This document shows positions 1 to 33,653 of a stretch of 33,653 nucleotides of DNA, piece by piece. The stretch covers positions 1-33,653 of the forward strand of contig CAYNUV010000001.1 of assembly GCA_964400245.1 (NCBI GenBank), written 5' to 3'. Numbering within the stretch: position 1 is the stretch's first letter; every line of letters starts with the position of its first letter. The notes beneath the pieces were generated by a model. The model ran no database searches and was not told the origin of the DNA. It worked only from the letters and a program-made list of their open reading frames with translations. The translations under genes were made by a program, and so were the position numbers. Source of the stretch: an uncultured Ignavibacteriaceae bacterium (GTDB taxonomy: Bacteria; Bacteroidota; Ignavibacteria; Ignavibacteriales; Ignavibacteriaceae).

Positions 1-314
1 AACAGGAAGAAGAAGCTGCTCTGTCTTTGGGTGCAAACGGATGGCAAATATTTTTTAAAGTTACTCTACCAAATATTAAATGGGCACTTCTTTACGGGTT
101 AATCCTATGCAACGCCAGGGCTATGGGAGAATTCGGCGCAGTATCTGTTGTATCAGGACATATTCGCGGTTATACTAATACGATGCCTCTTCATATAGAA
201 ATTCTTTATAATGAATATAATTTTTCTGCAGCTTTTGCTGTCGCAACATTATTAACTCTCTTAGCAATAGTTACTTTGTTTCTTAAAACTTTAATTAGCT
301 GGAAATTCAAATAA
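1..314 (+). CDS. cysW: Sulfate ABC transporter permease CysW, C-terminal part (gene starts upstream of the window)
   Basis: Frame 3 is open from the window edge ([32 protein letters not shown]...[11 protein letters not shown]), matching the EAA-loop region and last TM helices of CysT/CysW-type permeases. cysA follows 18 nt later. Confidence 0.8.
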
Positions 315-332
315 TATTATACCGCTAGAATC

Positions 333-1352
333 ATGAGTATAAAAATTGAAAATATAACTAAGGTGTATGGCAACTACCGTGCTTTGAGAGGAATTAATCT
401 AGAGATTGAAAAAGGAGAACTCATTGCTTTATTAGGACCATCAGGTTGCGGCAAGACTACTCTCTTGAGAATTATTGCTGGACTTGAAATACCCGATACC
501 GGTAACATTTTTCTTTTTAATGAAGATATGACAAATAAAACTGTTAGAGAAAGAAATGTTGGTTTTGTATTTCAGCATTACGCTTTGTTTAAGCACATGA
601 ATGTTTTTAAAAATATATCTTTCGGTTTGAAAGTTAAACCGCGAAAATTAAGACCTTCAAGAGATGAAATAGAAAACAAAGTCTCATCTGTGATTAATCT
701 CGTTCAGCTTGAATGGGCTGCTAAAAGGTATCCATCCCAATTATCCGGTGGTGAAAGACAAAGAGTTGCTTTAGCGCGTGCTCTTGCAATTGAACCCAAA
801 GTGTTGCTCCTCGATGAACCATTTGGTGCTCTTGATGCCAAAGTAAGAAGAGAGCTGAGAAGATGGTTAAGACATTTGCATCATGAACTTCAAATAACAA
901 GCATATTTGTAACACACGATCAGGAAGAAGCGCTTGAAGTTGCTGATAAAGTTGTTGTAATGAATAAAGGAAAAATAGAACAGGTCGGCACACCAATGGA
1001 GATTTACGAAAAACCTGCCAATGCTTTTGTTTATAATTTTTTAGGTAATGTAAACCAATTTTCTTCAGAAGATTCTTTTGTTTCGAATAATTCTTTTAGC
1101 GATGATTCATCCGGAGTTGAGTTTGTAAGACCTCATAATATTAAAATTGTTAAAGAAGGAATTAATTCAGAATTTGCCCCTGCAGTTGTTACGCATATTT
1201 TTAAATTTGGCGCTTCTGTGCGGATAGAACTAAAACATGCTGAATCAAAAAAATTTATTGATGCCGCAATTACTAATGAAGAATATGAAAATTTAAGAAT
1301 TAAGGTGGGAGATGAAGTTTATTTCGCAATAGAAAAATCCAAAGTTTTTTAA
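333..1352 (+). CDS. cysA: Sulfate/thiosulfate ABC transporter ATP-binding protein CysA
   Basis: Walker [13 protein letters not shown] signature [15 protein letters not shown], Walker [13 protein letters not shown]-loop VTHDQ, and a C-terminal regulatory (TOBE-like) domain. Sits immediately after the permease gene. Confidence 0.9.
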
Positions 1353-1356
1353 TTAA

Positions 1357-1385
1357 GTGAACCTCACCTTGAAGGTGAGGTTCAC
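1357..1385. terminator. 12-bp perfect hairpin between convergent cysA and the S8 peptidase gene
   Basis: GTGAACCTCACC-ttgaa-GGTGAGGTTCAC lies in the 42-nt gap between two convergent stop codons. There is no clean U-tract on either side, so its terminator function is inferred from position and stem strength. Confidence 0.5.
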
Positions 1386-1394
1386 ATTTAACCT

Positions 1395-4300
1395 TTACTT
1401 CACCAGCAACATTTTCTTAGAATCAACAAAAGTTTTTGTTTCTCCTTTTGCTTTTATCTGGTAAATATATGTTCCTGATGGAAGTGATGATGCATCAAAA
1501 GAAACCTTCTGATAACCTGCTTCTTTTGTATTGTTAACTAATGTTCTTACCATTTCTCCCAATGAATTAAAAATATCTATCTTTACCTCTGCATTCTCAG
1601 GCAAAGAATATTCTATCGTTGTCATCGGGTTAAATGGATTCGGATAATTCTGCTTTAAAGTATATTCTTCCGGCGTTGATACATCCGCTTCTATTTCATC
1701 ACTATATTCAAATGTTCCATCATAGTCTATCTGTTTCAGTCTATAAATATGTATACCTACCTGTATATTTGTTTCTGTAAAGATATAGTTTTGTCTTTCT
1801 GTTGTATTTCCTTTTCCTTCAATGAATCCAACACTTTTCCATTTTCCATCCTTTTTCTCAATAGCAAATCCCTGGTTATTCACCTCTGTTGCTGTTGTCC
1901 ACTTAAGTGTTACACTGTTCTTCTCTGTTTCTGCAGAAAATGAGGTTAACTCAACTGGTATTGGTTCAATTACCATTGTTACAGGAATTGTTATGATTGG
2001 GTTAACAGGATCGTTAATGTTTATCACCAAATCCATTGAGTAGTTACCTAAGGGAAAGTCCTCTGCTCTGAACTCAAGCCCTATATCAATTGAGTTGTCG
2101 TTGTAGAGCCTTCCACTTAATGGTAAAGCTTCAAGCCAGTCAGGTTCGGCTGAAAACTGAAGTGCTAATCCGTTCTGGACATATGCTGCGTCATTAACTA
2201 CCTGAAGTCCTATAGCTCCATTATTATTTTCTATGCCGACTGTTGCACTTGTTAAAGTTGCGTTCATATTGTTATAGTAAACAAATATTTTCCCTGATGA
2301 ATAAAACACGGTCTGAAAAGTTAGTGAGCCAGTACCCGAATATTTTTGCCAGTTGGTAAACTGTACAATAAACCGATTCCCCTCCTGCTTGTAATGTACC
2401 GTTCCCTGTGTTCTTCCGTCAAGATCATCCCAGAATGGTGCTATAAATTCATTTGGTACCGCAGAGTTGGGAATTGGATCATTTACATATGTATCTTCAT
2501 TTATTATGCTAAGCATAAGAAAACCATTTGAACTGACGTATACCTGTGTCTTGGTGTTTCCATAAAACTTGAAATTAAATCCAAGTGGGAATGGTCCCGC
2601 GTAACCTTCATCCTCTGGATCAAATGTTCCTGTAGGTATCCAATTAGTAACTTCGATACCAGATGAAGTTATATCTTCCCAAACATATTGTGGCCCATTT
2701 GGTTCGTTACTGTCAATCCAGCTATAACCAAAAGCATCCGGTCCTCCAGCTCCTTCTATACTCTGCCCATAAGTTACTATTGGATTATCCTTATCTGTAC
2801 TTAATTCTTCTATATTGTTATTCCTTGGGTTTTGGATAAGCCGTATCATACCTTCCGGGAAGGTATTGTTCTCAAGTGTAATTTCATAATCCAGTGTTGA
2901 GTTGCCTGAAGATGTGTTTGAAAGTGTTATTGTATCATTGACTGTTGTATTGTTAGTAAGATTTTGATTTATACTTATAGGATCAACAAATGCTATTGGG
3001 GCGCCGTAAGTTGTACCCGCACCATTATTTGAAATTGCCGATATATTATTCCATAAATCCCTGGATCTTAATACAAAATAGTAAGTTGTATTAAAATCCA
3101 AGCCATCAATTAATAAAGTTTCTATTGAACCGGAAGTCCCGGGTGTTCCTGGAAATGCTAACTGCTGTGCATTATAAAAAGAAGCAGAATCATTTATCGG
3201 TGTTAATGACATTCTTATATCATAACCTACAACTCCGTGCTGTGTTGTATCAAGAGGTGCTGTCCACATTAACATTAAAGAACTTGAAGTAGTGTCAATT
3301 GTTGAGAGATTTGAAACTGTTGTTGGGGGAACTGTATCTGCCGGTGAAAGAAGCGGCAGTATAGCATTAAAAATATTCAATCTTCCTCCGGTTACTGTAA
3401 CTCCCTGCAGAGAAGCAATCGGATCGGTTCCTGCAAAAAGAAAATCTCTGAAAGTAATAGCTCCCTGTGAAGGATTTTGTTTATACGATTGTATTAAACC
3501 TGAATTAGCAGCAGCAAACATTAAAGCAATAGAACCGGTAACCGTAGGTGTCGCCATAGAAGTTCCGGTTAATTCACTATAACTATTACCAGGAGTAGTA
3601 TTCAAAATATTTGTCCCGGTGCACCAAGATCAATCGTTGTTAAACCATAAGCAGCGCCGCCGTTTTTAACATCATTGTGTGTAGTATTAGTTACTGAAAT
3701 TAACCAGGGACTTGGACATCCGGTTGGAATATCTCCAACAACATCAATATCTACATTATTGTTAGCTGTTGCTCCACAACTTAACACTCCCTGGACACCA
3801 AGCGAATCATAAATAGCACACCACAATGGAAAATTTGCTGGTTGTCCGAAGTCTACACCAAACGATGCATTAGTTGAAACTACAAAAGCTCCTTGTGTTC
3901 CGTTTGTTTCATTATATCTGGAACGCATCTCATGCACATAACCGTAAGCTGTTATAACAGTTGCCTCATCACCTGAAGCTCCTGCTATAGGCATTGTTTT
4001 AACATTCCAGTTAACCCCGCTTACACCAAGATTATTATTTCCTCTGGCACCTGAAATACCTGAAACGTGGGTCCCATGAAAATCACTCGAAACATTTCCA
4101 TTATTATTATATGCATTCCAACCACGGTGGTCATCTATATAACCATTGCTATCATCATCTATTCCATTATTCGGAATCTCTGCCCAGTTAATCCAATAGC
4201 TCAAATCCTGATGATTTAAATCGCATCCTCCATCAATTATTGCAACAACTATTGTATCCCCTAAAGCAGTTAATCCACCTGTCGTAAAATCCCATGCTTC

Positions 4301-4755
4301 CGGTGCATCAATATCGGCATCATTTAGACCGCCTGTTTGTCCTGTATTATTTAAAGCCCATTGTTCATTAAAACGAGTATCATTGGGAGTGGTACTCCTA
4401 TCTGTTAATGGAACATTAAATTCTTTATAAGCAACACCTTCTCTTAATTCAACATAATGATTAAATTGCACTTCCTTAACAGCAGAATTACTTTTCACCT
4501 GGTTTAATATTTCAAGATCACTAACACGATCCGGATTATATTTTATCAACCATATATTCATCCGGCGGGAAAGTAGTTGGTGTGTTTCTATTTCGTACTG
4601 GCTGAAAGAATTCTGAAATGCTTCAATATTTGCTTCAGGTCTGAATTGAACAAGAAGTTCACCCCTTACAATATTTCTTTCATAGGCATAATATTTTGTG
4701 AAATTATTATTATTACAGATAAAACAAGAATGGCTATAGTAAATATTTTTTTCAT
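1395..4755 (-). pseudogene. S8 (subtilisin-family) serine peptidase with FN3-like repeats and a T9SS C-terminal sorting domain; reading frame broken twice as sequenced
   Basis: Three collinear minus-strand pieces. (1) 4755..4666 encodes the signal peptide MKKIFTIAILVLSVIIIISQN. (2) The frame of ORF 3602..4561, open upstream to about 4690, encodes the propeptide YAYERNIVRGELLVQF plus catalytic Asp (VAIIDGG) and His (HGTHVSG). (3) ORF 1395..3605 begins inside ..NILNTTPGNSYSELTGTSMATP (catalytic Ser) and ends with a Por/T9SS CTD (NYPNPFNP...YIYQIKA...KKMLLVK). The catalytic triad is therefore split across frames. Confidence 0.85.
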
Positions 4756-4889
4756 AATGACTTTAGTTTATTTGAAGAGAAGTTTAAAAAGTTCTGTGAA
4801 AATAAGAATTTTTTCTGTTTATGACATATAATCTTTTAGAAAAAGAAATTTATTTTTTACTTTAGAGTTATTAAAATTATTATGAAGCT

Positions 4890-5699
4890 ATGATTAAAAA
4901 AATATTTGTTTCAATTTCATTTCTATTATCATTAAATAGTTTTGCCCAGGATTCATTAACTACAAATACTTCTATCACAGAAAATTTTATAAATGATACA
5001 GAAACAATCGCAAAAGATTTTTTTTCTTTCTATACAGAACCGTTAGATTTTTCTTCAACCGAATGGCTGTATGCTGCGGGAATTATCGGCGGGACTTTCC
5101 TTCTATTTTCTGTTGACCAGGAAATAACAAATGAAGTAGGACGGGAAACTATTAATACACTTAACAATGATTTTGGGGATATACCTACTCGTTACGGAAT
5201 TACTCCTTATGCAACAGTTTTTTCATTAAGCACTTATGTAACTGGTTTACTCATTAAACATGATGATATACGGATAACAGGGAGATTGTTGTGCGAAAGT
5301 CTTTTAATTTCCGGCGGAGGAATAATGCTAGTAAGATTTTTAACAGGAAGAATCCGCCCTTATTACAAAAAAGGCGAATGGGCATTTACTGGTTTCCAAT
5401 CAAGTAATGAGTATCAATCATTTCCTTCGGGGCATACAAGTGTCGCATTTGCTTTGTCAACTGTACTTGCAGAAAGAATTGATTCTTTCTGGGCAAAATT
5501 GGGTTTTTACGGTATGGCAATTCTAACCGCTACTGCAAGAGTTATTAATAATCAGCATTTCTTATCTGATGTTATTTGGGGTGCGCTGCTGGGATTTGGT
5601 GCTGGAATGTACGTGGTAAGTAAAGAAGATGAGTCACAGAAAAATAAATTTTCTATCCAACCATATCTTAATGGAGTATGTATTGTCTATTCTTTTTAA
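4890..5699 (+). CDS. PAP2-family (acid phosphatase / lipid phosphate phosphatase) membrane protein
   Basis: All three PAP2 motifs are present: RFLTGRIRP (KxxxxxxRP-like), SFPSGHTS (PSGH) and TARVINNQHFLSDV (SRxxxxxHxxxD). Has an N-terminal signal and several TM helices. Confidence 0.85.
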   Translation: MIKKIFVSISFLLSLNSFAQDSLTTNTSITENFINDTETIAKDFFSFYTEPLDFSSTEWLYAAGIIGGTFLLFSVDQEITNEVGRETINTLNNDFGDIPTRYGITPYATVFSLSTYVTGLLIKHDDIRITGRLLCESLLISGGGIMLVRFLTGRIRPYYKKGEWAFTGFQSSNEYQSFPSGHTSVAFALSTVLAERIDSFWAKLGFYGMAILTATARVINNQHFLSDVIWGALLGFGAGMYVVSKEDESQKNKFSIQPYLNGVCIVYSF

Positions 5700-5771
5700 A
5701 AAAGGAGTCCGACTACTGGAGTAATGGAGTTTTGTTTTGATTATCCAACCTTTTCATTATTCCTCATAGAA

Positions 5772-6452
5772 TTATTTGTTCACCAGCTTTTTATCCAATA
5801 AAGAAATCTTACTATCTATCTCCGCTTTTTCGTTACCAGATAATTTTAAACCTTTTATTGAAACAAACTCATCATAAGCTTCTTCATATAATCCAAGCTC
5901 GTAAAGGATATCGGCAAAATAAATCCTGTCGTGAGAAATTTCATTTGTCTGGGGATATTTTCTGAAAATTTCTTTCGCTGTTACAACCGCTGATTCTTTA
6001 AATCCACTTTCCGCAAGCTGAACAGCACCATTAATTTTTTTCAATCCAAAATCATCTGATTGAACCATCTCATTAACCTTGCCCGTTTCTTTTGGTCCAT
6101 AAACTGCTGTGGTTTTGCCGTTACTGTTTTCTTTTTTTCTCGGAGCATCAATCATATCTTCCATAGCAAGTGCAAGAAGTAATTCATCAAGAGTCATTTT
6201 CTTTATGCTGGAGATTGAAAGAGCAGATGATTCTTTTAAAGTAAAATTCATCCCTTCACCGGAAATCTTTACAGAAGATTTTTTCTCTGAAACAAGAATT
6301 GAATTTGGTGATAGAATAGTTCCATCTTTAACTTCAATCCATTTATCATTTGAGTCCAGAGTTTTTACTGTCCCGGTTACTTTTTCAACTTTGTATGATT
6401 GAGCAAAAGTTAATCCGGCTGCAATCATTATTAATAAAATCATATATTTCAT
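5772..6452 (-). CDS. Secreted hypothetical protein, FecR-like beta domain plus TPR-like C-terminus
   Basis: Signal peptide MKYMILLIMIAAGLTFAQ. The segment WIEVKDGTILSPNSILVSEKKSSVKISGEG resembles FecR-type domains, and the C-terminal helical repeat (YFADILYELGLYEEAYDEF) is TPR-like. Starts 11 nt downstream of the preceding gene. Confidence 0.55.
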   Translation of the reverse strand: MKYMILLIMIAAGLTFAQSYKVEKVTGTVKTLDSNDKWIEVKDGTILSPNSILVSEKKSSVKISGEGMNFTLKESSALSISSIKKMTLDELLLALAMEDMIDAPRKKENSNGKTTAVYGPKETGKVNEMVQSDDFGLKKINGAVQLAESGFKESAVVTAKEIFRKYPQTNEISHDRIYFADILYELGLYEEAYDEFVSIKGLKLSGNEKAEIDSKISLLDKKLVNK

Positions 6453-6463
6453 TTTTAACCTCT

Positions 6464-8452
6464 TTAGTAAATATCTATTATTTCAACTGTACGTTTTGCA
6501 ATTCCCAATTCCTGAATTGCTTCACGATTAAATTTTTCAACTCCAATATTCCATGCTGTGTTAAAATCATTCAAAGAAGTTGTTTCGACAGGAATCCAGA
6601 TTTCATCCTGACCGGTTTCATTTTTTCTTATAAAATATTTTGTGTCATTCTCTGTTATCAGATAAGCTTCACCAGGTTTTAACCTCGTATTTACCAGAAC
6701 ATTTACGTGCCTTAACCCTTCAACCGCTTTATAATCAACAAGAGCAGTTTCTATTCCAACACTTTCAAGTAATGAACTGAACAAAACTGAAAGATCATCA
6801 CAATCTCCGCCTTTTATTTTTATTGTCTCACTCGGGAATTGCACATATTCCGCCGATACTCTCGGATCAGAAGCATAAATCAGATTCTTAATAACCTCGT
6901 TAAATAAGATTTTTGTTTGGTAAAAATCTTCAAGATTAATCTGCAATGAATCCAATTCAATTTTATAGTTGCTTAAAATTTCTTTTGCATAATTCAAAGA
7001 GAAGTTTAAATCCTTCTTGATAAAATATTTCAGGTTGGAAACATTTCCATCCCACGAATTACTACCGTTAACCAGAACAGCTTTTTGAACCTCGTCGTCC
7101 GGTTCATCGCCCGAAACAGAAACATAAAAATCAGCATAAGATATTTCCGGTTTACTTTTTTTGTAGGAATCCGGTATTAATGTAAAAAACTCTACTTCAA
7201 TTGTATCGCTACCGGAGATTATTATTTCGGGTGATTGAATATTAACCGGGTTTATTCCTTCGATACGGGAATATGGCTTTACTGAAACAGGTTCCTTTGT
7301 GAGATTAACTACTTTACCAACTGCAAATGGAGAATCAAGATAAAGCTCTGAAAGAGTCGGATAAATTTCATTTATAATTTCAACATCCAGCAGCTCAACA
7401 GATTGAATTTTTATTGTGTTAAGTGTGAAAGTAAAAGTAAGAACGGCTTTATCAAAACTGTATTTGTTATTAAGAATATTTGTTAAACCTTCTTCATTGA
7501 ATTCTGAAAAAGTATGAGTAACATTTCTGTCTGAAAAATATTTTACTCCGGATAACGTAATTCCGAAAAGATCATTTGAATAAGATATTGCTGGAATAAT
7601 CCCGGCAAAAAACGGAGTTTGAAACTTATCATGAAAAGCAGTTAGACCGATTCCAAAATTCTGATTGCCGAAATTAAAATAAGTATTAAATCCTGTTTGA
7701 AGAGATTTGTTTGTCTCGTAGATAAAATTTAGTTCAAGTGCATTTACAGGAGAATAAGAAATTCCAAACTGTGCAGCTTTATTTTTTTTTAATGAATAAG
7801 GTTCGTTGCCGGGCGAAAGTTCCGTTTCTCCAAAAGCAAAAAGATTAATTGATCCGGCTGAAAGAAAAACTTCTTCAACAGGTGAATAATTAATTCCAAT
7901 ATCTGCTTTCCAAAAATTACCTGTTTCAGTTTCACTATTGCTTATTACATAATTTGTATCTCCGAAAACAGGAAGGAGTGATTCAGTTTTAAATTCCTGT
8001 GTGAAATATCTTAAGGAAAAACCTGTATTTAATTTTTCTGATATTCTATATGAATACCCAAGCCCAAATAATTCTTTATAACTGAATTGTGAATTCAAAG
8101 ATTGTGTTGAAGAGTCTTCAAAAAATATAGTCTCACCGGTTCCGAAAATAAAATCTTTCTGATAACCCGGTGTATATCGCAGAGAAATAAAATGATTTGA
8201 AATTCTTTTTGAAAGTGAAAGCAAATAAATATTAGAATTTACTTCATCACTGAATTCACCGCCATAAGACAATGATAATCCCCAATCATTAAGGAAAGAA
8301 TAATTTGAAGGATTAATTTCAAAGCCGTTCAACAATGTAGTTGATTTGGAATTTAAACCCCGGTTTCCCGTCAACTCAAAAGAACTTTGAGCAAATATTT
8401 CTGCTTTAAAAATCATTATCATATAAAAATAAATTAGTAGTTTTTTACTCAA
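6464..8452 (-). CDS. Hypothetical outer-membrane protein: N-terminal beta-barrel-like half fused to a transglutaminase-like (Cys-protease fold) domain
   Basis: Has a signal peptide. Roughly 340 aa show alternating aromatic/Gly/Ser beta-strand patterns (GLGYSYRISEKLNTGFSLRYF, FGISYSPVNALELNFIYE). The C-terminus carries GGDCDDLSVLFSSLLESVGIETALVDY...HVNVLVN...IWIPVETT, resembling the Cys/His/acidic core of transglutaminase-like proteins. Its start overlaps the upstream gene by 4 nt. Confidence 0.6.
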   Translation of the reverse strand: MSKKLLIYFYMIMIFKAEIFAQSSFELTGNRGLNSKSTTLLNGFEINPSNYSFLNDWGLSLSYGGEFSDEVNSNIYLLSLSKRISNHFISLRYTPGYQKDFIFGTGETIFFEDSSTQSLNSQFSYKELFGLGYSYRISEKLNTGFSLRYFTQEFKTESLLPVFGDTNYVISNSETETGNFWKADIGINYSPVEEVFLSAGSINLFAFGETELSPGNEPYSLKKNKAAQFGISYSPVNALELNFIYETNKSLQTGFNTYFNFGNQNFGIGLTAFHDKFQTPFFAGIIPAISYSNDLFGITLSGVKYFSDRNVTHTFSEFNEEGLTNILNNKYSFDKAVLTFTFTLNTIKIQSVELLDVEIINEIYPTLSELYLDSPFAVGKVVNLTKEPVSVKPYSRIEGINPVNIQSPEIIISGSDTIEVEFFTLIPDSYKKSKPEISYADFYVSVSGDEPDDEVQKAVLVNGSNSWDGNVSNLKYFIKKDLNFSLNYAKEILSNYKIELDSLQINLEDFYQTKILFNEVIKNLIYASDPRVSAEYVQFPSETIKIKGGDCDDLSVLFSSLLESVGIETALVDYKAVEGLRHVNVLVNTRLKPGEAYLITENDTKYFIRKNETGQDEIWIPVETTSLNDFNTAWNIGVEKFNREAIQELGIAKRTVEIIDIY

Positions 8453-9354
8453 GGAATATTTATTACCAAGCTGTGAATACTTTGCGATAATATATAAAGA
8501 TCGTTGTCATTGCCTTCGTTATAAAAGTCAATCTTCCTGACCAGACTAAACACAACCTTATCAAACCACGATGGTATTCGGTTAATCAGATTGGGAGGAA
8601 TTACTAATTCACCATCATCATTTGTCTTTAACCTGAATAAAGGAAATACTATGCGGCTGCTGTCTACAGAAGCTCCAACTATAATTTCAAATTTGGGATG
8701 ATGTTCTCCATTCCATCTCAGAATAGCCTTTAATGTATTATCTCTCCTATTACCTTCGAACCTGACATTACCAGTTATTTCAGAAGGTGTTTGAATATCG
8801 AAACCAAATGAGTTTCCACCAAAGATTGGAAGCAAATCAAAATTAAATGCAACCGATGAATTGAATTGATAATTAAAATCTTGTCCCGGGAACAAACTAT
8901 TAAGAACATGCCTGAATCCGAGGTTTACTTCTTTTACAACATCCCCGTCTTTATAATTTATTGCATAACGGAAAAGTTTCGCCTCCACATCATTAAACTT
9001 TGCACTCCCAAGAACTCTTGTATGGTATGCAAGTAATTTTCCATTTCCGCGGTGTATAGGTCTGCTTCTGTCGAAGAAAATTGCCTGTGCAAATGCAGTA
9101 ATTATAGTTGTAGGGCCGCTTGTAATTTTTATCCCACTGATCGAAATAATATTTACAAATCTATTTAAATCTTCCACAACTCCGGAAGAGTCAGCTTTGT
9201 AAAATTCATCATTGGTATCCTTGGTTATTACTTCAACTTCAATTTGTTCCTCATCGTGTGTTAGTTCAGTCGGAGCTGGCTTATCGCACCCGTTTACAAT
9301 CAGAAAGCTGATAAAGATTATTATATATTTTGTAAAGAGTTTCATTTTGTTCAA
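8449..9354 (-). CDS. Hypothetical lipoprotein
   Basis: Signal peptide with lipobox-like LIVNGC. No family recognised. The stop overlaps the start of the downstream gene (8449-8452), which implies translational coupling. Confidence 0.6.
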   Translation of the reverse strand: MNKMKLFTKYIIIFISFLIVNGCDKPAPTELTHDEEQIEVEVITKDTNDEFYKADSSGVVEDLNRFVNIISISGIKITSGPTTIITAFAQAIFFDRSRPIHRGNGKLLAYHTRVLGSAKFNDVEAKLFRYAINYKDGDVVKEVNLGFRHVLNSLFPGQDFNYQFNSSVAFNFDLLPIFGGNSFGFDIQTPSEITGNVRFEGNRRDNTLKAILRWNGEHHPKFEIIVGASVDSSRIVFPLFRLKTNDDGELVIPPNLINRIPSWFDKVVFSLVRKIDFYNEGNDNDLYILSQSIHSLVINIP

Positions 9355-9391
9355 ACTTAATATTGATTGTTTATAATATCAATTCACACAA

Positions 9392-9433
9392 CAATAAAAA
9401 TTCTCCCCCGTCCTGTTTAAGGAAAGGGGAGAG
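9392..9433 (-). terminator. Possible intrinsic terminator after the 9448..10416 gene
   Basis: Minus-strand CTCCCC / GGGGAG stem (plus coordinates 9403-9408 and 9426-9431) followed by TTTTTATT. The loop is large (about 17 nt), so this is weak. Confidence 0.35.
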
Positions 9434-9447
9434 AGAAGAATTTTAAT

Positions 9448-10416
9448 TTACAGTCTTACAAAGTACGGTATTCCCCACATTGAGCTTTCAACCGGAGCAG
9501 CAGCATCAAATATTACATTTTTAGGGAATGCATTTACAACCGCATGAAAGAATCCCAGCCAGCCATGAGTTCTGAATGTTTGCTCATATACTTTTGAAAA
9601 TCCGCCTGAAACAGGTGTTGAAGAAACAAGTTCAAATTTTCTTTTCAATCTAACGCCGCCAAACTTATTTCTTCCGAAAGTTACAGTAACAAAGTCATCA
9701 GTTTCATATGCACTGAATATTTCCACTCTTACTATAACCGAATCATTCCTCGGAATAATTGGTATATCTCTCCACCACCATCCACGATGTCTAGATAAAT
9801 AATAATCATTTGGTGAATCTATAACAATCTCATCACCATCCGGTAAAAATATTGTGAGCTTAGTTATATCTATATTGGGAGATAAAACTCCACCTTCCGG
9901 TAATGATATCGCCACAAGTTTCCAGTTAAGGAATGGACGAGCTGTATTGGCTATCTTTACAAATATCAGGTTTCTCGTTACTGTGGCATTGAAAATTTTC
10001 TGAATGACAGTATCAGGAGTTGTTGCACCTGAATCATAAGAAGCTTCGATCAAAAGTACACCTTCATAAGTTTTTGTAAGTATGCCGTAAGCTGTATCTC
10101 CCTGGATATCTACTGTCAGGTTCCTGCTTACTAAATGTATTCTGTGTCCTACTCTTAATGGATAAATCTGAGCATGGATTTTTCCAAGACCGAGGTCCAT
10201 CAGGTCTTCTTCATTATATGCTTCATCAAATGAATCCAGTGAAGAATCTTCATCAGCTATTTTTTGCATTGCTTCCTGGTCGTTAGATGGTTCGGTGTCC
10301 TGGGGATCATTAACAGAATCCTGGCAACCGGCAATAAACAGAATTGAAAGTATGGTAATAACGCCTGAAAGTCGTCTTAGTAACCGGCGATCAAAAAAAG
10401 ATTTTAATATTTCCAT
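9448..10416 (-). CDS. Hypothetical lipoprotein
   Basis: Signal peptide with canonical lipobox LFIAGC, an acidic low-complexity linker, then a beta-rich body. No family recognised. Confidence 0.6.
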   Translation of the reverse strand: MEILKSFFDRRLLRRLSGVITILSILFIAGCQDSVNDPQDTEPSNDQEAMQKIADEDSSLDSFDEAYNEEDLMDLGLGKIHAQIYPLRVGHRIHLVSRNLTVDIQGDTAYGILTKTYEGVLLIEASYDSGATTPDTVIQKIFNATVTRNLIFVKIANTARPFLNWKLVAISLPEGGVLSPNIDITKLTIFLPDGDEIVIDSPNDYYLSRHRGWWWRDIPIIPRNDSVIVRVEIFSAYETDDFVTVTFGRNKFGGVRLKRKFELVSSTPVSGGFSKVYEQTFRTHGWLGFFHAVVNAFPKNVIFDAAAPVESSMWGIPYFVRL

Positions 10417-10668
10417 TTCAGTACTCCTTTATTTATTGTTATTAGTTATTTAGTTCTCTTCTCTTTGGGTTTTATCCTACAAAGATTTATGCCATAAAAC
10501 CAGTTAGAGCTAATCTCTTTTATTTCAAACATTTATAATTTTATCCCATTTTAATATATTGCATGAGGAATGAAGTGGTTTTGCATGGAATCACTATTCC
10601 AGTCAGTTTGTATTGCAACTAACAGCTTGATGGTCTAATATTTTCAATTAATATTTTCCGGAGGATTT

Positions 10669-11124
10669 ATGTGGAAAGAATTTAAAGAGTTTGCCGTAAA
10701 AGGTAATGTTCTTGATATGGCGGTTGGTATAATAATAGGAGCTGCTTTCGGAACAATTGTACAATCATTAGTTAAAGATGTTATTATGCCGCCGATAGGT
10801 TTTCTTTTAGGCAATGTTGATTTTTCAAATCTTTTCTGGACTATTAAGGAAGGAATTGAAATAGCAGGTCCCTATGCCACTGTTGATGCAGCACAAAAAG
10901 CCGGTGCTGTAACTATAAACTTTGGAGTATTTATTAATGCATTAATAAGCTTTTTAATAGTAACTTTTGCTGTCTTTATGATTGTTAAAACATTTAACAA
11001 ACTTAAAAAGAAAGAGGAATCTCCATCTGCAGCACCAACAATAAAAGATTGCCCTTATTGCTTTTCCAGTATTCCAATAAAGGCAACAAAGTGCGGGCAT
11101 TGCACCTCTCTCCTGGGTGCTTAA
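10669..11124 (+). CDS. mscL: Large-conductance mechanosensitive channel MscL with a C-terminal CxxC...CxxC tail
   Basis: The N-terminus [44 protein letters not shown] is the MscL signature. A second TM helix is present and GGAGG lies upstream of the ATG. The tail is [20 protein letters not shown]. Confidence 0.9.
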
Positions 11125-11700
11125 TTAACTTTTCAAAATTTCTATTTCGCCCGGTGTAAGTTCCCTGACTTTACCGGGCTGCAAATTACCAAGAAGAATA
11201 TTTTTAATTCTGACACGAACAAGTCTTAGGGTTGGGTAACCTACACTTGCCGTCATTTTTCTTACCTGTCTGTACCTGCCTTCTGTTACAACAACACTTA
11301 GCCAGCAAACAGTTTTATTTTTTCTCGGAAAGATTGGTGGTTTTCTTGGAGGGAATTGGGGATCATCAATAATCTTTGCTTCTGCAGGTAATGTTTTTTT
11401 ACCTTCTATTACTACTCCATCTTCAAGTTTGGCTAAGCTTTCTTCATCAGGGATTCCTTCAACCTGAGCATAATATTCTTTTTCATGTCTGTTAACCGGA
11501 TTCAATAAAAAATCAACCATTTCCTTATCATTAGAAAGAAGAAGCAAACCCTCACTATCCAAATCAAGCCTCCCTACCGGGTAAACATTTTTAGGAAAGT
11601 CATAGAACTCTGCCAGTGTTTTCCTGTTAAGTTTATCTGTAAACTGAGATAAAACATCATAGGGCTTGTTCAAAATGAAATAGAATAATTTATTATCCAT
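11125..11700 (-). CDS. RsuA/RluE-family pseudouridine synthase lacking an S4 domain
   Basis: Catalytic motif GRLDLDSEGLLLLSND and the C-terminal YRQVRKM...G motif. The 191-aa length without an S4 domain is RluE-like. Confidence 0.85.
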   Translation of the reverse strand: MDNKLFYFILNKPYDVLSQFTDKLNRKTLAEFYDFPKNVYPVGRLDLDSEGLLLLSNDKEMVDFLLNPVNRHEKEYYAQVEGIPDEESLAKLEDGVVIEGKKTLPAEAKIIDDPQFPPRKPPIFPRKNKTVCWLSVVVTEGRYRQVRKMTASVGYPTLRLVRVRIKNILLGNLQPGKVRELTPGEIEILKS

Positions 11701-11822
11701 CAGCTATTTGGGAACAGTGTAATTGAAAAATCCGTCTTAATAATACTTTTTATCTTAATGCAAGTTTGGTTAATTTGATGGCTCAAATTTAAGAGATAAA
11801 GTATCACTTAAAAAGGCTAAGC

Positions 11823-12047
11823 TTGTCTTACAGAGATCAACAAAAATATATTGAGGCTCTTAAAAGATATGAAAGAAAGTTTGACAAGAAAGAAGCAGAA
11901 GATTTTTTAATGTTTTTAAAGAGGCATAAAGACGAGGATGAATTTGATACTGTTTCTATGAAAAGACTAAAGGAAATGTATGATAAATACAATCTACCGG
12001 TAGACAAAAGTAAATATGATTCTTTCTTCAGGAAGAAAGATGAATGA
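11823..12047 (+). CDS. Small, highly charged hypothetical protein (74 aa, TTG start)
   Basis: Open frame upstream of, and on the same strand as, the DUF2723 gene. Lys/Glu/Asp-rich helical composition. Non-ATG start and weak SD. Confidence 0.35.
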   Translation: MSYRDQQKYIEALKRYERKFDKKEAEDFLMFLKRHKDEDEFDTVSMKRLKEMYDKYNLPVDKSKYDSFFRKKDE

Positions 12048-12120
12048 TCGGAACCTGTTTTTCATTTCTAAAAAAACAGTAGTAATTATTTTTTGAACCC
12101 TTTTCCAATCTGAGGTTTTA

Positions 12121-15084
12121 ATGAATTATAAGCTCTTGAAGAGAATTATCGGTGCAGCAGTTTTTATTTTTTCTATAGCCGTATTGTTAATGACAGTTCA
12201 ACCATCGGTTTCCTTTTGGGATTGCGGCGAGTTTATTGCTGCGGGACATTATCTCCAGGTTCCACATCCTCCCGGAACCCCTTTCTTTCTTATAATCGGA
12301 AGAATATTTTCATTGCTTCCATTTGCAGGAAACATTGCTTACAAATTTAATTTGATCTCCGTATTATCAAGTGCTTTTTCAGTTTTCTTCCTTTACCTTA
12401 TTGCTGTAAAGCTTATAGAAAACTACCGTGGCAAAGAATATAAAAATCTTCTTGATGCCCTGGCTACATTTATTGCATCGGCAATTGGTGCTTTGTCTCT
12501 TTCTTTTTCAGATACATTCTGGTTTAATGGTGTTGAAGCTGAAGTTTATGCTCTTAGTACATTTCTTTTGGCAGCAACTGTATATCTTATGATGCGCTGG
12601 CATGAAAGAGCAGATGAAAAAGACAATGAAAAATATCTTTTAATGATTGCCTATCTTATGGGATTATCTACCGGTGTTCACTTAATGAGCATTCTTTCAC
12701 TTGTTCCTGTTGTTATGGTCATCATCTTCAGGAAATATATGGATGATGAAGAAGCATTGAAGAAAACCGGGTATATTTTTATCGGACATTCAATTGTGGT
12801 TCTTCTTATTGCAATTGCAATGTGGAGTGCACAAAAAACAAGTACCCCTCCATCCCCTGAAGAATACCAGGCTTATGATTCAAGATTTATAATGATAATA
12901 TTCGGTCTCAGTGTTGTGTTTATTGCGATTATGTGGAAAAAACTTTTAAACAAAAATTCCTTTTACCTTCCGATCATAATTGGTGGAATAGGTTTATTCG
13001 TAGTTTATCCCGGTATTGTAAAATATGTTCCTGCTCTTATTAATGAAATAGCAGGTGATAGTGTTTTAACCGGTGCAATTGTTTTCATATTAATTTTTGT
13101 TGTACTTGCTTTTGCTATACGATATGCTGTTAAAGAGAACAAGCGTACACTTCATTTAGTGTTTACATCTCTTGCATTTGTTCTGATTGCTTTTACAACT
13201 TTTGTTATGGTAATTATCAGGTCTAATCAAAACCCGCCGATGAATGAAAATGAACCGAATACTTTACCTGAGCTTATATCATATCTCAATCGTGAGCAAT
13301 ATGGTGATTTTCCGACATTTAAAAGAAGATTCACAAGTGAACCTCATCAGCAGAAAGTTTTTACAAATTACCAGAGTGATCTCAGCTTCTTCTGGAACTA
13401 CCAAATGAACCACATGATGACCCGTTACCTTTTATGGAATTATGCTGGTAGAGAAGGCTGGGATCAGGATCAGGGCGCAAATGTTGCTCCTTTCAATGGA
13501 GTTGGTAATTTATTTAAAGGTTTAACAGGCGTTGAATTTAGTGGCGAAGTAAAAGATTCTTTATTCGGAATTCCTTTACTTCTTGGAATACTCGGAATAT
13601 ATTTTCATTTCCGGCGTGATTGGAAAATGGCTTCTGTCTTTATGGTTATGTTTATCCTGATGGGATACCTGACTGCTTTCTACCAGAACCAGCAGGAGCC
13701 GCAACCGAGAGAGAGAGATTACTTTTATGTTGGAGCTTTCTTTGTTTATTCTATCTGGATTGCAATCGGGTTGCGTGGTTTGGTTGACCTGATACAGGAG
13801 AAAGTTAAAAATGTTTCTTTAAGTAATGCAGGAGTTGCAGCAGTTCTTATCCTCGGATTTATTTTTGTTCCTGTTGTTATGTTGAAAGCAAACTATTACT
13901 CTCACGACAGATCAAACAACTGGGTTCCGTGGGATTATTCATATAATCTTCTTCAAAGCTGTGCACCAAATTCAATTCTCTTTACTAATGGAGATAATGA
14001 TACTTTCCCGTTATGGTATTTGCAGGATGTTGAAGGTGTACGAAGAGATGTTAAGATTGCCAACCTTAGTTTGCTCAATACGGCCTGGTATATAAAACAA
14101 TTAAAAAATAATGACCCTTATAATGTCGGTTCAATTAAGATGAAATTAACCGATTTGCAGATTGAAAAAATCGGGCCTATCCAATGGAATTCCCAGGATG
14201 TTACTATTTCATTGCCAAAATCAATCCCTGAAATAAAGGATATGTATGAGAAATATAAGATCTCCGATTCATCTGTAATCAATGAGGGGCAGCTCAAGTT
14301 CAGGATGGATAACACTCTTACTTTCGGAGACGTAAAAGCTATTCGTGTTCAGGATATAATGGTTAAAGAGATTATTGAATCGAACATGTGGGAAAGGCCG
14401 ATTTATTTTGCGGCTACTTGCTCAGAAGACAGCAAGATTGGTTCACAGGATTATTTAAGAATGGAGGGAATGTCTTTCAGGCTTGTTCCTGAAAAACGTA
14501 AACCCGGTATTGAATTCATCAATGAAGAAATTGTTAAGAAACAAATACAGGAAAACCCTGAATACAGTACAGATTATAAGCCCGGTTTTAAATTCAGAGG
14601 AATAAATGATTCCAAAATCTTTTTTGATGAGAACCACAGAAGATTAATTCAGAACTACCGTAATACTTTCATTCGATTGACCATTTACTATATCAACACA
14701 AACCAGAATGATCTTGCAGCACAAACGCTTAAGAAAATGGATGAGGTGATTCCTGCCGGTATAAGGCCGATGCCTTTCGGTTTACTTTATGAAGTATCCA
14801 ATCTTTATTATAGCGCAGGGGCAGTTGATAAGTATAAGGAGCTCACAAAAGAATTAGAAAAAGATGCACTTGCTGCGCTTGAAAAAAATCCGCAGGATTT
14901 GCAATCATACTATAATCCTTACAGGGTTTTAATTGATATTTATGAGAATACAAAAAATTACCGGAAGGCTCTTGATATCTGGCAAAGAATTGAAGCTATG
15001 TACCCGAATGATCCAAGTGTAAAAGCAAATGTTGAAAAGTATCGCAAGCTTACATTACCAGATACTACCGGTAAGACAAATTGA
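12121..15084 (+). CDS. DUF2723 (TMEM260-like) GT-C-fold glycosyltransferase with a C-terminal TPR region
   Basis: N-terminal signature VSFWDCGEFIAAGHYLQVPHPPGTPFF, more than 10 TM helices, a large soluble domain, and TPR-like repeats at the C-terminus (YYSAGAVDKYKEL..., ALDIWQRIEAMYPNDP). Confidence 0.85.
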   Translation: MNYKLLKRIIGAAVFIFSIAVLLMTVQPSVSFWDCGEFIAAGHYLQVPHPPGTPFFLIIGRIFSLLPFAGNIAYKFNLISVLSSAFSVFFLYLIAVKLIENYRGKEYKNLLDALATFIASAIGALSLSFSDTFWFNGVEAEVYALSTFLLAATVYLMMRWHERADEKDNEKYLLMIAYLMGLSTGVHLMSILSLVPVVMVIIFRKYMDDEEALKKTGYIFIGHSIVVLLIAIAMWSAQKTSTPPSPEEYQAYDSRFIMIIFGLSVVFIAIMWKKLLNKNSFYLPIIIGGIGLFVVYPGIVKYVPALINEIAGDSVLTGAIVFILIFVVLAFAIRYAVKENKRTLHLVFTSLAFVLIAFTTFVMVIIRSNQNPPMNENEPNTLPELISYLNREQYGDFPTFKRRFTSEPHQQKVFTNYQSDLSFFWNYQMNHMMTRYLLWNYAGREGWDQDQGANVAPFNGVGNLFKGLTGVEFSGEVKDSLFGIPLLLGILGIYFHFRRDWKMASVFMVMFILMGYLTAFYQNQQEPQPRERDYFYVGAFFVYSIWIAIGLRGLVDLIQEKVKNVSLSNAGVAAVLILGFIFVPVVMLKANYYSHDRSNNWVPWDYSYNLLQSCAPNSILFTNGDNDTFPLWYLQDVEGVRRDVKIANLSLLNTAWYIKQLKNNDPYNVGSIKMKLTDLQIEKIGPIQWNSQDVTISLPKSIPEIKDMYEKYKISDSSVINEGQLKFRMDNTLTFGDVKAIRVQDIMVKEIIESNMWERPIYFAATCSEDSKIGSQDYLRMEGMSFRLVPEKRKPGIEFINEEIVKKQIQENPEYSTDYKPGFKFRGINDSKIFFDENHRRLIQNYRNTFIRLTIYYINTNQNDLAAQTLKKMDEVIPAGIRPMPFGLLYEVSNLYYSAGAVDKYKELTKELEKDALAALEKNPQDLQSYYNPYRVLIDIYENTKNYRKALDIWQRIEAMYPNDPSVKANVEKYRKLTLPDTTGKTN

Positions 15085-15116
15085 TTTTGAGATTTAATCA
15101 ATTAGAATAAATTATT

Positions 15117-15142
15117 AGCGGCTGTAATGCCGCTTATTTTTT
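15117..15142 (+). terminator. Intrinsic terminator after the DUF2723 gene
   Basis: AGCGGC-tgtaat-GCCGCT followed by TATTTTTT. It overlaps the 5' extension of tracked ORF 15127, which argues for the downstream ATG at 15157. Confidence 0.6.
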
Positions 15143-15156
15143 ACCATTTATTTAAT

Positions 15157-16209
15157 ATGAAAATACTTATCCTTGCTCTCTCCGGAATAGGAGATGCCTT
15201 ATTGTTTACTCCCGCTTTAAAATTACTTAGAGAAGAATTGCCTGAATCTGAAATTGATGCTTTGGTAATGTATCATGGGGCTAAGGATATGTATGAAAAA
15301 AATCCAAATATCAACGAGGTTATTTATTTTGATTTTTTAAAGGAAGGTTTGATTTCTTCATTGAAATTTATCTTATCGCTTCGAAAGAAATATGAAACCA
15401 CCATTTCTGTTTATCCTTCAAACAGAAAAGAATATAACATCATTAATTTTTTGATTGGTGCTGAGAAAAAAGCAGGAATAAAATATTTAAGAAAAGATAA
15501 CCAGAATCTTGGGTTCTTAAATAATACCAGGATTCAAGAAAGCGATTCAACTCATAATGTTCAAACAAATATTAAACTTGTTGAAGAACTGCTTGATAAA
15601 AAATTTAATGAAGATCCTGTGCTTGAATTTTTTCTAAATGATGAGGATAAAATCTTTGCTGAAGGATATTTAAAAAAACTTAACATTTCAGAAAATGATT
15701 TGGTTATCGGATTTCATCCTGGTTGCGCTACTTTGAAAAATCATATTAAAAGAAGATGGGAACCAGAAAAATTTTCTGAGCTTGCAAAGCTTTTAATTGA
15801 AAATGAAAAAGCAAAAGTATTAATCTTCGGAGGTCCCGAAGAATTGGAATTAAAAGAAAAAATCTTTTCACAGATTAACTCCCAAAATTGTTTTGTTGTT
15901 GAAACAAAAAGTCTTTCCACTTCTGCGGCTATAATGAAAAGGTGTAATGCATTTGTTACAAACGATTCAAGCCTTATGCATGTCGCATCAGCATTAAAAT
16001 TAAATGTTGTTGCAATAATAGGACCCACAAATAAAAACTTTATTCATCCATGGAAAACCGAACACAAAATTGTTACTCTCGAACTTGAATGCTCACCCTG
16101 CTTTTTCTATTCTCCCAAACCTCTCAAGTGTTACAGAGATGATGTGCTTTTCAAATGTATAAAAGAATTAAATGTTGATATGGTTTATACAGCAGTTAAA
16201 GAAATGTAA
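15157..16209 (+). CDS. Glycosyltransferase family 9 (heptosyltransferase-like)
   Basis: MKILILALSGIGDALLFTPALKLLRE is the typical GT9 N-terminus, and the C-terminal half has FVTNDSSLMHVASAL. The start is placed at 15157 rather than 15127 because of the terminator. Confidence 0.85.
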   Translation: MKILILALSGIGDALLFTPALKLLREELPESEIDALVMYHGAKDMYEKNPNINEVIYFDFLKEGLISSLKFILSLRKKYETTISVYPSNRKEYNIINFLIGAEKKAGIKYLRKDNQNLGFLNNTRIQESDSTHNVQTNIKLVEELLDKKFNEDPVLEFFLNDEDKIFAEGYLKKLNISENDLVIGFHPGCATLKNHIKRRWEPEKFSELAKLLIENEKAKVLIFGGPEELELKEKIFSQINSQNCFVVETKSLSTSAAIMKRCNAFVTNDSSLMHVASALKLNVVAIIGPTNKNFIHPWKTEHKIVTLELECSPCFFYSPKPLKCYRDDVLFKCIKELNVDMVYTAVKEM

Positions 16210-16218
16210 AAAAATTAA

Positions 16219-16755
16219 TTAGATTTTCTTATTCAGTTCACTTGCAATAAACTCAACCATCTTTTCAATATCATTAAAAAAAGAAACGAGGTTTACATTT
16301 CTTCCCTCCTTTTCTAATTGTTTATTTATTATGCCTCCAATCTCTTTCCACATTGTTGAGTAACAGGCAACAGGTTTATTATTAATAATATCTTTATTCA
16401 GAAATTCCCAAACTGCCGCAAGCTCAAGCAGAGTTCCTGTTCCACCTTGTAAAATAATATATGCATCCCCAAGTTCAATAAGTTTAGTAATTCTTTCAAA
16501 AAGATTATCGTACAAAATAACTTTGGTAAGAAATGGATTCGGTTTTCTTTTCACATAACTAAGTGTAACTCCTGTTGCTGTTCCTCCATTTTCAGTTACA
16601 CCTTTTGAAACAGCTTCCATAATTCCATAATAGCCGCCGCAAATTACATCAAATCCTTTTGAAGCTAAGAGCTTGCCAAGTTTATATGCGATTTCATATT
16701 CTTTATCTCCAGGCTGCGGCATTGCACTTCCGAATACAGTAACACTTTTTTTCAT
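16219..16755 (-). CDS. LOG / TIGR00725-like Rossmann-fold protein (lysine-decarboxylase-like family)
   Basis: GGYYGIMEAVSKG and LQGGTGTLLELAAVWE (PGGxGTxxE-like) motifs. 178 aa. Confidence 0.75.
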   Translation of the reverse strand: MKKSVTVFGSAMPQPGDKEYEIAYKLGKLLASKGFDVICGGYYGIMEAVSKGVTENGGTATGVTLSYVKRKPNPFLTKVILYDNLFERITKLIELGDAYIILQGGTGTLLELAAVWEFLNKDIINNKPVACYSTMWKEIGGIINKQLEKEGRNVNLVSFFNDIEKMVEFIASELNKKI

Positions 16756-16810
16756 AAATTTCTTCCAATGTTTTTAATAAAATAAAAAACTAATACCTGA
16801 TTATCGAATA

Positions 16811-18019
16811 ATGAGCAAAAAAAAATTTGATGCAATAATAATCGGCGGCGGAATTGTAGGAACAGCAACTGCTTTATCTCTTCAGCAGAAAGGTTTTAAT
16901 TCTGTTTTGGTAATTGAAGCTGAAGAAAAACTTGCCGCACATCAAACCGGTAATAACAGCGGAGTTATTCATTCCGGTGTTTACTATAAACCCGGCTCAT
17001 TAAAAGCAAAGCTTTGTTCTGAAGGAAGAGAATTGCTTTACAGGTTTTGCAAAGAGTATAATATTCTTCATGAAAAATGCGGAAAAATAATTGTCGCAAC
17101 TGAAAGAGAAGAAATTCCAATGCTTAATGATATAGCATCAAGAGGTTTGGCAAACGGGCTAAGAAATATTAAAAGAATTAGTAGAGAAGAAATAAAAGAT
17201 TATGAACCTTATGCTGCCGGTGAAGAAGGATTATTTATTCCCGAAACAGGAATTGTTGATTTTATTGGAGTAACAAATAAATTTGGTGAATTAATAAATC
17301 AGCAAGGCGGTGAAGTTTTAACTTCATACAAATTTCTTAACGTGATAAACTCCTCTAATCACTTAGTTGTTGAAACAACAAAAAAAGATTTTGAATGCAG
17401 GCTGCTTATTAATTGTGGTGGTCTTCAATCGGACAGGATTGCAAAAATGTGCGGCCTGAATCCTGATGTTCAAATCATTCCTTTCAGAGGAGAATATTAT
17501 AAGATAAGGAAGGAAAAAGAATACCTTGTAAATAATCTTATCTATCCTGTTCCTGATCCCAAGTTTCCTTTTCTTGGAGTTCATTTTACAAGAATGGTAA
17601 AAGGAGGAATCGAAGCTGGTCCAAATGCCGTTCTTGCTTTCAGCAGGAAAGGATATACTTATAATGAAATTTCTTTTACAGATATTTTTGAAATGATCAC
17701 TTTTCCCGGCTTCTGGAAAATGGCTAAGCAGCATTATAAAATGGGAATTGATGAATTCAGGAGATCGTTTAACAAATCACTTTTCACAAAAGCTTTACAA
17801 AAATTAGTTCCATCAATTGAAGAAGCTGACATTGTGCCAGGAGGATCAGGGATTCGTGCACAAGCTTTGGATAGAAACGGAAAGTTAATTGATGACTTCC
17901 GGATAATAGAAAATGAAAAACAGATTCACGTCCTTAATGCGCCTTCACCTGCAGCAACGGCTTCATTAAGCATTGGGAAATATATTACAGAGATAGCAGT
18001 AAGAAAATTGGAGACATGA
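16811..18019 (+). CDS. lhgO: L-2-hydroxyglutarate oxidase/dehydrogenase (FAD-dependent)
   Basis: FAD fold DAIIIGGGIVGTATA. HQTGNNSGVIHSGVYYKPGSLKA and GIRAQAL...DF are characteristic of LhgO-type enzymes. Confidence 0.85.
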   Translation: MSKKKFDAIIIGGGIVGTATALSLQQKGFNSVLVIEAEEKLAAHQTGNNSGVIHSGVYYKPGSLKAKLCSEGRELLYRFCKEYNILHEKCGKIIVATEREEIPMLNDIASRGLANGLRNIKRISREEIKDYEPYAAGEEGLFIPETGIVDFIGVTNKFGELINQQGGEVLTSYKFLNVINSSNHLVVETTKKDFECRLLINCGGLQSDRIAKMCGLNPDVQIIPFRGEYYKIRKEKEYLVNNLIYPVPDPKFPFLGVHFTRMVKGGIEAGPNAVLAFSRKGYTYNEISFTDIFEMITFPGFWKMAKQHYKMGIDEFRRSFNKSLFTKALQKLVPSIEEADIVPGGSGIRAQALDRNGKLIDDFRIIENEKQIHVLNAPSPAATASLSIGKYITEIAVRKLET

Positions 18020-18020
18020 T

Positions 18021-18256
18021 TTAATCCTTATCATCTTTTCCTGCTTCACGAAGTCCGTATCCTTTCATCACATCATCACACGACTTCTCCATCCTTAACA
18101 ACACAAACCCGCAACACCGGGAATCTGCCAGGTAGTTAGCGCTTTCTCAACGTAAGCATCAAGACTGTCGGTGATGAAGGATGGAGGTTGTGTTTGGGGA
18201 TGAATGTTTGTGAAAAAGACAGGAAGAAAAATTAAGAAGATAAATTTCTTGCGCAT
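18021..18256 (-). pseudogene. 5' remnant of a beta-lactamase-related serine hydrolase gene
   Basis: MRKKFIFLIFLPVFFTNIHPQ...LDAYVEKALTTWQIPGVAG, then (after frame changes) VCVVKDGEVV and MKGYGLREAGK. This is the usual N-terminus of class-C-like serine hydrolases. It stops before the SxxK motif and abuts the lhgO stop codon. Confidence 0.5.
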
Positions 18257-18307
18257 ATTAAAATCCTGGATCTGTTGGCGGGATAAAGATAAGAAAGAGT
18301 TTTATTT

Positions 18308-18347
18308 GAAAGAAGGAAAGTAGAGACGCATCACAATGCGTCTCTAC
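18308..18347 (-). terminator. Strong minus-strand intrinsic terminator
   Basis: Minus-strand GTAGAGACGCA-ttgtga-TGCGTCTCTAC (11-bp perfect stem) followed by TTTCCTTCTTT. Confidence 0.65.
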
Positions 18348-18584
18348 AAATATGAGTTACTGCTGGAAATCTAAAGCTGCTGCCGGTTCTTTTACTGCTT
18401 TCTCTTTCCTTCCAAATACTTTTCTGAATAAGCCCGGAACTTTTTCTCTTACTCCTTTCAGCGTAAAGCTAATAATTGTAGCGGCACCGGCAGGTTTTGG
18501 GAAGATTTTTTATCCAAATGTTACTATTTTGTTATAACTGAGAATTAAAGCTTAAAGATATTTACATGTAAAAACAGGATACTT

Positions 18585-19265
18585 ATGAAAAAGAATTTGT
18601 TATTAACAGGTTTAATTATTTTCTTAAGCAGCATAACCGGGTATAGCTGTAAAGAAGTAAAATCAATTAATTTAGAAAGTGAGAAAAGTGAAATGGATTC
18701 GGTTCAAAATTCAAACCTTGAGAAAGCAACTTTTGGCAGCGGCTGTTTCTGGTGTACGGAAGCAATTTATGAAAGAGTTGAAGGAGTGCATTCTGTAGTT
18801 TCAGGATATGCCGGGGGATCAGTAAAAAATCCTGCATATAAAGAGGTTTGCGATGGAACAACCGGGCATGCTGAAGTAATACAGATTGGTTATGATCCGA
18901 AAGTTGTTTCATACGATGAACTTCTTGAAATATTCTTTAAAACTCATGACCCAACTACTTTAAACAGGCAGGGCGCCGATGTTGGAACACAGTATCGTTC
19001 AGTAATTTTTTATAACGATGATGAACAGAAAAAGAAAGCTGAATATTATAAAACAGAGCTTGATAAATCAGGTGCGTGGGATAACCCGATTGTAACAGAG
19101 ATTTCGCCGCTTACAAATTTTTATCCTGCAGAAGATTATCACCAGGATTATTATGAAAATAATCCTAACCAGGGATACTGTTCATTTGTAATTGGTCCTA
19201 AGGTAGAAAAATTTGAAAAGGTGTTTAAGAATAAATTAAAAATGAAATATTCTGAACAGCATTAA
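18585..19265 (+). CDS. msrA: Peptide-methionine (S)-S-oxide reductase MsrA, exported form
   Basis: Active-site GSGCFWCTEA plus HAEVIQIGYDP and GTQYRSVIF motifs. The N-terminal signal peptide ends ...ITGYSC. Confidence 0.9.
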   Translation: MKKNLLLTGLIIFLSSITGYSCKEVKSINLESEKSEMDSVQNSNLEKATFGSGCFWCTEAIYERVEGVHSVVSGYAGGSVKNPAYKEVCDGTTGHAEVIQIGYDPKVVSYDELLEIFFKTHDPTTLNRQGADVGTQYRSVIFYNDDEQKKKAEYYKTELDKSGAWDNPIVTEISPLTNFYPAEDYHQDYYENNPNQGYCSFVIGPKVEKFEKVFKNKLKMKYSEQH

Positions 19266-19281
19266 GACAAAATGTTTAACA

Positions 19282-19312
19282 TAGCACAGAATTAATTCTG
19301 TGCTACGATTTT
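19282..19312 (+). terminator. Intrinsic terminator after msrA
   Basis: Perfect 24-nt palindrome TAGCACAGAATT|AATTCTGTGCTA followed by CGATTTT. Confidence 0.6.
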
Positions 19313-19532
19313 AAAAATCTAACCTTACATACCGAAAATTCATTCCCGTCTCAGAATATTGCCTGAGATTTATATCCTTTACAAAAAAAATTAAAATTGT
19401 TTGATTTTGAATCTCAAATTGGTTCTCTTTATGTGTTTGAAAAAAACATTGTGATTCCTATTACTTTTATGAACTTTTTTTTGAACTAATTTTTCTCACG
19501 TGTCAGAACTCTAATACTATTCAGGAGGATAA

Positions 19533-19994
19533 ATGAAACTTATAAAATTAAATGTGTTATTGCTGCTTATTATTTTACCGGCTTGTTCTTCACTTAAATT
19601 GGCGCCTGCCGATTTTTCCTGGCCTGTAGAATCTGTTCTTAAAGTAAATGAAGATGGATTTGTAAAAGAAGACCGGTACTCCCTGGTATTTAATTCTAAA
19701 AATCTTTTTCTTGAGGAAACAGGTGATTCACTTTCATACCAGGATAAAGATTTAAGAATTATAAGAGATAATAAAGGATATTACTACATCACTTCGAATA
19801 ATTTTAAGAACGTATATGTTTTTTCAAATTCTGAAAGTGAACTTTTCCTGGAAAAGAAAATCCTTATTACGGAAACAGGAATTAGTAAACCAGCTTTCAA
19901 TCAAAGATCTCCATTAATAGAACTTGTAAATGGAGATAAGAAACAACTATTAACAAATGACGGATTAGTCGAAGAGGAAGAAAATGAAGAATAA
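19533..19994 (+). CDS. Hypothetical lipoprotein
   Basis: AGGAGG RBS, signal peptide with lipobox ILPAC, acidic C-terminus. Overlaps the next gene by 11 nt. Confidence 0.6.
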   Translation: MKLIKLNVLLLLIILPACSSLKLAPADFSWPVESVLKVNEDGFVKEDRYSLVFNSKNLFLEETGDSLSYQDKDLRIIRDNKGYYYITSNNFKNVYVFSNSESELFLEKKILITETGISKPAFNQRSPLIELVNGDKKQLLTNDGLVEEEENEE

Positions 19995-21231
19995 ATTAAT
20001 CATTAGCTTTATTTTATTTTACTTCCTTTTGGGAGTAAATACTTTATTTGCACAACAAGATTCAGATTATGAAATTGTGCAAAACTTTAAAGAAAGAGCA
20101 CAGAAGATAGAACAAGCACTCAGGGAGGCTGATTCTTTAGAACCACTTGCTGATGTTAACGAAAATATTAATCAGTTAAGAAGCGATTTCATTTCTCACA
20201 AAAAGCTTCTTGACAACGGACTCTATCCTGAAAGCTTCGATAAAACAATTGAGAAACTTAGAAATTCCTACTCTCTGAGAAGTGACGATTTTATGCATAT
20301 TGATGTTCTTCAAACCGAAGTTACAGGATTAAAAGAAGCGGTTGATACCCTAAACCGTAGAAATAATGAACTTGTTGAACAGTTTGAAATTCTTTACAAA
20401 CAAACTAATGATGATAAAACCCGGATTGCTCAACTTGAAAAAACAATTGCCCAGCTTAAATCATCTCTGAAGAAGAGAGATGAGATAGTAATGAATATGA
20501 TAGACAGTTTACTGCCCTCATCTTTCTCAGGTGAAGATTTGAGTTCGCAGGAAAAACAGCAGCTTCTTTCAGAAGCGGAACAAAACAACATTCTCTTTCA
20601 TATTAAAAGAGCAGTGAGTGATAATATAAGATTCCTGAGAGCTACTAAATTATACCCGGATGATATCGAAGAAATCAAGGATCAGCAGGAAGATTTCACA
20701 CGGATTTGGAAGAGCGTGGGACCAACGATGACTGAATTGTATTCTGAAAAAGGAAAAAATACAAACGAACTTAAAGAAATTGATGAAGCTTTTACAAACT
20801 GGATTTCATATCTTGATAAAGAAACATGGGAATCTCTTAAACAGGAATTTACAGAGAATAATATAAACCTTCGCGATTTTTCCAACGGGAAAGAATTTGC
20901 AGCTGCACTCTCATTTTATATTAGTGATGAAATAAAGAATGCAGAAGTAAAGGGGAAAGATAAAGCCGAAGCCGTTTATGAAAACTTTGCAGATAGTACC
21001 TGGTATAATGAGATTGATCCTGATTGGGTTCCTTTCTTAATTGATAATAACATGCTTGCTGAAGAACAAAAAGATTCTATTGAAGTTATGATTGCTTCAT
21101 GGAGAGATAATGTTTATCCGGGCGGAACCAACTGGATATATATAATTGCAGGAGTACTGGTACTTGCGGTTGTTATTCTCCTGTTTACGAGAAAGTCCAA
21201 AAAAATAAAACCAACGGAACAAGCAGGCTAA
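19984..21231 (+). CDS. Hypothetical exported coiled-coil protein with a C-terminal TM anchor
   Basis: Signal peptide, long heptad-like helical segments (LNRRNNELVEQFEILYKQ..., IAQLEKTIAQLKSSLKK), and a terminal hydrophobic helix WIYIIAGVLVLAVVILLF followed by a basic tail. Confidence 0.6.
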   Translation: MKNKLIISFILFYFLLGVNTLFAQQDSDYEIVQNFKERAQKIEQALREADSLEPLADVNENINQLRSDFISHKKLLDNGLYPESFDKTIEKLRNSYSLRSDDFMHIDVLQTEVTGLKEAVDTLNRRNNELVEQFEILYKQTNDDKTRIAQLEKTIAQLKSSLKKRDEIVMNMIDSLLPSSFSGEDLSSQEKQQLLSEAEQNNILFHIKRAVSDNIRFLRATKLYPDDIEEIKDQQEDFTRIWKSVGPTMTELYSEKGKNTNELKEIDEAFTNWISYLDKETWESLKQEFTENNINLRDFSNGKEFAAALSFYISDEIKNAEVKGKDKAEAVYENFADSTWYNEIDPDWVPFLIDNNMLAEEQKDSIEVMIASWRDNVYPGGTNWIYIIAGVLVLAVVILLFTRKSKKIKPTEQAG

Positions 21232-21335
21232 AATTTCCTTCGGGGTGAGTTAAATGCTCACTCCACATTTACCCCAACCTTTTTCCATAAAAAAAGTCTA
21301 AGTTATGTATATAATAAAAATATTGTGAGGTTATT

Positions 21336-21997
21336 GTGTTTTTAAAAATTATAAACCTATCCGTTTTATTTCTATTGATCGCATCGGTCTCTTCGTATGC
21401 AGGCGAAGTAACAAAAAATTATGATTTTAAAGATTTCCAAACTGTTAGTGTTGGTTACGGAATGCATGTAGATATTTCACAATCAAATTCTTACAGTATT
21501 GAGGTGAAAGCCGATGAACAAGATTTTGAATATCTTAAAGTTGAAAAAGACGGGGATGAACTGAAATTTTATATTGATAAGAATAATTATCGTAAGAGAG
21601 ATGAAATAATTATAAAAATCACAATGCCTTCTTTAACTGCGATAAATTTAAGCGGGGGAAGCATTGGTAAAATAACTTATCGGGCGGTTCAATTCTAAAT
21701 GGTTCACTTAAATGTGCCGATATAGAAATTGGTCTTTCAGGCGGAAGCCAGGTTACTCTTAAAGGAAACAGCGGAGATGCTGAAATTGATGGTTCGGGTG
21801 GAAGTATTTTTAAGCTTAAAGATTTTAAAGTAAATAATACAGAAGTTTCTTTATCCGGTGGTTCACAAGTTTCAATCAATATGAATGGAACTCTTAATGC
21901 ATCGCAAAGCGGCGGCTCACAGATAACATATTATGGTAGCGCAGATATAGGAAATACTTCTTTCTCAGGAGGTTCCGGTATAAGAAAAGGAGATTAA
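21336..21997 (+). pseudogene. DUF2807 (GIN-domain, putative adhesin-head) protein, frame broken once as sequenced
   Basis: GTG start with GAGG RBS and a signal peptide. ORF 21336..21698 ends in LSGGSIGKITYRAVQF*. The frame starting at 21671 continues NNLSGGSILNGSLKCADIEIGLSGGSQVTLKG...SGGSIFKL...LSGGSQVSI...QSGGSQITYYG...FSGGSGIRKGD*, the periodic SGGS repeats of DUF2807. Confidence 0.75.
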
Positions 21998-22028
21998 GAT
22001 ATTTAGGGGTTTGGAAATCGGAGAAATT

Positions 22029-22463
22029 TTATTTCTCAATTTTAAAAGAATATTTAATAGAAGCCGATTTATTTAAGATTGCAGCTGCCGAGCAATATTT
22101 ATCAACAGACAGCCCGATAGCTCTCTTAACTTTTCTTTCATCAAGATCTCCTTTTAAGCTGAAATGAATTTTTATCTCTTCAAAAAGGGATGGAATTTTA
22201 TCAGCCTCACGTTCCCCGTCAACAGAGACATTAAACTCTTGTATTTCCTGCTTTTGTTTTTTTAATATTTGAATTATATCAATTGAGCTGCAGGCACCTA
22301 AGCTCATAAGCATTAATTCCATCGGCCTTGCCCCTGCGTTTTGTCCGCCAATTGATTCAGCAGCATCAATATTAACTTCAACTCCTGCAGAACCTACAGC
22401 TTTAAAGTGGAAATTATCATTGACTCTTTTTAATTCTACTTTCATATAATTGTTTATTTGCAT
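22029..22463 (-). CDS. OsmC/Ohr-family protein
   Basis: 144 aa with the OsmC-fold pattern (ELMLMSLGACSSIDIIQILKK...KYCSAAAIL) and two conserved Cys. Last gene of the sulfur operon. Confidence 0.75.
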   Translation of the reverse strand: MQINNYMKVELKRVNDNFHFKAVGSAGVEVNIDAAESIGGQNAGARPMELMLMSLGACSSIDIIQILKKQKQEIQEFNVSVDGEREADKIPSLFEEIKIHFSLKGDLDERKVKRAIGLSVDKYCSAAAILNKSASIKYSFKIEK

Positions 22464-22503
22464 TTAGTATTGGTTACTTCAAACTTGCTCTTGTAATTCC
22501 TGA

Positions 22504-23760
22504 CTAACCTATCATCCCGGCACCTGCGGTAGTATTGCTATGTTCATCAATCAAAATAAAATTACCATTTGCCCTGTTCTTTTTATACTCATCGTAACTT
22601 AAAGGATTGGCGGTTTTTATTCTTACTTTACAAATATCATTAAGATTAATTGTATCCGAATTTTTTATCTCTTCAAGTGAATTTACATCAATTTTATGAA
22701 TTATCTCTTTAACTACGCACTTTAAAATGCTGCTGTTATGCCGAAGAAGATATTTATTCCCTACGACTAATGGTTTTGTATCCATCCAGCAGACAACAGC
22801 TTCAATATCACTGCTTACTTTCGGGAGATTATCTTCTTTTACAATTACGTCGCCACGCTGAATATCCAGTTCATCATTTAAATGGATAACAACAGACATT
22901 GGTGCAAAGGCTTCTTCAACTTCATTCCCAAACATTTCAATATTTTTTATTGCTGATCCAAATCCTGAAGGAAAGCTGATAACCTTATCACCTTTTTTGA
23001 AAACGCCGCTTATAATTTTCCCTGCATAACCTCTGTAGTTATATGGCTCACCATTCCGTGGGCGAATAACCCATTGCACAGGGAATCTCGAATCTAAATT
23101 ATGATGCGAATTAATATGAATTTCTTCAAGATGATTTAATAAACTTTTTCCTTCATACCAGAACATCCTTTCAGATTTTTCAACTACATTATCGCCAAGT
23201 TTAGCGCTTACAGGAATGTATTGAATCTCTTTAAATGTAAGTTTAGCTGCAAATTTTCTGAAATCATTTATGATGTTCTCAAAAATTTCTTCCGAATAAT
23301 CAACAAGATCCATCTTGTTAACACATATAACCAAGCGAGGAATATCTAAAAGGGAAGCGATGATTGAATGTCTCTTTGTCTGTTCATTAATTCCTTTTGT
23401 TGCATCAATTAAAATAATTACGAGATCAGAATTTGATGCGCCGGTTACCATATTGCGGGTGTATTGAAAATGCCCGGGTGTATCTGCTATAATAAATTTT
23501 CTTTTCTCAGTATTAAAATATTTATAAGCCACATCAATTGTGATTCCCTGTTCCCGTTCGGCTCGTAAGCCGTCAGTGAGAAATGCAAGATTAATTCCAT
23601 TGGTGTGAGAGAAGTCTTCCCCATTATCATTATTCTTTGAGTGCTTGACAGCTTCAAACTGATCGGTTAATACAGATTTACTATCATACAATAATCTGCC
23701 TATTAAAGTACTTTTGCCGTCATCAACACTTCCTGCAGCAATAAATTTCAGTATGTCCAT
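22504..23760 (-). CDS. cysN: Sulfate adenylyltransferase subunit 1 (GTPase CysN), no fused APS-kinase domain
   Basis: G1 GSVDDGKSTLIGRLL, G3 DTPGH, G4 NKMD. 418 aa, so no CysC domain. Starts 2 nt after cysD. Confidence 0.9.
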   Translation of the reverse strand: MDILKFIAAGSVDDGKSTLIGRLLYDSKSVLTDQFEAVKHSKNNDNGEDFSHTNGINLAFLTDGLRAEREQGITIDVAYKYFNTEKRKFIIADTPGHFQYTRNMVTGASNSDLVIILIDATKGINEQTKRHSIIASLLDIPRLVICVNKMDLVDYSEEIFENIINDFRKFAAKLTFKEIQYIPVSAKLGDNVVEKSERMFWYEGKSLLNHLEEIHINSHHNLDSRFPVQWVIRPRNGEPYNYRGYAGKIISGVFKKGDKVISFPSGFGSAIKNIEMFGNEVEEAFAPMSVVIHLNDELDIQRGDVIVKEDNLPKVSSDIEAVVCWMDTKPLVVGNKYLLRHNSSILKCVVKEIIHKIDVNSLEEIKNSDTINLNDICKVRIKTANPLSYDEYKKNRANGNFILIDEHSNTTAGAGMIG

Positions 23761-23762
23761 AA

Positions 23763-24671
23763 TCAGAAATATCCCACCGCTTTTCTGTCTTCCATCGCTG
23801 ATTCGGATGTAAAATCATCTAACCTGGTTTCTCCTCTTTCACTGGTTCTGGAATTTTTTATTTCTTTTATGATATCTTCCACAGTTACTGCATCCGATTC
23901 AATTGCAGCAGTACAAGTCATATCACCTACTGTTCTAAATCTTACTTTTTTATTAACTATAATGTCCTTGTGATCGCGATAAATAAAATAGGAGAGAGCC
24001 AAAAGTTTTTCATCTCTTAAAATGCAATCTCTTTTGTGAGCGAAATAAATCTGTGGAATTTCAATGTTTTCTCTTTTGATATAATTCCACACATCTGATT
24101 CTGTCCAGTTACTTATAGGGAAAACCCTCACATTCTCTCCATAATTAATTTTTCCGTTAAATATATTCCACAGTTCCGGTCTTTGCATCTTTGGATTCCA
24201 TTGGCCGAATTCATCTCTTATCGAAAAAACTCTTTCCTTTGCCCTGGCTTTTTCTTCATCTCTTCTTGCGCCGCCTATGCACACATCAAATTTAAATTCT
24301 CCAATTGTATCCAGCAGGGTATATGTCTGAAGAGAATTCCTGCTTGCATATTTACCTTTAGATTCGGTTAATCCTCTTTGCCTGATTGTATCTTCAACAT
24401 ATCTTACTATAAGTTTTTCGTTTAGATTAGAAACCAATTTATCCCTGAACTCTATGGTTTCAGGAAAGTTATGTCCTGTATCAATATGTACTAAAGTAAA
24501 AGGAAATTTACCAGGACGGAATGCCTTCTCTGCAAGACGAACTAAAGTAATTGAATCTTTACCTCCAGAGAATAGAAGTGCCGGACGCTCAAATTGCCCT
24601 GCAACCTCACGTAAAATATGAATTGATTCTGACTCAAGTTTATCGAGATAGTTTAAAATATATTTCGCCAT
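23763..24671 (-). CDS. cysD: Sulfate adenylyltransferase subunit 2 CysD
   Basis: PAPS-reductase/ATP-PPase fold LLFSGGKDS, followed by typical CysD sequence to the C-terminus (...MEDRKAVGYF). Confidence 0.92.
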   Translation of the reverse strand: MAKYILNYLDKLESESIHILREVAGQFERPALLFSGGKDSITLVRLAEKAFRPGKFPFTLVHIDTGHNFPETIEFRDKLVSNLNEKLIVRYVEDTIRQRGLTESKGKYASRNSLQTYTLLDTIGEFKFDVCIGGARRDEEKARAKERVFSIRDEFGQWNPKMQRPELWNIFNGKINYGENVRVFPISNWTESDVWNYIKRENIEIPQIYFAHKRDCILRDEKLLALSYFIYRDHKDIIVNKKVRFRTVGDMTCTAAIESDAVTVEDIIKEIKNSRTSERGETRLDDFTSESAMEDRKAVGYF

Positions 24672-24720
24672 AATTTTATTCTGAATTTATTTGTAATAAG
24701 TTAATGTCAATTAATAAGGC

Positions 24721-25458
24721 TTACTCTTGATCCTGTACTTGAATTTGCACTTGCTCTTTTAATATATGCAAGCCGCATTCTTTTTTTGAATTATCTTCCC
24801 ACCACCATCTGCCTGCTCTGAAATCCTCGTCTTCTTGTACTGCACGAGTGCAAGGTGAGCATCCAATGCTTACAAATCCTTTATCGTGTAAAAGATTGTA
24901 CGGAACATTATGGTTGCTGATAAAGTCTTTTACTTCCTGTGTATTCCAATTAAGCAAAGGATGAAATTTGAAAAGCTTGTGAGATTCATCCCACTCAAAC
25001 TGTTCCATTACTTTCCTGTTATCTGAATGTTCTGCCCGGATACCTGTAACCCAGCATTCCATTCCTTTTAAAGCCCGGTTCAATGGTTCAACCTTCCTTA
25101 TAAAGCAGCATTCTTTTCTGTTTTCAACAGACTCATAAAAACTAAACGGTCCTTTTTCATTAACAAGCTTTTCCACTTTTTTATTTTCCGGAAAGTATAT
25201 CCGGATTTTCTTGTCATAAAATTCATTTGTTTTATTTAGAACTGAATATGTTTCATTAAATAATCTACCTGTATCTAAAGTGAAAATTTGTATTGGTAAA
25301 TCATTTGAAAAAATAATATGAGTAATTGCCTGGTCTTCTAAACCAAGACTTGTTGAAAATACTATCTTACCTCTGAATTTTTCAGAGAGAATCTTTAAAG
25401 ATTCTTCAATAGGTTTCCCATCAATAAAACTTCTTAACTCATTTAAATTTTTTATCAT
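24721..25458 (-). CDS. cysH: Assimilatory adenylyl-sulfate (APS)/PAPS reductase CysH, Fe-S-cluster type
   Basis: KECCFIRKVEPL and SIGCSPCT (the CC...CxxC cluster ligands of APS-type reductases) plus the C-terminal catalytic KECGLH. Confidence 0.88.
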   Translation of the reverse strand: MIKNLNELRSFIDGKPIEESLKILSEKFRGKIVFSTSLGLEDQAITHIIFSNDLPIQIFTLDTGRLFNETYSVLNKTNEFYDKKIRIYFPENKKVEKLVNEKGPFSFYESVENRKECCFIRKVEPLNRALKGMECWVTGIRAEHSDNRKVMEQFEWDESHKLFKFHPLLNWNTQEVKDFISNHNVPYNLLHDKGFVSIGCSPCTRAVQEDEDFRAGRWWWEDNSKKECGLHILKEQVQIQVQDQE

Positions 25459-25467
25459 TTCTACTTT

Positions 25468-26649
25468 TTAAAAACCTTTTTCTTTTGATTTCTCTAAAGC
25501 CTGTTCAACATCATCAATTATATCTTTTATATCTTCCAGTCCGACAGATATGCGGATTAAGCCGGGAGTAATTCCAATTGCATTTCTTTCCTTCTCAGTA
25601 AGCTTGGAATGTGTTGTTGATGAAGGATGCGTAACTGTAGTTCTTGTATCTCCGAGATTAGCAGTTCTTGAAAGAATATTCAGAGAATCAATAAATTTTT
25701 TTGCTCCTTCATATCCCCCCTTAACTGAAAAAGTAACAATTCCTCCTCCGAGCTTCATCTGCTTCTTTGCTAACTGATATTGAGGATGAGTAGGAAGAAA
25801 AGGATATTTCAAGAATTCAAGTTCATCATTTTCTTTAAAATATTCTGCAAAGATCAAAGCATTGGCGGAATGTTTTTCCATTCTGACTGAAAGTGTTTCA
25901 AGACTTTTTGAAAGCACCCAAGCATTAAAAGGGGAAAGAGCCGGTCCCGTTTGTCTTGCAAAGAACTGGATTTCCATTGCAAGTTCTTTTTTCCCAACAA
26001 TTACTCCACCCAAAACTCTGCCTTGCCCATCTATAAATTTTGTTGCAGAATGAGTTATAAGATCGGCACCATAATCAATTGGAGTCTGTAGTATTGGTGT
26101 TGCAAAACAATTATCTACATTTAAAATAAGATTGTATTTACTCTTCAGTTCACCAAGCCATTCAAGATCAATCAGCTCAAGACCAGGATTGGATGGAGTT
26201 TCAACGAAAATCATTCTTGTATTTTTATTTATAGCTTTCTCCCACTCTTCTGGTTTCTCGGCATCAACATAAGTGTGAGAGATACCCCACTTGGGTAAAA
26301 TTTTTGTTAAAAGCTGGTGAGTAGATCCAAACAAACATCTTGATGCAATTATATGATCTCCTGATTTGAGCAAAGCAGCAAATCCTGCAAACACAGCAGC
26401 CATACCTGTTGCAAATGCTACACCCGCTTCAGCCTTTTCAAGTGAGCACATCTTTTCAATAAATTCCGAAACATTCGGATTTGAAAAGCGTGAATAAATA
26501 TTTCCTTCAATTTCATCTGCAAATAATGCTCTTCCTTGCTCTGTATCTTCAAATACAAAACTGGATGTTAAATACAGAGGAACAGAGTGCTCTCTATGCT
26601 TGGATTTTTCTGCCTGAATCCGGATTGAGTTAGTTTCTTCTTTACTCAT
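25468..26649 (-). CDS. PLP-dependent O-succinyl/O-acetylhomoserine sulfhydrylase (MetZ/MetY family)
   Basis: Cys/Met-metabolism PLP family: YSRFSNPNV, GMAAV, and the PLP-lysine context HSATKFIDGQG. The 393-aa length and N-terminus are MetZ-like. Confidence 0.82.
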   Translation of the reverse strand: MSKEETNSIRIQAEKSKHREHSVPLYLTSSFVFEDTEQGRALFADEIEGNIYSRFSNPNVSEFIEKMCSLEKAEAGVAFATGMAAVFAGFAALLKSGDHIIASRCLFGSTHQLLTKILPKWGISHTYVDAEKPEEWEKAINKNTRMIFVETPSNPGLELIDLEWLGELKSKYNLILNVDNCFATPILQTPIDYGADLITHSATKFIDGQGRVLGGVIVGKKELAMEIQFFARQTGPALSPFNAWVLSKSLETLSVRMEKHSANALIFAEYFKENDELEFLKYPFLPTHPQYQLAKKQMKLGGGIVTFSVKGGYEGAKKFIDSLNILSRTANLGDTRTTVTHPSSTTHSKLTEKERNAIGITPGLIRISVGLEDIKDIIDDVEQALEKSKEKGF

Positions 26650-26651
26650 AA

Positions 26652-28190
26652 TTAAACAAAAAATGTATAAATGATTTTTAGACTAATAAATATTACCAGT
26701 ACACCAACTAATATCATCATTGTTCTTACGGGAAGTTTGCCTGCTGTTTTAGCTGCAATTGGTGCGGCTATCACTCCACCGATCACCAAACCTATTATTA
26801 ACTGATAGTATGAGAGCCCTATAAAAGTTATAAAAGCTGCCGAGCTGGCAAGTGCAACAAAAAATTCCGCAAGATTTACAGAACCAATTGTTATTAATGG
26901 ATTTTTCCCTTTTGCAATAAGAGTTGAAGAGACTATTGGTCCCCAGCCTCCACCGCCAACTGAATCAAAGAATCCTCCAAAACCGGCAAGGGGAGCTATA
27001 TATTTTATTTTTCCATTCCCCTTTCTTTCTTTGAATGCCTTGCGAAGAATCACTATTCCTAAAATTAAGGTGTAAGTAGCAATTAAAGGTTTAATTATAA
27101 AATTGTATTCTGAAAGTGATGACAGTGCATAAGCACCAATTACAGCCCCTAATATACCTGGAAGAAGGAGATTCTTAAAAAGTTTTATGCTTACATTACC
27201 AAACTTTAAATGAAATAAACCTGAAGCACCGCAAGTGAATATTTCCGAAGTATGAACACTTGCACTTGCTGCCGCTGGTGGAATACCAAGAGCCAACAGG
27301 AAAGATGTTGCACTTACTCCATAAGCCATTCCTAAAGCACCATCTATTATTTGTGCAATAAAACCTGCCAGTATAAACCATGGCAGTTGTTTATCGGCGG
27401 ATGAGATTAATTCACCTGGTAAATTTATTAATGATTCAAAAGAGATTCCATTAAAAGCAAACTGAAATAAAAAATGCCCGGCAATCATTGTAAGCATAAC
27501 TGCCAGAGCAATAAGAAAGTAACGGGTTAGTTTTGGTTTTTGTTTTTTTAGTTGAAGGTCTTCAACCAAAACAGATGTAATTGAGTTGAGAGTTTTTACT
27601 TTTTCTGAAAAGTTTCCATTTATCCTGTTTCTTATTTTAACAAGATTATCGAGAACATTTTCCATTTCATCCGGTATTGCATCGCTAAAAATTTCTCTTA
27701 ATCTTTTTGCAATAGTAGGAGATTTGCCGTTTGTAGATATGGCAAGCTTAATGCTTCCTTTCTGTACAACAGCGCCAAGATAAAAATCACACAGCTCGGG
27801 AGTATCTGCAACATTTACAAGGATGCCTTTTCTTTTTGCTTCTTTCCTGATAAATGAATTTAATTCTTTATCATTAGTTGCAGAAATAATGATGTCTTTG
27901 TTTTCTAAATCTTCAATGTCAAAAGTTTTATTAATTAACTCAACATTTGGATTTTGTTTTGCTAATGAAAAAATTTTCTCTCTGATTAATGGAGCTATCA
28001 AAGTAACATTTGCATCGGGACTGTTATTCAGCAGAGCAGAAAGTTTTTCATATCCAACCGAACCACCGCCGATAATTAAAGTGTTGAGGTTTTCCAACTT
28101 TAAAAAAATTGGAAAAAGTTTGTTTTCCTGTCTACCGGAAAGATTAACAGATTTTATTCTTTTATCTATTTCTGTTTCTTCTATTATCAT
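26652..28190 (-). CDS. Fusion protein: precorrin-2 dehydrogenase/sirohydrochlorin ferrochelatase (SirC/CysG-N/Met8-like) + TSUP (TauE/SafE, DUF81) membrane transporter
   Basis: About aa 1-205: FPIFLKLENLNTLIIGGGSVGYEKL (NAD site) and VNVADTPELCDFYLGAVVQKGSIKLAISTNGKSPTIAKRLR. About aa 222-512: 8 or so TM helices with the TSUP motifs DGALGMAYGV and GGFFDSVGGGGWGPIV. One continuous frame. Confidence 0.75.
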   Translation of the reverse strand: MIIEETEIDKRIKSVNLSGRQENKLFPIFLKLENLNTLIIGGGSVGYEKLSALLNNSPDANVTLIAPLIREKIFSLAKQNPNVELINKTFDIEDLENKDIIISATNDKELNSFIRKEAKRKGILVNVADTPELCDFYLGAVVQKGSIKLAISTNGKSPTIAKRLREIFSDAIPDEMENVLDNLVKIRNRINGNFSEKVKTLNSITSVLVEDLQLKKQKPKLTRYFLIALAVMLTMIAGHFLFQFAFNGISFESLINLPGELISSADKQLPWFILAGFIAQIIDGALGMAYGVSATSFLLALGIPPAAASASVHTSEIFTCGASGLFHLKFGNVSIKLFKNLLLPGILGAVIGAYALSSLSEYNFIIKPLIATYTLILGIVILRKAFKERKGNGKIKYIAPLAGFGGFFDSVGGGGWGPIVSSTLIAKGKNPLITIGSVNLAEFFVALASSAAFITFIGLSYYQLIIGLVIGGVIAAPIAAKTAGKLPVRTMMILVGVLVIFISLKIIYTFFV

Positions 28191-28247
28191 GTTATAGTTT
28201 TTAGTTATTAAATTTTTTTCTTCTTAATCTAAGGAGTATGCTTAGGA

Positions 28248-29027
28248 TTACGAGTAAGCCTTCAAAACCGATTCTCCGTTAAAAATTTCTTCTGCATCAG
28301 GATGTAATGAAACAACTTCACCAATTACAATTATTGCCGGCGATCCTAAATTCTTTTGCTTAGCTGTTTCTAAAATATTTTCAACCCGGGCAATTCCAAT
28401 TTTCTCATCAGGTAAAGAACCGTTTTGAATTATAGCTGCAGGTGTTGCCGATTTTCCTGCATTACTAAAAACCTCAACAATTTCTTTCAGTTTTCCCATA
28501 CCCATCAGGATAACAATTGTAGCATCTGTTTGTGCGGCTTTGTAAATATCATTTGATAATTCTCCATTTGATGTTGTGCCTGTGATTACCCAGAAGCTTT
28601 CATTTATTCCTCTTTTAGTGAGTGGAATATGCTGCAATTCCGGAACTGCAATAGCGCTTGATACTCCGGGAATAATTTCTACTTGAATGTTAAAAGCTTC
28701 AGCATAAGTAAGCTCTTCATGTCCTCTTCCAAAAACAAAAGGATCACCGCCTTTTAACCTTACAACATTTCCATAAGTTAAAGCATATTCAACGATCATC
28801 CGGTTAATCTCTTCCTGAGTATAAACGTAACTGTTAGCTCTCTTCCCGACAAAAATTCTCTTAGCTTCCTTTCTTGTATGATTAAGAAGTTCGGTATTTA
28901 CCAGTGCATCATATAAAACAACATCTGCTTTGGCAAGAGCTTTTATTCCTTTTACCGTAATCAGTTCAGCATCACCGGGACCAGCACCGACTAAGGTAAG
29001 TTTCGGTTTTATATTTAGATTCTCCAT
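28248..29027 (-). CDS. cobA: Uroporphyrinogen-III C-methyltransferase (SUMT; CobA/SirA)
   Basis: LVGAGPGDAELITVKG, VVRLKGGDPFVFGRG and IPGVSSA motifs. Confidence 0.9.
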   Translation of the reverse strand: MENLNIKPKLTLVGAGPGDAELITVKGIKALAKADVVLYDALVNTELLNHTRKEAKRIFVGKRANSYVYTQEEINRMIVEYALTYGNVVRLKGGDPFVFGRGHEELTYAEAFNIQVEIIPGVSSAIAVPELQHIPLTKRGINESFWVITGTTSNGELSNDIYKAAQTDATIVILMGMGKLKEIVEVFSNAGKSATPAAIIQNGSLPDEKIGIARVENILETAKQKNLGSPAIIVIGEVVSLHPDAEEIFNGESVLKAYS

Positions 29028-29039
29028 AATAATTCCAAA

Positions 29040-31154
29040 TTAAATTTTTACATCCTGATATATTTCTTTTTCACGAAACGCTTTTGCTGATGCCAGAAAA
29101 CTCTTAGCCTGATTTAAATACTTCTCTGCAAATTCTTTTGTAGGCTCATTTTGATTTATCTGCAGAACGGTATCTTTAAAATTACTTTCAACAGAAAAAA
29201 TCAATTCGTTATTAAAGTGATCATTGAATTCATTTATAATTCCATTTTGTGTTGTAGGACTAACATCTTTAGTAAGCAGCAATGCTTTTGCAGCCCAAAC
29301 AAAGGTTGAGTAGCTATGATAGATTGAATCAGCAAAAACATTATTATCAAAAGCTTCAACTGCCCAACCTAATTTCTCTTCAGCTTCATAAAGAAGAGTT
29401 GCAACAAGATCAATTATAACTCCTGCGCATTCACCGATTCCAACTGCTGTATTAAATTCTGAAGTGCTGCCCCAGTCTATATAATCTATGGCCTGGAGTG
29501 TTGATAAATTTGTTAGTGGTTTTAATAATTGGTAAAAATAATTTTTACCCCGGCGGTCATAATAACTATTAAAGTATTCGCCTTCCAATGAATTATTCTC
29601 ATAATCATTTAGAAGTATTCTCAATGCATTCGGAACTTTCCTGCTTGGAATTTTTATCACCCTTTCAGAAAATCTTCCTTCACCATTTCCGTAAGAACCA
29701 CCCCCAAGTAATAATTGTAGAGCAGGCAAAACTTTTCCGGCAGTTTTAATTGAGCTGCCATGAAAACCAATGTTTGCAATTCCATGCTGTCCGCAGGAAT
29801 TCATGCAGCCGCTTATTTTAATTTTAATATCATTGTTGAAAATTAAATCGGGAAATTCCTCTTTCATTACTCTTTCAAGTTCAACAGAGATTGAAGTGCT
29901 GTCTGAGATTCCAAGATTGCATGTATCTGTTCCAGGGCAGGCAGTTATATCAATTGTACTGTCAAACCCGAAATCAGCCAGGTTTAATTTTTTTAATTCA
30001 TTATAAAAAAGAGGGAGAGCATCTTCCCTGATAAATTTTAATACTAATCCCTGGTTCACTGTTATTCTTATATCATCTGCGGCATAAGCCATTACAATTG
30101 GAGCTAATTTTCTTACTGTTTCAGAACTCAGGTTGCCGAGAAGAACTTTAACACGAATTGCATAAAATCCTTTTTGCTTCTGTTCAAATACATTTGTCTT
30201 CAGCCATTTTTGATAGTCATTGATGTCGGTGATTTCAGTATCTGGAATAATTGAATATTCAGGAAGTTCAGGTTCAGGTAAAATATTTCTATCAATCTTG
30301 TATGATTTTGATTTAAGAGCTAAACGTTCTTCCTCAACAAGTTTGATAAATTCATCGTAACCAATTTTGTTAATTAAGAATTTTAACCGTGCCCTGTTCC
30401 TGTTGGTTCTTTCGCCAAGCCTGTCAAACAAACGGACAACTCCTTCCATAAAAATAAGAAGCGAATCTTCCGGTAAAAATTCGTGAGCCAACTTTGCAAG
30501 AAATGGTTGTGCACCAAGACCGCCTCCCAGGACAACTTTAAAGCCCCGCACCTCCTTACCGCTTTCATACTTTATTTTTGGGATAAGCCCGATGTCGTGT
30601 ATAAAAGCGTAAGCAGTATCATCATCACTAGATGAAAAAGCAATTTTAAATTTTCTTCCTAGTTCCTGGCAGATAGGATTTCTTAGAAAGAACATAAAAG
30701 TTTCATAAGCATAAGGAGAAACATCAAACGGTTCCTTCGGATCAATTCCTGCAATTGATGAAGCAGTTACATTCCTTACTGTATTGCCGCAGGCTTCCCT
30801 TAATGTAATGTCATCTTCTGCGAGTTTAGCCCAAAGCTCCGGAGTTTTATCAAGACTAACGAAATGAACCTGGATATCCTGCCTCGTTGTAAGATGAAGC
30901 ATACCTATTGAGTACTCGTCCGAAATGTCTGCTATTTTCAAAAACTGTTTTGTGGTGAGTTTACCAAAAGGAAGTTTAATCCTTACCATCTGAACACCGA
31001 ACTGACGCTGTCCATACACACCTCTGACTAAACGTAAGCTTCTGAATTTCTCGTCATCTATTTTACCATCGCGGTAAAGTTTAATTTTTTTCTCAAGGTC
31101 AATTATTTCTTTTTGAACGACCGGGTTTTCTAATTCAGTTCTAAAGCTTAACAT
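29040..31154 (-). CDS. sir: Assimilatory sulfite reductase hemoprotein (ferredoxin-type nitrite/sulfite reductase family) with a roughly 150-aa C-terminal extension
   Basis: Siroheme/4Fe-4S ligand motifs ACPGTDTCNLG and SGCMNSCGQHG, a duplicated NIR_SIR ferredoxin-like half, and first position in an operon with siroheme and cysHDN genes. Confidence 0.88.
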   Translation of the reverse strand: MLSFRTELENPVVQKEIIDLEKKIKLYRDGKIDDEKFRSLRLVRGVYGQRQFGVQMVRIKLPFGKLTTKQFLKIADISDEYSIGMLHLTTRQDIQVHFVSLDKTPELWAKLAEDDITLREACGNTVRNVTASSIAGIDPKEPFDVSPYAYETFMFFLRNPICQELGRKFKIAFSSSDDDTAYAFIHDIGLIPKIKYESGKEVRGFKVVLGGGLGAQPFLAKLAHEFLPEDSLLIFMEGVVRLFDRLGERTNRNRARLKFLINKIGYDEFIKLVEEERLALKSKSYKIDRNILPEPELPEYSIIPDTEITDINDYQKWLKTNVFEQKQKGFYAIRVKVLLGNLSSETVRKLAPIVMAYAADDIRITVNQGLVLKFIREDALPLFYNELKKLNLADFGFDSTIDITACPGTDTCNLGISDSTSISVELERVMKEEFPDLIFNNDIKIKISGCMNSCGQHGIANIGFHGSSIKTAGKVLPALQLLLGGGSYGNGEGRFSERVIKIPSRKVPNALRILLNDYENNSLEGEYFNSYYDRRGKNYFYQLLKPLTNLSTLQAIDYIDWGSTSEFNTAVGIGECAGVIIDLVATLLYEAEEKLGWAVEAFDNNVFADSIYHSYSTFVWAAKALLLTKDVSPTTQNGIINEFNDHFNNELIFSVESNFKDTVLQINQNEPTKEFAEKYLNQAKSFLASAKAFREKEIYQDVKI

Positions 31155-31176
31155 ATCTTTTTAATTTTTAGTTTGT

Positions 31177-31209
31177 AAAACAAAAAAGCCTTTCCGTTTG
31201 GAAAGGCTT
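31177..31209 (-). terminator. Attenuator terminator 2, immediately upstream of the sir ATG
   Basis: Minus-strand AAGCCUUUCC-aaac-GGAAAGGCUU followed by UUUUGUUUU. It ends about 22 nt before the sir start codon, so it can only act as a regulatory (leader) terminator. Confidence 0.7.
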
Positions 31210-31233
31210 GATTGATGTTTATGATAAAATGAT

Positions 31234-31305
31234 TCAATAACCATCAGGCAAGCCTTTGCAATTACACATACAACACATTATCACATTTCTGAAATTGTTA
31301 TTCAT
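31234..31305 (-). CDS. Candidate leader peptide 2 (23 aa, MNNNFRNVIMCCMCNCKGLPDGY)
   Basis: ATG preceded by AAGGAAAG. 4 Cys and 3 Met in 23 codons. Codons 17-19 (AAAGGCUUG) are complementary to the 5' arm of terminator 2. Confidence 0.6.
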   Translation of the reverse strand: MNNNFRNVIMCCMCNCKGLPDGY

Positions 31306-31327
31306 TACTTTCCTTTATTGATTTACT

Positions 31328-31365
31328 AAAAACAAAAAAGGTCTTCCAGCTTATGCTGAAAGACC
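31328..31365 (-). terminator. Attenuator terminator 1
   Basis: Minus-strand GGUCUUUCAGC-auaa-GCUGGAAGACC (one mismatch or wobble) followed by UUUUUUGUUUUU. Located between the two mini-ORFs. Confidence 0.7.
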
Positions 31366-31402
31366 TCTCTTAAACTTTATTATTTTATTTCTTAAAAGTC
31401 TT

Positions 31403-31480
31403 TCAACATATTAAATAACACATACAGCAGCACATCATTACGCTGTCTTTTGTGTTTAATATGTTTAGACTTTTTTTCAT
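31403..31480 (-). CDS. Candidate leader peptide 1 (25 aa, MKKSLNILNTKDSVMMCCCMCYLIC)
   Basis: 5 Cys and 4 Met in 25 codons. The stop-codon region UGAAAGAC is complementary to the 5' arm of terminator 1. Its 5' part (AAGUCUAAACAUAUUAAACACA) can pair with the 3' part (UGUGUUAUUUAAUAUGUUGAAAGACUU). The SD is weak. Confidence 0.55.
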   Translation of the reverse strand: MKKSLNILNTKDSVMMCCCMCYLIC

Positions 31481-31521
31481 TCGCTTAAATTATTCGATTA
31501 TCCTTGAAATATCTGAAAGAG

Positions 31522-31549
31522 AATATAGCAAATATTTGTTAGAATGCAA
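31522..31549 (-). promoter_or_regulatory. Possible sigma-70-like promoter of the sulfur operon leader
   Basis: Minus-strand TTGCAT-N16-TATATT, about 40 nt upstream of leader ORF 1. By eye only; promoter consensus in this lineage is uncertain. Confidence 0.3.
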
Positions 31550-31641
31550 GGAATTATTTAGCTTCTTATAAAGAAAAACTTTTCATGAAGAATAATTATT
31601 CACAAATTTAGTTAAGGATAAAAAATTAAAAGGAGGAATTA

Positions 31642-32288
31642 ATGAAAGTAGGGATTCTTGGTTCTGGTTTGGTTGCTCAGGCACTCGGCCTTGGTTTTAT
31701 AAAGGAAGGTTATGAAGTAAAGCTTGGTACAAGAGAGATAAATCGAAACTGAATGAACGGTTAAAAAAAGCCGACAGTAAAGCTTCATCGGGGAGTTTTG
31801 AAGAAGCCGCCAAGTTTGGTGAAGAGATTGTCCTGGCGACAAAAGGCTCTGCAGCAGAAACAGTGATTGAATCTGCCGGGAAAAATAACTTAGCTGGTAA
31901 GATTATAATTGATACGACTAACCCGATTAGTGATGAACCAATTGCTAACGGTGTTCTTCATTATTTTACTTCTCTGGAAGAATCATTAATGGAGCGTTTG
32001 CAGAAATCTGTGCCTGATGCAAAGTTTGTAAAAGCATTTAGCTGTGCAGGCAATGCATTCATGTACAAACCGCAATTCAAAGATGGAATGCCAACAATGT
32101 TTATCTGCGGCAATGATGAGAATGCAAAAAAAAGAGTGACTGATATTCTTTTATCTTTTGGATGGGAAGTTGAGGACATGGGCAAAGCTGAAGCAGCAAG
32201 AGCCATCGAGCCGTTGTGCATATTATGGTGCATAAATGGATTTCTTAAAAATGAATGGAGTCATGCATTTAAACTGTTGAAGAAATAA
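31642..32288 (+). pseudogene. NADP oxidoreductase, coenzyme-F420-dependent-type (NADPH-dependent F420 reductase-like / P5CR-like Rossmann protein), frame broken once as sequenced
   Basis: AGGAGG RBS plus ATG 31642 gives MKVGILGSGLVAQALGLGFIKEGYEVKLGTREINRN*. The frame of ORF 31863..32288 is open upstream from 31746 (KLNERLKKADSKASSGSFEEAAKFGEEIVLATKGSAAETVIESAGKNNLAGKIIIDTTNP...). Joined length is about 216 aa, typical of the family. Confidence 0.8.
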
Positions 32289-32318
32289 AGAAATATCTTT
32301 TAGAAAAAAAATTTTGTT

Positions 32319-32342
32319 AAGCAGGATTCTGCTTTTATCTTT
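32319..32342 (+). terminator. Weak candidate terminator after the oxidoreductase gene
   Basis: AAGCAG-gatt-CTGCTT followed by TTATCTTTT. The stem is only 6 bp. Confidence 0.3.
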
Positions 32343-32493
32343 TAAAAAAGGCTGGATTCATAAATTGTTTTTGAATTATTGATGAGTAAAAATGTCAGTT
32401 TAGTTGTGATAAATCAAGATAAAATTATTTTTATAATTACAAGCAAAATCTTCGTAATACAGATTAGTAATCTGTGCCACTATTTGCTTACCC

Positions 32494-32645
32494 AGTAGTG
32501 ACCTAATTTCATAAAAATTGTCACTCTGAATTCATTTCAGGGTCTTTAAGCTTCAGATTCTGAAATAAAACCTGTCCTAACGACAGGTCAGGATTCAGAA
32601 TGACATTATAAGTTTGTTGTATAAAAATAAAATTAGGACCCTACT
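32494..32645. mobile_element. MITE-like 152-bp element with terminal inverted repeats and an 8-bp direct-repeat flank
   Basis: Left end AGTAGTGACCTAATTT versus right end AAATTAGGACCCTACT (14 of 16 complementary). Flanked on both sides by GCTTACCC (32486-32493 and 32646-32653). An inner inverted repeat GTCACTCTGAAT / ATTCAGAATGAC and the hairpin ACCTGTC-ctaac-GACAGGT are present. No coding capacity. Confidence 0.5.
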
Positions 32646-32737
32646 GCTTACCCGATTGACACCTCAATTAATATTATTTAAGTTCCTTAACTAATTACCT
32701 TCCATCTTCATAGTTATATTATAAAGGAGTACAAACT

Positions 32738-33148
32738 ATGTCCGCTGTTGAAATAAATTATCTTGCCGTTTTTGTCTCTGCAGTATTAATGTTTCTTCTG
32801 GGGGGATTGTGGTATTCACCCATTCTTTTTGCCAAACCGTGGATGTCTGTTATTAATAAAACTGAAGAAGAACTTAAGAAAGACGCAAAGCCCACAAATT
32901 ACCTGGTTGCTTTTCTGCAAGGTCTTATTTCTTCTTATGTACTTGCTATTTTTGTTTACTGGGCTAGCGCTGCAACATTTGGAACCGGTGCATGGATTGG
33001 TTTTATGTGCTGGTTTGGATTCGCAGGATCAACTTCTCTTGTTCATGGTATTTTTGCAGGAAGGCACTCAAAGCTCTGGATGATTGATTCGGGCTATACT
33101 CTTGTTTCCTTTATTGCGGCTGGGATTATTTTGGCTCTCTGGAAATAG
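32738..33148 (+). CDS. DUF1761 family membrane protein
   Basis: AAGGAG RBS. The N-terminus INYLAVFVSAVLMFLLGGLWYSPILFAKPW is typical of DUF1761. Four TM helices. Confidence 0.8.
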   Translation: MSAVEINYLAVFVSAVLMFLLGGLWYSPILFAKPWMSVINKTEEELKKDAKPTNYLVAFLQGLISSYVLAIFVYWASAATFGTGAWIGFMCWFGFAGSTSLVHGIFAGRHSKLWMIDSGYTLVSFIAAGIILALWK

Positions 33149-33181
33149 AATAATAATATTTTAATAAAATAAGGATTCAAT

Positions 33182-33653
33182 ATGAAATTCAATTTTTTAA
33201 TCATGTTAATTCTTTCAGCTTCAATTTTCTTTTCGTGCGAACAGAAGAGAGAGATTAAACAATACGCAATTGATGACTTTTATAAGAACAAACAAATTTC
33301 CGGAGGTTCGTTCTCACCTGATGAATCTCGCCTGCTTGTAACAAGTAATGAATCAGGAATATATAATGTTTATGAGATTTCAATTGCCGATGGTAAACAG
33401 CACCAGATAACTAACTCCACGGTTGAGTCTTTCTTTGCTGTTGACTACGTTCCTTCAACAGGTGATATTATTTATTTTGCAGATAAAGGCGGGAATGAAA
33501 TTGATCATCTTTATCTTCTAACCAAAGATGGTTCTGTTAAAGACCTTACACCCGACTCTCTTGAGAAAGCAATTTTTTCAGACTGGTCGCTTGATAAAAA
33601 TTCTTTCTTCTATCTTTCAAACAAACGCGATCCTAAATTCTTTGATCTTTATA
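33182..33653 (+). CDS. S9-family (prolyl oligopeptidase/DPP-like) peptidase, N-terminal beta-propeller part; runs off the window
   Basis: Not in the ORF track because there is no stop in the window. AAGGA RBS, signal/lipobox IFFSC, then ISGGSFSPDESRLLVTSNESGIYNVYEISIADGKQHQITNS...DHLYLL, typical of the TolB-like propeller of S9 peptidases. Confidence 0.65.
   Translation, partial: MKFNFLIMLILSASIFFSCEQKREIKQYAIDDFYKNKQISGGSFSPDESRLLVTSNESGIYNVYEISIADGKQHQITNSTVESFFAVDYVPSTGDIIYFADKGGNEIDHLYLLTKDGSVKDLTPDSLEKAIFSDWSLDKNSFFYLSNKRDPKFFDLY

Follow-up and report, generated by a model that had tools for sequence, protein, structure and literature searches.

Two putative leader-peptide attenuators with cysteine and methionine codons, arranged in series upstream of a sulfate-assimilation operon in Ignavibacteria

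What controls sulfate assimilation in Bacteroidota and Ignavibacteria, for which we know of no regulator of the CysB or CymR type? The question is raised by a 487-nt intergenic gap (31155-31641) in a contig of an uncultured Ignavibacteriaceae bacterium, the analysed stretch of which (33,653 nt) is referred to below as the window. The gap is bounded by the ATG of sir (31154) and by a divergent plus-strand gene that begins at 31642, and in an earlier note it had been read as a pair of paralogous attenuators, each with a mini-ORF rich in Cys and Met codons. A conserved cis-acting attenuator at this position would fill the missing-regulator gap for a large, ecologically important bacterial group and, if the reading is true, cysteine and probably methionine would join the amino acids sensed by terminator-based leader-peptide attenuation. 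According to a paper of 2020, no uORF-mediated mechanism of cysteine attenuation had been described until then (bioRxiv 10.1101/834739).

The locus and its conservation

The genes downstream of the gap form a candidate sulfate-assimilation operon, in which sir encodes a NirA-type sulfite reductase and the MetZ-like gene an O-succinylhomoserine sulfhydrylase (NCBIfam/Pfam matches); judging by the gene annotation, the products of the operon are sulfide and homocysteine. All leader elements lie on the minus strand, in the gap between sir and the divergent gene. The operon, the candidate promoter and the elements at the level of the reading frame are the following.

22504..31154, minus strand: candidate sulfate-assimilation operon under leader control, with sir, cobA, a CysG-N/TauE fusion, a MetZ-like gene, cysH, cysD and cysN (NCBIfam and Pfam)
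22029-22463: OsmC-like gene, after the cysN of the operon
31522..31549, minus strand: candidate promoter, TTGCAT (31549->31544), a 16-nt spacer and TGcTATATT (31530->31522), from its recurrence in relatives
31403..31480, minus strand: putative leader ORF1, 25 codons and UGA, MKKSLNILNTKDSVMMCCCMCYLIC, with 5 Cys and 4 Met
31418..31438, minus strand: putative unit 1 regulatory codons AUG AUG UGC UGC UGU AUG UGU (codons 15-21), within the loop that separates segment 1 from segment 2
31311..31315, minus strand: AAGGA, a possible Shine-Dalgarno sequence (weak evidence), 5 nt before the ORF2 AUG
31234..31305, minus strand: putative leader ORF2, 23 codons and UGA, MNNNFRNVIMCCMCNCKGLPDGY, with 4 Cys and 3 Met
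31258..31278, minus strand: putative unit 2 regulatory codons AUG UGU UGU AUG UGU AAU UGC (codons 10-16)

When the two units are aligned with each other, 98 positions are identical in 169 columns (z = 4.5 against shuffles), and the units are therefore paralogues, as had been proposed; the fold of the 371-nt leader has z = -5.2 against dinucleotide shuffles. Both units recur, in the same order, in 12 relatives that belong to one Ignavibacteria clade (Sir protein 67-92% identical), and the gene order of the operon is found again in relatives. The gene upstream of the leader varies among these loci, yet both units are kept. The relatives were obtained by exact-protein contig look-ups, and a metagenome scan with the Sir protein gave three close relatives; the comparison set, window included, comprises 13 sequences and 26 units.

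The candidate promoter, about 42 nt 5' of the ORF1 AUG, is not flagged by a sigma-70 consensus scan; by inspection, a TTGCAT/TTGCTT ... TATATT/TATTTT motif is found at the same position before ORF1 in the window and in 10 relatives (L001, L013, L089, L092, L093, L094, L099, L101, L103 and L105). A transcription start downstream of the mini-ORFs had been a concern of the earlier note, and the conserved promoter-like motif lies 5' of ORF1, not 3'. The scan did flag a promoter inside unit 1 (TTGAAA-16-AATAAT at 31406->31379), which was rejected as functional because its TTGAAA is the conserved segment 2 described below and its start site would fall within terminator 1. No tRNA or tmRNA genes were found in the window.

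Leader ORFs and competing RNA structures

ORF1 and ORF2, both terminators and both alternative pairings were found where the earlier note had placed them. Among the 428 mini-ORFs of the window, these two are the only intergenic ones with a run of Cys codons, the other six with such runs lying out of frame within long genes. Cys accounts for 0.72% and Met for 1.69% of residues in the 25 long ORFs of the window, and against this background the chance of at least five Cys in 25 codons is about 9e-7 and that of at least four in 23 codons about 2e-5. Across the 13 sequences, Met makes up 36% (unit 1) and 26% (unit 2) of the non-Cys residues in and around the block, and its share of the residues next to Cys codons is 36%, 26% and 15% in three sets. 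No Shine-Dalgarno sequence precedes ORF1, and most genes of the window likewise lack one; the AAGGA pointed out before ORF2 is present (31315->31311), as weak evidence of such a sequence. Any Shine-Dalgarno-like motif at all is found at only 9 of the 26 genes of the window.

In the 12 relatives, ORF1 has a KSLNILN-like N-terminal stretch and a (M)CC(C)MCC block, and its frame is retained with a TTG start in L095 and L096; ORF2 has a CC(C)M block with a (W/R)KG(L)PDG-like tail after it, and its frame stays intact in L092 and L094, where a GC-rich palindrome is inserted. Within the unit 1 block the third codon positions alternate between U and C while the first two are fixed (UGU/UGC swaps), and a complete 3-nt indel adds or removes one Cys codon. 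These synonymous swaps and the whole-codon indel indicate that the Cys/Met block is under selection at the codon level, and ORF1 and ORF2 are regarded here as putative leader ORFs that are presumably translated.

Around and after these ORFs lie the following RNA segments, which are predicted to pair in mutually exclusive ways.

31454..31474, minus strand: unit 1 segment 1 (anti-antiterminator), AAAAGUCUAAACAUAUUAAAC, about codons 2-9 of ORF1, pairs with segment 2
31394..31414, minus strand: unit 1 segment 2, UUUAAUAUGUUGAAAGACUUUU, conserved across reading frames
31352..31368, minus strand: unit 1 segment 3, AGAGGUCUUUCAGCAUA, pairs with segment 2 or segment 4
31326..31372, minus strand: terminator 1, an 18-pair stem UAAGAGAGGUCUUUCAGC / GCUGGAAGACCUUUUUUG, loop AUAA, then a U run (consensus scan)
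31242..31257, minus strand: unit 2 antiterminator 5' strand, AAAGGCUUG CC UGAUG (codons 17-22, K G L P D G), pairs with 31217->31202
31202..31217, minus strand: unit 2 segment 3, CAUCA AU CAAGCCUUU, overlaps the 5' arm of terminator 2
31177..31209, minus strand: terminator 2, AAGCCUUUCC / GGAAAGGCUU, loop AAAC, then UUUUGUUUU (consensus scan)

The terminator scan of the minus strand places an 18-pair stem at 31372->31333 and a 10-pair stem at 31209->31186, each followed by a U run, and the region contains three terminator-like sites against 0.5 +/- 0.8 in shuffles. The predicted energy of terminator 1 is about -25 kcal/mol, and 22 nt lie between the end of terminator 2 and the sir AUG, which do not overlap. 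A strong hairpin with a U run follows each ORF in the window and in 12 of 12 close relatives.

Unit 1 has the full four-segment layout of an attenuator (1:2, 2:3 and 3:4). Its antiterminator and terminator stand as described in the earlier note, which had overlooked segment 1 within ORF1; the layout is nearer to the trp type than noted there. The 1:2 helix has 88.8% of its cells paired and six pairs changed on both sides, none of 500 shuffles being as good, and its inner helix is also predicted independently by RNAalifold. The 2:3 antiterminator (17 bp, predicted -20.8 kcal/mol) has 92% of cells paired and one compensatory change, A-U to G-C, in L013, and the 3:4 helix has 92% of cells paired and three pairs changed on both sides, with one of 500 shuffles as good. 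The changes in L013 run through all four segments, GAC being replaced by GGC in segments 2 and 4, and GUC by GCC in segments 1 and 3. Conservation in the relatives thus extends to the mini-ORFs, the terminators and the antiterminator pairings, which the earlier note expected to recur in related genomes if its reading was right, and compensatory changes back the pairings.

In 12 of the 13 sequences, segment 3 finds its best complement in segment 2, with the stop codon 1-14 nt into the latter; in the window, the antiterminator 5' strand runs 31410->31394 and contains the ORF1 stop UGA (31405->31403). Here the nucleotides remain the same while the frames differ, the peptide ending in ...LIC* in the window and in ...MLKDF* in L092, L099 and L101, so that UGUUGAAAGACUUUU is retained whether it is translated as ...C-stop or as MLKDF-stop. 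This pattern indicates that segment 2 is under selection at the RNA level.

In unit 2, the 9-bp pairing of the earlier note was recovered as 9 + 5 bp with a predicted energy of -19.1 kcal/mol (duplex energy z = -4.2 against shuffles in the window). Its 2:3 helix has 83% of cells paired with little covariation in the 13 sequences, and the 3:4 helix 92% with almost no covariation; it is conserved complementarity and position that argue for the putative antiterminator/terminator pairing of this unit. No conserved segment 1, and hence no 1:2 hairpin, was found in unit 2, unlike unit 1. On the plus strand, AAGCCTTT occurs in the whole window only at 31186 and 31250, as noted earlier, and its complement lies at 31202 rather than 31201, a trivial correction.

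The geometry is common to almost the whole set: in 25 of the 26 units the best complement of the terminator 5' arm begins 17-40 nt past the Cys run and overlaps or just precedes the stop codon, the sole unit outside this arrangement being unit 1 of L001. A strand so placed, past the Cys codons and at or before the stop, would be exposed by a stalled ribosome and covered by a terminating one. Compared with dinucleotide shuffles, the antiterminators average z = -3.3 in unit 1 and -4.8 in unit 2, numbers which, like the other shuffle-based ones, overstate significance because the sequences are phylogenetically related.

Proposed mechanism and rival readings

We consider it likely, with good confidence, that the sulfate-assimilation leader consists of two ribosome-mediated transcription attenuators in series, which would sense charged tRNA-Cys and probably elongator tRNA-Met. 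From the arrangement of the locus we infer ribosome stalling within the codon blocks, a transcription start 5' of ORF1 and a response of the operon to Cys and Met; most likely, the operon is switched on only when these amino acids are short. The attenuator interpretation of the earlier note is supported at this level, every sequence-level prediction that could be tested having been borne out.

In unit 1, a leader without a ribosome would pair segment 1 with segment 2, the 3:4 terminator would form and transcription would end. With Cys and Met plentiful, a ribosome at the stop codon would mask segment 2 and the terminator would likewise form. When they are scarce, the ribosome would stall within the 1-2 loop, at codons 15-21, and keep segments 1 and 2 apart; the exposed segment 2 would pair over 17 bp with the emerging segment 3, no terminator would form and the polymerase would continue. 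In unit 2, a stall at Cys11/Cys12 would leave AAAGGCUUG..UGAUG free to pair with CAUCA..CAAGCCUUU, and a ribosome positioned on Cys16 or on the stop codon would mask the antiterminator strand and let terminator 2 form.

The ribosome was simulated on the window units by folding only the RNA 3' of it, before segment 4 emerges. For unit 1, stalling at Cys16-18 gives a predicted antiterminator energy of -20.8 kcal/mol, and a ribosome placed on the stop codon gives -2.5; for unit 2 the corresponding values are -19.1 kcal/mol (stalling at Cys11/12) and 0 (stop codon). By the same footprint simulation, a ribosome that stalled on the last ORF2 Cys codon would mask the antiterminator strand, so that only the first Cys codons can signal there. 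Equilibrium folding of whole units with the ribosome footprint kept unpaired was uninformative, segments 1 and 2 pairing around the ribosome and the terminator being always favoured. Since the terminators are more stable than the antiterminators at equilibrium, the model would require that folding is kinetic and co-transcriptional and that translation is tightly coupled to transcription.

In several relatives the space between the units is too small for a promoter; unit 2 would therefore be reached only by read-through of terminator 1, and the two decisions would multiply, which should sharpen the response. Tandem T-boxes and tandem glycine or other riboswitches also place two sensing-termination modules in series and give a multiplied, sharper response, but they sense uncharged tRNA or a ligand directly, whereas both modules of the window are leader-peptide attenuators. 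A natural serial pair of this kind would be useful for understanding how successive termination decisions shape response curves.

The units could also be real switches that are set by a trans-acting factor (for example an sRNA, a small-molecule ligand or an RNA-binding protein similar to TRAP or PyrR), the Cys codons being incidental. The hairpin sequences GGUCUUUCA and AAGCCUUUCC are unusually invariant, as a binding site would be; however, three mutually pairing segments by themselves limit sequence variation, no coding feature is more conserved than the Cys/Met block, in which substitutions are synonymous, and the stop codon keeps its place with respect to the antiterminator strand through frame changes. 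There is no riboswitch-like multi-helix aptamer either. A known riboswitch class had been named in the earlier note as one finding that would speak against attenuation, and no family of Rfam 15, SAM riboswitches, T-boxes and the Phe, His, Leu, Thr and Trp leaders included, matches the window or the 12 related loci at gathering thresholds; permissive thresholds gave nothing above a gathering score, the best sub-threshold match being Phe_leader on unit 2 (29.2 bits against a gathering score of 55). Control by such a factor appears very unlikely.

A small probability is likewise left to translational or Rho-dependent control, in which, as with the mycobacterial polycysteine sORFs, access to the sir ribosome-binding site or to Rho sites would be regulated and the hairpins would be minor. 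The mycobacterial Cys-run sORFs do control translation without intrinsic termination (bioRxiv 10.1101/834739), and canonical terminators are absent from the leaders of Pontibacter. The strong hairpin and U run after each ORF in the window and 12 close relatives argue against this reading, as do the positioned competing pairing in each unit and the end of terminator 2 at 22 nt before the sir AUG, which it does not overlap.

That the mini-ORFs are functional genes for Cys-rich micropeptides (metal-binding, redox-active or RiPP precursors) and the hairpins merely their terminators is extremely unlikely: the ORFs are indeed conserved, in frame and with a Cys-rich core, but beyond the Cys/Met block there is no conservation of the peptide as protein, the frame of the C-terminus varies over the same nucleotides, and the N-terminal stretch, which is conserved, covaries with an RNA segment further downstream. 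Moreover, the ORFs always lie directly 5' of the sulfate-assimilation operon, on the same strand and following its 5' end, the 22 nt between terminator 2 and sir in the window are too short for a promoter, and the peptides have no NCBIfam/Pfam family match.

Hardly more credible is an action in trans, as sRNAs, of the terminated leader RNAs (promoter to terminator 1 or 2), which would be additional to attenuation; if attenuation holds, Cys sufficiency would yield abundant short transcripts, and riboswitch-derived sRNAs are a precedent for leader RNAs that act in trans.

Known systems and occurrence in Bacteroidota

A profile search of seven leader peptides against NCBIfam and Pfam, carried to E = 10, gave no family match except one chance match (E = 0.53). 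The Cys/Met attenuator family thus appears to be absent from the catalogues checked (Rfam 15, NCBIfam and Pfam), and an earlier description of it may exist; a comparative survey of attenuators by Lopatovskaya et al., from 2010, reportedly included Bacteroidetes.

With trpL, hisL, pheL, thrL, leuL and ilvL, the window leader shares a short ORF rich in codons for the product of the pathway. Like the proteobacterial attenuators, it has an intrinsic terminator before the first structural gene and a mutually exclusive antiterminator that would be masked by a terminating but not by a stalled ribosome, and its unit 1 has the 1:2 hairpin in common with them. The sensing of both Cys and Met would parallel thrL (Thr/Ile) and ilvL (Ile/Leu/Val). 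It differs from the proteobacterial attenuators in lacking sequence homology (no match reaches an Rfam threshold), in its codons (Cys and Met), target (assimilatory sulfate reduction) and hosts (Ignavibacteria/Bacteroidota), in the position of the unit 1 regulatory codons, which lie in the 1-2 loop rather than within segment 1, and in having two complete units in series.

The earlier note knew of no described duplicated leader with Cys/Met codons for sulfate assimilation in this type of bacterium; leaders with Cys codons do have precedents. Leader ORFs with Cys runs have been found before actinobacterial cys operons, where no terminators were found (Seliverstov et al. 2005, PMC1262725), and the mycobacterial polycysteine sORF Ms5788A is leaderless and acts on translation, its Cys tract pairing with the Shine-Dalgarno sequence of the gene downstream (Canestrari et al. 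2020, bioRxiv 10.1101/834739). In these systems, as would be the case in the window, Cys-codon runs in an upstream ORF govern sulfur or cysteine genes through the speed of the ribosome. The window ORFs, in contrast, each have a canonical terminator and a competing antiterminator, and unlike the leaderless sORF they are preceded by the promoter-like motif about 42 nt 5' of the ORF1 AUG; the features that define the mycobacterial polycysteine sORFs (leaderless start, Shine-Dalgarno pairing, no terminator) are not those of the window leader.

The uORFC-8-2 motif, which precedes cysS in Rhodobacterales, combines a uORF with two Cys codons, a terminator stem and a U run, and was read by its authors as ribosome-mediated attenuation that responds to Cys-tRNA (Brewer et al. 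2021, PMC8632094). It has its two Cys codons inside the first stem, a single unit, a tRNA synthetase as target and a range of one alphaproteobacterial order, whereas the window has four to five Cys codons together with Met codons, a biosynthetic operon, tandem units, a different superphylum and no detectable homology to it. In view of the mycobacterial and Rhodobacterales precedents with Cys codons, we regard the window leader as another version of classical attenuation, not a separate kind of system.

Leader-peptide attenuators have been proposed in Bacteroidota as well, namely the Bacteroid-trp motif (Weinberg et al. 2010, PMC2864571) and leaders of amino-acid operons in Flavobacterium psychrophilum (PMC9723704). 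They indicate that the superphylum uses classical attenuation despite its weak Shine-Dalgarno usage, and in the accessible text of these reports no leader with Cys/Met codons or for sulfate assimilation is described.

Single-unit versions of the attenuator are found upstream of the same operon in many Bacteroidota, and the GCCUUUCC arm of terminator 2 is present again in their leaders. Culturable carriers include Pedobacter jeongneungensis JCM 17626 (L024), Rhodocytophaga aerolata KACC 12507 (L007) and Mucilaginibacter aquatilis HME9299 (L065). Mini-ORFs with Cys runs occur on the sense strand at 24 of 78 Bacteroidota loci and on the antisense strand at 2 of 78, and about 40 of the 78 have such a mini-ORF under a looser filter; since the first filter (at least three Cys and an ATG start) was too strict and missed leaders with a TTG start or only one or two Cys, these counts are lower bounds. 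Where sir is not the first gene (L004, L016, L020, L022 and L054), the leader lies at the 5' end of the operon, and in 27 of 29 Bacteroidota candidates a terminator is found 7-46 nt past the leader's stop codon. Pontibacter has two ORFs with Cys runs and no canonical terminator, so that the read-out differs within the family. These comparisons indicate that the attenuator is not peculiar to the genome of the window and that the family spans Ignavibacteria and Bacteroidota.

A broader joint reading, to which we give somewhat less than an even chance, is that an ancient, uncatalogued family of attenuators with dual Cys/Met sensing serves as the main switch of assimilatory sulfate reduction throughout the FCB superphylum (Ignavibacteriota and Bacteroidota). 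Its members would share a conserved GGAAAGGC / GCCUUUCC antiterminator-terminator core, and in one Ignavibacteria clade the unit would have been duplicated into a two-stage gate. Without translation, the first stage would be OFF by default, because it has the 1:2 hairpin, and the second ON, because it lacks one. Such a gate, if real, would respond more steeply and leak less than any single attenuator.

The motif could be used as a covariance model for the annotation of leaders and for flagging sulfur-regulated operons in metagenome-assembled genomes. With such a model built from unit 1, 27 matches were obtained in the right place and on the right strand, in unit 2 and in Bacteroidota leaders, against 6 elsewhere in 1.03 Mb.

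Leader anatomy and operon context

The gap upstream of sir, the sulfite reductase gene that opens the operon, holds two successive modules, each comprising a mini-ORF and a G+C-rich hairpin with a U run located by a terminator scan. In unit 1, four RNA segments can pair as 1:2 (anti-antiterminator), 2:3 (antiterminator) and 3:4 (terminator).

Features of the leader region
31155-31641: 487-nt intergenic gap between the sir start codon (31154, minus strand) and a divergent gene (from 31642, plus strand)
31480->31403, minus strand: ORF1, encoding MKKSLNILNTKDSVMMCCCMCYLIC
Unit 1 segment 1, minus strand, codons 3-9 of ORF1: AAAAGUCUAAACAUAUUAAAC
Unit 1 segment 2, minus strand, containing the ORF1 stop codon: UUUAAUAUGUUGAAAGACUUUU
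Unit 1 segment 3, minus strand: AGAGGUCUUUCAGC
Unit 1 segment 4, minus strand: GCUGGAAGACC, followed by Us
31372->31333, minus strand: hairpin and U run after ORF1 (terminator 1)
31305->31234, minus strand: ORF2, encoding MNNNFRNVIMCCMCNCKGLPDGY
31209->31186, minus strand: hairpin and U run after ORF2 (terminator 2)
31642-31752, plus strand: 36-aa N-terminal piece of an npdG-like gene
31863-32288, plus strand: 141-aa piece of the same gene

Of the 428 mini-ORFs of the window, none but ORF1 and ORF2 are both intergenic and equipped with a Cys run. The window's proteins contain 0.72% Cys and 1.69% Met; against this Cys background, the binomial probability of 5 Cys in 25 codons is ~9e-7. The leader folds much better than shuffled sequences (z = -5.2) and its region contains 3 terminator-like sites versus 0.5 +/- 0.8 in shuffles. 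Since units 1 and 2 align with z = 4.5 against shuffles, they are paralogues. The octamers quoted in the earlier note, which proposed tandem Cys/Met leader-peptide attenuators from the sequence, lie where it placed them and have no other copies in the window. The missing Shine-Dalgarno sequence before ORF1 is no argument against translation, because a motif of this kind precedes only 9 of the 26 window genes. By inspection, the window (31549->31522) and 10 relatives share a promoter-like motif (TTGCAT/TTGCTT ... TATATT/TATTTT) ~40-55 nt 5' of ORF1. Terminator 1 is separated from the ORF2 start codon by just 15-25 nt in several relatives, so that unit 2 would be reachable only through terminator 1 read-through.

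The genes 3' of the leader form a sulfate-assimilation and homocysteine operon encoding a NirA-type sulfite reductase, CobA, a CysG N-terminal/TauE permease fusion, a MetZ-like O-succinylhomoserine sulfhydrylase, CysH, CysD and CysN, after which comes an OsmC-like gene. The nearest named homologues of Sir, the sir product, are from Ignavibacteriales and Ignavibacteriaceae MAGs, followed by a Bacteroidota tier at 64-67% identity. Sir (29040-31154, minus strand) has 704 aa versus 513-595 positions in the best-matching NirA-type models; its C-terminal part has a precomputed Pfam HEPN match, many homologues are named 'HEPN domain-containing protein' by NCBI, and this architecture is kept across Ignavibacteria and Bacteroidota. 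Relatives' operons likewise keep the fusion (26652-28190, minus strand) that joins a CysG N-terminal domain (precorrin-2 dehydrogenase/ferrochelatase) to a TauE/SafE-type membrane permease. About 3 kb past the operon end (18585-19265, plus strand) there is a gene for peptide methionine sulfoxide reductase (PMSR); in the related locus L094 a PMSR gene is the leader's divergent neighbour, a loose association of sulfur-amino-acid functions. In the window this neighbour is an NADPH-dependent F420-reductase-like gene (npdG, Pfam F420_oxidored) in two pieces; in L092, the relative at 92% identity, the gene at the corresponding place is intact (214 aa), and the split reflects a frameshift, a pseudogene or an error in the assembly.

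Conservation and pairing of the two units

Related loci were gathered by genome scan, metagenome scan and exact-protein look-ups. Both units, with their Cys-run mini-ORFs and in unchanged order, are kept in 12 non-redundant relatives (Sir 67-92% identical), which agrees with the tandem reading of the earlier note. The upstream neighbour varies between loci (F420 oxidoreductase, MFS transporter, PMSR, thioredoxin or SnoaL-like gene), so leader and operon travel together.

Judged from the alignments, the Cys/Met block evolves like codons: codon positions 1 and 2 are fixed, third positions exchange U and C, one Cys codon is present or absent as a 3-nt indel, and ORF1 of L095 and L096 starts with TTG and stays in frame. 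The flanks of the block evolve like RNA, with UGUUGAAAGACUUUU retained in two readings, Cys-stop in the window and Met-Leu-Lys-Asp-Phe-stop in L092, L099 and L101; the switch arises from 1-nt indels upstream, and the stop codon falls inside or just past this segment in both. A GC-rich palindrome (GCCTGCCT...AGGCAGG), possibly a small hairpin element that is mobile, is found inside ORF2, 5' of the Cys block, in L092 (1150-1350) and L094 (2709-2920), where it roughly doubles the ORF length and leaves the frame intact.

Pairing support in the 13 aligned sequences; the shuffle statistics are optimistic because these sequences are related to one another
Unit 1, 1:2: 88.8% of cells paired; 6 pairs changed on both sides; reached by 0/500 shuffles
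Unit 1, 2:3: 92% paired; 1 pair changed on both sides, nearly invariant; 236/500
Unit 1, 3:4: 92% paired; 3 pairs changed on both sides; 1/500
Unit 2, 2:3: 83% paired; 3 pairs changed on both sides, no excess over shuffles; 214/500
Unit 2, 3:4: 92% paired; 1 pair changed on both sides; 36/500

The inner 1:2 helix and the terminator of unit 1 were predicted unguided by RNAalifold, and in L013 GAC->GGC in segments 2 and 4 accompanies GUC->GCC in segments 1 and 3, a four-way compensation. The 2:3 pairings of both units are supported mainly by conservation, and the support for unit 2 is conserved complementarity, not compensatory change. The alternative pairing put forward in the earlier note, of post-Cys RNA with the terminator 5' arm, is in place in all units but one: the best upstream complement of that arm lies directly 3' of the Cys codons in 25 of the 26 units (two in each of 13 sequences), the exception being L001 unit 1. 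Antiterminator pairing energies are below those of dinucleotide shuffles (mean z: unit 1, -3.3; unit 2, -4.8).

Ribosome position and proposed amino-acid specificity

Across the 26 units, the antiterminator strand starts 17-40 nt beyond the Cys run, past the ~12 nt that a ribosome covers 3' of the A site. In unit 1 this strand has the stop codon 1-14 nt inside it; in unit 2 the stop codon is 13-25 nt from where the strand begins. Folding the whole unit at equilibrium was not informative. The simulation folded only the RNA 3' of the ribosome, before the emergence of segment 4.

Predicted outcomes by ribosome position
Unit 1, stalled at Cys16-18: antiterminator of 17 bp, -20.8 kcal/mol; read-through
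Unit 1, at the stop codon: antiterminator -2.5 kcal/mol; terminator forms (about -25)
Unit 2, stalled at Cys11/12: antiterminator -19.1 kcal/mol, still the MFE structure with segment 4 present; read-through
Unit 2, at Cys16 or the stop codon: no antiterminator; terminator formation

Computational evidence from anatomy, conservation, covariation and modelled energetics argues that units 1 and 2 are ribosome-mediated transcription attenuators in series. Stalling at a Cys or Met codon would leave segment 2 free to capture segment 3, and a ribosome at the stop codon would cover segment 2 and allow the terminator to form. Untranslated unit 1 would form the 1:2 hairpin and also terminate; no recognisable segment 1 was found in unit 2. 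We infer translation of the leader ORFs, the transcription start site, ribosome stalling and the operon's physiological response.

In the Cys block and up to three positions away from it, Met (initiator excluded) accounts for 36% of non-Cys residues in unit 1, 26% in unit 2 and 15% in Bacteroidota leaders, versus a background of ~2%. Dual Cys/Met sensing is plausible from this composition because the operon also encodes a homocysteine-forming enzyme; on the other hand, some AUGs just 5' of the Cys run may serve as alternative start codons.

Known systems and distribution beyond the clade

The earlier note had named a match to a known riboswitch class as evidence against its reading; no Rfam 15 covariance model matched the window or the 12 related loci at gathering thresholds. 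The top match on the leader at E up to 10, Phe_leader (29 bits vs a threshold of 55), reflects shared architecture, not membership. NCBIfam and Pfam gave no match for 7 leader peptides. The proposed mechanism is of the same type as that of the textbook trp, his and thr attenuators. Cys-codon leaders without terminators are described for actinobacterial cys operons (PMC1262725), experiments showed that the mycobacterial ones act on translation (bioRxiv 10.1101/834739), and Rhodobacterales cysS is preceded by a two-Cys uORF with a terminator (PMC8632094). For Bacteroidota, two reports propose leader-peptide attenuation of the trp operon and other amino-acid operons (PMC2864571; PMC9723704). A literature search of incomplete coverage found no description of tandem leader-peptide attenuators and none, for Bacteroidota or Ignavibacteria, of sulfate assimilation under a Cys/Met attenuator. 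What appears new relative to the known mechanism is the amino-acid specificity, the target, the phyla and the tandem arrangement.

Cys-run mini-ORFs precede sir on the sense strand at 24 of 78 genome loci, mostly Bacteroidota, versus 2 of 78 on the antisense strand; a looser filter finds a mini-ORF in ~40 of the 78. Where sir is not first (L004, L016, L020, L022, L054), the leader precedes the cluster's first gene, and some close relatives (L029, L034, L069, L005) have weaker versions with 1-3 scattered Cys codons. [quoted passage not shown] The unit 1 covariance model matches the window's unit 2 (E = 0.04), the unit 2 of relatives and Bacteroidota leaders (e.g. L033, L054, L076, L065, L060), with 27 matches at the right place and strand versus 6 elsewhere (1.03 Mb). 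A WKG/RKG peptide motif, the read-out of (U/A)GGAAAGGC, the antiterminator strand pairing with the terminator arm GCCUUUCC, is common to unit 2 and Bacteroidota MAG leaders (L033, L060, L076), so that unit 2 looks ancestral and unit 1 looks like its duplicate.

A separate single-unit subtype, with the peptide tail ...CCCK(H/S)L.AHAG(I/T)(S/Y)G.. and the terminator GAGCCUUUCCUG/CAGGAAAGGCUC, is carried by metagenome contigs L090 and L091 (partial Sir matches 75-78% identical to that of the window), L083 (62%) and Bacteroidota MAGs (L055, L068). In Pontibacter (L002, L003, L008), two tandem mini-ORFs ending in CCCCCSC or CCC-type runs lie ~120-520 nt 5' of sir, with no canonical intrinsic terminator after them. 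The tandem arrangement of Pontibacter may be an independent one and use another read-out (Rho-dependent or translational), so that the read-out may vary within the family. Palindromic CTATA...TATAG-like repeats occur by the presumed promoter, within ~100 nt 5' of sir, in L039, L041, L042, L045, L080 and L019, most of which have no Cys-run leader (L019 has one with a GTG start); the repeats could be a protein-regulator operator that replaces or supplements the attenuator.
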